Made by a program: the position numbers and the translations under genes. Shown here one piece after another: positions 1 to 64,000 of a stretch of DNA of 64,000 bases. Below the pieces are notes generated by a model that had not been told where the DNA came from, ran no database searches, and worked only from the letters and a program-made list of their open reading frames with translations. Each line of letters opens with the position of its first letter. Within the stretch, counting starts at the first letter, position 1. Source of the stretch: Phycisphaerae bacterium (lineage in GTDB: Bacteria; Planctomycetota; Phycisphaerae; UBA1845); contig CAXXGO010000001.1 of assembly GCA_963666835.2 (NCBI GenBank), positions 128,001 to 192,000 on the forward strand, read 5' to 3'.

Positions 1-2195
1 TGATGGCAGTCGCGGCAGCCGTCGGTGGGCGGAAACTGCGGAGTGTAGCCCCATGATTCCTCCTTAGGCCGCACGTTGTGGTCCTTACCCCACAAATAAG
101 GCCACCAGGTCATGGGGATTCCGGTTCCCTCCGGTTCGAAGTAGCTCACTCCCTCGTCCGCTTGCGGATCCTCATACCATACCCGCTGCCCCTTAACCAG
201 CACGGGTCGGTTAGCCACGGGTACGCCGTGCGCATCATTACCTTTCAGGGCGTTGATGCAGGCGAGGATTTCCTCAGGTCGGTTAATCTCCAATTGTCCG
301 TCGCCGTTGTTGTCTTCGACTATGGGCAGCGGCTCGGGTATTACCTGGCTGACCCGCCACGTATATATGGGCGAGACGATGTCATCGCTCAAATCTTCGG
401 GCGTACCGTTCTGGTCCCAATCGCCCCAATAGACCATGACCCAGATGTTGACCGGGAACAGCCGATCCACCCCGTCTACGTCTTTCTTCCACTTAAGTGC
501 CGGATACCAGCGGCTTTTGTCCGGGTTGGTCGGATCCAGCGGATCGGCCGAGTAGTATTGCGTGGTCATCCCGACCGCGCCGGGGATCGTAATGTCCCTG
601 AACAGCACCGCCGGCGCCAGCGAATAGGGGATGTGGCAGCTCTGGCATGACATCAGTTCGAACGGTTCAGTATAGTGAATGATGGGCTCTCCGGGGACCT
701 CCGGAGCTTCGGGATGTTTCCCCGGATTCGGCGCGCCGCCCGGCAGTTGCCCCAAATGGCAACTTCGGCAATCGCGCAGGGTATTCCAATCGAGGTCGTT
801 ACGGTATTGGATCTGAAAGCTGTTGCCCCGCCCGAAGTTGTGGTGCAGATCTCCAATGTGACAGACGGTACACGCTCGACTTTCCTCCGGCGGGATGTCA
901 TTCGTCGGGTCGTCGTCCGACAGGTTGTTGAACTTGCGGTACATTACGTTGCTGTCGTCAAACCAGACCGTGCCGGTAATGGTGCCGTAAGGATGGCACG
1001 CCCAACAGGCTTGGTCTTTCGGAGGCCACGTTACCGAAGCCGGCGCCAGGGCGAGGCCGCCGTCCGGGCCGGCGAGAAGGCTCCCGTCGGCGACGCCTAC
1101 CGCGTAATCGATTTGCAGCGTCGGGTTGGTATCAGTTCTTTGTGAAGTTGCCGTGCCGTCTTCGAGGAACGCGGCGTCTGCAGTCGTATACGATTCGCCT
1201 GCCGGCCCCTTGGCGGCCGAGGCGGCGTACTCCATTTGCGAGAACCAGCCCTGACCGGCGGTGCTCGCCGCTGCGAAGGCCGGGACCGGTTGACCGTGCG
1301 CGTCTTGCAGAGTTTCAGCCGTCGCCAGCGTATTCTTGCGCCATACGAAGTTCAGATCGACGCCGTCCACAACAGTGCGGTCCGCCCGATGGCAGCGCAG
1401 ACAGTCCGGACCGGATAGGCCGGTCACATTCCACGGGGCAAGCCGTGACAAGCCGGTGACATAGTCCAGGACGCTGTAGTCACCATCCAGAGTTACGTCG
1501 TCCGCGGTCTGGCCGAGCACCTCGTAGCCGAACTGTCCGGTGGCTAAGTCATAGAATGGTCGACCGTTGCGATCGAACTCGCCCGGTCCGCCGCCCGGAT
1601 GGCAACTGCCACAGTCACGAATCCAGGCAAAGGCCGTCTGCTCCATGGCGGATTCGCTCGTATTGTCCTTGGCGGCCAAAAGGTACTTAAAGGTCTGACC
1701 CCACTTGCCGTAGCGGCCGGAACTCTTGATCCACCAGCGCCCGTCGGTGTAGTAGTCGTCCTTCATGTCGAGGTCGCCTGCGGTGTCCGTGCGACCCTGC
1801 TGGAACAGGAACCCGTTGGTTACGACGGAGGCATTATGGCAGCCGCCGCATGTTTGTCGTCCGCTGTATGGTCGGGTGGAGTCAATTGTTATCACGTTGC
1901 CGAGGTCGTCCTTGAGAGGCATGGGTAAGTGCCCCAGAGACTGCTGGAAAACGGAGAAGTCGGCCAGGTCGATCCGTTGGTCTCCGTTGAAGTCGAAGGC
2001 CCCGAGGCAATCTGATGAGATCGGTGCCGCGGTTGGCTCGAGGGGCGAAACGCACTCGGCGAAAAACGCGTAATCGTCCAGTCCTATATATCCGTCACCA
2101 CTAACATCTACGGAGGCAAACAACGCTGAACTCCCGGCCGTACATACAGCCAGGGTCGCGGCCAGAATTAGCGCACCGCGTGTATAGTCGAACAT
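1..2195 (-). CDS. Secreted multiheme c-type cytochrome (>=8 CxxCH) with N-terminal dockerin/EF-hand-like pair; 3' end runs out of the window
   Basis: Translated by hand; absent from the ORF track because there is no stop in the window. ATG 2195 after GGGAGAGAGG. Signal peptide MFDYTRGALILAATLAVC..., then DVSGDGYIGLDDY and DFNGDQRIDLADF, then CGGCH, CGSCH, CLRCH, CWACH, CTVCH, CRSCH, CQSCH(IP), CRDCH in one frame. Confidence 0.9.
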   Translation of the reverse strand, partial: MFDYTRGALILAATLAVCTAGSSALFASVDVSGDGYIGLDDYAFFAECVSPLEPTAAPISSDCLGAFDFNGDQRIDLADFSVFQQSLGHLPMPLKDDLGNVITIDSTRPYSGRQTCGGCHNASVVTNGFLFQQGRTDTAGDLDMKDDYYTDGRWWIKSSGRYGKWGQTFKYLLAAKDNTSESAMEQTAFAWIRDCGSCHPGGGPGEFDRNGRPFYDLATGQFGYEVLGQTADDVTLDGDYSVLDYVTGLSRLAPWNVTGLSGPDCLRCHRADRTVVDGVDLNFVWRKNTLATAETLQDAHGQPVPAFAAASTAGQGWFSQMEYAASAAKGPAGESYTTADAAFLEDGTATSQRTDTNPTLQIDYAVGVADGSLLAGPDGGLALAPASVTWPPKDQACWACHPYGTITGTVWFDDSNVMYRKFNNLSDDDPTNDIPPEESRACTVCHIGDLHHNFGRGNSFQIQYRNDLDWNTLRDCRSCHLGQLPGGAPNPGKHPEAPEVPGEPIIHYTEPFELMSCQSCHIPYSLAPAVLFRDITIPGAVGMTTQYYSADPLDPTNPDKSRWYPALKWKKDVDGVDRLFPVNIWVMVYWGDWDQNGTPEDLSDDIVSPIYTWRVSQVIPEPLPIVEDNNGDGQLEINRPEEILACINALKGNDAHGVPVANRPVLVKGQRVWYEDPQADEGVSYFEPEGTGIPMTWWPYLWGKDHNVRPKEESWGYTPQFPPTDGCRDCH

Positions 2196-2310
2196 TGCCT
2201 CTCTCCCATAACCTGGCGTTGGCTACCCCTCCCTCCGAAGGGGGGCACCAACCACGACGCCTTGACCGGAAGACGGTCCGGTAACCGGAACCTGACCTTT
2301 GGGTCCTGGA

Positions 2311-2883
2311 TTACGGCGGATTCTGCTCTCCTTCTGTAAGCAGCCGCAGGAGCGCATCACGAACCTCGTCGTTGAACCCCGAAAATGCCTGATCCTGATA
2401 GAACATGATAGGCAGGTACCCAAAAGTGGTCGAGACGCCCTGACTGGCGGAGAACTCCGCTTCAAGCTCGTACATCAAGGCTACTTCCCCATCTTCGGTA
2501 GTGAGGTGCTCCTCGACCTTCAACGTCGGGTAATCCTCAACTATGCTGTTGAACCAATCCAGTGCTTCCAAACACATCGAACCGGCGTTGTTATGGAACA
2601 TAAGTAACGTACCCAGATCGGTCTCGTCATCGGGATCGGTTTCACCGCCGGGGTCGGTCTCATCATCGGGATCAGTTTCACCGTTCGGATCGACCTCGTC
2701 ACCGGGGTCGGTTTCGCCGCCGGGGTCGACCTCGTTACCGGGATCGCTCTCGCCGTCGGGGGCAACTTCGCCACCGGGGTCGACTTGACCACCAGGATCC
2801 ACTTCGCTGCCGGGATCCGGCGCTACGGCGCAACCGCCCCACAGCAACCCCACGAATAAAAAAACGGTTAGGAGTGATCTCAT
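2311..2883 (-). CDS. Lipoprotein with acidic DPxxE[VT] hexapeptide linker and C-terminal glutaredoxin/thioredoxin-like domain (single Cys)
   Basis: Lipobox LWGGC; ~11 hexapeptide repeats; MFHNNAGSMCLEAL...YLPIMF...FSGF. ATGA overlap with the upstream gene. Confidence 0.7.
   Translation of the reverse strand: MRSLLTVFLFVGLLWGGCAVAPDPGSEVDPGGQVDPGGEVAPDGESDPGNEVDPGGETDPGDEVDPNGETDPDDETDPGGETDPDDETDLGTLLMFHNNAGSMCLEALDWFNSIVEDYPTLKVEEHLTTEDGEVALMYELEAEFSASQGVSTTFGYLPIMFYQDQAFSGFNDEVRDALLRLLTEGEQNPP
2612..2820 (-). repeat. 18-bp coding tandem repeat (~11 copies, DPGGEV/DPDDET)
   Basis: Repeated units such as ggggtcgacctcg and gggatcggtttcaccg, visible in DNA and translation. Confidence 0.85.
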
Positions 2884-3803
2884 GGCGCCGCACACGGGTT
2901 CTGTAATTGGTCCAAGTCCTCCAGCTCGTCGAGCGGAGTAGAAGGCGTCGGGGTGGTGTAGAGGACTTCGCGGTTCTCAGGGATCAAGGCCAACGGTACT
3001 TCGAGATTGACCCCGCTGTTGGCGGTCACCCAGACATCAAAATTAGCCGCCCATTCAACCGTAGCACCGTCAAGGAGGTTCTCGTATGTGTCCCACCAGT
3101 CCTTCTTGACACCGCCCAGGTAGGCATGCGATGCCACCATGATTCGCTCAGGCTGCTTGGCCACGGCTTCGTCCACCACGTCGGCGAACTCGGCGGCCGT
3201 CGAGCCGCGTGCCCACAGAGAGTAATCGCACAGACTCCCGCGCCCCATATCCTCGAAGGTCACGTTACTGACCGAGATGATCTTGCAGTCATATTCATCC
3301 GGCTGGTAGATGATGGCTTCGACGTCACTGGTGCCGCGGGCCAGGACATATTCTACGCCAAGAGCCTCGGCGGCTTTCAGGGTGTTCTCGTCGTACGCGA
3401 AGTAGCGACTTCCGAACACTCGCATGGGTTTCTCGGTAACGGTTTCGACCAGTTCCTGCGCTTCCTCGATCACGGCTAACTGGGTTTCGTAATCCACATC
3501 CCATAAGGGCTCCTGCGAGTAGCCGCCGGCAATCTCATGGCCTTCGTCGGCGAGCCACTTGATGTCCTCGGGGTACTCCTCCAGGATGTTCGCGGTCACG
3601 AAGACCAGGGACTTCAGACCACGCTGATCCAACTCGTAGGCCCAATTCCTCAGCCCGTCCATGTGCTCGAACTCTATCAACTGAATGAGCCCCACCGGTT
3701 TCTGCTCGTCGGGCTCATCCACCATGAACGGCCAATTGACACACCCCGTAACAAGCAGAACAAACGCCGCTGGAACGATCGTCTGTCGTATCATCCTTAC
3801 CAT
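2880..3803 (-). CDS. Polysaccharide-deacetylase-fold (NodB-like) lipoprotein with atypical active-site motifs
   Basis: Lipobox LVTGC; LVFVT...YPEDIK..ADEGHEIAGG pattern of the CE4 fold, but canonical TFDD and HEIxxH are replaced. Confidence 0.7.
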   Translation of the reverse strand: MVRMIRQTIVPAAFVLLVTGCVNWPFMVDEPDEQKPVGLIQLIEFEHMDGLRNWAYELDQRGLKSLVFVTANILEEYPEDIKWLADEGHEIAGGYSQEPLWDVDYETQLAVIEEAQELVETVTEKPMRVFGSRYFAYDENTLKAAEALGVEYVLARGTSDVEAIIYQPDEYDCKIISVSNVTFEDMGRGSLCDYSLWARGSTAAEFADVVDEAVAKQPERIMVASHAYLGGVKKDWWDTYENLLDGATVEWAANFDVWVTANSGVNLEVPLALIPENREVLYTTPTPSTPLDELEDLDQLQNPCAAP

Positions 3804-4074
3804 CTCTCGAATCCTTCCGTTTGGGCAACGTCCTCATGAACGACGGCCAGACCACGGTTATCTGTAAGCGGCAGAGAAACTCAACATGTCCCCGCTCGCG
3901 ACAATTCGATCTTAACCCTCCCAATCGTTCTATGAACCCCCGGGGCTCTCAAACGGCAACGGAAGCCGTTGGCGGCCTCCTCGCCCGGCTGTTCCGGACC
4001 GGCCTGGGTTCGGGTGGCAGGCTGGAAGCCTGCGCTGCGAATCGAACAACCCGGGTCCTACCTGGAAGGAACCC

Positions 4075-4090
4075 TGCAAAACGTACGCCA
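4075..4090 (-). promoter_or_regulatory. sigma54 (-24/-12) promoter for the leftward lipoprotein/cytochrome operon
   Basis: Minus strand TGGCGTACGTTTTGCA = GG-N10-GC; AT-rich IHF-like tract at ~4117-4146 upstream. Confidence 0.65.
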
Positions 4091-4213
4091 ATCCAGCCTG
4101 CGAAGAGCGGGACGCTCATAAACAGCTTTCTAGAAAGGTTTTATAGCGGAATGTCCGATATGGCAACATGAGCTTGCAGGCGCAAATCGAGATGATATGA
4201 GCGGGGTCCGGCA

Positions 4214-4224
4214 TGCAAAATGCA
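4214..4224. promoter_or_regulatory. Putative activator site TGCA-N3-TGCA
   Basis: TGCAAAATGCA ~125 bp upstream of the 4075-4090 promoter; same pattern as 5802-5816. Confidence 0.5.
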
Positions 4225-4471
4225 ATGGAGAACTCCGGAGTGGACCGATACCGAGCGGGTGTCCGCTGCCGTGGTGGGTGGGCGTTGGATCTCCGCCCGT
4301 AGCGTAGTCGGTGGAGGCGCACGGGGGAGACGCGCGGAGCGTGCGGCGGCTTGGCGTACCTGAACGAATTGGTGGCTGTTTCGCCTTGAGTCATGTGGCG
4401 GAAAAAATAGGTGACTGTCCCCCATTAAAACGCCCATTAAAACGCCCGACCGACAAGCGAGAGATGTTATC

Positions 4472-5797
4472 TTGGAGTCCATCGCCGATGGGGTCTTTAC
4501 CGTCGACTTGGACTGGCGGATTACGTCGTTCAACGGGGCGGCAGAGCGGATTACCGGGGTGTTGCGCCAGGACGCCATCGGACAGAAGTGCTGCGACGTC
4601 TTCCGGGCGAGCATCTGCGAAAACGAGTGCGCGCTCAGAGAAACGCGGGGTGGTAGCCGCCCCATCGTTAACAAAGCGATCTACATCCTCGATGCAGAAG
4701 GTCGGCGGGTGCCGATCAGCATCTCGGCGGCCGCTCTGAAGGACCCCGACGGCAACGTCATCGGAGGGGTCGAGACCTTCCGCGATCTGAGCATGGTCGA
4801 AGAGCTCCGCAAGGAACTCGAGGGTACCTACACCTTCGCGGACATCGTTGGTCGCGGGCCGGCCATGCGGCAGCTCTTCGACCTGCTGCCTAGAGTCTCC
4901 GACAGCGGCAGTACCGTGCTGATCGAAGGTGCCAGCGGAACCGGCAAGGAACTAGTCGCCCGGGCAATCCACAACCTGTCACAACGCCGCGGCAAGCGCT
5001 TCGTGGCAATCAACTGCGGGGCTTTGCCGGATACGCTGCTGGAATCGGAGCTGTTCGGCTACAAGGCCGGGGCGTTTACCGATGCCCGGCGCGACAAGCC
5101 GGGTCGGTTCGCGGCCGCGTCCGGCGGGACTATCCTGCTCGACGAGATCGGGGACGTATCCCCGGCCATGCAGTCGCGTTTGCTGCGGGTTCTGCAGGAG
5201 CGCGTCTATGAGCCGCTGGGCTCGGTTGAGCCGGTCGAGACGGATGTTCGCGTCATCGCGGCCACAAACAAGGACCTCGCGCGATTGGTTCGCAAGGGCA
5301 CATTCCGCCAGGATCTGTACTACCGGATCAACGTCATTCGGCTGAAGTTGCCGCCGCTACGTGATCGACGCGAGGATGTGCCGCTTCTGGTGGAGCGCTT
5401 CATCGGCAAGTTCAATCGCCTGCAGAACAAAGACGTCGCCGGAGTCTCGGACGAGACCCTGGCGATCCTCATGGAGCACGACTATCCGGGAAACGTCCGC
5501 GAATTGGAGAACATCGTCGAACATGCGTTTGTGCTGCGCCAGTCCGGTATGATCGAACCGTGCCACCTTCCGCCGTCGCTGCGCGGCGATGACGATGTCA
5601 AGCCTCTGCGCCCTCAGGGTGCCCGAACGCTTAAAGCCCTTGAGGCCATCCACATCGTCGATTCCATTCGAAGAAACGGTGGCAACCGCACGGCCGCCGC
5701 CAAGGAACTGGGGATCAACCCCAGCACCCTGTTCCGCAAAATCAAGTTGCTGGGAATAGAGCTTCCCGGGCTCGGACACCCGGAACAGGCCGAATAG
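4472..5797 (+). CDS. PAS-AAA+-Fis sigma54-dependent activator, OrpR-like (Cys-rich PAS)
   Basis: PAS with KCCDVFRASICENEC; Walker A GASGTGKE; GAFTDA; DEIGD; PGNVREL; C-terminal Fis HTH. Start uncertain (TTG). Confidence 0.92.
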   Translation: MESIADGVFTVDLDWRITSFNGAAERITGVLRQDAIGQKCCDVFRASICENECALRETRGGSRPIVNKAIYILDAEGRRVPISISAAALKDPDGNVIGGVETFRDLSMVEELRKELEGTYTFADIVGRGPAMRQLFDLLPRVSDSGSTVLIEGASGTGKELVARAIHNLSQRRGKRFVAINCGALPDTLLESELFGYKAGAFTDARRDKPGRFAAASGGTILLDEIGDVSPAMQSRLLRVLQERVYEPLGSVEPVETDVRVIAATNKDLARLVRKGTFRQDLYYRINVIRLKLPPLRDRREDVPLLVERFIGKFNRLQNKDVAGVSDETLAILMEHDYPGNVRELENIVEHAFVLRQSGMIEPCHLPPSLRGDDDVKPLRPQGARTLKALEAIHIVDSIRRNGGNRTAAAKELGINPSTLFRKIKLLGIELPGLGHPEQAE

Positions 5798-5801
5798 AGG
5801 T

Positions 5802-5847
5802 GTTGCATTCTGCAACTCTCAATCCCGACATTGCGTTGCATCTTGCC
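5802..5847. promoter_or_regulatory. Tandem activator binding sites (UAS)
   Basis: Palindrome GTTGCA-TTC-TGCAAC (5802-5816) and a weaker GTTGCA-TCT-TGCC 33 bp downstream. Confidence 0.65.
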
Positions 5848-5937
5848 GGACAAGGCCCGGGCCGCCTATAGGTCTTGAGCTACGTAACAGCTTGTTATAT
5901 AAGCACTTACCACCATATTGGCGGCTCGGCCTGTCGG

Positions 5938-5953
5938 TGGTACGCTGTATGCA
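5938..5953 (+). promoter_or_regulatory. sigma54 promoter for the orp-like operon (near-leaderless transcript)
   Basis: TGGTACGCTGTATGCA = GG-N10-GC; IHF-like TATAAGCACTTA at ~5898-5909; ATG at 5967 lies just after the predicted +1. Confidence 0.7.
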
Positions 5954-5966
5954 CGTATGTTCGGCG

Positions 5967-6374
5967 ATGAAAGTAGCGATTCCAACTTGGCACGGGCGGG
6001 TCTCACCGGTGTTCGACGTCGCGAAGCAGTTGCTGGTCGTGGTTGTTGAGGGCGGCGTCGAGGTTAGCCGGGAGGATCAGGGGCTTGACGAGATGGATTT
6101 GCCACGGCGAGCCGGTCGTGTGGCCGAACTCGGCGTGGACGTGCTGATTTGCGGGGCGATATCCGCGCCGCTGGAATGCATGTTGGTATCGGCCGGCGTG
6201 CGGGTCGTCGGGCATGTCTGCGGGCCGGTCAAAGAAGTGCTCGAGGCGTTCGTGACAGGACAGTTGACAGACACGGCGTTCTTGATGCCGGGTTGCTGTG
6301 GTCGGCAGCGTGGGGCACGACGTCGGCATCGCGGTGGCCGGTGCAGGCCGGGCACGCCGGGAGGAACGGTATGA
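5967..6374 (+). CDS. NifB/NifX-family (dinitrogenase FeMo-cofactor domain) protein
   Basis: MKVAIPTWHGRVSPVFD...VDVLICGAIS; Cys/Arg-rich tail MPGCCGR. Confidence 0.85.
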   Translation: MKVAIPTWHGRVSPVFDVAKQLLVVVVEGGVEVSREDQGLDEMDLPRRAGRVAELGVDVLICGAISAPLECMLVSAGVRVVGHVCGPVKEVLEAFVTGQLTDTAFLMPGCCGRQRGARRRHRGGRCRPGTPGGTV

Positions 6375-6730
6375 AAGTGGCAATCACGGCACAAGGTGCG
6401 GACATGGACGCCGAAGTTGATCCCCGCTTCGGCCGGGCGAAGTTCTTTATTGTGGTTGATCTCGATACCGGTGATTTCTCGGCACATGACAACACTCAGA
6501 ATCTCAACGCGGCTCAAGGTGCGGGCATCCAGGCCGCGCAGAACGTGGTGAACCTCGGAGTGGAAGCGGTCATCACCGGGAATGTCGGACCTAAGGCGTT
6601 TACCGCTCTTGAGGCGGGCAACGTCAAACAGTACATCGGGGCCGCCGGCTCCGTGCGTGATACGCTCGAGAAATACAAAGCCGGGCAGCTTGAGGTAGCG
6701 GCTAACGCCAACGTGAGTGGACACTGGTGA
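6371..6730 (+). CDS. NifB/NifX-family protein, Orange-protein (ORP)-like
   Basis: MKVAITAQG..DPRFGRAKFF...GAGIQAAQ..VITGNVGPKAF; ATGA overlap with the previous gene. Confidence 0.9.
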   Translation: MKVAITAQGADMDAEVDPRFGRAKFFIVVDLDTGDFSAHDNTQNLNAAQGAGIQAAQNVVNLGVEAVITGNVGPKAFTALEAGNVKQYIGAAGSVRDTLEKYKAGQLEVAANANVSGHW

Positions 6731-6937
6731 TAGGAAGTTCGAAAGTGGGGGTTCCACCCCCGTGTAGCGGATTCGCCAGTGTCGTTTACGAGTAGATTAC
6801 TCAGGGTCCTTCAATTGTATTGAAGGGAGAGTGGGGGGTCTCCCAAGACGGGCGATCCTCTCACAAATGCTCCTCGATAATTTAGGGGTGAGGTACGACC
6901 CTGTGGACAATGAAATGAAGAAAGGTAGGTAAAACAA

Positions 6938-7297
6938 ATGCCGGGAGGTGACGGAACCGGACCGATGGGTCTCGGAGAAATGACTGGAAGAGGATTGGGG
7001 TATTGTTCAGGCTCGACGACACCAGGCTTCATGAACCCGATGCCCGGGATGGGGCGCGGAATGGGCTGGGGCCGTGGTCGAGGCGGACGTGGTGGGCGTT
7101 GGGGTATGGGTCGCGGTTGGGGCCGCGCGAACTTTGCGATGGGCGTTTACCCCGCTACGGTGAACTACGGGGTACCCTTTGCGGGCGAACCGGATGTGGG
7201 GATGCTCAAGAGCCAGGCGCAGCGTCTGGAAGGGGCGCTCAACGAGATTCGCAGGAAGCTTGCTGAGCTGGAAACAGCCCAAACGAAAGAGAGTTGA
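6938..7297 (+). CDS. DUF5320-family Gly/Arg-rich protein
   Basis: MPGGDGTGPMGLGEMTGRGLGYC signature, GRG repeats, C-terminal coiled coil. Confidence 0.85.
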   Translation: MPGGDGTGPMGLGEMTGRGLGYCSGSTTPGFMNPMPGMGRGMGWGRGRGGRGGRWGMGRGWGRANFAMGVYPATVNYGVPFAGEPDVGMLKSQAQRLEGALNEIRRKLAELETAQTKES

Positions 7298-7299
7298 AT

Positions 7300-7674
7300 A
7301 TGCCGCGAGGCGATGGAACGGGACCGGGTGGAGGCGGTGGCGGCCGCGGAGGACGTGGTGGCGGTGGCGGACGTGGTTGTGGCCGCGGAAGAGGCTGCGG
7401 ACGCGGCGGAGGCGTTGGGCAGGTAGCCCCGGCGGGGTCAGGTCGGCAAAGGACCACCCCGCCCGATACGAAAAGGACGGCGCCGCAGGGTCGGGCGGCT
7501 CCGGTGGCGACCGTTGATGCGGATGCGTGTTGCCTTTGTGGCGCTTGTCAGACGGTATGCCCGGCTAACGCGATTACGTTAGGAGACACGACTGTTCACG
7601 TTGACCAGGCCCTCTGCCGCGGTTGTGGGGCGTGTGCGAATGCGTGTCCGAGTGACGCGATCCGGCTCGCGTGA
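7300..7674 (+). CDS. 2x[4Fe-4S] ferredoxin with DUF5320-like Gly-rich N-terminus
   Basis: MPRGDGTGP...; CCLCGACQTVCP and CRGCGACANACP. Confidence 0.85.
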   Translation: MPRGDGTGPGGGGGGRGGRGGGGGRGCGRGRGCGRGGGVGQVAPAGSGRQRTTPPDTKRTAPQGRAAPVATVDADACCLCGACQTVCPANAITLGDTTVHVDQALCRGCGACANACPSDAIRLA

Positions 7675-7722
7675 AACGGCGGGTTGTGGTCTAATAGGGC
7701 CGCGGGAAGACGGTCTGAACGA

Positions 7723-8601
7723 ATGCGAACGTATCTAGAATGTGTGCCGTGCTTTTTGCGCCAAGCGCTGTCTGCCGCTCGAATGGTTACCGACGACCCG
7801 GCGGTGCATGAGGAGGTTGTCCGCGAGACTCTCCGGCTCACTGTGACGATGCCGTTTGATCGGTCGCCGCCCTGGATGGGACAGCAGATTCACCGGCTTC
7901 TGCGGGAGGCGACGGGAAACGGCGACCCGTACGCCGAGGTGAAGCGGCGTTCAAACGACCTCGCCTTGGCATTGTATGACACCTTGCAGGGGCATGTCCG
8001 CGGTTCCGCCGACCTGTTCGTTACGGCCGTGAGTCTGGCGATTGCCGGAAACGTGATCGACTTCGGCTGTCGCAACCGGTTGGACAGCGAAGACGTCCAC
8101 CGGGCGATCGAAGATGCGTTGAACGATCCCGTTAACGAGGTTGCCTGCGATGAACTGCGGCAGGCGGTTGAAGACGCCGGGGACATCCTGTACCTGGCCG
8201 ACAACGCGGGCGAGATCGTCTTCGACCGTTTACTGTTAGAGCAACTGCCTAAGGACCGTGTCACCCTGGTGGTGCGCGGCGGTCCCGTGATCAACGATGC
8301 GACGTGGGCGGACGTGAAATCGATCGGGTTGGACTCGCTCGTTGCGGTAATGGACAACGGTGATGACACGCCCGGTACGATCATCGAGTCGTGTTCGCCG
8401 GCCTTCAAGGCGCGGTTTGAACAGTGCGATCTCGTAATCGCCAAAGGCCAGGGCAACTATGAGACTTTGGGGGGAGGCGATCCGCGCGTCTTCTTTCTGC
8501 TCAAAGTGAAATGCCCGGTGATCGCCAGGGACATCGGATGCAAGGTTGGAGAGATGGTTGTCCGCCGAAACACCACGCAAGCGCAGCGGGTCGTGACGTG
8601 A
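7723..8601 (+). CDS. DUF89/ARMT1-like damage-control phosphatase
   Basis: ECVPCF, AGNVIDFG, DNAGEIVFD, KGQGNYETL, KC motifs. Confidence 0.9.
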   Translation: MRTYLECVPCFLRQALSAARMVTDDPAVHEEVVRETLRLTVTMPFDRSPPWMGQQIHRLLREATGNGDPYAEVKRRSNDLALALYDTLQGHVRGSADLFVTAVSLAIAGNVIDFGCRNRLDSEDVHRAIEDALNDPVNEVACDELRQAVEDAGDILYLADNAGEIVFDRLLLEQLPKDRVTLVVRGGPVINDATWADVKSIGLDSLVAVMDNGDDTPGTIIESCSPAFKARFEQCDLVIAKGQGNYETLGGGDPRVFFLLKVKCPVIARDIGCKVGEMVVRRNTTQAQRVVT

Positions 8602-8667
8602 TTCGAATCCAGCTCTCGGTGGCGGGCAACGTATGCAGATAGGGCATCTTCGATAAGGGTATAACGT

Positions 8668-9507
8668 ATGACCAAGATAGCGGTGGCCAGTGGTAAAGGC
8701 GGGACCGGTAAGACGACAGTCGCCGCGAATCTAGCGTACGTGGCCTCGCGCAATGGTCAGACGGTGGCGTATCTGGACTGCGACGTAGAGGAACCCAACG
8801 GCCATATATTCCTTAAACCGGAGATCAAACACAGCGAGCCGGTCGGCATTCTGGTTCCGCACGTGTCCGAAGCCGACTGCAACCTCTGTGGAAAGTGCGG
8901 AGAGATCTGTCAATACAGTGCAATTGTGTGCGTGGGCAAGAAGGTCCTGGTCTACCCGGAACTTTGTCATGCTTGCGGGGGGTGCCGGATGGTCTGTCCG
9001 ACCGGTGCCATTACCGAGGTCCGTCGTGACATGGGCTTAGTGGGAACCGGCTGGGCCGACTCGATCCGCTTCGTCCACGGATGCCTGACGGTCGGGGAGG
9101 CCATGAGCCCTCCGGTAATCAAGGCGGTCAAGGCGGCCGCTCCCAAGGTGGACCTGCTCATTACCGACGCGCCGCCGGGTACCTCCTGCCCGGTGATCGA
9201 GAGTATTCGCGAGTGCGATTTCGTTTTGTTGGTGACGGAGCCGACCCCGTTCGGGCTCAATGATCTGAAACTAGCGGTAGAGATGGTACGCGTTCTGGAG
9301 CTGCCCTTTGCGGTCGTGCTCAATCGAGCAGATGTTGGCGATCGGGGCGTACACGAGTATTGCGCCGCGGAGCGTATCAAGCTGCTGGCGGAGATTCCGG
9401 ACGACCGTAGGATTGCGGAAGCGTATTCGAGGGGCGAGATGATCTGTGAGGCTCTTCCGGAATATCGCTCGGTTTTCAAAGAGCTGTTGAGGGATCTTAC
9501 CTCATGA
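8668..9507 (+). CDS. MinD-superfamily P-loop ATPase with inserted 2x[4Fe-4S] domain (COG1149)
   Basis: SGKGGTGKTT, DCDVEEPN, CNLCGKCGEIC, CHACGGCRMVCP, DAPPGTSCP. Confidence 0.92.
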   Translation: MTKIAVASGKGGTGKTTVAANLAYVASRNGQTVAYLDCDVEEPNGHIFLKPEIKHSEPVGILVPHVSEADCNLCGKCGEICQYSAIVCVGKKVLVYPELCHACGGCRMVCPTGAITEVRRDMGLVGTGWADSIRFVHGCLTVGEAMSPPVIKAVKAAAPKVDLLITDAPPGTSCPVIESIRECDFVLLVTEPTPFGLNDLKLAVEMVRVLELPFAVVLNRADVGDRGVHEYCAAERIKLLAEIPDDRRIAEAYSRGEMICEALPEYRSVFKELLRDLTS

Positions 9508-10409
9508 AGGAAATGGTCGTAATCAGCGGCAAGGGTGGAACCGGGAAGACGTCCCTCGTGGCTTCGTTTGCCGACCTGGCCGGCAGGTGCGTGGTGGCTG
9601 ACGCCGATGTGGACGCGGCCGATCTTCACCTGGTTCTTAATCCGACGGTTGTTCAGCAAGAGGACTTCTCCGGGGGTTCGCGGGCGAGGGTGATTGCGGA
9701 GGATTGTACCGCCTGCGGTAAGTGTGCGGAGATCTGCCGCTTCGAAGCGATTATTGCGGAAGATTCGGTCAACGGCCAAGCGGACCGGACGTACCGGGTG
9801 GACCCCATTGCCTGTGAGGGGTGCGGGGTCTGTGCGTACTTCTGCCCGGCCGAGGCCATCGATTTTTCGCCGGTTGTGAATGGACAGTTGTTTGTTTCCG
9901 AGACTCGTTGCGGTCCGATGGTCCACGCCAAGCTCGGCATTGCCGAAGAGAACTCCGGGAAGCTGGTCAGCCTGGTACGCCAGCGCGCCAAGGCGATTGC
10001 CCAAGAGCAGGGTTTGGACTTAGTGCTGATCGACGGATCGCCGGGTATCGGATGTCCGGTAATAGCGTCGATTACCGGGGCGGATCAAGTGCTGGTGGTG
10101 ACCGAGCCGACGCTGAGCGGTCTTCACGACCTGCAACGAGTTGCGGATCTGACCACGCACTTCGATATAGAGATGTACGTGTGCATTAACAAGTGGGATC
10201 TTAATGAAGGGCTTGCGTCTGAGATAGAAGAGCAAACCCATCGGCGCGGTGGTCATGTCGCCGGGAGGGTGCGCTATGATCGAGCGGTTACCGAGGCGCA
10301 AGTGCATGCCCAGACTATCACGGAACGCGAATGCGGGGCCGCTAACGATATTCGCAGACTGTGGGCGCGGTTGAGAGACGTCGGGGATTTCGATAGCATC
10401 CGGGTCTGA
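9504..10409 (+). CDS. Second MinD-superfamily ATPase with ferredoxin domain (COG1149)
   Basis: SGKGGTGKTS, DADVDAADLHL, CTACGKCAEIC, CEGCGVCAYFCP, DGSPGIGCP. Confidence 0.92.
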   Translation: MKEMVVISGKGGTGKTSLVASFADLAGRCVVADADVDAADLHLVLNPTVVQQEDFSGGSRARVIAEDCTACGKCAEICRFEAIIAEDSVNGQADRTYRVDPIACEGCGVCAYFCPAEAIDFSPVVNGQLFVSETRCGPMVHAKLGIAEENSGKLVSLVRQRAKAIAQEQGLDLVLIDGSPGIGCPVIASITGADQVLVVTEPTLSGLHDLQRVADLTTHFDIEMYVCINKWDLNEGLASEIEEQTHRRGGHVAGRVRYDRAVTEAQVHAQTITERECGAANDIRRLWARLRDVGDFDSIRV

Positions 10410-10552
10410 GGGTCCGCTGTGCGGACCATTTGGTTTTGTGCGTTGCCGCTGTGGTCCGCGGAGCGGACCCTATTTTGAGGGATGAACCGAGGAATCCAGG
10501 GTATTGTGCAGGATTGGCCTCGGATACGCTGAATACGACTTGTGAGGATTAT

Positions 10553-11851
10553 ATGAATAACGGTCAGCCGGAAAACCGAAACGAAACCGCCTCGACCGGG
10601 GCGTGCGGAAGCTGCACCGGCGGCTCCTGCGCAACACCGCCGCGACGTCCCGAAGAATCGGACAAGGACTTCATCGAAAGACAAGAGCTCGAGCGGAGGC
10701 TGAGCCTGATTCAGCACCGGATTCTTGTCCTGTCGGGCAAGGGCGGGGTCGGCAAGAGCACCGTGGCCGTGAATCTGGCGGCCGCGCTGGCCCGGGCGGG
10801 TAAGAAGGTCGGCCTGTTGGATATCGACGTACACGGCCCGAGCGTTCCGGGGCTGCTGGGTCTGCAGGACCGCCAGATCATGGGATCCGAGGAGGGGATG
10901 GTTCCGGTCAGGCTGAACGACAACCTCGCCGTTATGTCTATTGGGTTCATGGTGGGAGACGAGAGCACGGCCGTGGTTTGGCGCGGCCCGATGAAACACG
11001 GCGTCATTCGCCAGTTTCTGAAAGACGTGGCTTGGGGTGCGTTGGACTATCTTGTCGTGGACTCGCCGCCCGGTACCGGTGACGAGCCGATGTCAATAGC
11101 CCAACTGGTTGGTTCGCCGGCCGGGGCCGTGATTGTGACGACCCCGCAGAAGGTGGCCGTAACAGATGTGCGGCGTTGTGTGTCCTTCTGCGGCATGCTG
11201 TCATTGCCGGTCATTGGGATCGTGGAGAACATGAGCGGTTATGCCTGCCCGAAGTGCGGGGAGCGGATCGATCTGTTCAAATCCGGCGGCGGGAAGGCCC
11301 TGGCCGAGGAAACGCAAGTGCCGTTTCTGGGAAGCGTGCCGATTGATCCGGACATTGTGATTGCCGGCGACACCGGCCGTCCGTTCGTCGATGAGCCCGA
11401 GAAGACCGCTGCAGGGCGGGCTTTCGGCGGTATCGTGCAGGCCGTTCTGGCTTTGCAGGAATCAGGCCGTCCGGATACCGAGAAAGCGAAGGAGCATAGG
11501 GAGAACCAAGGTATGAAGATTGCCATTCCCGTGGCGAACGGGCGACTGAGTATGCACTTCGGTCATTGCGAGGAGTTTGCCATAGTCGAGGTCGATGAAG
11601 AGGCCAAAACTATCGTCGGCACCCAGATGCACAAACCTCCCGCCCATGAGCCGGGTGTTCTTCCGGCGTGGCTCCATGAGATGGGGGCGAACGTGATCAT
11701 CGCCGGCGGTATGGGGCAGCGCGCCCAGCAGCTTTTTGCCCAGAACGACATCTCCGTTGTGGTAGGCGCCGCGTCAGAGCCGCCGGATCAGCTTGCTGCG
11801 GCATACCTGGAGGGGACGCTTCAATCCGGGGAGAACATCTGTGATCACTGA
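10553..11851 (+). CDS. mrp: Mrp/NBP35 Fe-S carrier ATPase fused to a C-terminal NifX-like domain (MrpORP architecture)
   Basis: GKGGVGKST, WRGPM, DSPPGTGD, ENMS..CPKC, then MKIAIPV..HFGHC...ENICDH; RBS GAGGA. Confidence 0.92.
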   Translation: MNNGQPENRNETASTGACGSCTGGSCATPPRRPEESDKDFIERQELERRLSLIQHRILVLSGKGGVGKSTVAVNLAAALARAGKKVGLLDIDVHGPSVPGLLGLQDRQIMGSEEGMVPVRLNDNLAVMSIGFMVGDESTAVVWRGPMKHGVIRQFLKDVAWGALDYLVVDSPPGTGDEPMSIAQLVGSPAGAVIVTTPQKVAVTDVRRCVSFCGMLSLPVIGIVENMSGYACPKCGERIDLFKSGGGKALAEETQVPFLGSVPIDPDIVIAGDTGRPFVDEPEKTAAGRAFGGIVQAVLALQESGRPDTEKAKEHRENQGMKIAIPVANGRLSMHFGHCEEFAIVEVDEEAKTIVGTQMHKPPAHEPGVLPAWLHEMGANVIIAGGMGQRAQQLFAQNDISVVVGAASEPPDQLAAAYLEGTLQSGENICDH

Positions 11852-12272
11852 GCCGCTTCAGGCGGAGCTGCGTGAGACCCGGGCGACGGCCCATTCGACC
11901 TGTGTGGTCTGCGGCGCGGCGAACCGCCGGAGCTTGGGCCTGAAGTTCGTGGCCGGTGAGGACGGCGTCGTACACGCGTCCTTCGGGTGCGATAAGGCGT
12001 TCGAGGGATACGCCGGGATGTTGCACGGTGGCATAATCGCGTCACTGTTGGACGGCGCGATGACCAACTGCATGTTCGCAAAGGGCGTCCCGGCCATAAC
12101 GGCGGAGCTCAATGTGCGGTTCAGGCATCCCGTTGTGGTGAACGAGCCGGCGACCGTACGCGCGTGGGTCGATCGGTCCTCACCGCCTTTGTACGTGCTG
12201 AAATCCGAGATCGTTCAGGGCGGGCAATTGAAGGCGGTCGGCGTGGGTAAGTTCATAAAACAGCCGGGTTGA
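11841..12272 (+). CDS. PaaI-family (hot-dog) thioesterase
   Basis: CVVCG..N..LGLKF, HGGIIASLLD, TAELNVRFRHPV. Confidence 0.85.
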   Translation: MITEPLQAELRETRATAHSTCVVCGAANRRSLGLKFVAGEDGVVHASFGCDKAFEGYAGMLHGGIIASLLDGAMTNCMFAKGVPAITAELNVRFRHPVVVNEPATVRAWVDRSSPPLYVLKSEIVQGGQLKAVGVGKFIKQPG

Positions 12273-12439
12273 AAAAGGCGCCGACAGTTCGTCCCAACCG
12301 GGGCAACGCGTGTTAGGCCAGCGTTTGGATCTCCTGACAGGCCGGCGCGAACCGCACCCACGGGCTCACGCCCTCGTTGTTCTACACATCATTCGACGTA
12401 TTCACCAACTGCAACCGTTCCATCTTCGATCTCGATTCT

Positions 12440-12585
12440 CCAGCCCGAAGGGCTCAGATGAAGTAGCCGGGGGCAAGGCCGCCATCGGCGGACGTCGCCC
12501 CCGGTGGTGCCGACAGATCCAGCCTGACCCCGGTAGGGGGCAAATAGGGTCGGCAGATGTGCGATGCGCCACCGCCGCGGGTATG
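12440..12585. repeat. REP-like palindromic cluster between convergent genes
   Basis: Short inverted repeats agcccgaagggct, ccgggggc...gcccccgg, ccccggtagggg. Confidence 0.5.
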
Positions 12586-12614
12586 GGGCGCCCGCGCGGG
12601 GGCTTCGCTAATCT

Positions 12615-13880
12615 CTACGAGGTCGCGGGTGCTGGCGCGGGCTTTTGTCGGCGCGATCCTCTGCTCGGCGATCTTTCTGTACGTGGGCGGCGTGGGCGTG
12701 AAGGACGCCCGGGGGCCATACGGCGCGGCGCCGGGGTCGGATCGTTGTCTACCGGCGGATCGCCTACGCACTGCAGGGGCTCGCAGATCAGTCGTTCGAT
12801 TGCCCGGAGGTCCTGGCGCTGGTCTGCGGTGCAGAAGGACACCGCGGTGCCGGTGGCCCCGGCCCGCCCGGTTCGGCCGATGCGATGCACGTAAGTCTCC
12901 GGCTCAGGCGTCAGGTCGAAGTTGAAGACGTGGGAGATGTCCTCGACGTCCAAGCCGCGAGCGGCAATGTCGGTCGCGACGAGCACGGGCGTCTTGGCTG
13001 ATCGGAACTCCGCCAACGCGCGAGTCCGCGCGTTTTGGCTCTTGTTGCCGTGCAGCGCCGCGGCGGGCACGCCGGCCTTGCCGAGCCTCCGAGCCACGTT
13101 GTCCGCCCCGTGCTTGGTGCGCGTGAAGACCAGGGCTCGCGTATAAGGGGTCTCGATCAGCAGTTGCACCAGGCATGCTGCCTTTCCTGCTTTCTCCACG
13201 TGATGGACCCAGTGTTCGACCAGCGGTGCGGGCGATGACACGCGGTCCACCTGTACGGGGACCGGCTTGTTAAGGATGTCGCCCGCGAGTTTGCGGATCG
13301 GGGGCGGCATAGTCGCCGAGAACAGCAGCGTCTGCCGCCGGCGAGGTACCTCGGCGAGAATCCGGCGGATGTCGGGCATGAAGCCCATATCGAGCATGCG
13401 GTCGGCCTCATCCAGTACCAGAATCTCGATCCCGGCGACGCTGACCAGACCTTGACCCATAAGGTCAAGCAGACGTCCGGGAGTGGCAATCAGAACATCC
13501 ACCCCCGCGCGCAACGCGCGGACTTGCGGACCCTGTTTCACTCCGCCGTGCACTACGGTTTGTCGTACACCGGTATGTCGACCGTACGTACGGAAACTCT
13601 CATGGATCTGCTGCGCCAGCTCGCGAGTCGGGCACAACACCAAGGCTCGGATCCGGCCGACCGGGGTTCTCGCCCCCTCCGAACGTCTGCTCAGCCGGTG
13701 GAGGATGGGTAACGCAAACGCGGCCGTCTTACCGGTGCCCGTTTGGGCGCAGCCGAGCACATCGTGACCGGAAAGGACCAGCGGAATGGCCTGGGCCTGG
13801 ATAGGTGTAGGATGAACGTAATGTGCCGAGCGTACGGCACGCAGGAGCGGCTCAGCGAGCCGCAGATCTTCAAATCTCAT
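12615..13880 (-). CDS. rhlE: DEAD-box RNA helicase (RhlE-like)
   Basis: [45 protein letters not shown]; start MRFEDL. Confidence 0.93.
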
Positions 13881-14257
13881 TCTGTAATACTCTAAAAAAC
13901 CCCAAGCGAAGATGTGTCGGACGCGCGCCGCGTCTACCAAAGCCATCGGTGCCTGGTCATGCTCCAATGGCAGTTACTCCACGGGCAGTATCTAAACTAT
14001 ATACGCTGGCGGGCGCCGCGTCAATCTGGCAGGGGACCGAGAAGAACGTCTACCATGACCGCTCTAGGTGGCAGAATCGGCCACGATACACCTGGGACGG
14101 CGGTTTTGACGCGGTGAATTGACCGTCTCCGAGGCTTCGCATTTCCTCAATAAAACCCGGAATTCCGCAAAAATACTCGTTTTTCTGGGTTCTTGGGCCG
14201 TGACCGGCTCCGGAGAACGCTCAACCGTCCGGCAGCATCGGCCGGCTCCGCAAGGCG

Positions 14258-14356
14258 CTATCTGCGTTTCGATAGGAAACCGAACCACACGACAACGGCC
14301 AGGGCCACGAGCAAGATGACTGCAACCAACAAGTCGGATATCTGGGCAATGATCAT
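14258..14356 (-). CDS. 32-aa single-TM small protein
   Basis: MIIAQISDLLVAVILLVALAVVVWFGFLSKRR*; RBS GAGGGAG 5 nt upstream; 32 bp after the floA stop. Confidence 0.6.
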   Translation of the reverse strand: MIIAQISDLLVAVILLVALAVVVWFGFLSKRR

Positions 14357-14388
14357 TCAATCTCCCTCATGCTGTTCGGCGGTTGGTG

Positions 14389-15363
14389 TCAGATAATTCC
14401 GAGGTTTCCGGTGCGGAACGACCCGGCGATGGCATTGGGTATTTCGGCTTCGGCGAGCACGACCCTGGCGCGGTTCTCTTCGACCTTGGCCCTGTTCTCG
14501 GCGGTTTGGGCGACCGCCATGGCCCGGCGTTTCTCTGCTTCTGCCTGGAAGCGGCGGGTGTCGGCTTGGGCCTGATCGACCTGTAGCTTGGCGCCGATAT
14601 TCTCGCCGACGTCCAGGTCGGCAATATCGATCGACAGTATCTCGTATGCGGTTCCGGAATCGAGGCCCTTCTGCAGGACGGCCTTGCTGATCTGATTGGG
14701 ATTCTCGAGCACGGCCTTGTATGTCTGGGAAGATCCTATTGCGCTGACGATGCCTTCGCCTACGCGGGCAATAATGGTTTGTTCGGTGGCACCGCCGATT
14801 AGCTGCCGGATGTTGGTGCGGACGGTGATGCGGGCTTTGGCTTTGAGCTGGATTCCGTCCCTCGCCACGGCGTCGACGGACGATCTCCCCTGCTCCAGGT
14901 CGGGTATATCGATGACTTTGGGATTCACGCTGGTGTTAATAGCGTCAGTGAGGTCCCGCCCGGCCAGATCGATGGCACACGCCTCGTTCCAATCCAAGGC
15001 CAGAGCCGCTCGGTTGGCGGCAATCATGGCGCGGGTAACTTTGTCGACGCGGCCACCGGCGAGGAAGTGGCTTTCCAGGTCGTTAACCGTCGTGTCGTGG
15101 ATTCCGGCTTTGACGAGCTGGATCCTGGCAAACACGATGGCGCTCATGTTGACCTTGCGTAGGCGCATACCGATCAGGTCGGTCATCCTCACCTCGGCGT
15201 TGCTCATGAAGGCCTGGAGCCACAACCGGAAGAATTGCGCGGCGACGAGGAGAATGAAGAAGCCGATTACGCCGACAAAGCAGGCGATAATCCACCAACC
15301 GGACCATCCCGGTGCCTGGGCCAGGGCCATTGCGTCAAGCAGACTCATGTTATTCATTGTCAT
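14389..15363 (-). CDS. floA: Flotillin-like protein FloA (UPF0365/YqfA)
   Basis: [58 protein letters not shown] overlap with the radical SAM gene. Confidence 0.92.
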
Positions 15364-17252
15364 GTTCCACGGATCGCTAGCCGGGAATCCGGAGGTGAAT
15401 TGGACAACTGTGGCACCGGCCCGCTGCCGACCGCCGGCTCCAACTCGCCGCGCGCTTTCACCGGCAACGCGTGGTCGGCAGGCGCGCCGGAAGCACCACG
15501 CATGGGGATGCGGCTGGTGGGCAAGGTCGTTCTGCGCCGGATGTTCCCCCAGCGGAGGCGCACCGCCCAGCCAAAAGTCCGACGAATCGTACGCATCAGC
15601 CCCCACATGCCGAGCCACTGGCAGATTGCGTCAGCCAGATAGAGTTTGCTCTTCGGCCGAACCAGCGCCAGCAAGAAACGCACCGGGTTATAGAAATACA
15701 TGTAGGCGACCAGGATGTTGAGCTGTTTCCGCCAGGGTTTTCGGTGATGCGAGGCCACGACGTAGCTTCCGCTGAACATGTGCTCTTCGACCCGCCGCGC
15801 TCCCGCGCTCTCAAAGACCATTCCGGAAGTGTACGCTTCACCGTACAGCTTCGAGCCGGTTGCCGGCGTTAGCATCAGGGCTTGCATGCTGACCGCACCG
15901 GCCTTACGCAATAGCCTGACCTGGTTGAGCAGGCCGGAGGGTTCCGGGCCGCGGCTGAGTAGAGGCTGTTCGTCGTGGTGCATCAGCATGGGCATCGGAC
16001 AGATGCCATGCTTATGCAGCAAACGAAAGGTCTCGGTTGTCCTGTCGGCGCCCTGGCCCTTCTTCACCAACGTGCCGGTCAAATCCTCGACTCCGAGCCA
16101 CAACGCCCGCACTCCGGCCTTGCGCACGGTCGACAAATGGTCCTTGAGCTGCAGAGCATCATGTACCGTCACCTCAGTTCCCCATCGAAGACACTTGCGA
16201 AGGGGCTTACCGCTGATTTTGGTTTGGGCGAGGGTCTCGACGATATCGAGTGTCCGGCTCTTGTCGTTGAAGAAGTTGTCGTCGGCGCCGAAGAAACGGC
16301 GAATGCCATACGCCTTGTGCAATCTGGCAAACTCGTCGGCGATGCGCGCCCCGCTCTTGGCGCGGTGCCGGCGCTGGTTATACGCGGGAATCGGGCAATA
16401 GGGGCACGTGAATCGGCACCCAAGCGTCAGCACCAGAGAGCTGATCGGACTGTACCGGCCGACCCGGTCGGGCGGCAGAGCGTGTCTCGCCAACGTAGCC
16501 CTCGCGCTGGGCGGTTCGAGCAACTCGTATCCCAGCACGGGATGCGGGAGTTCATCGAGATCGCCGAGCAGACGCTGAACGCCTGTGTCGATAAGTTCCT
16601 CGGCCGCACCGGCGCCGTCGGTTCGCGCATATACCAAGCCGGGAACGTCGTCGAGAATGCCGTCGTGGCACGCCCGCATGAAGGTTTTACGAAGTGGCTC
16701 GTCTCTTCCTCGAACCGAGAGCAGAACCTCCAGCAGGCTCAACAGGACGTATTCCTCGCCGGTAACCGCCACATCCGCGGTCCACGGATCACCTGGGTCC
16801 ACGTTGAAGACGCCCCAGGGCTCGTAGATGCTCTTTGGCCCCCCGGCAATTATCAGCGGCCGGTGTTCCTGGTCGATTCGGCAGGCGTTGCGGACCAACA
16901 TATCGCTCGCGGCGGAGTGGATCTGCATGCTTGAGACCATGAACAGATCGGGAATGCGCCCGTCCAGACGCATCTGGGACGGCTGGAAGTTCCGGTTCCA
17001 TTGTTGGAGCACGATGCGGGTCTTCTCGAACCCCGCGTCCACCATCGCCGAGCCGATCGCACGAACGCCGGCCGGCGCCATACGCAAGTCGGCGTGGACA
17101 AAGGGCAGCATGCGCGTTCGGTGATCGAAGGCGCACGCGATTACGCTGGTAAGGTCGTGCTGCCCGGCGAGGTTCCGCATGCGGCGGCGCAGATCGAGCA
17201 ACTCGCCGGGTCTTAGCAGTTCATCGCCCGCAGCGCGAGGAGGGAGTTCCAT
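15360..17252 (-). CDS. Radical SAM protein with B12-binding-like N-terminal domain
   Basis: [15 protein letters not shown] (CxxxCxxC), [16 protein letters not shown]. Confidence 0.88.
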
Positions 17253-17255
17253 ATT

Positions 17256-17540
17256 CTAATCCCTGCCGTCTGCCGCGGTGCGCAACCTCAGCCGAGGGCC
17301 CGATTCTGTGCTTCTGACATCGAGGGTCATGTTCGCCATCGCCTGCGCCACCACGCCGTCCAAGAGCAGGACGCTCCGGCCGTCGTGGGTGAATTCCGTG
17401 TCCGCAGGACGGGCGCAGGACGGGCGCAGTCTCCAGCCACCTGTCCGCCGGGTGAATCTCAGAGCGACCCCGTCTGTGAGTTTCTTTCGAGCCAACTTTC
17501 GCGACAAGCAATCCAGCGCGTCTGCTGTTACGGTTAACAT
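17256..17540 (-). CDS. HesB/IscA-like small protein (lacks canonical A-type carrier Cys motif)
   Basis: MLTVTADA...ALRF...D..F.HDGRSVLLLD..VA..M...TLDV pattern. Confidence 0.65.
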   Translation of the reverse strand: MLTVTADALDCLSRKLARKKLTDGVALRFTRRTGGWRLRPSCARPADTEFTHDGRSVLLLDGVVAQAMANMTLDVRSTESGPRLRLRTAADGRD

Positions 17541-17694
17541 GGTTTACCATCCATTCGTAGTGTCGAAGCCTCCCGCCGCGCTGCACTCAGCTGTTCCTGG
17601 CGGGTGATCGTGCGTTCGATGGCCGCAAAGGCGATCTACGGAGTACCGCGCGGTGGCCGCGTGCCAGTCTCATGATTGCGCCAACGCTGATTCT

Positions 17695-17961
17695 CTAGCA
17701 GGCGCATTTTCCACTTTCGCCGCCCGCGTCAGATTCCGGCGCCCTGTCCTCCGCGAACGACAAGTGTGCGTCATGGTCAACGGCCTGTTGGGTGTTTCCT
17801 TCCGTGCCTCGAGCACCATCGGACGCCAACGGTGTCGGGGCACCTTCGTTGTTATCACGGCGTAGGCGTTTCAACGCGGTCCTATCTTGTTTAAGTTGGG
17901 CGCGCTCGCGCTTCTTGAACTCGCGACTACGCTTGCTACTCGAACTTCTTGGCTTTGCCAT
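17695..17961 (-). CDS. Small basic hypothetical protein
   Basis: RBS AAGGAG; MAKPRSSSSKRSREFKKRER basic coiled N-terminus. Confidence 0.55.
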   Translation of the reverse strand: MAKPRSSSSKRSREFKKRERAQLKQDRTALKRLRRDNNEGAPTPLASDGARGTEGNTQQAVDHDAHLSFAEDRAPESDAGGESGKCAC

Positions 17962-18085
17962 CTGACTCCTTTTTCTTCTTTAGGGTGGTCGTACTCAGTG
18001 ATGCACCGACTCCGGCGATCCTCCCGTTGATTCCTCGTAGTCCCGGCGGAACGGCCCGGGCCGCTTCGACAGTAATCAGCATGAC

Positions 18086-18550
18086 TCATCCGGCCTGTTT
18101 GGGTGTTTTGCCGCTTCGTTCTATTTCCGGCATCGTTCCATCATTCGATTCCTTTTCCGGTTCCTCGGGGCCCGGGTCACTCCCACTCCAGGTGGACGCT
18201 GGCACGGCATGGGCGAGCGAGAACACCTGCACCACCGTGCCGGTCGACGTGTCGACTTCCGTGGTTGCCTCAGACACCTCGGTTCCCGTGATTCGGCTGA
18301 TCTTCCGGCATAGCGGCTCGGAGGTTGTAGCGAAGAGCTGTCGTTGAAGCTCCCGGATCTGGGCGGAACCTTCGCTGCTTTGCCCCAGGGCCGTCTCGGC
18401 TGGAGACAAGGTCCCCCGTAGCGTGACCACGAGCGTGTCCTCGCTCAAGACCACGGTGACCGAGCTGGGAAGTCGCCCCCTCGTTTTCTGCTCGAAGACC
18501 CTGACGGCCTGGGCGATTCGCCGGGCCTTGCTCGAATCGGACTTGTCCAT
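18086..18550 (-). CDS. DUF2294 / MpsC-family protein
   Basis: IAQAVRVFEQKTRGRLPSSVTVVLSEDTLVVTLRGTLSPAE...ITGTEV; start MDKSD after RBS AGGGG. Confidence 0.85.
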   Translation of the reverse strand: MDKSDSSKARRIAQAVRVFEQKTRGRLPSSVTVVLSEDTLVVTLRGTLSPAETALGQSSEGSAQIRELQRQLFATTSEPLCRKISRITGTEVSEATTEVDTSTGTVVQVFSLAHAVPASTWSGSDPGPEEPEKESNDGTMPEIERSGKTPKQAG

Positions 18551-18591
18551 CGGGTCAACCCCTGTAGGTCGCAGCGGTTCCGCATCGCGCC

Positions 18592-18646
18592 AAAACAAAA
18601 AAGCCGACGCGGCCAAACACCCGCAGATGTTCAGCAACGTCGGCTT
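18592..18646 (-). terminator. Intrinsic terminator inside the leader
   Basis: AAGCCGACG..CUGAACAUC-UGCG-GGUGUUUGG..CGUCGGCUU followed by UUUUGUUUU, ~40 nt before the start codon. Confidence 0.8.
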
Positions 18647-18702
18647 ACTCTTCAACGAGCCCCCCGACATCGTCGGGTTGCCCTTCACCAAGTCATCCGA
18701 GA
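18592..18702 (-). ncRNA. Candidate cis-regulatory leader RNA (riboswitch/attenuator-like) upstream of the DUF2294 gene
   Basis: Nested hairpin GGGC-AA-CCCGAC/GUCGGG-GG-GCUC, alternative P1 pairing, overlapping terminator. Confidence 0.6.
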
Positions 18703-18925
18703 ACAGCGGTCGGACCCGCCGCGTCGCGCGCCGCGGCTCCACTCGCTACCGTTATTGTACGTCACCGGAAGGACAATGGTAGCCAGATTCACAAAAACCG
18801 AGTAGATTAATAGTTCAATGTTCAACACGCAGAGAATTCCGGCATGCGTAGGTGTCATGCGTGGCGGATTGAGTATATCTGCCGAGCAGAGCTCGGACCG
18901 CCAGTGAAACACGCTTGAGGTTCCG

Positions 18926-19306
18926 ATGAAGACACAAGGAGAGATTGAGGCTGCCATCTGCGAGGGGGTTAGGCGTTTCGAACAAGAGTTCATGGGACGC
19001 GGACCCAAGGCGATCCACTCGCACTTGATTGGTGACCTGATCGTGATTCGCCTCCACGGCGTTCTGACTGCGGCCGAACAGCAGTTGGTTCAGTCTCTTC
19101 CGACCGAAAAGGGCAGGGGCCTGCTCAAACAGGTCAGGATCCAACTAATCGAAACGGCCCGTCCGGTCCTGGAATCGATGGTCTTGGAGGTTACGGGCGC
19201 GAAGGTTGTGAGCCTTCACCACGACATCAGCACCGCTACCGGAGAGGAGATCGTGGTCTTCACCTTGGCCCAGTCGCCCCTCGTTCGCGAGAAGGGGAAC
19301 CGGTAA
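18926..19306 (+). CDS. DUF2294 / MpsC-family protein
   Basis: MKTQGEIEAAICEG..RFEQEFMGRGP...VLTAAEQQL...SLHHDISTATGEE. Confidence 0.92.
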   Translation: MKTQGEIEAAICEGVRRFEQEFMGRGPKAIHSHLIGDLIVIRLHGVLTAAEQQLVQSLPTEKGRGLLKQVRIQLIETARPVLESMVLEVTGAKVVSLHHDISTATGEEIVVFTLAQSPLVREKGNR

Positions 19307-19778
19307 CGGCCACCTGTGGCCAAGCAGGGCATTGCCGCACACCGGCGGATGGCGACCAGATTGCCGGGGGCGCGGGGGCGTCCCGCGGAGCGGTGGATTC
19401 ACTCTTGCATGCCCCGGCCGGCGCCAAACGCGCTTCGCAGACCAGGCTCACCGAAGCAGCCGCGCAGCGCCACCATAGGTTCGGGTGGTACCCTCCCAGG
19501 TTATGGGTCAAACGCAGGGCGAGCTATGGTCCGCCTCAATCCGAACGACGGTACGCCATTTGCCAGAGGTCGGCCGTGTGGCGTACCGCGACGTCTTCAG
19601 TCTCGCTAGCTTGTTGCGGCACCCCGTTATGTTGTGCAGTAACGGTGTTCGGTGAAGTGCGCAGTGCCGGATGGAGTTCGCCACGGTTGCGAGGCAAGGC
19701 GGCTTGACCCCGGTGTTTCACGGGCCACAATTGCTCGTTTATTCTCGACATAGAAGCCCTGATTAAAGGAGCGCGCTA

Positions 19779-20774
19779 GTGACGAAACGAGTCCTAATCA
19801 TCGATGACGAGCCCGAAATCCGCAGGAACCTGACGGTGGGACTCGCGCAGGAGGGGTTCACCTGCACCGCTTGCCCGGACGGGATCTCGGCAATCCACGA
19901 GCTGCACAGCTCGCGCGAGAAGGGGGTCGGGTACGACTATCTGATTACCGATATTTTCATGCCCGACATTGACGGGCTGAAGATCCTCAAGGTTATCAAG
20001 AGCGAGTTCCCGCAGCTTCCCGTGCTGGTGATTACCGGGTTCGGAAACGAGCTTCTCGAGCAGACGGCTCTGGCCGAGCAGAACACCGGCTTTCTGGACA
20101 AGCCGTTCGAGATGCCCGAACTCGTGGAGGCCCTGGAGAAGCTGGCGCCCTCGGGGACGACTGCAGATGCTCCGGTTATGGAAGGCGCCGCGGAAGCGGG
20201 CAAGATCCGCGAGTCGGTCAGCTCGTACATCACTCTCCGGGTCACGGACACCGCGAAGGACATGGAAGCGTATCGGACGCTTTACGACATGGAGGGCATC
20301 ACCTCGTGTGATGCGGTCAACGGTGATGTTGACATCATTCTGCTGGCCGGTGCGGAGTCGGTAGAGGCTCTCCAGAAGGTCTACGACAAGGTTCGGGCGG
20401 TGGACGGCGTCGAGATTGTGTCCTTGTCGGCCGTTGAGCGTCCGAAGCTCGACCGCGACGTTGAACAGTTCATCGATGTTTATAAGAAGGTTGTGAAAGA
20501 GAAGGCTCAGAGCAACCTCCCGCGGATTCGCGGTACGAAGAGCTATGTGATCGTGGATATCGATCGAAACTCGATTCAGCAGGTATTCACGACGCTCTTC
20601 TTCCTGGACGAGATTTTCTTCTGCGACGTGGTGGACGACGGGACGAAGCTCATCGGGATCATTTCCGAGAGCGGCGCCTTCGGCAAGACGCCCAAGATCG
20701 TCGAGAAACTGTCCTTGATAGACGGGGTGCTCCGCGTCAAGGACGCCAAGATAATCAACCTGTTGGATACGTAG
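19779..20774 (+). CDS. Response regulator: receiver domain plus two Lrp/AsnC ligand-binding-like domains
   Basis: IIDDE, ITDIFMPDIDG, ITG, KPF; C-terminal ferredoxin-like repeats (CDAVNGDVDIILL); RBS AAGGAG. Confidence 0.8.
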   Translation: MTKRVLIIDDEPEIRRNLTVGLAQEGFTCTACPDGISAIHELHSSREKGVGYDYLITDIFMPDIDGLKILKVIKSEFPQLPVLVITGFGNELLEQTALAEQNTGFLDKPFEMPELVEALEKLAPSGTTADAPVMEGAAEAGKIRESVSSYITLRVTDTAKDMEAYRTLYDMEGITSCDAVNGDVDIILLAGAESVEALQKVYDKVRAVDGVEIVSLSAVERPKLDRDVEQFIDVYKKVVKEKAQSNLPRIRGTKSYVIVDIDRNSIQQVFTTLFFLDEIFFCDVVDDGTKLIGIISESGAFGKTPKIVEKLSLIDGVLRVKDAKIINLLDT

Positions 20775-20889
20775 GATTGCGGTCCGAAGATCGTGGCTTG
20801 CGGGGAATGCGGTCGCTTCGTCGTTACGAGTTCAGCCGGTCGGGTTTTCTGTCGGCTGAAGCGGGCTGTATGGGGGAATGGTGACTACT

Positions 20890-21384
20890 ATGAAGGAAGC
20901 CGATTTTGCCTACCGTCTCTGGCGCCATGACGGCGCTCCCGGAGAGCTGATTCCGCTTTTGCAATCGGCGCAAGAGCATTTCGGCTACATCCCCCGGCGC
21001 GCTATCAAGTACATCTCGGGGGTAACGAACACTCCCGAGTCGACGATCTACGGCGTCGTCACCTTCTACAGCCAGTTTCGCCTGCAACCGATGGGCAAGT
21101 ATCAACTCCGGCTCTGTTGCGGGACGGCCTGCCATGTGGCTAACGCGCCCATGCTCCTCGACACGTTGCGCGACGAACTCGGTGTCGAAGAGAACGGAAC
21201 CACCGAGGACGGCCTGTTCACGCTCTTTACGGTGGCTTGTCTGGGCTGCTGTTCCCTCGCCCCGGCCATGATGATAAACGACGAGACCTACGGCAAGCTG
21301 ACGCCGGCGGAAGTCCGGAAGATCATCCGTAAGATCCGCCGCGAAGAGAACAAGAAGGCCACGAAAGAAGGAACCGCCGCCTAG
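20890..21384 (+). CDS. NuoE/HydC-like [2Fe-2S] subunit (StnA-like)
   Basis: LIPLLQ..QE.FGYIP, TFYSQF, CCGTACHV, CLGCCSLAP. Confidence 0.92.
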   Translation: MKEADFAYRLWRHDGAPGELIPLLQSAQEHFGYIPRRAIKYISGVTNTPESTIYGVVTFYSQFRLQPMGKYQLRLCCGTACHVANAPMLLDTLRDELGVEENGTTEDGLFTLFTVACLGCCSLAPAMMINDETYGKLTPAEVRKIIRKIRREENKKATKEGTAA

Positions 21385-21664
21385 AGAGTCATACGCAGCG
21401 GCGTCTTTGCGTTTCTGCGGGTGTCAAAAGGGGCTCGAGCTTGATTTGCCCCTCGGGGGGAGCATTCTGGAGAGTCACCCGTGGCCAAGCGGAGTATTGT
21501 GCCGACGAAGTTGACCGGATGTTGTCGATCAACGGTCTCACGACGGGCGCTTCTCTTTGGTTCTGTAGCAGAACCACGGACAGAGTAAGCCGCCGTTGTC
21601 GAGCCGGGGCCTCGTCGGTTGCAGCGGAAGGCCACACCGAGCCTTCAATAGAACGGAGAAACCA

Positions 21665-23440
21665 ATGGCGAAGATATTGGTCGGCATGAGCACCTGCGGT
21701 CTTTCCGCCGGAGCGCGTGACACGTACGCGGAGTTCCAGAAGCTTCTTGCGGACGATGCTGCCCACGAGTTGACGTTCACCGGGTGCATAGGAATGTGCT
21801 ACCGCGAGCCGCTGGCCGAGGTGCGGGAAGACGGCAGACGGACAATCTACGGTGATGTCGATCGAGCCCGGGCGCGAGAGATCGTCGATCAGCACGTCAA
21901 AGCCGGCAAGGTTATTGAGGACTACGTGGTCTACACCGAGGAGGACTCGGGTGCGAAGGGCGGAGCGGAAGAGGCATTCCTGGCCCAGCAAAGCCGCATC
22001 GTGCTGCGCAACTGCGGGGTAATCAACCCGGAGTCGCTGGACGAATATATTGCATCGGGCGGCTACCAGGCCATCCGCAAAGCCCTTACGTCAATGACTC
22101 CCGAGCAGATTATCGAGGAGGTCAAGGAGTCCGGGCTGCGGGGTCGCGGGGGGGCGGGTTTCCCGACCGGCATCAAATGGTCCTTCGCGGCCGGCAACAA
22201 GGCTGACCGTAAATACGTGGTCTGTAACGCCGACGAGGGTGACCCGGGGGCGTTCATGGATCGGTCCGTTCTGGAAGGTGATCCGCACGCGGTTATCGAG
22301 GGGATGCTGATCTGCGGCAGGGCCATCGGGGCGAATTTCGGTTACATCTACTGCCGAGCTGAGTATCCCCTGGCGATTAAGAGGCTGCAGATAGCAATAG
22401 AGGCTATCCGCGAGAAGGGCTATTTGGGCAAGAACATCCTCGGCACTGGTTTCGATTTCGAGATCACAATCAAGCAAGGTGCCGGAGCCTTCGTCTGTGG
22501 CGAAGAGACTGCTCTTTTCGCCTCTATTGAAGGCGAACGCGGTATGCCGCGGATCAGGCCGCCCTTCCCGGCGGAAAAAGGGGTCTGGGGTAAGCCGACC
22601 AATAACAACAACGTCGAGACCTATGCGAATATCCCGTGGATTATCGTCAACGGGGCTGCCGCGTACCGTAAGTACGGAACGGAGAAGTCGCCCGGCACGA
22701 AGGTGTTCGCCCTGGCCGGCAAGGTCGCCAACGGTGGTCTGGCCGAGGTGCCGATGGGGACTTCGATCGAGGAACTGGTGTTCCGGATTGGCGGGGGGAT
22801 CAAGGGCGGGCGGAAGTTCAAGGCCGTGCAGATGGGCGGGCCGTCCGGCGGGTGCATCCCCGAGCATCTCAAGGAGACCCCGGTCGACTTCGAGCATATT
22901 CCCCAGACCGGGGCCATTATGGGCTCCGGCGGAATGGTGGTTCTGGACGACAGCACGTGCATGGTGGACATCGCCCGCTTCTTCCTTGATTTCACCCAGA
23001 AGGAATCTTGCGGAAAGTGTACGTTCTGCCGGATCGGTACCAAGAGAATGTTGGAGACGCTCGAGCGGATTACCAGCGGCGAGGGTCGGCCGGAGGATAT
23101 CGAGAATCTGCAGCACGTTGCTCACCAGATCAAGCAGGCGACCTTGTGCGGACTGGGCCAGACCGCGCCGAACCCGGTACTGACGACCATAAACTACTAT
23201 CGGGATGAGTATGAGTCCCACATAAACGACCGGAAGTGTCCGGCCGGCAACTGTGCCGCGCTTGTCTCTTTCAATATCGACCCGGAGAAATGCACGGGCT
23301 GCACGCTCTGTGCGAAGGCCTGCCCGGTGGGTGCTATTACCGGGGAACGGAAGCAGGTGCACGTCATTGATGACGACAAGTGCGTCAAGTGCGGAAAGTG
23401 CATTACCTCGTGTAACTTCGATGCCGTCTTTAAGGCTTAG
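21665..23440 (+). CDS. NuoF/HydB-like FMN/NADH subunit with C-terminal 2x[4Fe-4S] (StnB-like)
   Basis: SGLRGRGGAGFPTG, CNADEGDPGAFMDRS, GAGAFVCGEETAL, ESCGKCTFCR, CTGCTLCAKACP, CVKCGKCITSC. Confidence 0.95.
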   Translation: MAKILVGMSTCGLSAGARDTYAEFQKLLADDAAHELTFTGCIGMCYREPLAEVREDGRRTIYGDVDRARAREIVDQHVKAGKVIEDYVVYTEEDSGAKGGAEEAFLAQQSRIVLRNCGVINPESLDEYIASGGYQAIRKALTSMTPEQIIEEVKESGLRGRGGAGFPTGIKWSFAAGNKADRKYVVCNADEGDPGAFMDRSVLEGDPHAVIEGMLICGRAIGANFGYIYCRAEYPLAIKRLQIAIEAIREKGYLGKNILGTGFDFEITIKQGAGAFVCGEETALFASIEGERGMPRIRPPFPAEKGVWGKPTNNNNVETYANIPWIIVNGAAAYRKYGTEKSPGTKVFALAGKVANGGLAEVPMGTSIEELVFRIGGGIKGGRKFKAVQMGGPSGGCIPEHLKETPVDFEHIPQTGAIMGSGGMVVLDDSTCMVDIARFFLDFTQKESCGKCTFCRIGTKRMLETLERITSGEGRPEDIENLQHVAHQIKQATLCGLGQTAPNPVLTTINYYRDEYESHINDRKCPAGNCAALVSFNIDPEKCTGCTLCAKACPVGAITGERKQVHVIDDDKCVKCGKCITSCNFDAVFKA

Positions 23441-23449
23441 GACCCGAAG

Positions 23450-26400
23450 ATGAATACCGTAGCAATAGAAGTAAACGGAAAGTCGGTTAAGGCAAGACCG
23501 GGCCAGACGATCCTCGAAGTAGTCGAAGAACAGAAGTTGGATGATATTCCAACGCTGTGCCATTCGCCGGAGCTCAAGCCGTACGGTTCGTGCTTTGTGT
23601 GCGTGGTGGAAGTGGAAGGCCGGCCGACGCTAGTGCCATCGTGCGCTACCAAGATAGCCGAAGGAATGAAGATCAAGACCAATACGCCCCGTGTGCGCGA
23701 GTCGCGCAAGACGGCGTTCGAGTTCCTGCTATCCAACCACTATGCCGATTGCGTGTCACCGTGCAATCAGGGGTGCCCGGCCGGGGTCGATGCTCAGGGT
23801 TACATTGCCTTGGCGGCGATGGGTGAACACCGCAAGGCTGTGGATTTGGTTCGCCGGGCCAACCCTCTGCCGGCCGTGTGCGGGCGAATCTGCGTGCGCA
23901 AGTGCGAGGTGGTCTGTCGGCGACAGGATGTTGAAGAACCGGTGGCGATCAACCACATCAAGCGCTTCATTACCGACATGCCGGACGCCTACACCGGGAC
24001 TCCCGAACGTGAAGAGCCGAAGGGCAAGACCGTCGGCATCGTCGGCGCCGGACCGGCGGGGCTGACGGCCGGCTGGTTCCTGGGGCTGAAGGGCTACGAC
24101 GCGGTTGTGTATGAGAACATGCCGGCGGCCGGCGGGATGCTTCGTTACGGTATTCCGGAGTACCGATTGCCCAAGGCCGACCTCGATCGCGAGATCGAGT
24201 ACATCACCCGGGCCGGGGTCGAGATCAAATGCGGGACGAACATTGCCAAGGAAGCTACGGTTGACGAGCTAATGAAAAGGCACGCGGCCGTGTTCCTCTC
24301 GCCGGGGGCTTGGGGCGGCAAGGCGATGCGCGTCGAGGGTGAGTTCGATACGGAGGGGGTAGTCTCCGGGGTCGAGTATCTGATCGAGAAGGCCCAGAAG
24401 CCGGAGCCGGTGTCCGGAACGGTCGTGGTGGTCGGTGGTGGCAACACGGCCATGGACGCGGCGCGGACCTCGTGGCGTCTGGGAGCGTATAAGGTCATCA
24501 TCGTCTATCGCCGAACCAAGGCGGAGATGCCGGCGGATGAGCTGGAGATCGAAGACTGCCTGAAAGAGGGCATCGAGATTATGGAGCTGGTCGCTCCGGT
24601 GGGGGTCGTTCGGGACGGGAAGAAGCTGAAAGCGCTGCGGTGTATACGGATGCAGCTCGGCGAGCCGGATTCGTCCGGACGACGTCGTCCGGTGCCCAAA
24701 GAGGGAAGTGAATTCGACCTGCCTTGTGACCTTGCCATCTCCGCCATCGGGCAAACGCCTCTGGTTGAGGGCATGCTCGAAGGGATGAAGAGCCCGCCGG
24801 AGGTGTCGCGGTGGTCGACTCTCGATGTCGATACCGAGACGATGAAGACGAAAGTCGAAGGCCTGTTCGCGGGCGGTGACGCGGCCGACGACGGCCCGAC
24901 CGTGGTGATCGACGCCATTCGCGACGGACAGCGCGCCGCCAAGGCTATCCACGCCTACCTTTCCGGTGAAGAGCCGCCTAAGAAGCCCTTTGTGGTGAAT
25001 AAAGAGTTTTGGGCGAAGCCGGGTAAGCAGGAGCTTGGCGAGATTAAGCAAAGCCCGCGCCGGCACATGCACGAGATCCCCGTCGAGGAGCGGGCCGGTA
25101 GCTTCCGGGAAGTAGCCACCGGGTTTGAACATGAAGATACCATGCACGAGGCCGAAAGGTGCCTCTCGTGCGGGTGCGTTGCTTACGACTGGTGCAAGCT
25201 CCGCCGCTACGCGGAGCAGTACGACGTCGATATGGAGAAGTACAAGGGGTACGTCCGCAAGCACAAGGTAGATGACCGGCATCCATACCTGGTCTACGAC
25301 CCCAACAAGTGTGTTCTTTGCGCGCGGTGTATCCGCACGTGCGAGCGGGTCCTTCCGGTGGGAGCCCTCGGGCTGGTCAATCGCGGTTTCCAGGCGGAAG
25401 CGCGGCCGGCCATGGAGGACGCGCTCATCGACACGAGCTGCATCGCGTGCGGCAACTGCGTTGATGCCTGTCCGACCGGGGCACTTACGGTGAAGTTCCC
25501 CTTCCCCGGCCGGGCGTGCCTGGCCTTCGAAGAGACTGCGACCCGCTGTGCCCTCTGTTCGGTTGGCTGCGAGATCAAGGTCAAGAACTTCGGCGAAGAC
25601 CGTTACTTCATCGAGCCTTCCGGCAAGCCGGGGGCGTACCTCTGCTTCCAGGGGCGGTTTGTGAACGATTTATTCATCAACCGCAAGCGCCTGTTGAAGC
25701 CGATGGCTCGAGAGGGACTGACCCACGCCGAGACTACTTACCGCGATGCGTACGAGAAGGCGGTGGAGGGTCTCAAGAACGCCGCTGCGGAATACGGACC
25801 GGCGGCGGTGGCGGTGCTGGTCTCGCCGGAGCTGTCCAACGAGGAGATGTACCTGGCCTCGCGCATCGCCCGGGAGGGATTGGGCACGAACAACATCGCT
25901 TCGCTTTCGCTGATGGCCTCGGGGATGCCTTCCGGTGCCATGGATCAGTCACTCGGGTTCACGGCTTCTACGGCCGGGGTGGAGGCGTTGCGGGATTGCG
26001 ACCTGATATTCTGCAACAACACCGGCACGCAGGCGGATCAGCTTGTTTTGAGCGTGGAGATTCAAGAGGCCGCCAAGGCCGGGGCCAAGCTCGTTCTTTC
26101 GAAGTCTTCCGAGGATCCGCTTGACGTAATGGCCGATCTGAAGCTTGACCCGATTCGCGGGCGAGGTACCGCGCTGATTAACGGTATTATCCAATTGCTT
26201 ATCGAAGAGGGTTTCCTTGATCGGGGCAGGATCGAGACTATCCCGGGCGGTGAGGTCTTCCTTGAGGATACGCACGATTATTCGCTGGCGGTGACGGCCG
26301 CGCAGTCGGGGGTTATCGAAGACCGGATTCGCCAAGCCGCTGAGCTAATCAAGGCTGCCAAGAAGGTCGTGTTCGTTCATTCTCCCGATCGACCGCGAGA

Positions 26401-27166
26401 CCATGCGCCGGGCGATCTTCATGCGATGGCCAACCTTGCTCTGCTGCTGCGTTCGGCCGCGGGGATCGAGGCCGAGTTGGTTTTGGCTTATCAGGCCGGC
26501 AACGCGGCCGGAGTTGAAGTCTGCGGGGCGGATCCGGCGTTTATGCCGGGAAGAAAGCCGGTCACGGGCATTCCGGGGACTCGCAACCGGAGTGAGCTGC
26601 TGGCCGCCTTCTCCAGCGGGGCTATCAAGGCCGCTCTCGTTATCGGCGAAGATCCGATCCGCCACGATCGGACGGCGGCGTTGTTCAACTCCGTGGAGTT
26701 TCTTGCCGCGTGTGATTGGGCGGAGACGGAGACCACGCTGTTCGCGAATGTGGCGATTCCTTTGACGACGTATTTGGAGAGCGAGGGGACGCGCGTCAGC
26801 TTCCAGGGTGAGGTGATCGAGTTCAACGCGGCCGTTGGGGCGCCCAACGGGATCAAGACTTGGCACGTGCTTAAGAACCTCGCCGACCATCTTGGGGTAA
26901 AGGTCCCCGGAGTGTTCTCATCGATTTCCGCGAACCTTGCCAAGACCGTGAGGGCGAACCTGGCCGACCGCCTGCCGTTCTATTGGAATACCGGGCAGGC
27001 CCGGGCGTGGGACGGCAAGGGCGAGCTTACGGTGGCGGACGTTGCGACCGTTTCGTTCCCCGGGGCACCGGCCCTTACTCCGTGTGCCCAGCACAAGAAC
27101 GAGGTCCAGGAGATCGGTTTGAAGCACTACCGCGTGGGCTCAAAGGGAGTGCCGGCGGCGGGGTAA
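23450..27166 (+). CDS. NuoG-N + GltD-like NADPH/FAD + 4Fe-4S + cofactor-less molybdopterin-oxidoreductase fold fusion (StnC-like)
   Basis: PTLCH..GSCFVC; CGRICVRKC; GAGPAG; GGGNTAMD; YRR; CVLCARC; CALCSVGC; NNIASLS in place of the FdhA Cys/Sec ligand motif. Confidence 0.9.
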   Translation: MNTVAIEVNGKSVKARPGQTILEVVEEQKLDDIPTLCHSPELKPYGSCFVCVVEVEGRPTLVPSCATKIAEGMKIKTNTPRVRESRKTAFEFLLSNHYADCVSPCNQGCPAGVDAQGYIALAAMGEHRKAVDLVRRANPLPAVCGRICVRKCEVVCRRQDVEEPVAINHIKRFITDMPDAYTGTPEREEPKGKTVGIVGAGPAGLTAGWFLGLKGYDAVVYENMPAAGGMLRYGIPEYRLPKADLDREIEYITRAGVEIKCGTNIAKEATVDELMKRHAAVFLSPGAWGGKAMRVEGEFDTEGVVSGVEYLIEKAQKPEPVSGTVVVVGGGNTAMDAARTSWRLGAYKVIIVYRRTKAEMPADELEIEDCLKEGIEIMELVAPVGVVRDGKKLKALRCIRMQLGEPDSSGRRRPVPKEGSEFDLPCDLAISAIGQTPLVEGMLEGMKSPPEVSRWSTLDVDTETMKTKVEGLFAGGDAADDGPTVVIDAIRDGQRAAKAIHAYLSGEEPPKKPFVVNKEFWAKPGKQELGEIKQSPRRHMHEIPVEERAGSFREVATGFEHEDTMHEAERCLSCGCVAYDWCKLRRYAEQYDVDMEKYKGYVRKHKVDDRHPYLVYDPNKCVLCARCIRTCERVLPVGALGLVNRGFQAEARPAMEDALIDTSCIACGNCVDACPTGALTVKFPFPGRACLAFEETATRCALCSVGCEIKVKNFGEDRYFIEPSGKPGAYLCFQGRFVNDLFINRKRLLKPMAREGLTHAETTYRDAYEKAVEGLKNAAAEYGPAAVAVLVSPELSNEEMYLASRIAREGLGTNNIASLSLMASGMPSGAMDQSLGFTASTAGVEALRDCDLIFCNNTGTQADQLVLSVEIQEAAKAGAKLVLSKSSEDPLDVMADLKLDPIRGRGTALINGIIQLLIEEGFLDRGRIETIPGGEVFLEDTHDYSLAVTAAQSGVIEDRIRQAAELIKAAKKVVFVHSPDRPRDHAPGDLHAMANLALLLRSAAGIEAELVLAYQAGNAAGVEVCGADPAFMPGRKPVTGIPGTRNRSELLAAFSSGAIKAALVIGEDPIRHDRTAALFNSVEFLAACDWAETETTLFANVAIPLTTYLESEGTRVSFQGEVIEFNAAVGAPNGIKTWHVLKNLADHLGVKVPGVFSSISANLAKTVRANLADRLPFYWNTGQARAWDGKGELTVADVATVSFPGAPALTPCAQHKNEVQEIGLKHYRVGSKGVPAAG

Positions 27167-27329
27167 CGGTTCAGAACGATCGGCGGGGCGGGGCCGCGCT
27201 TGCCCTACGGGGGGTGGTATGGATCAACTTGTTGACCCGTGGAGCAAACGCGGTCCGCGGGGGTGAACGCTCCCCGCTTGTTGATCACGGTCACAGCAAA
27301 GACTAACCTTGACGGGGTTGGGGTGTTGT

Positions 27330-27432
27330 TCAACCCGTTTCGGGGTTGGTCTGAGAAGGGGGTTTGTGACGCAGGGTGGCAGTGAAGCGGCTGCGGCGCG
27401 TCGTTTACCCTGGGCTTTGTTGTGAAACGCCT
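27330..27432. repeat. REP-like element (left part), interrupted by the DUF1670 element
   Basis: caacccgtttcggggttg; cagggt...accctgggctttgttgtgaaacgc|ct, resuming at 29346 as tcggcgta. Confidence 0.6.
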
Positions 27433-27439
27433 ACCTTCC

Positions 27440-27454
27440 TGACATATGTCCACC
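27440..27454 (+). repeat. Left sub-terminal inverted repeat TGACATATGTCCACC
   Basis: Exact reverse complement of 29325-29339; contains the palindrome GACATATGTC. Confidence 0.9.
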
Positions 27455-27497
27455 CGGGTACCTTGGTAACGGACTTCGGGACTTGGGAGGACTACGC

Positions 27498-28349
27498 ATG
27501 GGGCTGCGGAACAAGAAGAAGGAGAGGCTTGAGCGTCTTGACTCGAAGACACTGGATGCCAAGTTTTTGCACGAAATCAAGCACGGACTCCATTGTTCGC
27601 CATTCGAGGCCGAGGCGGTTCTCGATGTGGTCAAGGAAGTTTACTTCCCGTACCTCGATGAACACGCCGGCAAGGCCCCACCTGGCAAGATTGGCTTGGT
27701 CGTCGTCGACGCCGACGAGCCTGCCGGGAAACCCGTCTGCGAATGCCAGAAGCAGAACGTGTGCCTGACAATCCACCGAGGTGCAGAGGATGATCGACTT
27801 CTGGAGGAGGAGGGGCCGGTCGGCTTTCGACAAGCCCGCATCCCACCGCTTTGCCAAGAAGCCCTGAGTCAAGGTGGGCTGCTCACGCGCGAAGATCTGG
27901 CCTACCGGATGTTCTTTGTTACGCCACGAACCATTACGCGCGATTTGAACGCTCTCCGGAGTGCGTATCCCGGGGTGCTTATTCCTCTGCGAGGAATCGT
28001 ACACGATCTTGGTCCCGTGTTGACTCATCGCAGCCAAATCGTGCGTTTGGCTCTGGAGGGAAAGACGACCTCACAGATCTGCACCATGCTTCGCCATTCA
28101 CCGGCGGCTGTAGCGAACTACGTCTCGACATTCACCCGTTGTGCGCAGTTGGCAAAGAAAGGTATGCAGGTCGGGCAAATCGCCTTCCTTCTGCGGAGAG
28201 GCAAGCGGTTGGTACAACAGTACCTTGATCTCCTCGACGAATGCGCGGTCGACAAGAACATGGGCTATCACCTGGAAGAACTGATGCGCCTGGGTTGTTG
28301 TGGCGGGGGGAAAAAGGGACACGGTGAAGAGGGAAGATCCGATGGGTAA
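27498..28349 (+). CDS. DUF1670-domain protein A (HTH-containing)
   Basis: RBS GGAGG; EALSQGGLLTREDLA, TITRDL, PLRGIVHDLGPVLTHR, HSPAAVANY. Confidence 0.85.
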   Translation: MGLRNKKKERLERLDSKTLDAKFLHEIKHGLHCSPFEAEAVLDVVKEVYFPYLDEHAGKAPPGKIGLVVVDADEPAGKPVCECQKQNVCLTIHRGAEDDRLLEEEGPVGFRQARIPPLCQEALSQGGLLTREDLAYRMFFVTPRTITRDLNALRSAYPGVLIPLRGIVHDLGPVLTHRSQIVRLALEGKTTSQICTMLRHSPAAVANYVSTFTRCAQLAKKGMQVGQIAFLLRRGKRLVQQYLDLLDECAVDKNMGYHLEELMRLGCCGGGKKGHGEEGRSDG

Positions 28350-29115
28350 GCCGCGAGACACCAACAGCAGAAGATACAGTCCCCTGCAGGCGAAAACGCT
28401 GAGAAACGTGTTGGCTCACCGCATCGAAACGGAGTTTCCACGCATAGGCGGCCCACGGATTCGCAACCTGTGCGCAGAGATGATCCTTGAGGTCATCGGT
28501 GCCCACGTTCTCCCGAAGGAGCATATCCAACATGGTCAGATACTCTGGATGGCGATCAGCAGCGCAGATCCCCCGAGTCAGCGTCGACGGATTGAGGATA
28601 CCGATCTGCTTCCGGTGGTCTTGGACGTGAGTACCTTCGAGGATATCGAGATGCGTTTGCAGAAGAAGGGACGTGGAGAGTTGCTCTTACAAAAGAGCTT
28701 GAGGTTATGCCGGCAGGCGTACGAACAAGGGGGCGTTCTGTCCAACTCTGATCTCTCGGAGTTGTTAGCAGTCAATGCGTCGGACGTCTCGCGATTGTTG
28801 GCGGCGTACGAACGCGAGACCGGTCAGATCGTCCCACGTCGCGCTACTGTCCACGATGTCGGCACAGGGCTTACGCACAAACGGATCATCTGTTTCAAAC
28901 ATTACGCAGAAGGCAAAGCGGCTAACGAAGTGGCTCGGGAAACGTACCACAGCCTTGAGGCTGTGGATCGTTACCTGGGCCAGTACGATCGCGTCCGCCA
29001 CTGCCATCTTCAGGGGCTGACGGCAAAGGAGACAGCCCATGCTTTAGGTTGCAGCATCTTCCTGGTTCAGGAGTACCTGGAGATCGATCATGAGTTGGAG
29101 GGCCAGCATGCTTGA
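28342..29115 (+). CDS. DUF1670-domain protein B
   Basis: QAYEQGGVLSNSDLS, PRRATVHDVGTGLTHK, HSLEAVDRY; 8-bp overlap with gene A. Confidence 0.85.
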   Translation: MGKPRDTNSRRYSPLQAKTLRNVLAHRIETEFPRIGGPRIRNLCAEMILEVIGAHVLPKEHIQHGQILWMAISSADPPSQRRRIEDTDLLPVVLDVSTFEDIEMRLQKKGRGELLLQKSLRLCRQAYEQGGVLSNSDLSELLAVNASDVSRLLAAYERETGQIVPRRATVHDVGTGLTHKRIICFKHYAEGKAANEVARETYHSLEAVDRYLGQYDRVRHCHLQGLTAKETAHALGCSIFLVQEYLEIDHELEGQHA

Positions 29116-29305
29116 CTCGATGGCACAGCACGTCAGACTTGTGTGTGCTGGTCGAGAGGACAGGGCTCTGCTGAGGAGCACCCCGAGCGCTCGTACCAGT
29201 GCCGGGACAGGCGCGGGAGTCTGCATGCACGGCGGGCTCTCGCTCTCCCTGGCCTGTTCTGGCTCCCAAGCGACAAACCTTGGGGGTCTGGGGGCAAAGC
29301 CCCCG
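29116..29305 (+). ncRNA. Candidate structured non-coding RNA at the 3' end of the element
   Basis: Four back-to-back stem-loops tile the region (see findings). Confidence 0.45.
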
Positions 29306-29324
29306 GTGATCGCCACACGGTCGC

Positions 29325-29339
29325 GGTGGACATATGTCA
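29325..29339 (+). repeat. Right sub-terminal inverted repeat GGTGGACATATGTCA
   Basis: Reverse complement of 27440-27454. Confidence 0.9.
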
Positions 29340-29469
29340 CTATCTTCGGCGTAAGCTGGATCCCGCGGCTCACGCCGTGGGCTAGGCAGAGCTGTCGCCC
29401 TGACGGGCTGGTTCCGCGAGCCACACGCGTGGCACATCTGCGTGCGGCTCGGACGATTACGGCCTTGAT

Positions 29470-29499
29470 GGCAGGTCTCGTGCCTCGACCGTGCCCTAC
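29470..29499 (+). repeat. Dispersed 30-bp REP-like repeat, family A
   Basis: GGCAGGTCTCGT[G/A]CCTCGACCGTGCCCTAC also at 48484, 48600 and 51321. Confidence 0.85.
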
Positions 29500-29629
29500 G
29501 AGTGGTGTCATCGGCTCCCCCATGTTCAGATTGTTCTACTCTGCACGAGCCTGACAGAAGCGTGGCATTAGAGAAACCCAATAGAACATGGGCCACCCGA
29601 TCGACGCCACCCGGCCGGATAGGCCGCGG

Positions 29630-32617
29630 CTATGACTGCGAGCCTGCATCCGATTCGTTGTCGAGGCGCTTTTTAACTTTCAACAGGCGCGATGTGTGGC
29701 TTTCATCGGAAGCGGATGCCGGCCCGCGTTCGGATGGGGTGCTTGTAGTCGGGCGATGTGTCTGCGGAATACTGTATCCCGATTGCCGCGCGGGCCGGTT
29801 GGCGCGGCAATCGGGGTTTACTTGTTCGTCGCGGCGTTGCGGCTGGTCCGTTGGCGGCTTGCCGGACTCACGCGTCTGGCTATGCGATTCGCGGAGGGCG
29901 GCGAGCGTTGCCACGCTTTTGGCGGCAACCTCTCTGGCGCCGAGTCCGTCCGTCCATCCGGTGAGTTTCTGGAAAAGCTCGGCGGGTGTGACCGCAAGGC
30001 GACGCACGGCCACATCCAACAAGAACAACCCCAATGCGAACTTAACCAGCAGTTCCCAGACGGAGCGACGAATCTGCACCGGACGGATGCTCGACCGCTC
30101 GAAGACCATGTCCGGGTACTGGGCACTGAGCACCCGACCGCCCGTCTTGCGAGCGAGGCCGGCGAGCGTTGTGTCATCATGCGTCATTGTCGCGTACTCC
30201 TTCGAGAAGCTGACGACAATGCCGGTCCTGAGCGTACCCGAGTGCCGCCGGCGTCCTTCTCCCTGCGAATAGGCCATGTTGACCAGGTACGTCCCCGGGA
30301 GGTCCGCTGAGAAATCCGCCTCCAACCGCCCGGACGCCGTACGCTCGAAGTGGAGCGGTTTCGACGAATAGTCCGGCTGAATCAGGCGGCCGGTCAGCTC
30401 CAGCGACGTTTGCAGTTCCCTCGGCAGGTACTCGGCCGATACAACCACGTGGCCGACCCCGTTTTTGACCGACGATTCGACTTCGAGGTCCGACGCATTC
30501 GACGACCTCCCGGCGTACCGGACGACCTGCGTCCAGAGCTTGCTGAAGCTCGGCCACGCCACCCACTGCGGCGCCCAATGATTCCACAGGCCGCTGGTGA
30601 AGGCCACCGCTCGGCCAAGGCCCTCCTGCCAATAGGCGAGAATCGGATCGGAGCCCTCGTCGGTGGGGCGGAACAACGGAACCGATGCCGCCGGCTTGGC
30701 AGAAGCCACGACGTGGCCGCGCAGCGCCGGAATGTCCGACTGCGAGAACCCCACCATAATCCGCTCGTTGTCGCTTTCATCGAGCCGTGGCGTGAACGGT
30801 CTCTCGTATAGTCCGGACGTACTGGCTAATACCGTCTCGTGAACGAAGATCTGCGGCAGCGGCTGTGCACTTCGGGCGGTGTACATTCTGCCCTGACTCA
30901 GCGTTGCAATCCGGGCAAGAAGTGCCCGATCGGCGTCCGGCCCAACGGCAATCGTCGAAACGGTGATGCCCGCATCACAGCACTTTCCGGCGAGCGCTTC
31001 GAAATCTCCGTGAACGGACTTACCGTCCGTGAGCACGATTACGTGCTTCAGGTTAGCGTCCAGAGGGAGCAGGGCGGCATATGCCTGCTCCAGTGCCGGG
31101 AACATGTTCGTCCCGCCGCCGCCGGCAATCGTGGAGATCATGCGCGCAATCGCAGTTCGATCGGCAGCGGTGCGAATCGGAACCACGCACTCCGGCATGC
31201 TGTCGAACGCGATCACACCAATGCGATCCAGCGGACCAAGCAGTTGAACGGCTCCCATCGCTGCCTGTCGGGCCATTGCCAGCTTCTCTCCGCTCATCGA
31301 TCCGGACCGGTCGATGACAATCACCATGGCCAGACTGAGCAGCTTGAGCTTGTCGCGATCGGTCTCGACCGGCAGGACTTCCTCGAGCGTAGTATGAGCG
31401 TAGCCACCGACGCTAAAGGACTGATCGCCGCCGATGACGACTAATCCACCGCCCTGATCGCGAACGAACGAGGCGATCATCTTCTGGAGGTTCTCCCCCA
31501 GCGCAAAGGCCGACACATTGCAGAGAATCAGCGTCGAGCAGTCCGCCAGAGATGCCGGATCGGCCGGCAGTCTATGGAGCGAGATCTGTTCGACCTCGAT
31601 GCCGCCCTTGCGCAGCGCCTCGGCCAGGACCCGCGCGCCCTCTCGATCGCTTTGAGACGAAGAACCCGCTACGATTAGCACGCGTTCCGCCTGTCCGACG
31701 ATCGTAAACGCGCTGCCCTGGTTGTTGATGGCCATGGTGTCCGCAAGCTTATCGTCCGGGCTGATGACCGCCGTGAATCGATGGACGCCGGAGGTCGGCA
31801 GTTGCACCGGAATGGCATATCGGTTTGCCCCGGCGTCAAGGTGGATTGGCAACGATGACGCTTCTGAAGACTCGTCCAGATCAACGAGTCGGTCGTTATG
31901 GTAGAGGCGCAGGTGAGCGGCCGTCGGGAGCTGCGAGCGTATGAACAGTTGAAGGTCAATGACCTCGTCGCGGTTGGCAGTTGCGGGCGCGGACAGCCGT
32001 TCCACAATGATTTCCGACTGATGTTCGTACTGGAGGGGCAGCACGTCGATTGGGATCCCAAGCGCCGCATAGGTTTGCGCGACCTCGGAGGAGACCGCGC
32101 GGTTTTCGTTGCCGTCGGAGATCAGAACCAGCCGCTTGGAAGTCTGCGCCGGGAAGAGCCCTAGACCGAGCTTTAACACGGAAGCGATGTTGGTTTCATG
32201 ACGCCGGGTAGCCGGGGGAAGCCGGTCGGTGGTGAGTCCCGACTTCGGAAGCTGCCACACGGATGGCCGTCCGGCGAATCCGACGCCCGCAACGAGGTCC
32301 TTGCCCGGCCGCATTGTCTTGGTGGCGGCGTTTATGAAACCCAAGGCCTCGTTTTCCAACCAACCGGGGATACTGCCGGATGTGTCGAGGGCGAAGACTA
32401 CTGTTTGGTCGTCGGTGGTACGGACCCATTGTGGGTCTGCCAGCGCGACAATAAGCACGACAACTACGAGGCACCGCAAACCAACGGCGAGCTTTCTCCT
32501 AACCGTTCCCAGAGCGGCGAGAGAGCGACGAGTGAGCAAGACAATGACCGGCAGAATCGCCACAAGAGCGAAGTAGCCGGGCTGTCCGAATTCGACAAAC
32601 ATTGGTAGCGGCGGCAT
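29630..32617 (-). CDS. Membrane-anchored double-vWA protein with GATase-like (DUF1355-type) domain
   Basis: N-terminal TMs; MIDAS DTSGS and DRSGS; LISDGNEN, LTDG; GGGLVVIGG..SF..GGY; C-terminal TM. Start reassigned to MPPLPMF. Confidence 0.85.
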   Translation of the reverse strand: MPPLPMFVEFGQPGYFALVAILPVIVLLTRRSLAALGTVRRKLAVGLRCLVVVVLIVALADPQWVRTTDDQTVVFALDTSGSIPGWLENEALGFINAATKTMRPGKDLVAGVGFAGRPSVWQLPKSGLTTDRLPPATRRHETNIASVLKLGLGLFPAQTSKRLVLISDGNENRAVSSEVAQTYAALGIPIDVLPLQYEHQSEIIVERLSAPATANRDEVIDLQLFIRSQLPTAAHLRLYHNDRLVDLDESSEASSLPIHLDAGANRYAIPVQLPTSGVHRFTAVISPDDKLADTMAINNQGSAFTIVGQAERVLIVAGSSSQSDREGARVLAEALRKGGIEVEQISLHRLPADPASLADCSTLILCNVSAFALGENLQKMIASFVRDQGGGLVVIGGDQSFSVGGYAHTTLEEVLPVETDRDKLKLLSLAMVIVIDRSGSMSGEKLAMARQAAMGAVQLLGPLDRIGVIAFDSMPECVVPIRTAADRTAIARMISTIAGGGGTNMFPALEQAYAALLPLDANLKHVIVLTDGKSVHGDFEALAGKCCDAGITVSTIAVGPDADRALLARIATLSQGRMYTARSAQPLPQIFVHETVLASTSGLYERPFTPRLDESDNERIMVGFSQSDIPALRGHVVASAKPAASVPLFRPTDEGSDPILAYWQEGLGRAVAFTSGLWNHWAPQWVAWPSFSKLWTQVVRYAGRSSNASDLEVESSVKNGVGHVVVSAEYLPRELQTSLELTGRLIQPDYSSKPLHFERTASGRLEADFSADLPGTYLVNMAYSQGEGRRRHSGTLRTGIVVSFSKEYATMTHDDTTLAGLARKTGGRVLSAQYPDMVFERSSIRPVQIRRSVWELLVKFALGLFLLDVAVRRLAVTPAELFQKLTGWTDGLGAREVAAKSVATLAALRESHSQTRESGKPPTDQPQRRDEQVNPDCRANRPARQSGYSIPQTHRPTTSTPSERGPASASDESHTSRLLKVKKRLDNESDAGSQS

Positions 32618-32673
32618 CGTTGATCTATTATAGGCGCCGGGGGTGTGCATTGGAACGGTCAATCTGCCGGGTG

Positions 32674-32714
32674 GCCGGGTGCCGGGTGCCATGCCCCACG
32701 CTTGCGTGGGCATG
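32674..32714 (+). repeat. REP-like palindrome, family B
   Basis: GCCGGGTGCCGGGTGCCATGCCCCACGCTTGCGTGGGCATG; related copies at ~33417 (reverse), 48402 and 48518. Confidence 0.75.
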
Positions 32715-32794
32715 TAGAGAGCCGATGGGTGGCCGACGCTGGCGCGGACGATAGCGCCCGCACATGGCACCTCTCGTGTGATGAGGTGAGACGC

Positions 32795-33292
32795 ATGGAA
32801 CCGAAGATACCAGACACAGCGGTTTGCCTCGGTTGCGGTTACTCCCTCAGAGGGCTGCCGGAGGAGCGATGCCCGGAATGTGGGCGTTCGTTCAGTTGGA
32901 ACGATGCGACCACATACCGCGTGCAAAAGGCTGCGTCGAGCCGATGCTGGTTTGATATCGCCATCCAGGGCTCGCTGATTCTGGCGACGGTTCTGCTGTG
33001 GTTTCGCGTGCTGACGACAACACGCCCAATCTCGGGGTATGGTGTCTACGGGCGTATCGTGTCACTTGCGGCGATTTGCTTCTCGATACTGAGTCTCCGC
33101 CGTCTTGGGTATGGACCCGCCTCGCGTCGCAACCGCGCGGCTGAAGTGTGCTTACTCCTGGTTCTCTACGCCATGTGGTTTGTTCTGTATTCGCCATGGC
33201 GCTTCCGGGATGCGTTTTCGTCTTGTTTCCCATCGTTGCAGTCAGCGTGGCCAGTCACGTTCTTCACCGATGGCGCTCCGACCGGTTGGTGA
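32795..33292 (+). CDS. Zinc-finger (CxxC..CPEC) membrane protein
   Basis: CLGCGYSLRGLPEERCPECG followed by three hydrophobic helices; RBS GAGGTG. Confidence 0.7.
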   Translation: MEPKIPDTAVCLGCGYSLRGLPEERCPECGRSFSWNDATTYRVQKAASSRCWFDIAIQGSLILATVLLWFRVLTTTRPISGYGVYGRIVSLAAICFSILSLRRLGYGPASRRNRAAEVCLLLVLYAMWFVLYSPWRFRDAFSSCFPSLQSAWPVTFFTDGAPTGW

Positions 33293-33460
33293 TAAGAGGT
33301 AGACCTGCCTCGCAGGCGGGTGGCGACCTTCAGGTCTTTCGGGTCGACACCCAGGACGATTGAGGGTCGTCGGACATTGGATGAAGTGTAACATGCGTGC
33401 GATTGCAGCGCCAGGTATGGCCAGGCAAGCGTGGGCCATGGCCCCCGGCAGGGTGCCGGG

Positions 33461-34228
33461 CTAACAAGGTGCGTCCCGCACAGGCTCGGTTTTGAAGGCT
33501 TCGTCTCGCTCCCGCATGCACCTATACCATTCCTCGTCACCATAGAGTTTATCTGCGCATTTGGGGCACACGCTATGACTGAACTCCGCTTCGGAGTGCT
33601 CCTTCATGTACACCTCAACCTGCTTCCAGAAACCGTCATCGTCTCGAATCTGCTTGCAGCTAGCACAGATGGGGATAATCCCCCGAAGAGTCTTGATCTC
33701 GTTGAGGGAGCGCTGTAACTCGCTGTTGGCGTTATCGAGGGCGACGTTCTGCTGGTGAAGCGCCAGGTCGCGTTCAATGAAGCCCTGCAACTTGGTCATA
33801 AGCTCCTCGTGCAGAGCCGAGTGATACGACTCGCGTTCGCTGAGTACACACAGCGTACCGAAAACCCCGCCGCCAGGAAGGGTGATCGGAAAGCCAAGGT
33901 ATGAGATCATGTTCAACTTGATGTCGGGATTCCGGCTCCACTCGCGGTCCTTGAGGGCGTTGGGTACGTGCAAGCGGCTCCGCGTGTTGATCACTCGTTC
34001 GCAGTACAAACCCGACCCGGGCAAGTGCTCGCGGTCGCCGGGGTGGTAGGGATTCCCCTCTGTCTGACTGGCGACCAGGACCTCGATTTCCTCATGATCG
34101 ATTCGCATTATCAAGCCGGCGGGGACGCCCAGGAGCTTCGCCATGATGTCGACGACCGATTGCCAACCCTTGATGAGCTGCTCATGCACTTCTACCACCG
34201 TATCTTGAGCGAATCCGATGTCCTCCAT
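33461..34228 (-). CDS. GAF-domain sensor with coiled coil and C-terminal Cys motif (IPICASCK...HSVCPKC)
   Basis: GLYCERVI, NPDIKLNMISYLGFPI, FGTLCVL; RBS GAGG. Confidence 0.85.
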   Translation of the reverse strand: MEDIGFAQDTVVEVHEQLIKGWQSVVDIMAKLLGVPAGLIMRIDHEEIEVLVASQTEGNPYHPGDREHLPGSGLYCERVINTRSRLHVPNALKDREWSRNPDIKLNMISYLGFPITLPGGGVFGTLCVLSERESYHSALHEELMTKLQGFIERDLALHQQNVALDNANSELQRSLNEIKTLRGIIPICASCKQIRDDDGFWKQVEVYMKEHSEAEFSHSVCPKCADKLYGDEEWYRCMRERDEAFKTEPVRDAPC

Positions 34229-34360
34229 AATGCACCTCCTTCGCGTAGACAATGCCTTATCGGCGGGATACGGGGATCAGCCCATTGTTTCTCGACTTGA
34301 CATTTGCCAGACACCAGGACCCAGAAGGCCATAATGTTGGCAGCTCCGTGCCGATCCGAG

Positions 34361-35734
34361 TCAGAGCGGCTCTTCTAACCCAAGCTCGTCAATCCTCTTA
34401 TAAAGCGTGGTGCGGCTGATCTTGAGGAGCTTGGCGGCCTTCGTAATGTTCCAACCGGTTGCCTGCAACGCCTGCGCCGTACGTTCTCTTACCAGGTGTG
34501 CGTTAGCCCTGTGACGCCGCTTTGGCAGAAGCGATCCGGCCGGCAACGTCTCTTGCGAAGTGCCTGAAACAACTTCGGCAGGAAGATGCGGCAAGCCAAT
34601 GAGCCCGCTTTGACATTTGACAAAGGCATACTCAATCGCGTTTTCCAGCTCCCGCACGTTGCCGGGCCAACTGTGGTCCACCAGTGCCGACAATGCCTCC
34701 TTATCGACACCTTCGATGGGGCGATTAGTCTCTTGCCGGAATCCCTGCATGAAGTGCTGGACCAACAACGGAATGTCGTCTCGGCGTTCTCGCAGAGCCG
34801 GCAACCGGATCGGGACCACCCGCAGGCGATAATACAAATCCTGCCGAAACGAGCCGGACCTCACCACGTCGGCCAGCGTGCGGTTCGTGGCGGAAACGAC
34901 TCGGAAATCAACGGGGATTGACTTGTCACTACCCACGCGCTCGATCGTGCGTTCTTGGAGCACGCGCAGTAACTTGACCTGGATCAAAGATGAAATGTCC
35001 CCGATCTCATCCAGGAAGATGGTACCGCCGGCCGCCGCTTCGAATCGCCCCTTCTTGTCCCGGACGGCGCCGGTGAAGGCGCCGCGAACGTGACCGAACA
35101 ACTCGCTCTCGAGAAGGCTCTCAGCCAATGCCGAGCAGTTGACCGCAACGAACGGGTTCTTGGATCGCGTACCGTGATAGTAGTGAATCGCTCGGGCAAC
35201 AAGCTCCTTTCCGGTTCCACTCTCCCCCTCGATCAGGACGGTGGCATCGGAATCGGCAACTTCCTCTACCAGGCCGAACACCTCCTGCATCTGTTTGCTC
35301 TTGCCGACGATGTTGTGCAACTTGTACTTGCGGCCCAGGTCGCGTTTGAGTGATACGATTTCCGTAACGTCCCGAAACGACACGAGCCCCCCAACCTCGC
35401 GATCCTGAGCATCTCGAAGAACAGATGTGCTTACGGCAAGCACTCGGCGTACGCCCGACACGAGGTTCATTTCGACCTCGTAATCCCGAATCGGCTCCCG
35501 TTTCAGAATAGACTCGAACAGGACGGACTCGGGGCCACAGAACCTCTCGCCCAGCACGCAAAGGCACCCCTTCATCAGGGCTTTGTCGCGGGTTACGCCC
35601 AAAGTGTCGCAAGCCACTCGGTTGATACCCGTAATGCGCCCTTGGTCATCCAGGGTGAGAATACCCTCGGACAGGCTGTCGAGAATCGATTGGACGTTGT
35701 GGGCGGCCGTGCCCAGTTCTTCGTTCGTATCCAT
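34361..35734 (-). CDS. PAS-AAA+-Fis sigma54-dependent activator
   Basis: GESGTGKE, GAFTGA, DEIGD, WPGNVREL, C-terminal HTH; PAS contains CLCVLGERFC. Confidence 0.93.
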   Translation of the reverse strand: MDTNEELGTAAHNVQSILDSLSEGILTLDDQGRITGINRVACDTLGVTRDKALMKGCLCVLGERFCGPESVLFESILKREPIRDYEVEMNLVSGVRRVLAVSTSVLRDAQDREVGGLVSFRDVTEIVSLKRDLGRKYKLHNIVGKSKQMQEVFGLVEEVADSDATVLIEGESGTGKELVARAIHYYHGTRSKNPFVAVNCSALAESLLESELFGHVRGAFTGAVRDKKGRFEAAAGGTIFLDEIGDISSLIQVKLLRVLQERTIERVGSDKSIPVDFRVVSATNRTLADVVRSGSFRQDLYYRLRVVPIRLPALRERRDDIPLLVQHFMQGFRQETNRPIEGVDKEALSALVDHSWPGNVRELENAIEYAFVKCQSGLIGLPHLPAEVVSGTSQETLPAGSLLPKRRHRANAHLVRERTAQALQATGWNITKAAKLLKISRTTLYKRIDELGLEEPL

Positions 35735-35883
35735 GGCGACTGTTCACCTACTCGACAGAATAGACATACTGAACAGTATTGTCCAATATAGCCGGACAAA
35801 CTGGACAGGTCAAGGCCAACGGTTGCGACCGCAACCTATTGTCAATCCAGTAGTTATGCGCCTTGGCCGCTGTGCGCCGGTTC

Positions 35884-35898
35884 TGGCACGGTGGTTGA
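35884..35898 (+). promoter_or_regulatory. Probable sigma54 promoter for trxA (variant -12 element)
   Basis: TGGCAC-GGTGG-TTGA; IHF-like AATCCAGTAGTTA at ~35844; TGTCC...GGACA palindromes at ~35780-35810. Confidence 0.55.
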
Positions 35899-35978
35899 CA
35901 TATACCCGGTGTGAGATTCGTAGACCACGCGCCGCCGAAGAGTGTTCGGTTTCGGCGCCATTACGAAGGAGAAGACCA

Positions 35979-36302
35979 ATGTCTAGCGCTACCGTCAAGC
36001 AACTTGATAACTCAGATTTTGCTGCGGCCGTGGAGAGCGGCGTCACCCTCGTGGATTTTTGGGCTCCATGGTGTGCTCCGTGCAAAGCGATGGGGCCGGT
36101 CCTCGAGCAAGTGGCGGATTCGCTCGATGGGCAAGTCACTATCGCGAAAGTCAACGTGGATGAGAGCCCGGAATTGGCCGCCGAGTTTCGGGTGCAGTCC
36201 ATTCCGCTGCTCGTTTTGCTCAAGGACGGGCAGGAGCTCGACCGCGCGGTCGGCATGCTCCCGCCGAACAAGCTCCTCAAGATGATTGAGAAGGGCCGCT
36301 GA
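35979..36302 (+). CDS. trxA: Thioredoxin
   Basis: LVDFWAPWCAPCK, KVNVDE, SIP; RBS AAGGAG. Confidence 0.93.
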   Translation: MSSATVKQLDNSDFAAAVESGVTLVDFWAPWCAPCKAMGPVLEQVADSLDGQVTIAKVNVDESPELAAEFRVQSIPLLVLLKDGQELDRAVGMLPPNKLLKMIEKGR

Positions 36303-36469
36303 CACCGCTTGCCCGCATGGGGCAGGGCGTAACGCATCAGGCCCAGACGTACCGACAGGTGTTTTGGATAAACAGGTGAGCCTCTTGAGCCAGTGAACGC
36401 GTGTTTCCACAGCGAAGAGGCAGGTTGGCTGCCCACTGAGGCAGCGACATACTCAACCGGAGAAACATT

Positions 36470-37090
36470 ATGAAACGTACACTACGCCGAGGAAGTTATG
36501 GGGTATTTATTTTGGTGTTTGCGGGGATACTCACGGGTTGCGCCACGGAACGATCTGCGCGTTTCGGGCTGATCAACGGGAATGACAAGCCCCGCCTGGT
36601 CAGCGAAAGCGAGATGCCCCGCGGGGGCTCCACGCTGGACTTCACGTTCACCGATAGTAGTGGGCACAAGCGGACGTTCTCAGAGGCGCGCGGTGTCGTT
36701 ACTGCCGTCGTCTTTCCGGAATCCTCATCCTGGCCCGAATGCACGCGATGTCAGAGGCTCGAAGAGCTTGCGAGCCGGGTCGCCAGATCGAGGACTCCGG
36801 TAACGGTCATGAGCATCGTCACTCCCCCGCAGCAATGTGAAGACGTTCGAGCCGAGTTTGCTGAATGCGGCATTAAGGGATACTCCCAGCTCTTGGCGCT
36901 GTGTGACGATGAAACACGAATCCGCGAACTGTTCGGGACGGACGTTATCGGGAAGTTCTTTGTTTTCGATTCCTACAGCGACATCGTTGCCAGCGGCAAA
37001 CTGACTGAGATAGACGAACTCGAGCGGGCGATTCGCAAGGCCGTGGAGCCCCATGAGGAATACGTGTGGAGCGAGGAGGTGCGCGACTGA
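36470..37090 (+). CDS. Lipoprotein with redoxin/thioredoxin-like fold
   Basis: Lipobox LTGC; DFTFTDSSG; WPECTRC; RBS GGAG. Confidence 0.65.
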   Translation: MKRTLRRGSYGVFILVFAGILTGCATERSARFGLINGNDKPRLVSESEMPRGGSTLDFTFTDSSGHKRTFSEARGVVTAVVFPESSSWPECTRCQRLEELASRVARSRTPVTVMSIVTPPQQCEDVRAEFAECGIKGYSQLLALCDDETRIRELFGTDVIGKFFVFDSYSDIVASGKLTEIDELERAIRKAVEPHEEYVWSEEVRD

Positions 37091-37270
37091 TTCCGGCGCG
37101 GCTTCGACAGGCCGTGGCTGGGCCGCCGGCGAAGTTTGCCTTGGCGGGCAGGTGACTGCCATACTGGTCAGTCATCTGCCCGCTCGTGTGGTATGCGTTC
37201 CATTATGGCATTCTCAAGGCCTGCGATTCTTGCGCTTATGTCAGATCAACCACCGTCCATCGTTAGGGCT

Positions 37271-37279
37271 TGATATAAT
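37271..37279 (+). promoter_or_regulatory. Extended -10 sigma70 promoter upstream of the octaheme gene
   Basis: TGATATAAT (TGn-TATAAT) ~80 bp before ATG 37362. Confidence 0.45.
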
Positions 37280-37361
37280 ACGTACAAGTATAGTCGTTCG
37301 TTGTGGAGACCGCGAACGAGGGCCAATCACAGCGTTCTCTTTTCGCAAAGTAGGTGCAATC

Positions 37362-38936
37362 ATGTTGCGTCGCCCATTCTGTTCATTGTCCATCGGTGTC
37401 GCCGCCCTTATTGTCGGCGGCGTCCACGGCTGCCATAGACCAGACCGAACACGGCAGTTGGCGGTAACGACAAAGCCGGCGGAAGATCACTCAGAGGCTT
37501 CAACCCAGGCAGCTTCTTCAAAACCATCCGACGGCTCCGCTCATTCCCTCAGCAAGAAACCGCTCCATGAGAGGCTTCTCGCCGACGCTCTCCTTGTGGA
37601 CGAGTATGAAGGAATCGCCGAGAACTGCCTCATCTGTCACTCCGGTCACGCCGACGATCTTATCAAAACGGTGCACTGGAATTGGAAGGGCGCCGTTACT
37701 GACATCGAGGGGCTCGCGGGCCAAGTCCACGGCAAGCGAGACCTGATTAACAACTGTTGCATAGGGGTCTCCTCGAACGAAGGCCGCTGCACCGCGTGTC
37801 ACCCGAGTTACGGGTGGAAGTCCGGCACTGACGAGTCGTTCTTCACCGACCCGGCCAACATCGACTGTCTTGTATGCCATGACACCACCGGCAAGTACCG
37901 TAAGCACCCGACGGCCGGCGGCGGAGGCGGAATGGCGGCTTTGCTGGTGGACAATACGGTGGTTCCGGTTGAGCCCGCAGACCTCACTGAGATTGCGTAC
38001 AATGTCGGGAAACCCACGCGGGCCAATTGCGGATTGTGCCATTTCTATGCGGGCGGCGGTGACAATGTGAAGCATGGCGATCTCTCATCGGACCTGATTG
38101 CGCCGGCGGCGGCAGACGACGTTCACATGGGCGGGGAGAACTTCTCCTGCCAGGAATGCCACACAGAATCCAACCACAGGATTGCCGGCACTACTGCCAT
38201 GTATGGCCACGAAGGAGAAGTATCATGTACGGACTGCCACGACGATAACGAATCGCACACGGAAGGCGATGAGCAAATCGCCGCCGTGCTGAACCGGCAT
38301 ACGGAGCGCGTGGCTTGCCAAACCTGCCATATACCGAGGTTTTCACGCAGCCAGGCGACGAAAGTCGAGTGGTATTGGGATGAAGCCGGCGAGGACCGCG
38401 CCGATAGCCCGACGCAATTCGGTAAGCCGACTTACAGCAAAGGGAAGGGGCGCTTCGTCTGGGCGAAGAACGTCAAGCCTACGTACTTGTGGTTCGACGG
38501 TAAATGGAAGCGCATGGTTGTGAATGCTCTAGACACATACAGCCAGGCCGGCACGGTTGCCGACCCGGTTGTCGTCGCCGCGCCAACGGCTTCAATCGAC
38601 AATGAGGATGCGAAGATCTCCCCGTTTAAGAAGCTGGCCGGCCGACAGCCGGCCGACACCGTCAACAAGCGGCTGCTTGTACCGCACCTATTCGGCGACG
38701 GGCCAGGACCGAACCCGTATTGGGCGGAGTTTGAATGGGATCGGTCGATTGCCGAAGGTACGGCCTACTCCGGCCAGCCCTATAGCGGCCAATACGGCTT
38801 TGCGAACACTGTCGCCTACTTCAGCATCAATCACGAGGTCGCACCAAAGGAAGCTGCGTTGCGCTGTAACGACTGCCACGGGGACGAGGGGTTCTTCAAG
38901 GCGTTGGGCTATGATAAGGACCCCTCGCGGGATTAG
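37362..38936 (+). CDS. Octaheme c-type cytochrome, tetrathionate reductase (OTR) family, lipoprotein
   Basis: Lipobox VHGC; eight CxxCH (CLICH, CTACH, CLVCH, CGLCH, CQECH, CTDCH, CQTCH, CNDCH); HWNW, GK...INNCC, GGGDNVKHGDL, NHEVAPKE. Confidence 0.92.
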   Translation: MLRRPFCSLSIGVAALIVGGVHGCHRPDRTRQLAVTTKPAEDHSEASTQAASSKPSDGSAHSLSKKPLHERLLADALLVDEYEGIAENCLICHSGHADDLIKTVHWNWKGAVTDIEGLAGQVHGKRDLINNCCIGVSSNEGRCTACHPSYGWKSGTDESFFTDPANIDCLVCHDTTGKYRKHPTAGGGGGMAALLVDNTVVPVEPADLTEIAYNVGKPTRANCGLCHFYAGGGDNVKHGDLSSDLIAPAAADDVHMGGENFSCQECHTESNHRIAGTTAMYGHEGEVSCTDCHDDNESHTEGDEQIAAVLNRHTERVACQTCHIPRFSRSQATKVEWYWDEAGEDRADSPTQFGKPTYSKGKGRFVWAKNVKPTYLWFDGKWKRMVVNALDTYSQAGTVADPVVVAAPTASIDNEDAKISPFKKLAGRQPADTVNKRLLVPHLFGDGPGPNPYWAEFEWDRSIAEGTAYSGQPYSGQYGFANTVAYFSINHEVAPKEAALRCNDCHGDEGFFKALGYDKDPSRD

Positions 38937-39246
38937 AATAACACCGGAAGGAAGACCGGCGAGCGACACAGGAACTCCTCGGGCAGATTGCATGCCCCAC
39001 GTTTCCTGGGCATAGTGCGGATTGGCATCGCGCCAAGTAGGGTTGGACGTGCCCTGGTTGCCGCCCCACTGTTCGCTCGTACGAGAGTGCTGGGTGCGGC
39101 GCCACGGTCCACATTAGCGCGGACCTTTGCGTCCAGGCATTGAAGTAGGCGGGGCAGGCACGAACCCGGAGGATCATGCCTGCCCCGTAGGAGATAGTTC
39201 ACCTATATCGACTGTCGCGCAGTCGAGTACCTCTCGGCACTTGCCT

Positions 39247-40653
39247 CTATTCCGGCTCCGGTCCCGTAGCCCCAATGGCACTCATTTGCGACTCGGTAAG
39301 CGGTGTAGCAAACAGCATCTGATTCCCCTCGGTCGGACCGGTGTCATAATTCATCCACAAGGTCGGATCGCTTTCTGCTGCGGGCGTTGTCGGATCACCG
39401 GTGTAGTCGAGCCAAGCGAACAAAAAGGCTGTCGCCCAGTTCTCCGGCACGGGCACAATGCCACTTACTGACGTGAGTCTTGCAGCCCCTTCCTCGGTGT
39501 CATCCCAGGAGGCAATCGTAACCGTTCCAGCTTCATTGTACTCAGTAATAGCCTCAATGTCACCGCCGAAGTTGGCATGGCAGTCAGCGCAGACCCGACC
39601 CTGGTGAGCAATCGAGTGCGCGTAGTATGGAGCAATCGCAACGAACTTCTGTTGTTCGTTCACGACGCTCTGGAAGGTAGCTCCGTACACCTTGTCTTTA
39701 CCCTCTCTGTTGACCAGGAACACGAAGTCGCTGACCTTGGAGAAGGCACGTTTGTTGTTATCCATGGCGAGTTCACTGTCGAAGTGACAGTTGTAGCAAC
39801 TGAGCACCGACTGCATGTGACAGGCGGAGCAGTCGAGAGTCGCCAGGTGCGTGGCGTGTTCTGTTACAGTGGTGGGGGGGGCGGTCGCGCTGCCACCCTC
39901 GACGTGGCAATCCTGGCACGCCGCGTGTGGGTAATCCGGGTCCAAGAAAGACGTGTACTCGTTACCGTCGCCATGCATGTCCACTAAGCCGTGACATGCC
40001 GTGCATGCCATGCCCGCGTCGCGGTGTACATCGGTGAACAAGGCGGCCTCAGATGTCTGGCGGCTGTGACACCCCGAGCAGAGGGCATCGTCGATGCCTT
40101 CGGAAGGATCATCGAGGTTAACGTGGCAGTTCTCGCAGCTTTCGCTCCCAGGCCACTCAACCGGCGGGTCTGCGTTCTCAAACCGCGACTTATCGTGGCA
40201 TTGGTCGCATGCCAATTCGTCGTATGGGACATTGGTTACCGTCTCGAACCCACCGTTGGCCGCGCTGTAAAACGTCTCCATGCCGCGGAAGTTGTCGTCA
40301 TGCAGACTTGTTGGGAAAGTGTCCTCCGGGCCAATCACGGCCTCTACGCATACGCCGTCGTCACACTCTTCGCCTTCCGCGCAATCCGCATCCGTTTCGC
40401 ACTCAGGCTCCGGCGCGGCCGTGCACACTCCATCGTCGCATACTTCGCCTTCTGCACAATCGGCGTCGGTAGTACACTCAGGCTCCGGTGCGGCGGTACA
40501 AACACCATCATCACACACTTGGCCTTCTGCGCAATCCGCGTCGGTCGTACACTCGGGGGTCGGCGTCGTAGGGCAGCCCACCGTCAACAGAACGCACACA
40601 AGTGGCGCGAGACCCAACGCCACCAATCTGAAAACTGCTCGTCTTCTTAACAT
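39247..40653 (-). CDS. Octaheme cytochrome c lipoprotein with three N-terminal Cys-rich repeats
   Basis: Lipobox TVGC; 3x ECxTDADCAEGxxCDDGVC; CDQCH, CENCH, CSGCH, CTACH, CQDCH, CSACH, CYNCH, CADCH. Confidence 0.88.
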   Translation of the reverse strand: MLRRRAVFRLVALGLAPLVCVLLTVGCPTTPTPECTTDADCAEGQVCDDGVCTAAPEPECTTDADCAEGEVCDDGVCTAAPEPECETDADCAEGEECDDGVCVEAVIGPEDTFPTSLHDDNFRGMETFYSAANGGFETVTNVPYDELACDQCHDKSRFENADPPVEWPGSESCENCHVNLDDPSEGIDDALCSGCHSRQTSEAALFTDVHRDAGMACTACHGLVDMHGDGNEYTSFLDPDYPHAACQDCHVEGGSATAPPTTVTEHATHLATLDCSACHMQSVLSCYNCHFDSELAMDNNKRAFSKVSDFVFLVNREGKDKVYGATFQSVVNEQQKFVAIAPYYAHSIAHQGRVCADCHANFGGDIEAITEYNEAGTVTIASWDDTEEGAARLTSVSGIVPVPENWATAFLFAWLDYTGDPTTPAAESDPTLWMNYDTGPTEGNQMLFATPLTESQMSAIGATGPEPE

Positions 40654-41068
40654 GCCATGTTCTCCCTGTTTGCCTTGATTAGCCGTGTATCACTCTGCGA
40701 CCGGCCGGATCCGTCTGACCAAGTCGGAGCATACAATCTCCGTTTCCGGCGTAGTAGATTGAAAGGTCATTCGTCTTGCAGGACCACCTCCCTGATGTCC
40801 GCTTCCAAGGGCTGCGGCCCGGTTTCTTGTCTTGAGCCCATCGGTGCCCAGGCATCCGAGCCGGGGCGAGAACTCCTCCCGGGCGCGATCGACGAATCGA
40901 CTACTAGAATCATCAGCTAAACCGATCAAGAGGTCAATAGGTGTGGACTTCGTCGGGCGGCCCCCCGGCGAGCCGCGGCAGGCGCCGCCGCCGTACCTGG
41001 CGTGGAATGTTGATTCCTGCGGCCTGGAGTGCGAGAATACGCCGCTACGCTCAACCAAAGGGGTTTTG

Positions 41069-41377
41069 ATGGGCAAAGGCCGACCAACAGAACGTATTCC
41101 CTCCCGGGTTCTTCAGGAAGTAGCTCCGGTACTCCGCGTGCCGGCCCATCCGCACCGCCTTCGAATCGTAGAGATTCTGATGCTCGAGTCGGTCTCGGTG
41201 GCGAAGCTGGCTTCGATGCTCAAGCTCGAGCCCCCCGTGGTCAGCCAGCATCTCGCCCAGATGCGAGCCAATCGGATTGTGACCCCACACCGCGAGGGCA
41301 AGCAGGTTTACTATGAAGTGATCAACCCCAACGCCACCAACCTGATCAATTGCATCCGGGCGCACGGCGCGGGATAG
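41069..41377 (+). CDS. ArsR/SmtB-family transcriptional regulator
   Basis: AHPHRLRIVEIL, VSQHLAQM, REGKQVYY. Confidence 0.85.
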   Translation: MGKGRPTERIPSRVLQEVAPVLRVPAHPHRLRIVEILMLESVSVAKLASMLKLEPPVVSQHLAQMRANRIVTPHREGKQVYYEVINPNATNLINCIRAHGAG

Positions 41378-41448
41378 CGTTTTCTTGACTGCCTGACGTG
41401 GCCCGAACGTACGTATGACCTATTCTTGTTAACATGGAGGATTATGAG

Positions 41449-43209
41449 ATGGCCGTTTCGAAGATGAAACAGTGTTTCCGTGGTCCAGCCTGCGCGGCTA
41501 TCACGATCGTGCTGCTTGCCGGCTTGGCGGGCTGTCCGACAGCACCCCCAACCGATGACAACGGCGATAACGGCGGCGGAGACACCCCGGTGGTAACCTG
41601 CGTTGCGTTATCTACGACGAGCTTCGATACGGATACGACCCTCCCTGCCGGTTGTTATATCGCAGAGTCGTCCGTTTCCGTTAATGACGGGGCTACCCTT
41701 ACTCTCGATCCGGGAGTCACGATCAAATTCCAGCAGAACGTGGAAATGACGGTCAGCGCCGGCGGGAAGTTGTCAGCGGTTGGTACCGCCGCCGAGCCGA
41801 TCGTGTTAACTGGGGAAGAGGAGATTCGGGGATACTGGGGTGGTTTGCGCTTCTATCAATCGAATTCCACCGTGAACCAACTCGACTACGTGACAATCGA
41901 GTACGGCGGTGGATATCATAACGCCAATCTGTATCTCGATGGCACCTCCAGCTCTCCCGTCCGCCTGAGCATCACCAATTGTCTGTTGCAGAACAGCGAG
42001 AGCTACGGCTTCGACTTCGACGACGACACGGTCATTGAGGAGTTCAACGGTAACACCATCACCGGGAACACCTTGGGCGCTGGATACGTCTCGGCCGAGG
42101 TGGCCGGCTATTTGGACGACACCAGCACTTACACCGGAAACGACAATGATGTTGTTGAGATTTGGGGCGGTACGGTGAAGACGGAGAAGACGTGGGCAGG
42201 CATCGATGGGGATTATCTCGTTAGCGGCAGCCTGTCCGTTTCCGCGGCGCTGACGGTGTCTCCGGGAGCGCAACTGGTATTCGAAGCGGGCGAGGAGATG
42301 AGTGTGTACTCGGACGGCTCGCTGGCGGCCGTCGGCACCGCGGATCGGCCGATCGTGCTTACCGGAGAAGAGGAGACCCGGGGATACTGGGGCGGGCTGC
42401 GTTTCTATCAATCGAATTCCACAGCGAACCAGCTCGACTACGTGACAATCGAGTACGGCGGTGGATACCACAACGCCAACTTGTATCTCGATGGGACTTC
42501 CAGCTCTCCCGTCCGCCTGAGCATGACAAACTGCCTGCTCCAGGGCAGTGACACCTACGGCTTCGACTTCGACGACAACACGATCATCGAGGAGTTCAGC
42601 GGGAACACCATTACGGGCAACACCCTGGGTGCCGGATACGCCTCGGCTGAAGTGGTCGGATACTTGGACGACACCAGTACCTACACCGGCAACGACAAGG
42701 ACGTCGTCGAAATCAGGGGCGGAACGGTGAAGACGGAGAAGACGTGGGCGGGTATCGATGGGGATTATCTTATCAGCGGTAGCGTGGCCGTTTCCGCGCC
42801 GCTGACGGTGTCGCCGGGAGCGCAACTGGTTTTCGAAGGGGGCCAGGAGATGAGTGTGTACTCGGACGGCTCGCTAGCGGCCGTCGGCACCGCGGATCAG
42901 CCGATTGTCTTCACCGGTGAAGGAAAGACGTCGGGATACTGGGGTGGGTTGCGCTTCTATCAATCGAACTCGGCCTTGAACCAACTCGACTACGTGACAA
43001 TAGAGTACGGCGGGGGGTATCACCGGGCGAACCTCTATCTTGACGGCTCATCCAGCTCACCGGTGACGTTGGACGTGACCAACAGCACGTTCCGGGGCAG
43101 CGCCGAGTGGGGTATTTATGCTGATACCGATACGACCCTGAACGAGGACGTCGAAGACGCGAATGTGTTCATTGATAACGTCGGTGGAGATTATTTCCAC
43201 GAGGTTTGA
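41449..43209 (+). CDS. Lipoprotein with right-handed beta-helix repeats (552-bp internal period)
   Basis: Lipobox LAGC; three LxAVGTAxxPIVxTG...YWGGLRF...IEYGG units, GYW codons at 41830, 42382 and 42934. Confidence 0.85.
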   Translation: MAVSKMKQCFRGPACAAITIVLLAGLAGCPTAPPTDDNGDNGGGDTPVVTCVALSTTSFDTDTTLPAGCYIAESSVSVNDGATLTLDPGVTIKFQQNVEMTVSAGGKLSAVGTAAEPIVLTGEEEIRGYWGGLRFYQSNSTVNQLDYVTIEYGGGYHNANLYLDGTSSSPVRLSITNCLLQNSESYGFDFDDDTVIEEFNGNTITGNTLGAGYVSAEVAGYLDDTSTYTGNDNDVVEIWGGTVKTEKTWAGIDGDYLVSGSLSVSAALTVSPGAQLVFEAGEEMSVYSDGSLAAVGTADRPIVLTGEEETRGYWGGLRFYQSNSTANQLDYVTIEYGGGYHNANLYLDGTSSSPVRLSMTNCLLQGSDTYGFDFDDNTIIEEFSGNTITGNTLGAGYASAEVVGYLDDTSTYTGNDKDVVEIRGGTVKTEKTWAGIDGDYLISGSVAVSAPLTVSPGAQLVFEGGQEMSVYSDGSLAAVGTADQPIVFTGEGKTSGYWGGLRFYQSNSALNQLDYVTIEYGGGYHRANLYLDGSSSSPVTLDVTNSTFRGSAEWGIYADTDTTLNEDVEDANVFIDNVGGDYFHEV

Positions 43210-43352
43210 CAGGTAGATCAGGTGTTGGCTTTCATGCGGATAATGGGCGCCGTCCATCGGGGGCGGCGCCCATCCTATGGGTCCGTGCCGGTGCTTCTCG
43301 CGAGGGTGCGTTCTTTCCGAGGAGCGCGGTAGTGGCCACGCGCCGGACATGG

Positions 43353-44795
43353 CTACCCTTTCCGCGTCGCGCGCGGTTTCTTGGGAAGCCGGCGGAAGGC
43401 CTGCATTACGAGCTGGCGCGCTTGCTGCCGGTCCACAATAGGCTTGGGATAATCGAGGTTTGCTGACGGCGGCTCCTGGGGACGGTGGATTCGTGGGGCG
43501 CGCAGTCCTGACAGTTCAGGGACGAAGCGACGGATGAAGTCACCATCGGGATCATAACGGCTGCTCTGGTTGAACGGATTGAAAACGCGGAAGTAGGGTG
43601 CTGCGTCAGTACCGGTCGAGGCCGACCACTGCCAACCGCCGTTGTTGCTGGCGAGATCGCCATCCACAAGATGCTGCATGAAGTAACGCTCGCCCCATCG
43701 CCAATCGATGAACAGGTCCTTGGTCAGGAACATGGCAGCTACCATTCGCAAGCGGTTATGCATCCACCCCGTTTGAACAAGCTGGCGCATGCCGGCATCG
43801 ACGAGTGGGAACCCAGTCCTGCCGGCGCACCACGAGTCGAACTGCTTGTGTTCGTATCGCCAAGGCAACTTATCTGTTTCAGGTTTGAAAGGGCGGTGCT
43901 TGCACACCCGCGGGAACCCGATCAGGATATGACGATAGAACTCGCGCCAAATCAGCTCGGCGATCCATGTCGAGATGCCCGGCTTACCGGAGTCGACTCG
44001 GCCATCGTTGGCGGCGACTGCGGTTTCCAGGCATTGTCGTGGTGAAATCACGCCGGCACTCAGATAAGGTGATAAGGTACTGGTGCCATCGAGAGCCGGG
44101 AAGTCTCGGTTCTTGTGATAGCTTTCGATGCGCTCGCCGGCGAACTTCTTCAAACGCCTGGCCGCCTCCTTCTCTCCTGCAGGCCAAAGATCGGGCCTAG
44201 CCCCTGCGGTGAAGCCCCGCAGCTCATCGGGCACCGGATCTGGGTCGATGTTCAACACGGCCTGACGCCGCGGCTTCGACCAGATGCGGGGCGGACCGTG
44301 TTCTTCCAGCGCTGCACACCACTTACGCTTGAACGGCGTGAACACGGTATACCAACCGCCTGAACCGGTCTCGATTCCCTCAACATCGAGGATCGTCTGA
44401 TCCGTGAATGACCGGACCTGCATGCCCTCCTTCTCGAAGCGACTCTTGACCACCCGATCTCGCTCGATTTCGTTGACTTCGTACTCGCGGTTGAAGAACA
44501 AGGCGCTGCACCGGTTCTGCCTGGCAACCTGCAAGAGCTTGGTGGGAACAGACGTGAACCGCCCCGTGCGAACCATCTTGAGTGGTATGTTCAATCTCGC
44601 CAAGGCTTCAGACAACGCGCGGACATTGCGAAGCACGAAATCCACCTTCATGCTCCCCCAGTCGTGATCGGCCCATTGCCTGGAACAAACCACGAACACG
44701 GCAACGACACCCTCGTCCGCGGCCTTGCAGGCATGGTGCAGCGCGGTGTTGTCCTGAACCCGCAGATCGGATCTGAACCACATCAGCGCTCGCAT
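43353..44795 (-). CDS. phrB: Deoxyribodipyrimidine (CPD) photolyase
   Basis: WFRSDLRVQDN, TSTLSPYL, ELIWREFY, GWMHNRLRM, DGDLASNNGGWQW, PYFRVFNP. Confidence 0.95.
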   Translation of the reverse strand: MRALMWFRSDLRVQDNTALHHACKAADEGVVAVFVVCSRQWADHDWGSMKVDFVLRNVRALSEALARLNIPLKMVRTGRFTSVPTKLLQVARQNRCSALFFNREYEVNEIERDRVVKSRFEKEGMQVRSFTDQTILDVEGIETGSGGWYTVFTPFKRKWCAALEEHGPPRIWSKPRRQAVLNIDPDPVPDELRGFTAGARPDLWPAGEKEAARRLKKFAGERIESYHKNRDFPALDGTSTLSPYLSAGVISPRQCLETAVAANDGRVDSGKPGISTWIAELIWREFYRHILIGFPRVCKHRPFKPETDKLPWRYEHKQFDSWCAGRTGFPLVDAGMRQLVQTGWMHNRLRMVAAMFLTKDLFIDWRWGERYFMQHLVDGDLASNNGGWQWSASTGTDAAPYFRVFNPFNQSSRYDPDGDFIRRFVPELSGLRAPRIHRPQEPPSANLDYPKPIVDRQQARQLVMQAFRRLPKKPRATRKG

Positions 44796-45009
44796 GGTCT
44801 ATTCGCGTCCTGACGCATGTTCGAGGTCGATATTCAACTCGTTACCCATGTATTGGGCATGAGCACTTGTCCTTCGGCGGTCTTTATCGCTTATACGATA
44901 CGCGCTTTCGAGAATCACCACCATCCTGCGGATACCACGACACCGGCGGTGATTGCAGACTGCGAAGCCCTACGGGACCGCTATGAACGGACAAGTGATC
45001 ACGAGGTTT

Positions 45010-45963
45010 TCAGGCAGCGGCTGAGGACAGCCAGTCGGGCGGACAGATTTCCCCGAGGATGTCGTGGGCGGTGGCGGCGGAGGCTTGGTTGAAGACCTCC
45101 TCTTCGCGCGGGGCACTGAGCACGAAGTCCCCGGCCACTTCGAAGCCGCCGACTAAGCCCTTGGCCGCAGCCGTAGAGTGCCGCCGGTCGCGGGGGAAGA
45201 CAAACAGGCAGACTTCGTCCTCCGGGGTAGCGATCAGCAGGTTGATACTGCGGTGTTGGGCGTCGCCGTCGAGCCATCGCTGGGCGGCGGTGTGGGCGCG
45301 GTTCAGGCCGTCATCTTCCAGAGTGAATCGGCAGACCCCCGTCGGATAGAAATCCTGCCGATCGGCGTGGAGATGCTCGATCGGCATCGGTGCGGTCGTT
45401 ATCTGATAGTGCAGGTGCCAGGGGATACTCGCCCCGGCTCCCGGCCCGTTGAACAGCACGCGAAACTGCCCGGCGGTCTGCATGTGCAGGTCAAGCATCG
45501 CTTCGAGAGCATGTCGGGTGTAATGCTGGTCGGTGTGCTCGGCGGACATAATCGTGAAGTGGTTCGGCTCGATCCAAGCGAAATTGGCCCCGGCAAGGTA
45601 GTCACGCCCGGCCAGTTCCAACGGCAGCAGGATCTCCCGGGGATGACACTCGGCGATGTTCTCGGCGCACAGGAAGCAGTGCCGCCCGTACGGGTCGCGC
45701 TCATCGCGGAACAGCTTGCTCTCGTCGCGCTCCGGGTTGAGGATGCCGCGGCTTTCCAGCTCGCCCACGTCGCCGCGGATCTCACGGTGGGGCATCCAGC
45801 GGAAGCGATAGTTGACCCCGCAGCGGTGGTCGATGTCTTCGCGCACGGGCATGTCCGGACAATCCGGATCGATCAGCAGGAAACCGTCCATTCCCTGCTT
45901 CGCCCAGGTGTCCGTGAGTCTCTTCGAGAGTTTGGTTTTAGGGGCTGCGAATCCGCTACCCAT
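45010..45963 (-). CDS. HIT-superfamily nucleotidyl phosphorylase (HxHxQ; DUF4922/GDPGP1/Ap4A-phosphorylase-like)
   Basis: CFLC..N, HFTI, FNGPGAGASIPWHLHYQ. Confidence 0.75.
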   Translation of the reverse strand: MGSGFAAPKTKLSKRLTDTWAKQGMDGFLLIDPDCPDMPVREDIDHRCGVNYRFRWMPHREIRGDVGELESRGILNPERDESKLFRDERDPYGRHCFLCAENIAECHPREILLPLELAGRDYLAGANFAWIEPNHFTIMSAEHTDQHYTRHALEAMLDLHMQTAGQFRVLFNGPGAGASIPWHLHYQITTAPMPIEHLHADRQDFYPTGVCRFTLEDDGLNRAHTAAQRWLDGDAQHRSINLLIATPEDEVCLFVFPRDRRHSTAAAKGLVGGFEVAGDFVLSAPREEEVFNQASAATAHDILGEICPPDWLSSAAA

Positions 45964-47368
45964 GTACCACCTTCCCCTCAGCCGACACGCCCAAGTCGCT
46001 CAACAGTTTCTCCGTCAGGTGACGCCAGGTAAAGTAGGGTACCGTGATTTCCCGCGCCCTGGCTCCCCGGCGAGCCCGCTCGTCGTCGTCTTGAAGCATG
46101 CGGATCAGCGCAGCGGAGAACCCCTCGATGAAGTCGGCCGGCACTACGGTCCCGCCCTCCCCGACGAGCAAATGCCTGGTCGCGTCGTGATCCGGCAGGG
46201 ACACATGTTCGGGGTTAGGGCCGAGAAGGTACTCACACACAAAAGGCACGAGGTTCGACGCGATTACCGGCTTGCCGGTGGCGGCGGCCTCTTGGGCGCT
46301 CATGCCGAAGCCCTCCATTACCGAGGGCGTGCAGAAAACGTCCGTGACGTTGTAGAGCAGCGGCAAGATATCCCAGACCGAGCCGAGGACGATGACGTCG
46401 TCCTTCAGATCCAGTTCGTCGATCAGTTTGAGCAGCGAGTCGTGCAGAGCTTCGGCGTGCGGATCGATCGAGACCATCAGCAGCGCCTCGGGAATCTGCT
46501 TCTTGGCCTGGGCGAAGGCTTTGATTAGGACGTCCTTGCGTTTGGTCTTGTCCGTGCGACTGACCTCAGTGACAAACTTGCGGCTCTTGAGGTCGTCAAT
46601 GGCTCGTCCGGACTGCTCGGCGAGGAACGTCCAGACCGGCTCGATCTCCTCCGCCGACCGCGGGCGATAACGCTGTTCATCGATGCACGGCGGCAGGAAA
46701 TAGCGGGCGTCGTAGCCGTAGTCGTCCTTGAACGTGTCGCGGATCGCACTCGAGGTGGCTACGCCGCCGTCGATCGACTTGAGCAGTTCGTGCTCTTCGG
46801 CGATCCGTTCGTCTATGCGGAGATTCTCCCACGTGGAAGGGTCCATGTTGCGTTTCTTCAACGCTCCGAGCGAGTGCGGAACCCACACGTGCGGCAGGCG
46901 CGGCTCGTTGGCTTTGTTAATCAACACGCCCAACTTTCCGGCATCCCAGTAATGGGAGATGATGACCTCGTATGTATCGCCGTCTTGGGTCAGCCGGCGG
47001 GTCAGATCTTCGGCGAGGGCCGGGAGCTGTTCGTTCATGTCCTCCTTGCGGATGAACTTGGGAGTGCCGTCTTCGACGTACATGATGCGGGCGTGGCCCG
47101 ACGGATGGTAGACGGTACCGGTCTGCATCTTACCCGTCTTGGGGTGCGGGTACCCGCCGCGGTTGGCGATGGTTACGCGGTAGCCCTGGGCGATCATGGC
47201 CTCGGTGAACTGATTGACGTAGACGTTCTGCCCCCCGGTGTCAGGCATGCCGGGAACAACCTGCCACTCGTGCACGCCGTGGTTGGTAATCATGAGGATG
47301 TGGGTACGACCGCTCTGGGTGAACGTATCGTGGCCCTCGCCGGCGTGCGGATTTCCTGTAGTCCCCAT
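45956..47368 (-). CDS. GT4 glycosyltransferase, sucrose-/mannosylfructose-phosphate synthase-like paralog
   Basis: HG...PDTGGQNVYV, SHYWDAG, VPHSLG, EGFGMSAQEAAA. Confidence 0.85.
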   Translation of the reverse strand: MGTTGNPHAGEGHDTFTQSGRTHILMITNHGVHEWQVVPGMPDTGGQNVYVNQFTEAMIAQGYRVTIANRGGYPHPKTGKMQTGTVYHPSGHARIMYVEDGTPKFIRKEDMNEQLPALAEDLTRRLTQDGDTYEVIISHYWDAGKLGVLINKANEPRLPHVWVPHSLGALKKRNMDPSTWENLRIDERIAEEHELLKSIDGGVATSSAIRDTFKDDYGYDARYFLPPCIDEQRYRPRSAEEIEPVWTFLAEQSGRAIDDLKSRKFVTEVSRTDKTKRKDVLIKAFAQAKKQIPEALLMVSIDPHAEALHDSLLKLIDELDLKDDVIVLGSVWDILPLLYNVTDVFCTPSVMEGFGMSAQEAAATGKPVIASNLVPFVCEYLLGPNPEHVSLPDHDATRHLLVGEGGTVVPADFIEGFSAALIRMLQDDDERARRGARAREITVPYFTWRHLTEKLLSDLGVSAEGKVVHG

Positions 47369-47445
47369 AGGTGGAGTCCCTTATCGCAAGAAGTAGTTCT
47401 GAAAAACTCAACAACAGCGAACGAGTGGCCCCGTCCGCAGGGGGC

Positions 47446-48195
47446 TCAGCAGCATCCGGCCTCGAGCCACCCGTGGGCTTTTAAGCCCTCATGAATCCCC
47501 GCGGCGAACGACGCCGTCGCGTGATAGACATGAGGGGCTTTGAACTGTTTCAGTTCGTCGGCGGAGTTGCCGACGGCGATGCCCTTGAAACCGAGTTCGG
47601 TACGCATCATGTCAAGGTCGTTCCCCGTGTCGCCGCTGGTGATGACGTTTTCCGGGGGAATGCCGAAATGTTGCGCCACATACCGGACGGCCTCACCCTT
47701 TCCGGAACGGATCGGCAGCAGGTCAAGGAATCTGCTCGCCGAGTACACGACTTTCGCCCGAAGTCCGGCGTCGTCGAGCCGCTTGTGGAGCTCGTCCAGG
47801 CGTTGCTCGACGTTTTCCTCGAGGTAGTAGCTGCTCTTGAACGGCGACTGCCATTGGGCATCCTGCATTCGCGCCTCGGGGATCTCGCGCAGGATCCCCT
47901 CGACGGTCTGCTTGTCCCAGTCTTCGGCAATGACCTGATGCCAGGATTCGTCGAGGCGGTATTCCCCGTCCTGGCGATAATACGTGTCCGTACCGACCAT
48001 GCAGATGCAAACGTCGGCCCGCCGGGTGAGTTGTTTCTCGGCGTAGAAGTCTTCGATTGATTTGAGGTGTCGGCCGGTGGAAAAGGCCACCAGGATGTCG
48101 CGAGCCTCCAGGGCATCCCACAGGACGCTCATGGCCTCGTCGTCGCCAATGAAGGTCCCGTCCAAATCTGTCGCCAGCAGGCGTTTCATTGACAT
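47446..48195 (-). CDS. HAD-IIB sucrose-/mannosylfructose-phosphate phosphatase
   Basis: ATDLDGT, STGR, KSSY, LDLLP..SGKG, GDTGND. Confidence 0.88.
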   Translation of the reverse strand: MSMKRLLATDLDGTFIGDDEAMSVLWDALEARDILVAFSTGRHLKSIEDFYAEKQLTRRADVCICMVGTDTYYRQDGEYRLDESWHQVIAEDWDKQTVEGILREIPEARMQDAQWQSPFKSSYYLEENVEQRLDELHKRLDDAGLRAKVVYSASRFLDLLPIRSGKGEAVRYVAQHFGIPPENVITSGDTGNDLDMMRTELGFKGIAVGNSADELKQFKAPHVYHATASFAAGIHEGLKAHGWLEAGCC

Positions 48196-48401
48196 ATCAG
48201 GCATTCTTCCGAGTGCTCCTGACGCGAATTATCATCCCAGACCGCGCGTTTCAATGCACGACACTCTGGTATATCGGCACCTCGCGGCGTCGGCGTACTA
48301 ATCGTCCGGGCGTTTTTTTGCCGCCGAACCGGCTGCCCCGCGAGCGCCGGATTACATGCAATATCGGACCGGCGGTGTTCGGGAATCCAGGCTATATGGC
48401 C

Positions 48402-48631
48402 GGGTGCCGGGTGCCATGGCCCACGCTTGCGTGGCCATTAAGGTCTGTCTGTAGGGAAGATGCCCGGGCTGCGCGAAGGCAGCGGCAGGTCTCGTACCTC
48501 GACCGTGCCCTACACCCGGGGTGCCGGGTGCCATGGCTCACGCTGCGTGGCCATGAAGGTCTGCCTGCAGGGAAGATGCCCGGGCTGCGCGAAGGCAGCG
48601 GCAGGTCTCGTACCTCGACCGTGCCCTACAC
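48402..48631 (+). repeat. 116-bp tandem duplication of a composite REP unit (family B + family A; BIME-like)
   Basis: Two near-identical units, each ending ...CTCGACCGTGCCCTACAC. Confidence 0.9.
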
Positions 48632-48717
48632 GCGCATGCGCCGCCCTGGCTATGCCACCGGCGTTATCCGACATACTGCGGGCAGGATGCCTGCGCTGCG
48701 CGATTATCGAAGCGGAG

Positions 48718-50199
48718 CTACGTCGATAGCAGGCAGGCCTCTTCCAGGTCGTGCTCGGTTTCTGATTCGCTCAAACCATTGCGGTGCGGGACACTCACGC
48801 GGGACGGCAAGCGCTCGATGCGCGCCAGGACTTGCTGAGCAACGCCTGTCCAGGTGAAGCACGCTCGGGCCTTCTGGGAACCGTACTTGGAGAGCTGACT
48901 GGTTACCCGAGAATGCTGGAGCACCGAACAGATCGCGTGGCCAAACGCCTCCGGATCAAATGGGTTGGCGTAGATGGCCTCCAACCCCCAGGCCACCTGT
49001 TCCCAGAGTCCGCCTTCGGTGGTTACCACCGTGGGCGTACCGCAGGCCATGGCTTCGACGGCCGTCATTCCGAACGGCTCGTATCGACTGCTCAGGGCAA
49101 AGACATCGGCAATCCGGTAGTAATCGGGCAACTCGGCTTCGGTTATGAAGTCACGGAAGATGATGCGATCGGCGATTCCGAGTTGTTTGGTCAGGTCTTT
49201 CAGTTCGCCGATCTGCTCGCGTTCGCGCTCGCTCGGATCAGTTGAGCCGATGGCCAGGACCAGCCGGGCATCTTTCACCCGGTCGAACACGGCCGGCATG
49301 GCCTTGATGAGCAGGTCATAGCCTTTGTTGTGGGCCATGCGACCAAGCGCCATAACGATAGGTCCTTCGAAGCCGTACTCCTGCTTGAGGGCCAGCCGGG
49401 ACGCCCGAGACACGGGGAAGAAACGAGTGTCATCGTAACCGGGCGGGATCACGTAGATCTTCTGTCGGGGAACGTCGTACTCGTTTCCGCAGAGAATGTC
49501 GCGCTGCTGCGAAGTGGTGGCGATTATGCCGTCGGCTTCGTCGAAGATGACAATCTCCTCGCGAATCCTCTTGCGGAAATTGTACTTGCGCTCGAGTACT
49601 TCGGGGTCTTCATCCATGTTGTCCCGCTTCCACGAACCGATGGAGTGCGGGGTGTGGACGTGGGGGATGCCCAGGCTATGAGCCAGGCTGCGACCGGCTA
49701 GTCCGGCGTCCCAGTAGTGACTGTTGATAAACGCGTAGCGCAATCGCCGTTTCTTGACAAACTGCTGCACGTTGGCGACCCATTCCGGGATGCTCTCGCA
49801 CAGGGTCTCTTTCGGGATGAACTCGTCTCCCCCGCAGGGGAACCGCAGCACCCTGACCCGCTCCGCCACTTTTTCGCTTTCAGGCTGGCCTTCGAACCGA
49901 CGTGTCAGAATGTCCACGTGGTAGCCCATCCGTCCGAGACACTTGCTCAGCTCCAGGACGTATACCACTTGACCGCCGGTGTCCGGCTTGCCCAGTTCCG
50001 GATCCGCTCCCACGTATCCGTGTGTGGAGATCATCATAATCCGCTGTCTGCTTGCCACGTCGGACCTCCTTGCTGAAGCTTCACCCTTCGCCAGGCGCGG
50101 TGGAACTTTCGAGTTGAGACCACCAAGCGGGTCATCGGAAGGGTTCGTGCCGCATACCTTACCAACCGGTATCGTTCGCCGAGTTTCGTTGCTGCTCAT
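48718..50199 (-). CDS. Mannosylfructose-phosphate synthase (MfpsA)-like GT4
   Basis: RIMMISTHGYV...DTGGQVVYVLEL, TRRFE.QP, FINSHYWDAG, HTPHS.G.WK, NKGYDLLI, YEPFGMTAVEAMACG. Confidence 0.85.
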   Translation of the reverse strand: MSSNETRRTIPVGKVCGTNPSDDPLGGLNSKVPPRLAKGEASARRSDVASRQRIMMISTHGYVGADPELGKPDTGGQVVYVLELSKCLGRMGYHVDILTRRFEGQPESEKVAERVRVLRFPCGGDEFIPKETLCESIPEWVANVQQFVKKRRLRYAFINSHYWDAGLAGRSLAHSLGIPHVHTPHSIGSWKRDNMDEDPEVLERKYNFRKRIREEIVIFDEADGIIATTSQQRDILCGNEYDVPRQKIYVIPPGYDDTRFFPVSRASRLALKQEYGFEGPIVMALGRMAHNKGYDLLIKAMPAVFDRVKDARLVLAIGSTDPSEREREQIGELKDLTKQLGIADRIIFRDFITEAELPDYYRIADVFALSSRYEPFGMTAVEAMACGTPTVVTTEGGLWEQVAWGLEAIYANPFDPEAFGHAICSVLQHSRVTSQLSKYGSQKARACFTWTGVAQQVLARIERLPSRVSVPHRNGLSESETEHDLEEACLLST

Positions 50200-50607
50200 A
50201 CTATAACGCGCCGATTTCAGACTGTAAACCAACAGGGGTCCGCTGCCCTCGTGGACTCGTCGGAAGGTCGTCCAGCCTGCCAACGAGCGTCACGTTGATG
50301 GCATACTGTCGAGTGAAAAGTACCCTTGGCTCTTGCAGGGCTCTCGTGAGAATACCGAGCGCCCGCCCATGCCATGGTTATCGGTCAACAATCAGGACGG
50401 ATCGAGTCCCGAGAGTATGTATCGCGAATGGGCGAACCGTGACGCTCCCACGCGAATGCCTGCCGAACGATAGGGTGGGCTTCACGTGCATCTGTAGCGG
50501 GCGCCATTGATCCGGTGCGCGGCGCGGTCCGCCCGGTTTTCCATCCCGCGTATCGTACGTTGACAGAAGTAGCGATGACTTCTTGCCTGTTATTGGGAAC
50601 GTCACCC

Positions 50608-51042
50608 ATGCCGGATCGGATAGTGCCGCCGCCGCCACCGCCGTTTGCTCCGATGTCGCCGCCGCCGCCCCCGTTTCCCGTCGAAGCGGTTCCCGTGGCG
50701 CGGCCTGTAAACGGTATTCAGGCAGGACCCCCGCAGCCGGTCCGAGGGCCCACGGAGCCGTTGGCGGTGTTTTCAGCAGTTTGCGGGCTCACGGCCGTGA
50801 TTCCGATCGTATCGCAGGTCGTCGGTCTGGTGCTCGGCGTGGTCAGTCTCGGGCGAATCCGCCGGGCGAAGAAGCATGGCGTCCAACTGTCCGGGATGGG
50901 ATGGACGATGACCGGGCTTATCAGCAGTGCCGCGGCGCTGGCCGGTTGGATCGGGTTTTTCGTCGTAATTGGGGTCCTGCAGGCGCACCTCTCCGAATCG
51001 GCCTCCGCCTTGAGCGAGTTGGCCCGGCACACCACGCCGTAA
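50608..51042 (+). CDS. DUF4190-type membrane protein with Pro-rich N-terminus
   Basis: LAVFSAVCG...GLVLGVVSLGRIRR...G.G..MTGLI. Confidence 0.7.
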   Translation: MPDRIVPPPPPPFAPMSPPPPPFPVEAVPVARPVNGIQAGPPQPVRGPTEPLAVFSAVCGLTAVIPIVSQVVGLVLGVVSLGRIRRAKKHGVQLSGMGWTMTGLISSAAALAGWIGFFVVIGVLQAHLSESASALSELARHTTP

Positions 51043-51112
51043 ACATCGGTCGCAGACTTTTGTGACGTTACAATGTCACTGTGAGTCGGCAGTTTCCCAC
51101 CGCTAAAGCGAT

Positions 51113-51350
51113 GAGCCACCCGACCGAGTCCCCCGCCTCTAAAGAGGCGGGCCGCCCGACCCGAGAGTGATGGGGCTCTGACACGTGGTGAACCGTCTCG
51201 TCAGGGACGCAGGCATGTAGCCACGGGTGGAGCGCAGCGGGACCCGTGGGGCGATTCTCCCCGCGCCTGCTCCCGTCCTGAAGGGCCGGAGGACGGCTAC
51301 CGACAGGGCGCGAAGACGGCGGCAGGTCTCGTACCTCGACCGTGCCCTAC
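51113..51350. repeat. REP-like palindrome cluster ending in a family A copy (51321-51350)
   Basis: cccgcctctaaagaggcggg; ccacgggt...acccgtgg; family A repeat. Confidence 0.65.
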
Positions 51351-51447
51351 AAGAAGTGACAATAAGGTGACATAGATGCCCGGCACGACGGGCAACGTTG
51401 CAGCAGGTCTTGCACTTCGACCCGATCGACCCTTACATGACAAACTG

Positions 51448-52839
51448 CTAGCGCGAGCGCATCCTGGCCGCGTCGCCGACTGTCTCTGAGAGGGTCGGAT
51501 GCGGATGGATAAGCCACTTGAGGTGTTCCATCGTGGCCCCGAGGCTCAGCGCCATCGCGCCTTCGGCGATCATCTCGCCCGCGTGGACGCCCGCCAGCCC
51601 CATCCCGATAAGGCGCTGCGAAGACTTCTCGAAGATCAGCTTGGTCACCCCGTCGGTACGTCCCAGTGCGACGGCTCTTCCGCACGCGGACCAGGGGATC
51701 TTCTTGATCGTAATCTCCAAACCTTCAGCCTTCGCCTCCGTCTCGGTGCAGCCCACCCAGGCTATTTCCGGATCGGTAAAGACCACTGCGGGGATGGCCT
51801 GCGGCGCCGGACACGGGTCGGCACCGGCGAGAACACTCGCGACAATCGCACCCTCGTGCTGCGCTTTGTGAGCCAGCATGGGATCACCGACAACATCGCC
51901 GATCGCATAGATCCCCGGCGCGGTGGTAGCGAACTGCGCATCCACGCTGATGAACCCCCGGTCGCCCACCTCGACCCCGGCCTTGTCCAACCCGAGGTCT
52001 TGAGAATTAGGCGAACGACCAACGGCCACAAGCACCTTGTCAAACGACAAAGCGTCCGGCGGGTTCTTGCCGTCGAACTCCACCTCCACCCGAGCTCCCG
52101 CATCCGTCATCTTCGTGACCCGGGTTTCGAGGCAAATCTGGGCGAAATCCTCCTTCAGCCGCTTCACCAGCGGGCGGGCGAGATCACCGTCCACGCCGGT
52201 AAGTAGCGCCGGCAGCATCTCCACTACCGTTACGCGCGAACCCAACCCGGCGTAAGCCTGGCCAAGCTCCAGCCCGATGTACCCGCCTCCGACTACCAGC
52301 AACGTCTCCGGAACGTCCTCGAGCTGCAGCGCCCCGTACGATGAAAGCACCCGAGGTGATTCCGGCTGGATCCCCTTGAGGACGAACGGGCGCGAGCCGG
52401 TAGCGATGATCGCACGCTGGAACCGAACCGGGCCGGGTTCGTCACCGTCGACTATCACCGTTCGATTGTCCTCGAACCGTGCCCGACCTCGCACGCGTTG
52501 AACTTTGTGCTTTTTGCACAGCGCGTCCAACCCGCCGGCCAGCTTCGCGACGACTTGTTTCTTCCATTCGCGGACTCGGTCGACGTCGATCCGAGGCGTC
52601 GCGAAAACTACCCCGTGTTCCTCGCTCTCGGACGCGGCCCGGATCGTATGGATCAAGGACAGATACGTCTTCGACGGAATACACCCGTGATGAAGGCACG
52701 TGCCGCCCAGGAACGGCGATTCTTCGGCGATGGTCGTCCGGAGCCCATGCTCGGCCGCGTGAAAGGCGGCATGATAACCACCGGGACCGCCCCCGATTAC
52801 GAGTACATCGGTATCCCGAACAGGCTGATCGTTACTCAC
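51448..52839 (-). CDS. lpdA: Dihydrolipoyl dehydrogenase
   Basis: GGGPGGY, GGTCLHHGCIPSK, GGGYIGLE, MLAHKA, HPHPTLSE; GTG start after AGGAAGGGAG. Confidence 0.93.
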   Translation of the reverse strand: MSNDQPVRDTDVLVIGGGPGGYHAAFHAAEHGLRTTIAEESPFLGGTCLHHGCIPSKTYLSLIHTIRAASESEEHGVVFATPRIDVDRVREWKKQVVAKLAGGLDALCKKHKVQRVRGRARFEDNRTVIVDGDEPGPVRFQRAIIATGSRPFVLKGIQPESPRVLSSYGALQLEDVPETLLVVGGGYIGLELGQAYAGLGSRVTVVEMLPALLTGVDGDLARPLVKRLKEDFAQICLETRVTKMTDAGARVEVEFDGKNPPDALSFDKVLVAVGRSPNSQDLGLDKAGVEVGDRGFISVDAQFATTAPGIYAIGDVVGDPMLAHKAQHEGAIVASVLAGADPCPAPQAIPAVVFTDPEIAWVGCTETEAKAEGLEITIKKIPWSACGRAVALGRTDGVTKLIFEKSSQRLIGMGLAGVHAGEMIAEGAMALSLGATMEHLKWLIHPHPTLSETVGDAARMRSR

Positions 52840-53158
52840 CGGTGAATCTCCCTTCCTGTCGTCAATCCATGCCGCGGCAATCGTGCGCCGCCGCCCGCCC
52901 GGCGAGAACATCTTCGCACCGAGCACCCGCCGCACAGAAGGCCCCAGTTTAGAGCGGCTCACCCGGGAAGAAAAGCCCGATTTCGGGGTCCGGCGCCGGT
53001 CCGTAGAGCGGGCCTCTGTGGGTGTCGATCGACTTGTTGACCCGTGGTATGATTCCGCCGCCGTCGTGACACTTACCGGTCACTCATGGTATGGCGTGCG
53101 AGTCATCGGCGACTCATGTAAAGGCTGCATTCCGTTGGACAATCCTCGCCGATCCGAC

Positions 53159-53398
53159 CTACAGGATATCATCGAGAACGTTGGACACCGGCTCATAGCG
53201 GCCGCAGTCGTTCTCCTCGTATAACAGTTGCTCCAGCACGTTGAGGTCATCGTAGGCCGACTGCGAGATCGTTTCCTCTCCGAAACAGTCGGACACAATC
53301 GGACCGACCAGCTCGCCCAACGGGCACCCTTGGAACATAATCGACCCCGTTCCCAGCAGCATCGCAAGCGCCGCGCCGCCTTTCCGTCTTCCACGCAT
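53159..53398 (-). CDS. Small lipoprotein
   Basis: MRGRRKGGAALAMLLGTGSIMFQGC signal; RBS GGAGGA. Confidence 0.55.
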   Translation of the reverse strand: MRGRRKGGAALAMLLGTGSIMFQGCPLGELVGPIVSDCFGEETISQSAYDDLNVLEQLLYEENDCGRYEPVSNVLDDIL

Positions 53399-53577
53399 GG
53401 ACAGTTCCTCCGCGTTCAAGCTGACCGACCCACAATGCCTTCCGGTTCACCCGAACTCGGAGGACGCGGCCGCGCAAGAAACACTCCGCGAGCTTGACGA
53501 CTGCGAATCATCATGTCAATCCCTGAGGGAAGCCGTTAGTGCGGTTTCTGGAATGGCTGGAAGACCATCCTCTTCCC

Positions 53578-55302
53578 TCAACCCGGGAATTGCAGGTCGA
53601 GGATCTGGAGTTCGACGGTCCGGCGGTTGTTGAAATCGTTGATGATCGGCTCAAACGCCACGCGGCAGCGGCGGTGTTGCTTGAGGTCTTCGGCATGCTC
53701 GCCCAGACCAAAGCCGATGCCCTTCAATACCGCCCCGTCCTGGCGGAACGTGGTCTGGAGGTGGTTCTGCTGACGGCCGACGCAGCGCGGCTCGGCGGCA
53801 AGGTCGACCCAGCCGGTGGCGAGTCTGGGTTTGGGGTTGCCCTGGCCGAACGGGCCCAGCCCGAGGATCGCTTCGGCGGTCGGGAGCGTCATTTCCGGCA
53901 GGTCCACCTCCGCATCGATTCGCAGCTTCGGAACCAGATCAGCCCCGGTGAGCCGGTTGTTGGCTACGTCGACGAACGCTTCCGTGAAAGCCTTGATGCG
54001 GTTCGCATCGATTCGCAAACCGGCCGCCATCGCATGTCCGCCGTGGGAAACGAGATGTTCGCTGCAGGCCTCCAGGGCGGAAGCCAAGTCGAAGTGCCTG
54101 ATACTACGCCCGGAGCCCTGCCCTTCGCCGTTGTTCAACGAAATGAGGATTGTCGGACGCTGATATCGATCGACAACCCGGGCGGCAACGATTCCGATGA
54201 CTCCGGCGTGCCAGGATTCAGATGCCAGAACAATGGCACGGCGAGCATCACTGGCCAAACCGTCGCGTTCCACTATCTCGTGAACCTGCCGGGCGATCTT
54301 CCGCTCCGTTGCCTGGCGTGATCGATTATGCTCTTCGAGGTACAGGGCGATTTCGCGGGCGCGGTCCGGATCGGCGCGGGTGAACAGCTCGACGGCTAAG
54401 CGGGCGTGGCCCATCCGCCCGGCCGCGTTGATGCGCGGGGCCAGCTTGAAGCCGACGTCATACCCGCTGACCTTCTCGCCGGTCAGCCCGACGGCATCCA
54501 TCAGCGCAACCAGCCCCGGTAGCCTCGGTTCGGTCAACGCCTCCAGACCGTGCCGCGCGATAATGCGGTTCTCGCCGCGCAGGGGGACCACATCCGCAAT
54601 CGTCCCGAGGGCGACCAGCGGCAACATATCGAGCATGAGAACGCGCAGCTCCGGCGTCACTCGTTCGGCGCCGCTGAGCAGTTGGGCTATTGCCCACGAC
54701 AGTTTAAAGGCGACCCCCGCACCGCATAGGTCCGGATTGGGGTAAGAGCCGTCAAGCGCCGGGTGGACGATCCCGTCGGCTTCGGGCACGCGCTCCTGCG
54801 GCAGGTGATGGTCCGTGATAATGAGCTTGACGCCGCGCCGGCGCAGAATCCGAGCCTCGTCCACGGCTGTGATCCCGCAATCGACGGTGATGATCATCCC
54901 GGCGCCGTCGTCCGCGATCCGCTCGACTGCCTCGCGGTTCAGGCCGTACCCTTCGTCGATCCGGTGGGGCACGTAAAAGGAAACCTCGGCTCCGGCGAGG
55001 CGAAGGGTATGCCAGATAATCGCAAGCCCGGTAATGCCGTCTACGTCATAGTCGCCATAAATGACTATCTTGTCGTTGGCCCGGACAGCCTCGACGATGG
55101 CCGCCGCCGCCTGAGCGGTCCCCGGCAGGAGATTCGGCGGATACAGGTCCTTCATCTGCGGCGTAAGGAATTCCCGGCATTGTTCATCCGCGGATATCCC
55201 GCGGTTAAGCAACAGTTGGGCGACGATCGAGGGTACTCCCCACCGACGGGCGGACGCCTCTTGCTGCGGCGATCGCGTGGAAATCAGCCAGTGCTTCCCC
55301 AT
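53578..55302 (-). CDS. recJ: Single-stranded-DNA exonuclease RecJ
   Basis: GDYDVDG, VDCG, TDHH, GTIADVVPL, PRINAAGR, GGHAMAAG; start MGKHW. Confidence 0.96.
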   Translation of the reverse strand: MGKHWLISTRSPQQEASARRWGVPSIVAQLLLNRGISADEQCREFLTPQMKDLYPPNLLPGTAQAAAAIVEAVRANDKIVIYGDYDVDGITGLAIIWHTLRLAGAEVSFYVPHRIDEGYGLNREAVERIADDGAGMIITVDCGITAVDEARILRRRGVKLIITDHHLPQERVPEADGIVHPALDGSYPNPDLCGAGVAFKLSWAIAQLLSGAERVTPELRVLMLDMLPLVALGTIADVVPLRGENRIIARHGLEALTEPRLPGLVALMDAVGLTGEKVSGYDVGFKLAPRINAAGRMGHARLAVELFTRADPDRAREIALYLEEHNRSRQATERKIARQVHEIVERDGLASDARRAIVLASESWHAGVIGIVAARVVDRYQRPTILISLNNGEGQGSGRSIRHFDLASALEACSEHLVSHGGHAMAAGLRIDANRIKAFTEAFVDVANNRLTGADLVPKLRIDAEVDLPEMTLPTAEAILGLGPFGQGNPKPRLATGWVDLAAEPRCVGRQQNHLQTTFRQDGAVLKGIGFGLGEHAEDLKQHRRCRVAFEPIINDFNNRRTVELQILDLQFPG

Positions 55303-55543
55303 GTTGTCCCTTCGTGCGCGGGTCCGTCGATCGTGGCGACGACGACCAGCGGAGTCTACAGTTGAACTGATCGGTGGTAAAGCGGTTGTCGGATTTCGTC
55401 GATTGTTGAGTTCGGCGTGGTCGTTGCGTTCGGGGCAACCGCCGGGCTCTTGATTGCCCAAGTGGACCTCTCTATACTCAGGCAACTGGGACGCTGACAT
55501 CCCCAGGAAGCACCCCAAGTATGGGGATCTAGGAGACAACATC

Positions 55544-55942
55544 TTGTCGACGGCACTTGATGGAAAGAGTATTCTGATTGTCGATGACGATCCGGACATG
55601 GTCACGGCGATTCGCGCGGTGCTCGGTGATACCGGCGCTACTCTCGAGACGGCCATGGACGGTAATGCGGCTATCGAGAAGGCTTCGGAATGTGACCCTG
55701 ATCTGGTCGTGCTGGACGCCATGCTCCCCAAAAGGAGCGGGTTCCTGGTACTCGAGAAGCTTAAGGGACCGCGGAAGAAGAAGGGTGAGAGGCCTTTGGT
55801 CGTGATGATAACAGGCAATGCCGGGAAGCGCCATCAGGTCTGGGCCCAAAGCCTCGGCGTGGACGGATATCTCACCAAGCCGTTCCGAATGGAACGCCTC
55901 GTAGAATCGGTCGAGAACCTGCTGACGACCAGCGCCGACTGA
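55544..55942 (+). CDS. Single-domain response regulator
   Basis: ILIVDDD, VLDAMLPKRSG, MITGN, KPF; TTG start after AGGAG. Confidence 0.85.
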   Translation: MSTALDGKSILIVDDDPDMVTAIRAVLGDTGATLETAMDGNAAIEKASECDPDLVVLDAMLPKRSGFLVLEKLKGPRKKKGERPLVVMITGNAGKRHQVWAQSLGVDGYLTKPFRMERLVESVENLLTTSAD

Positions 55943-56083
55943 CTAATGCGACAATAGCCAACGGCCGGTCTGCGGTGGACGCCGAATTGCGATTCGGGGT
56001 CCACCGTAGCCGGGCGTTTTCTTTTCCACTCCCGACCTGCGAAAAGCTCGGTCGGTTTCTGCCTTGGTAACACCGGGTGACTG

Positions 56084-56851
56084 TCAATTGGGCGATGCAT
56101 CCTGCGCCGCCCCGGCCAGGGCTCGTGCGTTCTCGAGGATTATCTGGGTCATATGCCCCACAGCCCGGCGGCGCTGGTCCATCTCCATATACACGTCCTT
56201 AAGAGCGAAACGAATTGCGGTACGCGACCCCAGTTCGTCCACTTGCCCGAGGAGCTTCTCCAGAGCTTCGGCGGCACCTTCCGGGTCGTCGTTCATCAAG
56301 TACAGCTCCACGATAGCCTGGGTGGCCATCATGACCGCCTCCTGTGATCCGAAAGCCACATCCCGCCAGTTCGTAACATACTCGAGCCGGTCAGTCATTC
56401 GCACCAGCTCTCGCCGTTCCATTTGGCGCTCTCGCTCCATAATCAGACGTTCTATTTCGAATTCATGGCGTTCGATCCCATTCTCCAACTGGGTCAACTT
56501 CCGGGACACGCCTTCTATTTCGTCCAAGCGCCCGTCTGAGACTATAGCCTGCCTGATAACGCGAAGCTCGAGCTGTTCGGAACGCAAATCGTACAGCTCG
56601 TCCTGCAGGCGTTCGAGCTTCTTCTCAAGCTCCTCTTGAGCGACTTTCTCTTCCAGTTCCGTGCGGATCTGGTCTTCATAACGCTCACGAGTGGCTTGCT
56701 GCATCTCCTGCTCACGATGTTCGCGGGCTCTACGAATCTCCCGTTCGCGGGGGTCTGCCCTGTCGGGTTGGTCAGCCCAACTCGACGCCACAGGCACCGC
56801 AACCAGGCACAACATCATCGTAACGGTAATAGCTCTGAGGGTCGGGATCAT
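56084..56851 (-). CDS. Exported coiled-coil protein with C-terminal TPR-like helices
   Basis: Signal peptide, E/R-rich coiled coil; third gene of the ECF locus. Confidence 0.65.
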   Translation of the reverse strand: MIPTLRAITVTMMLCLVAVPVASSWADQPDRADPREREIRRAREHREQEMQQATRERYEDQIRTELEEKVAQEELEKKLERLQDELYDLRSEQLELRVIRQAIVSDGRLDEIEGVSRKLTQLENGIERHEFEIERLIMERERQMERRELVRMTDRLEYVTNWRDVAFGSQEAVMMATQAIVELYLMNDDPEGAAEALEKLLGQVDELGSRTAIRFALKDVYMEMDQRRRAVGHMTQIILENARALAGAAQDASPN

Positions 56852-57410
56852 GCGTTTCTCTCCTATGTTCAATCACAAGACTCGGGGTTCGGTAACGTAG
56901 CCGGGAGGTTTTCGTCCCGGATGGATGGGCGAAAGAGGGTAGCGATGGTACGCGAGCGGCGGCCACCCCGGACGCTCGGTTCCTCGCGGCGTTTCCGGGG
57001 CAGATTAGCGGCGTTTTCGAATAACCGACGAAACTAAAGGCACCCGCCACTGTCTGAGGTCCACCGAGTACCGGAGGAATCGCCTCAGGCGTTTCCGGGG
57101 CAGGTCGCCACACCGCTATCAGCAAAGCCAAGCCGGCCGCCGTTGCTAACCCGGTCCGTGCCCAGAAACTGCTCCGCCGCCGGCGCGGTGGGGCCGCCGC
57201 TTCGGTCGGCGAAAAGACAAACGGCGGAACAACGCTGTCGTAGGTTCGGCGAAGGGCCTGAAGCCCCAGTCCGAGTCGTTCCAGTTCGACGGCTTGATTC
57301 GCGCACGAGGGGCAGTGTTGCAGATGGTCGGCCACGCGCTGTTCGTCACGCTCATCGAGTTTTTGACCGAGTCTCTCGGCCAGGAGTGTGGTACATTCAG
57401 CGCAGTCCAT
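56772..57410 (-). CDS. Anti-sigma factor (zf-HC2)
   Basis: MDC..C...HLQHCPSC, then a TM helix. Confidence 0.75.
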   Translation of the reverse strand: MDCAECTTLLAERLGQKLDERDEQRVADHLQHCPSCANQAVELERLGLGLQALRRTYDSVVPPFVFSPTEAAAPPRRRRSSFWARTGLATAAGLALLIAVWRPAPETPEAIPPVLGGPQTVAGAFSFVGYSKTPLICPGNAARNRASGVAAARVPSLPSFAHPSGTKTSRLRYRTPSLVIEHRRETHDPDPQSYYRYDDVVPGCGACGVELG

Positions 57411-57990
57411 CGGAAGCCTCCCTTGACGTTACGTTGGCCTGCAGGTTGGCGATCGCCTTGTGCAGGTTGCTCTTGACGGTTCCCTGCGGACATCCGAGGG
57501 TCTCCGCGGTATCCCGCGTCGACATCCCCACCAAAAAACGCAGCACCGTCACTTCGCGTTGCCGGTCGGGCAGCGCGTTTATGGCTGCATGAAGAAGCAA
57601 CTGCGGCAGCTCCGGCGGTCCGTGCGATCGGATCTGCGGTTCAACGGCGGCAAGTTCACCGGTCCACTCGACGGGCCTGTGCCGACCGGTCTCCCGGCAG
57701 ACTCGCACCGCGAAACCCGCCGCCCAAGTCCACCACGATACTCCGCTCCGGCGGTCCGCTCGGCGAGCCCACGCTCGTGTTAACGACTCCTGGGCGGCAT
57801 CACTCGCTCGATCCGCGCTGCCCAAAAGGGCCAGGCACAGCCGGTAGACCCGAGCTGAGAGGTCGGCGAAATCAGGCAACTCAAAGTCGCTTTGTCTTTC
57901 CACCTTAGGTCCCGCCGCTGCTTCCCGTTTGTTAATGCGAGTCCGAACGGATTGGTTCACCTCGGGCTCGGCAGAGCAGCCGAGAGCCAC
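57397..57990 (-). CDS. ECF sigma-70 factor (start uncertain)
   Basis: ASDAAQE, LPDRQREVTVLRF, ETLGCPQGTVKSNLHKA. Confidence 0.85.
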   Translation of the reverse strand: MALGCSAEPEVNQSVRTRINKREAAAGPKVERQSDFELPDFADLSARVYRLCLALLGSADRASDAAQESLTRAWARRADRRSGVSWWTWAAGFAVRVCRETGRHRPVEWTGELAAVEPQIRSHGPPELPQLLLHAAINALPDRQREVTVLRFLVGMSTRDTAETLGCPQGTVKSNLHKAIANLQANVTSREASDGLR

Positions 57991-58176
57991 GCAAGTTCCG
58001 GAAACTGCCTGGGTTAAGAACCTACTAACTTAGCCGGCCCGGATCCTCACCCGTATGAAGGCCGTGCGCGTCAGTACCGCCGCGGATTAAGCCGACATAG
58101 AATCGGAGCACGATAACCCGGATTGTGCGCCGGGGGCAGTGTTACTGAAGAAGCACCCTATCGAGAGGTCCGGTCA

Positions 58177-61068
58177 ATGGGAAGCCTACGTAAACCCAGT
58201 CACAGCCGACAGATAAGCGGGCTGCTACTGGTGATGTTCCTGGCAGAAGGAGCCTCGATCCTAGGGGACGAGCCGGGCCAACTGCCGGATCAGCAGGTGC
58301 CGAACCTTGCAGTTGCGCAAGACGCCCTGATGGGTGGTGAATACGAGCGGGCGATCGAAGTCTACAGCAAACTGATGGACGACCCGGAAACCGCGCCGGC
58401 CGCCGCTATCGGTGTGGCCCGCTGCCGGATGCGTATCGGCGATTACGAAGAGGGTATCGCCGGGCTGGAAGCGGAACCCGCCCCGGATTCCGCCGAATGG
58501 CACTTGGTGCTGGCCAAGCTGCTCCGGCTGGTGGGGCGTTACGACGAAGGTTTGGAACACGTCCGCGCGGCCGTTCGACTCGACCCAGGACATCCCGGTT
58601 CGCGCTTGCTGGTCGGGAGCATGTTGGAAGCGCTGGGGCGGCGCGACGACGCCATCGAATCCTACCGGTGGTTCGACCAACAACTGCGGAAGCGGTCCGG
58701 GCTGCCCCGCGATGCGGAGTGGGTGACCGACACCGCCGTCGGCTTCTTGCGCTACACGGTGCTTACGGAATCAGATCAGTTGGTGCCGCGCACCAGGCAC
58801 GTCCTGCACGAGATGTTGCAGATGGTCTATGAACGGGTGGACCGCACGTGGTGGCCCGCCCGAATCGCCGCCGCCGATCTGCTCCGCGAACGATTTAATA
58901 ACGATCCGCTGGACGGCAGCGTAGCGGACTACGAAGCGGCTTTGCTGGTCAGCAGCAACTTGCCCGAAGCCCACGTCGGACTCGGAGAGGTCGCCTTACA
59001 CCGATGGGATTTCGACGAGGCCGAGCGTCGTGCGGAACTTGCCCTCGAGGTCAACCCCCACTACCCGCCGGCCATTCACCTGCTGGCGAAAGAGCGGCTG
59101 CTCGAGCGACGCTATGCCGAAGCCGCGCAGGTTTGTGACCGAGCCCTGTCATTTAATACGCGAGATGTCGTTGCGCTGTCACTGTCCGCAGCGGCCGCCG
59201 CTTGTCGGTATGATGACGCCGAAGTCGCCCGCGCCCGCGCTCGGGTAGCAAAGATCAACCCGCGGTCTGCCGTATACCACCGCATTCTCGGCGATGCCCT
59301 GGCGGGGATCCGGCAGTACGCCGCCGCGGAAGCGGAGTACCAAAAGGCAATTGAATACGAACCCACCGATGCCAACGCCCACACCGAGCTCGGGTTAACG
59401 TACATGCAATGGGGCCTCGAAGACAAGGCCCATAAAGTGCTGGACCGAGCTTGGGAGCTCGACCCGTTCAACGATCGCACGCTCAATACGGTCAAGCTGC
59501 TGGAGTCTCTCGAGAGCTTCGCCCGCCTGGAGACGCCCCACTTCACGATCCGGTCCGATCCGCAGCGCGACCCGGGCTTAGCCGAGTACATGGCCGAGTA
59601 TCTCGAGAGCATCTACGCAACCATCACCGGCGATTACGAAACGACTCTGTCGGACAAGACCATTATCGAAGTATTCCCGACCCAGTCGGATTTCGGAGTA
59701 CGCATCACCGGCAAGCCGTGGATCCACACCGTGGGTGCCTGCACGGGCCGGGTGATCGCCATGTCCTCTCCGCGAGGGTCGACGCAGCTTTTCGGCCCCT
59801 ACGATTATGCTCGCGTCCTCCGCCACGAATTCACCCACACCGTCACGCTGGCGGCGACGCAGAACCGGATTCCCCACTGGTTTACCGAAGCACTGGCCGT
59901 ATCGCAGGAAGAGAGCCCCCGAAGCTATGAATGGTGTGCTCTGCTGGCCCGGGCGATTCGCCGGAACGAGCTGTTCACCTTGGAGTCGATTGACTGGGGC
60001 TTCATCAGGCCCAGACGTCCCCACGACCGAACGGTAGCCTATGCCCAAAGTGAGTGGATGTACGAATACATCGTCGAGCGCTTCGGCTATGACACGATCA
60101 ACGCGATGTTACGCCGCTATCGGCTCGGGCAGACCAGCGAACAGGTCTTCAAAGAGCAGATGGCCGTCACCCCGACCGAGTTCGACCGCGACTTTGCCCA
60201 GTGGGCCAGGCAAAGGGCTACGCCTTGGGGGTTCGATATGGAACCGCCCGAGGATGCGAGCGCCCTGCGAACTCTGGCCGAGAAGGAGCCGGACGATTCA
60301 GTGGTTCAGGGACGCTTAGCGCGGGCGGAGTTGGATGACGGGGATCCCGAGCGAGCGTTGGCGGCGGCGCGCCGCGCGCTGGAACTCAACGAGAATGAAC
60401 GCGCGGGGCTCGAAGTGCTGTTGACCGTGCTGTCCGGCTATTTCCTCGAGAATCTATCGGAACCGGTCCGCCGCGGTTACGAGAAAGAGGCGCGGCTGGC
60501 CGCCACACGGCTTACAGCAGTCGATCCGGACAGTGCGCTGGCTGCGGAGGTTCTCGGTACTTTGGCGTTGAGCAGCCGGGATTGGGAAGAGGCTATTGTC
60601 TCTTTCGAGCGTCTTCAGCGCATTCGCCCGATGAACCCGGCGAGTTGGCAAGGCCTGGCCGGGATATACTTAGAACGTGGAGAGGATGACCTGGCTCTTT
60701 CGCAGTTGCTGGAACTGGTTCGGTTGGGCGAGGCCGATCCTGAAATCCCGGCACACATCGCAGGTATCTACCGGCGGCGGGCTGACCTGCGCGAGTCGCG
60801 ATACTGGTATGTCCGGGCGCTTCGAGTCAATCCGTTCTCGGTGAAGGTCCACGACGGACTCGGCGACACGGAGATGCAGTTGGGTAATACCCAAGCTGCT
60901 CTCCGCGAGTACGTGATGTTGACTCGGATCGAGCCGAAGAAGGCCGGGCACTTCGAGAAAGCCGCTTTCGCGGCGGCCAAGATTGGTGACGAAAGAACGG
61001 CACAGGATCTCGCCCGGCAGGCGGTGGCGCTGGATCCGGACTCTGCGGCTCGGACGCTGGTACCGTAG
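58177..61068 (+). CDS. TPR-repeat protein with central gluzincin (peptidase MA-like) domain
   Basis: Many TPR repeats; VLRHEFTH...PHWFTEALA. Confidence 0.85.
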   Translation: MGSLRKPSHSRQISGLLLVMFLAEGASILGDEPGQLPDQQVPNLAVAQDALMGGEYERAIEVYSKLMDDPETAPAAAIGVARCRMRIGDYEEGIAGLEAEPAPDSAEWHLVLAKLLRLVGRYDEGLEHVRAAVRLDPGHPGSRLLVGSMLEALGRRDDAIESYRWFDQQLRKRSGLPRDAEWVTDTAVGFLRYTVLTESDQLVPRTRHVLHEMLQMVYERVDRTWWPARIAAADLLRERFNNDPLDGSVADYEAALLVSSNLPEAHVGLGEVALHRWDFDEAERRAELALEVNPHYPPAIHLLAKERLLERRYAEAAQVCDRALSFNTRDVVALSLSAAAAACRYDDAEVARARARVAKINPRSAVYHRILGDALAGIRQYAAAEAEYQKAIEYEPTDANAHTELGLTYMQWGLEDKAHKVLDRAWELDPFNDRTLNTVKLLESLESFARLETPHFTIRSDPQRDPGLAEYMAEYLESIYATITGDYETTLSDKTIIEVFPTQSDFGVRITGKPWIHTVGACTGRVIAMSSPRGSTQLFGPYDYARVLRHEFTHTVTLAATQNRIPHWFTEALAVSQEESPRSYEWCALLARAIRRNELFTLESIDWGFIRPRRPHDRTVAYAQSEWMYEYIVERFGYDTINAMLRRYRLGQTSEQVFKEQMAVTPTEFDRDFAQWARQRATPWGFDMEPPEDASALRTLAEKEPDDSVVQGRLARAELDDGDPERALAAARRALELNENERAGLEVLLTVLSGYFLENLSEPVRRGYEKEARLAATRLTAVDPDSALAAEVLGTLALSSRDWEEAIVSFERLQRIRPMNPASWQGLAGIYLERGEDDLALSQLLELVRLGEADPEIPAHIAGIYRRRADLRESRYWYVRALRVNPFSVKVHDGLGDTEMQLGNTQAALREYVMLTRIEPKKAGHFEKAAFAAAKIGDERTAQDLARQAVALDPDSAARTLVP

Positions 61069-61430
61069 CTCGCCGTTCTCTCTTCTCGGTCGCTATCGCC
61101 AAGTCGGTCCCGAGCAGGCATCGAACAGGGCAAGTTCTCGGGCGTTGGCAACTGAGCAAGGATCCCCAGCTCGAGACCCGCAACCCAGGCTCAGGCAAAG
61201 CCGAAGAACAGATACGACCTCGAGGCTCTTGGTCTCGGACCCGACGGATGATAACCTGCTCACTCGAACCGTCGGTGGGCGCGGGTGTCGACTCGCCGAC
61301 CGCTTTGCCTTGGGGCTGCGGGCGGCCTGTGGAAACACCCCGGCCGCCCAGAGGCGGGGACGGGACTAATGCCGGGGTCCGTGACCGCGGCAATGTCCGA
61401 TAATGCGACAGTGGGCATCAGGAAGGGTCT

Positions 61431-62324
61431 GTGGCTACTGAGTTATCCGGTTATCGCATCATTAAGCAGATTGGGGTCGGTGCCAGGTCGAAGATAAGCC
61501 TCGGCACGGAACTCAAGACAGGGCGACAGGTGGCGATCAAACACGTCGTTCGCAATTCGGCGGACGACGACCCCTTCATTGCGCAGGTCGAAACTGAATA
61601 CGAGGTTAGCAGCAACATCAGCCACCCGGCCCTTAGGCACAGCTATTACATCAGTCGCGTCCGTAAGCTCTTGCAGACAAGAGAGATCTGGCTGGTTATG
61701 GAGTACATCGACGGGCTGAACCTCGAGGACGCCCGCCCGAACCGGCTGAACACCTTTCTCAATGTCTTCAGGAAGGTGGCGGCGGGGCTCCAGGCGATGA
61801 ACGATGCCGGCTACGTCCACACCGACATTAAGCCGACGAATATCATGCTGGCGTCCGGGGGGATCGTGAAACTCATCGATTTCGGCCAATCCTGCCCCAT
61901 TCATCACCGGAAAGAGCGTATTCAGGGTACGCCCGACTACATCGCCCCGGAGCAGGTTCGACGCATGCCGCTGGATCAACGCACCGATGTCTTCAACCTC
62001 GGCGCCACCATGTACTGGGTGTTGACGTCGGAAAAATATCCGACGGCCATTCGCGGCACCGATTCTCGCGGCGGGATCAGCCTCGTGACTTCCGATCGAC
62101 CGATTGCCCCGATTGAACTCAACGATAAGATCCCGCTGGGGCTTTCGAAGTTGGTTATGGAGTGCTGCCGCGATAACCCGACGGAGCGGCCGAATGACAT
62201 GAAGCAGGTTGGCGCCCGGTTGGCGGTCGTGCAGAAGTTGTGGCGGAAACACCTGGAAGGACTGCGCGGTGAGCGGGCGGCGGGACCCGAAAGTGAGGGG
62301 GACTTCGCTCCCCAGAGTGAATGA
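61431..62324 (+). CDS. Hanks-type Ser/Thr protein kinase
   Basis: VAIK, VMEY, HTDIKPTN, DFG, GTPDYIAPE, DVFNLG. Confidence 0.92.
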   Translation: MATELSGYRIIKQIGVGARSKISLGTELKTGRQVAIKHVVRNSADDDPFIAQVETEYEVSSNISHPALRHSYYISRVRKLLQTREIWLVMEYIDGLNLEDARPNRLNTFLNVFRKVAAGLQAMNDAGYVHTDIKPTNIMLASGGIVKLIDFGQSCPIHHRKERIQGTPDYIAPEQVRRMPLDQRTDVFNLGATMYWVLTSEKYPTAIRGTDSRGGISLVTSDRPIAPIELNDKIPLGLSKLVMECCRDNPTERPNDMKQVGARLAVVQKLWRKHLEGLRGERAAGPESEGDFAPQSE

Positions 62325-63178
62325 TGAACGACGCCCCTCAGGTCGCTGAGTTGTTCCACGAGGTGGCTCAGCTCAACTACGATGATCCTCTCCGGCAAGG
62401 CTCCTTGCTGGAGTTCCCCAATTACGGCCAGGTCGTGATGACCGGCGACCTCCACGGTAACCGCCGCAATTTCGACAAGCTCCAGAAATACTGTGATCTT
62501 GAGCGCGCCGGTGCCCGTCATGTCATGTTGCACGAGATCATTCATGAGGACGTCACAGCGGCCGCCGCCCACGATATGTCGCATGAGGTGCTCTGCGCCG
62601 CGGCGATGTGGAAACGCGATTACCCGGACCAAGTCCATTTTCTTCAGAGCAACCACGAGCTGGCCCAGCTTGGCCGGCACGAGATCACGAAGAACGGCCG
62701 GATCGTGACGGTCGATTTCGAGGAAGGTATCGCCAAGAGCTACCCCAAGCAGACGGATCTGGTGATCGAAGCAATCGATGCGTTCTTGCGCTCGTATCCT
62801 CTAGCCGGCCGCACGCGGAACCGCGTCTTCCTTTCGCATTCGCTCCCGAGCCCGCGCAACCTGCCCTGCTTCGACGCCCAGGTACTATCGCGAGTTCCCA
62901 CGGACGCCGATCTGGCCGATCGCGGCTCCGGACACATGCTGGTCTGGGGGCGCTACCAGACGGATGCGACTCTGGAAGCTCTGGCCGACCTATTGGACGT
63001 GGATTACTTCATCTGCGGTCATCAGCCCCAGGAGATGGGCTATGACGTCGTCCACGATCGCCTGATTATCCTGGCGAGCGAGCATAACCACGGGGTATTC
63101 CTGCCGGTGGATCTCAACAAACCCACTAATCTCGAGAAGCTGGTCAGCAGTATACGCCGGTTTGTTGCCGTCGCGTGA
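62321..63178 (+). CDS. Calcineurin-like metallophosphoesterase
   Basis: GDLHG, SNHE, SHS, CGHQ; overlaps the kinase stop codon. Confidence 0.85.
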   Translation: MMNDAPQVAELFHEVAQLNYDDPLRQGSLLEFPNYGQVVMTGDLHGNRRNFDKLQKYCDLERAGARHVMLHEIIHEDVTAAAAHDMSHEVLCAAAMWKRDYPDQVHFLQSNHELAQLGRHEITKNGRIVTVDFEEGIAKSYPKQTDLVIEAIDAFLRSYPLAGRTRNRVFLSHSLPSPRNLPCFDAQVLSRVPTDADLADRGSGHMLVWGRYQTDATLEALADLLDVDYFICGHQPQEMGYDVVHDRLIILASEHNHGVFLPVDLNKPTNLEKLVSSIRRFVAVA

Positions 63179-63182
63179 GGGA

Positions 63183-63734
63183 TCAACCGCCGCTCTGACC
63201 GTCGCCGCCGTGCCGCCTTCCGGGTCCGTGCCCGGCGCCACCGCGCCGGCACCCTTCCGAGCCCGACTTGCCCCACCTGCTACAGTCGCGACAGCACTTC
63301 CTGCTGCACTCGCGCACCTTCGCGGCGCACAGGCCGTACAGTTGCTTCTGTTGCTGGGCAGTCAGATGCCCCCGCACGGTTATCAGATACTCGGCCACGC
63401 GCCGTTCGACCCGATTGTGGGCTTCAATAACCGCCTCTACGCGCTGGCGAATCTCGTCGTCGCCGGCATCTTCTTTCTCGAAGGTGGCCGCCAACTGTGA
63501 ACGCGCGTCGTGAAGTTCCCCTTGCAGCAAACCCAACTCTTCCGCAAAAACCGGATCCTGCTCCTTGATCGATTCGGCCTGCTCCGGATTCAAACCCAGA
63601 CGATCGGCAATAGGTGACAGAACTACGTCATTGCCCGCCGGACCTTGCGAGCGCATGGCCACCGTACCCACCAGGCTGCCCCCAAAGCAAAGCGCCGCCA
63701 CCAGGACGATTCCGATTGTGGTCTTCGCAATCAT
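63183..63734 (-). CDS. Periplasmic Spy/CpxP/ZraP-like heavy-metal sensor protein
   Basis: Signal peptide; LGLNPEQ, LTAQQQ motifs; Cys/Gly-rich tail. Confidence 0.7.
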   Translation of the reverse strand: MIAKTTIGIVLVAALCFGGSLVGTVAMRSQGPAGNDVVLSPIADRLGLNPEQAESIKEQDPVFAEELGLLQGELHDARSQLAATFEKEDAGDDEIRQRVEAVIEAHNRVERRVAEYLITVRGHLTAQQQKQLYGLCAAKVRECSRKCCRDCSRWGKSGSEGCRRGGAGHGPGRRHGGDGQSGG

Positions 63735-64000
63735 GACGGCTCGCCTCCCACGACCGACTCCTCAGGCTCCAGTCCGCCGGATAAACCGGTGGCGGATCCG
63801 GCACCGAGCTCGATCCACTCCAATGCTCCGGCCATGCCGTGTAGTGTTGCGGGGCGCCCGCCGTTCGCCGAAGTCCTACCGGCCGGGACGAGATATCCGG
63901 CAACCACCCCCAGTCCGATGGCCAGGGCGATCGATGCGGCCAACCGAACCGGTACCATGCGGAACATCGCCCAGCCCGGCGGTTTCGCCGACGGTTGCCG
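63731..64000 (-). CDS. Probable anti-sigma-like membrane protein (partial)
   Basis: RLAASIALAIGLGVVAG TM helix; ATGA overlap with the Spy-like gene; N-terminus probably outside the window. Confidence 0.45.
   Translation of the reverse strand, partial: RQPSAKPPGWAMFRMVPVRLAASIALAIGLGVVAGYLVPAGRTSANGGRPATLHGMAGALEWIELGAGSATGLSGGLEPEESVVGGEPS

Follow-up and report, generated by a model that had tools for sequence, protein, structure and literature searches.

The locus at 27431..29345 of the window, that is, of the 64,000-nucleotide stretch of Phycisphaerae DNA that was analysed, raises the question of how a unit with the ends of an IS1111-type insertion sequence is moved when the genes between these ends encode two proteins of the DUF1670 family and neither a DEDD nor a DDE transposase. 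The original prediction was that the DUF1670 pair itself is the recombinase of a new element family. Its description of a mobile element with IS1111-style DNA anatomy stood, whereas the assignment of the recombinase to the DUF1670 pair is still a proposal, as both proteins model as tandem helix-turn-helix (HTH) units with no recognised catalytic fold and the genome also carries a DEDD element of the IS110 family.

Boundaries, target site and copies of the element

The features of the locus are collected in Table 1. With one CT counted, the unit measures 1913 bp, as originally proposed, and the two overlapping DUF1670-type reading frames and the 3' non-coding region (put at about 210 nt and measured as 209 nt after orfB) were likewise confirmed. 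The same applies to the perfect 15-bp inverted repeat, whose two copies are exact reverse complements, and to the CT found at both junctions at offsets of 7 and 4 nt. The left repeat is near-palindromic (11/12 over its first 12 nt), and the element's own repeats (TGACATATGTCC, with ACCTTCC/CTAT extensions) lie at unequal distances from termini that are unlike each other (ACCTTCC... on the left vs ...CTAT on the right).

Table 1. Coordinates of the element, its genes and its target site within the window
Feature	Position	Strand	Remarks
REP-like hairpin of host repeat unit (CAGGGT...ACCCTGGG)	27372..27414	+	carries target; outside element
Left half of target mini-hairpin (ACGCC) with core CT	27427..27432	+	core CT at 27431-27432
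Left-end extension ACCTTCC	27433..27439	+	7 nt; outside inverted repeat, separates it from CT (27431-27432)
Left sub-terminal inverted repeat TGACATATGTCCACC	27440..27454	+	15 bp
orfA	27498..28349	+	283 aa; DUF1670 with HTH_23; GGGAGGA 6 nt before ATG
orfB	28342..29115	+	257 aa; DUF1670; paralogue of A (~25-30% identity); start overlaps A stop (ATGGGTAA)
Promoter-like site for RNA	29112..29140	+	-35 TTGACT overlaps TGA stop of B; weak -10 (CAGACT/AGACTT) 16-17 nt on
Structured RNA gene	29145..29307	+	conserved 5' domain GAGAGGACAGGGC...CCCGAGCGCUCG, long variable hairpin, AAGCGACAAACC, 3' hairpin
Right sub-terminal inverted repeat GGTGGACATATGTCA	29325..29339	+	exact reverse complement of TGACATATGTCCACC
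Right-end extension CTAT	29340..29343	+	4 nt; separates inverted repeat from CT (29344-29345)
Core CT and right half of target mini-hairpin (TCGGCGT)	29344..29352	+	core CT at 29344-29345

In the IS1111 group, the right extension is 3-4 nt long. A left extension of 7 nt is given as the rule for this group in PMC11187229. Comparison with the flanks of relatives bore out the sub-terminal repeats, the 7/4 offsets and a matching dinucleotide at the junctions, which may be CT, TT or GT. Five relatives found in other genomes show the same 7/4 spacing, and the dinucleotide matches at both junctions in all six elements for which both flanks are known (CT here and in L011; TT in L010, L024 and L025; GT in L012). 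Among related elements, the left extension reads ACCTTCC, ACCTTCT, ACCATCT or AGCATCT, the right extension CTAT, ATAT, AGAT, AGAA or ACAT, and the repeat occurs as TGACATATGTC, TGACAATTGTC or TGCCAAATGGC.

All six copies in the 6.0-Mb assembly share one target, the REP-like mini-hairpin ACGC[CT]TCGGCGT, and are inserted in one orientation at one dinucleotide at the edge of the mini-hairpin loop. The filled site reads ACGC-CT-[element]-CT-TCGGCGT, with CT at both junctions in 6/6 copies and a single CT in the target; no bases are gained beyond the shared 2 nt, which as a core or as a 2-bp duplication would look the same in sequence. The uninterrupted target ACGCCTTCGGCGT occurs 44 times in the genome, each time behind the same REP-like hairpin, and because these sites are available for comparison the boundaries of the element are independently fixed. 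A regular expression for the hairpin gave 144 matches on both strands of the genome, and among the matches listed many are followed by CT, 8 nt and AACGCCTTCGGCGTA. In contigs from other REP copies, identity with the window ends at 27432 and the sequence continues as TCGGCGTAAG. The upstream hairpin varies among the six insertion sites while the element does not. Two sites considered as empty targets with a 10-bp palindromic duplication, C6:739721 and C5:242190, were rejected, as the REP survey gave ACGCCTTCGGCGT as the true uninterrupted target; both are short element remnants.

The expectation of copies at other sites was borne out by these six full copies, which differ from the one at 27431..29345 by 0, 0, 1, 4, 4 and 4 per 1915 bases. 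In a search of the whole assembly the 15-mer repeat was confined to DUF1670 elements, its 13 occurrences corresponding to the six full copies plus one solo right end, and the 12 PF07900 matches in the genome amount to two per copy. In public assemblies the element forms a contig of its own (27426-29334 or 27426-29345) at about 4x the depth of the left flank. The assembled contigs of public runs showed no empty allele at this locus and no joint of right end to left end such as a circle would have. The structure lies well beyond what chance would produce, and the 1913-bp unit is a genuine, recently active mobile element.

DUF1670 proteins and the 3' structured RNA

Both proteins match PF07900 well above its curated cut-off of 25 bits (A, E 1.9e-37, 129.2 bits; B, E 1.9e-49, 168.5 bits), and A additionally matches PF13384 (E 1.7e-5). 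At E <= 0.1, the Pfam scan of A and B returned DUF1670 and HTH families only and no PF01548 or PF02371, the two families that the protein of the resident 1827-bp DEDD element, used as a positive control, does match; the claim that the unit has no DEDD or DDE gene was thus upheld. The list of open reading frames and the related loci gave no further conserved reading frame between the repeats. Relative to relatives, dN is 0.17-0.30 for A and 0.17-0.34 for both genes, with dS saturated, and by these comparisons A and B are under purifying selection.

The family is abundant and mostly found on short contigs. For A there are 1432 homologues, and the longest contig is <=5 kb in 102 of the 120 listed, as expected for a repeat of about 2 kb; for B there are 970 representatives. 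In all of the eight related loci that reach that far B follows A, and the order A-B-RNA is likewise kept in 8/8. Within the order the distribution is patchy (9/201 genomes), and a search for related loci found none in genome contigs and 3 in metagenome contigs. DUF1670 proteins of greater length (504-952 aa) are built of two or three repeats, and three others contain parts of a DnaG zinc ribbon (P0122, P0127) or of UvrD (P0263) that look like read-through into neighbouring genes. A literature search for DUF1670/PF07900, whose reach did not extend to supplementary lists of insertion sequences, found no paper.

In predicted structures (pLDDT 79 for A and 90.5 for B) both proteins model as tandem HTH units, and each probably consists of three such units plus a small N-terminal domain. 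Structural comparison of both models with VIA-align wide gave HTH-type matches alone (Z <=6.5), including a resolvase HTH at Z 5.0-5.5, and barely covered the N-terminal ~100 residues; Foldseek found no match of the B model in the PDB at E <= 0.001, and a protein atlas search returned HTH clusters only (score <=0.81). The sole match of a PDB sequence profile was 8vd6, which PMC12339374 lists as a de novo designed repeat protein. Overall, neither fold nor sequence searches recognised a catalytic fold (DDE, DEDD or recombinase) in A or B. The predicted A-B complex scored 0.06. Both paralogue types share the invariant residues D, H, H, H, Y and G.

The stretch downstream of orfB contains a conserved structured RNA. 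Compensatory changes occur in 20/40 predicted pairs, G-U pairs point to the + strand, folding gives a z-score of -3.59, and the covariance model R1 scores 165 bits. Rfam gave no match to the RNA at E <= 1, and none at E <= 0.1 in five other RNA-bearing loci; no holder of the RNA is listed in public runs. TTGAC stands at the promoter position in 9/10 DUF1670-type sequences, where a spacer of 17 nt leads to GACAAT or ATAATA, and a consensus promoter scan did not call the site in the copy at 27431..29345. The same RNA family is found in IS3, IS21, ISL3 and IS110-family elements of this order; apart from the DUF1670 element, at least five other kinds of element carry it. That it constitutes a structured RNA family absent from the catalogues and borne by six kinds of insertion sequence in the order is part of the reading in which the DUF1670 pair is a recombinase, and we put it forward tentatively, as a claim of slightly less than even probability.

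A guide role of this RNA was considered but not supported: there is no target complementarity above controls, and RNA variants do not track repeat variants. The longest word common to the RNA and its own target measures 5 nt, whereas cross-pairings give longer ones, and the whole element shares with the target 9 7-mers vs 6.3 and 2 8-mers vs 1.5 by chance, all within coding sequence, in a comparison that would miss split guides of 4-6 nt. These results suggest that the RNA is not a guide. Of the IS1111-style anatomy originally proposed, the ends, the 2-nt core, the site specificity and the long 3' non-coding region therefore hold, whereas an element-specific guide region of the IS1111 type does not, given an RNA that is common to IS3, IS21, ISL3 and IS110-family elements and lacks target complementarity.

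Possible routes of movement

We see an even chance that the unit belongs to an undescribed family of autonomous, site-specific insertion sequences, in which the DUF1670 pair directs, and probably catalyses, an exchange at a 2-nt core. The small number of differences between copies (0-4), the single target and orientation, the matching dinucleotides at both junctions, the kept gene order, the purifying selection and the lack of a DEDD gene with ends of this type support this reading. The same holds for the repeat-length contigs of the homologues, the patchy distribution, the confinement of the inverted repeat to these elements in the genome, target complementarity no higher than chance and the residues invariant in both paralogue types. 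The reading is weakened by the lack of a recognised catalytic fold, since the A and B models look like pure DNA-binding proteins, by the failure to see a circle joint or an empty allele among assembled contigs, and by a DNA anatomy that is exactly the one made by DEDD transposases, elements of which are present in the host genomes tested.

In such an autonomous element, A and B would probably bind, as dimer or heterodimer, the near-palindromic 12-bp end repeats and the target hairpin. By bringing the ends together they would form a circle with the junction ...ATGTCA-CTAT-CT-ACCTTCC-TGACAT..., from which strand exchange with the target would take place at the common dinucleotide, giving the outcome known from IS1111/IS110 elements with a target chosen by protein and not by guide RNA. 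Catalytic residues may be located among the invariant polar residues of the second HTH and of the segment that separates it from the first, with R165, H169, D170, H177, H200 and Y208 of A as candidates. The RNA module would be an add-on common to other insertion sequences; its putative promoter points outward through the right end and in the circle would probably read across the junction into A and B. Somewhat short of an even chance, in our estimate, is the claim that the DUF1670 pair constitutes a new class of recombinase or transposase built of HTH repeats, which reaches the IS1111 outcome with a protein-programmed target and needs neither a DEDD domain nor a guide RNA.

The main rival is mobilisation in trans, in which a non-autonomous IS1111-type element is moved by an IS110-family DEDD transposase encoded elsewhere and the DUF1670 pair is cargo or an accessory end-binding factor. 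Features that fit the IS1111 group as described in PMC11187229 are the 7/4-nt ends, the 2-nt core without a larger duplication, the use of REP targets and the long 3' non-coding region; according to that paper, cargo placed between the ends of an insertion sequence is moved given transposase and seekRNA. For ISPpu9, PMC12288879 reports the spread of a small-RNA module by an IS110-family transposase. The genome carries a DEDD element of the IS110 family (1827 bp, five copies, encoding a 395-aa protein), PF01548 matches are present in 5/5 other DUF1670-bearing genomes tested (above the Pfam cut-off in 4), and in one genome about 50 nt separate a DUF1670 element from a DEDD gene; the assembly, at 92% completeness, could also lack a partner element. 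Against this, the resident element, to which the only DEDD genes of the genome belong, has different sub-terminal repeats (CATGAAAGGC) and flanks that are not REP. DEDD genes adjoin the DUF1670 element in only 1/6 loci examined, and among 80 public-genome loci with the left-end motif (14 too short to judge, 60 looking like chance matches) orfA lies just downstream in 6 and a DEDD gene in 0. Movement of the IS1111 type moreover needs a target-matching seekRNA, none of which is found in the element, whose sole conserved RNA is also carried by DDE-type elements, and both A and B are intact and under purifying selection across lineages. We regard mobilisation in trans as rather unlikely.

The role of A and B could also be limited to marking the ends and the target, with cleavage and joining left to a recruited host enzyme, such as a REP-associated Y1 transposase or some other recombinase or nuclease with a housekeeping function. 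Host Xer recombinases are known to be borrowed by some elements, the A and B models look like DNA binders only, and the target is a REP-type hairpin in a genome with 9 Y1_Tnp (PF01797) matches, some of them flanked by such hairpins. However, Y1 enzymes act on single-stranded hairpins far longer than 12-nt repeats, relatives in distant lineages with different targets would require a ubiquitous host partner, and the invariant His, Asp and Tyr in both paralogues exceed the needs of plain DNA binding, which makes recruitment improbable in our view. Very improbable is an ordinary cut-or-copy-and-paste insertion sequence, in which an unrecognised metal-dependent active site of DUF1670 makes 2-bp staggered cuts and the dinucleotide is a target duplication rather than a crossover core. 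The two are alike in sequence, a 2-bp duplication accompanies N-terminal HTH pairs in IS630/Tc1-type elements, and the HTH of A weakly matches the NCBIfam model transpos_IS630 (E 0.066), although only at profile positions 2-39 of 299. Dissimilar termini at unequal distances from the repeats would nevertheless be unusual for enzymes that treat both ends alike, and no DDE domain was found with Pfam or NCBIfam.

Significance and comparison with known systems

A DUF1670 pair able to move the element unaided would represent a type of transposase found in no catalogue: small (two proteins of ~270 aa), base-exact and aimed by protein at a chosen sequence. It would bear on how site-specific insertion like that of IS1111/IS110 can arise without a DEDD enzyme and a bridge or seek RNA, and would offer a new scaffold for targeted DNA insertion. 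Given its abundance (1432 close A homologues, mostly on repeat-length contigs), the family would explain a widespread domain of unknown function, and DUF1670 elements would also account for many of the breaks in assemblies of planctomycete and other environmental genomes. Should the element instead be moved in trans, it would be a natural cargo-bearing derivative of IS1111 and a test case for the specificity of hitch-hikers. The RNA module raises the question of what one RNA does for IS3, IS21, ISL3, IS110-family and DUF1670 elements alike.

Among known systems, IS630/Tc1-mariner elements share with the DUF1670 element the tandem HTH units and the 2-nt repeat at the junctions. In IS630 elements the DDE domain is C-terminal, the target is TA and the terminal repeats are equivalent; all of these features are absent here, where the dinucleotides are CT, TT and GT. 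Serine transposases of the IS607 type and serine integrases carry out conservative exchange at a 2-nt overlap via a circular form, and such an exchange would yield the junctions seen here; in contrast to these enzymes, A and B have no resolvase-type catalytic domain, their sole structural likeness being to the resolvase HTH. With the IS1111 group of the IS110 family (ISEc11, ISPa11, ISKpn4), as presented in PMC11187229, the element has in common the sub-terminal repeats, whose extensions are 7 nt on the left and short on the right, the absence of any duplication beyond the dinucleotide, one exact target per element lineage, targets of the REP type and a long non-coding region after the genes. 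It differs from this group in having two DUF1670 multi-HTH proteins in place of a DEDD/RuvC-like transposase (PF01548, PF02371), and the target-complementary RNA segment of that group was not found here, where the RNA also occurs in DDE-type elements. ISPpu9 with ssr9, as described in PMC12288879, shares the REP targeting and a small-RNA gene after the protein gene, the RNA being unneeded for targeting and a hitch-hiking module. ISPpu9 itself encodes a DEDD transposase (same source), whereas the RNA family of the DUF1670 element is carried by at least five other kinds of element.

Ends, target and copies of the element

The original prediction placed a 15-nt inverted repeat at spacings of ACCTTCC and CTAT from a CT at either junction, all of which reads exactly as described, and its two overlapping DUF1670 ORFs, lying inside the repeats without a DEDD gene, were borne out by Pfam search. 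The element sits between a 1238-aa ORF (23450-27166, +) and a 1098-aa ORF (29630-32926, -), neither of which is interrupted.

Features of the DUF1670 element in window coordinates
Feature	Position	Remarks
Left extension, ACCTTCC		between CT (27431-27432) and left arm
Left 15-nt arm	27440-27454	TGACATATGTCCACC; pair I2 of repeat finder
orfA	27498-28349	GGGAGGA precedes ATG; Pfam DUF1670, E 1.9e-37, plus HTH_23 match
orfB	28342-29115	ATG overlaps stop of A as ATGGGTAA; Pfam DUF1670, E 1.9e-49
Right 15-nt arm	29325-29339	GGTGGACATATGTCA; pair I2 of repeat finder
Right extension, CTAT		between right arm and CT (29344-29345)

The genome search for further copies proposed with that prediction yielded six full copies: the assembly (6.0 Mb, 7 contigs) contains the whole 1915-nt query six times, with 0, 0, 1, 4, 4 and 4 positions differing from the window copy. 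The 15-mer arm was found 13 times, corresponding to two per copy and one solo right end (C6:1881239-1881279), and all 12 DUF1670 matches in the genome fall within the six copies. Among Logan contigs from four public runs, the element stands as a contig of its own (27426-29334 or 27426-29345) at a depth of ~16, versus ~4 for the left flank. The element is thus mobile and recently active. In the same four runs, window 29406-29550 reached a summed contig depth of 255-2249, as against ~16 for the element; this stretch belongs to another short repeat family, of very high abundance, and GGCAGGTCTCGTGCCTCGACCGTGCCCTACGAG within it also adjoins other element copies.

Each of the six copies is preceded by A(C/T)GCCT and followed by CT(T/A)CGGCGTA; further out, the flanks diverge. 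A regular expression for the REP-like hairpin upstream matched 144 times genome-wide, and the matches listed repeatedly read hairpin - CT + 8 nt - AACGCC TTC GGCGTA. The exact uninterrupted target ACGCCTTCGGCGT is present at 44 sites, and comparison of these with the filled-site layout (ACGC-CT-ACCTTCC-[repeat ... repeat]-CTAT-CT-TCGGCGT) defines the element as 27433-29343 plus one CT, 1913 bp in total. Every insertion lies at the only CT that the mini-hairpin has, and the orientation does not vary. The same breakpoint was observed in public-run contigs of other REP copies, in which the match to the window ends at 27432 and is followed by TCGGCGTAAG. New here is the REP target in its uninterrupted form, by which the element ends are fixed to the base.

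Two sites with TGACATATGTCA between the flanks, C6:739721 and C5:242190, were considered as empty targets and ruled out by the REP-like hairpin survey, both being remnants within a REP target. The former (C6:739721-739760) reads CT-ACCTTCC-TGACATATGTCA-CTAT-CT, that is, 7 nt, a 12-bp palindrome and 4 nt, both element ends being fused at the palindromic repeat, while the latter (C5:242190-242230) is a perfect right-end/right-end palindrome (TACGCCGAAGATAG-TGACATATGTCA-CTATCTTCGGCGTA). Their structure suggests a break or an exchange in the middle of the repeat.

The REP/BIME-like system itself (window 27372-27432 and genome-wide) comprises CCAGGGT...ACCCTGGG hairpins of at least three classes, often paired and each followed by an ACGCC-NNN-GGCGT mini-hairpin. 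Some of the nine Y1_Tnp (RAYT-like) matches in the genome are flanked by such hairpins (e.g. C1:801499 and C1:288162).

DUF1670 proteins and related elements

In the predicted folds of both proteins, three helices at the N-terminus, then two strands and one helix, precede a set of three helix-turn-helix-like units (pLDDT 90.5 for B and 79.4 for A). Foldseek returned no match against the PDB at E <= 0.001, and VIA-align against 48,161 chains recovered only HTH domains (Z <= 6.5; TrpR-like, sigma region 4, DnaA domain IV, DeoR, NiaR and resolvase HTH), the N-terminal ~100 residues being barely covered. A designed repeat protein was the sole match of the PDB sequence profile, and NCBIfam added a single sub-threshold IS630 match to the HTH of A (E 0.066). 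In longer family members the DUF1670 unit is doubled or tripled, with no known catalytic domain added. A search of main texts found no publication naming DUF1670 or PF07900. G63, D170, G172, H177, H200 and Y208 (A numbering) are invariant in both paralogue types, and R165, H169, P163, R214 and Y242 nearly so, a conserved polar set which appears to exceed the needs of plain DNA binding. Purifying selection acts on both genes (dN 0.17-0.34, dS saturated).

At E <= 0.001, 1432 orfA homologues were found, and among the best 120 the longest contig was <=5 kb in 102, as is typical of assembly-breaking repeats. Relatives at E <= 1e-20 are present in 9 of 201 genomes of the host's order, its own included. 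B follows A in all eight related loci reaching far enough, and nine loci can be aligned over the 3' non-coding region. Left ends of relatives read (T)ACCTTC(C/T), ACCATCT or AGCATCT, then TGACATATGTC, TGACAATTGTC or TGCCAAATGGC; right ends carry the mirror repeat, then CTAT, ATAT, AGAT, AGAA or ACAT. When the 7/4 rule was applied, the same dinucleotide was found on both sides in all six elements with two known flanks, namely CT in our element and L011, TT in L010, L024 and L025, and GT in L012. Alignment of flanks at DUF1670-pair loci recovered the 7/4 offsets and the comparable repeats sought originally, but not a universal CT core. This matching-dinucleotide rule across five related elements is new here. 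Flanks of relatives again form small GC-rich hairpins, e.g. GCCCC-CT-CTGGGGGC in L011.

Within L010 from another genome (G108:C43, 282-1440), the left end of the DUF1670 element lies ~50 nt upstream of a divergent 367-aa IS110-family transposase gene, and CACRACTRCC occurs a few bases before the insertion point in three elements of this sub-lineage. A relic at C6:796202-796400 (L007/L028) carries an RNA 79% identical to that of the element, then a right repeat GGTGGGACAATTGTCA and AGAA-GG; no DUF1670 gene was found upstream of this RNA, and the relic belongs to a second DUF1670-type lineage.

The RNA of the 3' non-coding region

The 3' non-coding stretch is alignable across elements with 55-75% protein identity, and its structured RNA, at 29145-29307 in the window, has a nearly invariant 5' domain of 40 nt. 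RNAalifold predicted 40 pairs, of which 20 show compensatory changes, and the RNA was assigned to the + strand because G-U pairs are frequent; the window copy folds with z = -3.59. TTGAC overlies the stop of B in 9 of 10 sequences, with GACAAT or ATAATA 17 nt on; the predicted promoter of the window copy has a weak -10 and was missed by a consensus scan. No Rfam (15) family matched the RNA.

A covariance model detected 12 copies in the genome: six in DUF1670 elements, one in the C6:796202 relic and five in a resident 1827-bp element (L027 501-2327; L027 is G000:C6:1566313-1569139). The latter, with five copies at 99.8-100% identity and its own sub-terminal repeats CATGAAAGGC/GCCTTTCATG, encodes on the minus strand a 395-aa IS110-family DEDD transposase (PF01548 and PF02371 matches), followed by a 560-nt non-coding region holding the RNA on the opposite strand to the gene.

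The RNA is distributed more widely than DUF1670 (35 of 151 genomes of the host's order; nine copies in G034 alone). Among 25 non-DUF1670 loci checked for neighbouring genes (L033-L057), IS3-type genes (rve) were found at four, IS21 genes (IstA/IstB) at five, an ISL3 gene and a UPF0236 gene at one each, and no transposase within reach at 14. The RNA lies just 3' of IS3, IS21 and UPF0236-type genes, beside the ISL3 gene, or alone; at IS3-type loci the hairpin CCGGGAGACGGTCTCCCGG and then the element's end come after it. With its own target, the RNA has <=5 nt in common, less than with targets of other elements, and the whole element matches the target at chance level. This lack of a target match, together with its occurrence in other insertion sequences, indicates that the RNA is an add-on module common to insertion sequences. 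Of the IS1111-like traits, the long 3' stretch downstream of the genes stands; its RNA is no IS1111-type seekRNA. A tail RNA family common to IS3, IS21, ISL3, UPF0236-type and IS110-family elements is new here.

Routes of exchange and known systems

As set out in PMC11187229, the IS1111 group has sub-terminal repeats, a 7-bp left extension that is required, and a downstream non-coding region; no bases are added, and cargo between IS ends is moved once transposase and seekRNA are supplied. The DUF1670 element might likewise be mobilised in trans by a DEDD enzyme. A DEDD element is resident in its own genome, but the ends and flanks of that element differ, and our element has no RNA matching its target. 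PF01548 matches were present in all five other host genomes tested (over cut-off in four) and in G108 one DUF1670 element lies ~50 nt from a DEDD gene, yet such a gene adjoins one of the six loci examined and none of 80 public loci that carry the motif of the left end (14 too short to judge; orfA 65-75 nt downstream in six; 60 chance-like). A and B, moreover, are conserved wherever the ends occur. Weighing these points, we regard trans-mobilisation as doubtful and see about an even chance of an autonomous element, whose DUF1670 pair would direct and probably catalyse exchange. Recruitment of a host enzyme, for which the nine Y1_Tnp matches might speak, seems improbable, and a conventional 2-bp-duplicating mechanism takes the small remainder.

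The element shares its DNA anatomy with the IS1111 group as described in PMC11187229, in contrast to which it carries no DEDD gene by Pfam search. Its RNA differs from the IS1111-type seekRNA described there and, as an add-on, recalls the ssr9 module of ISPpu9 (PMC12288879).
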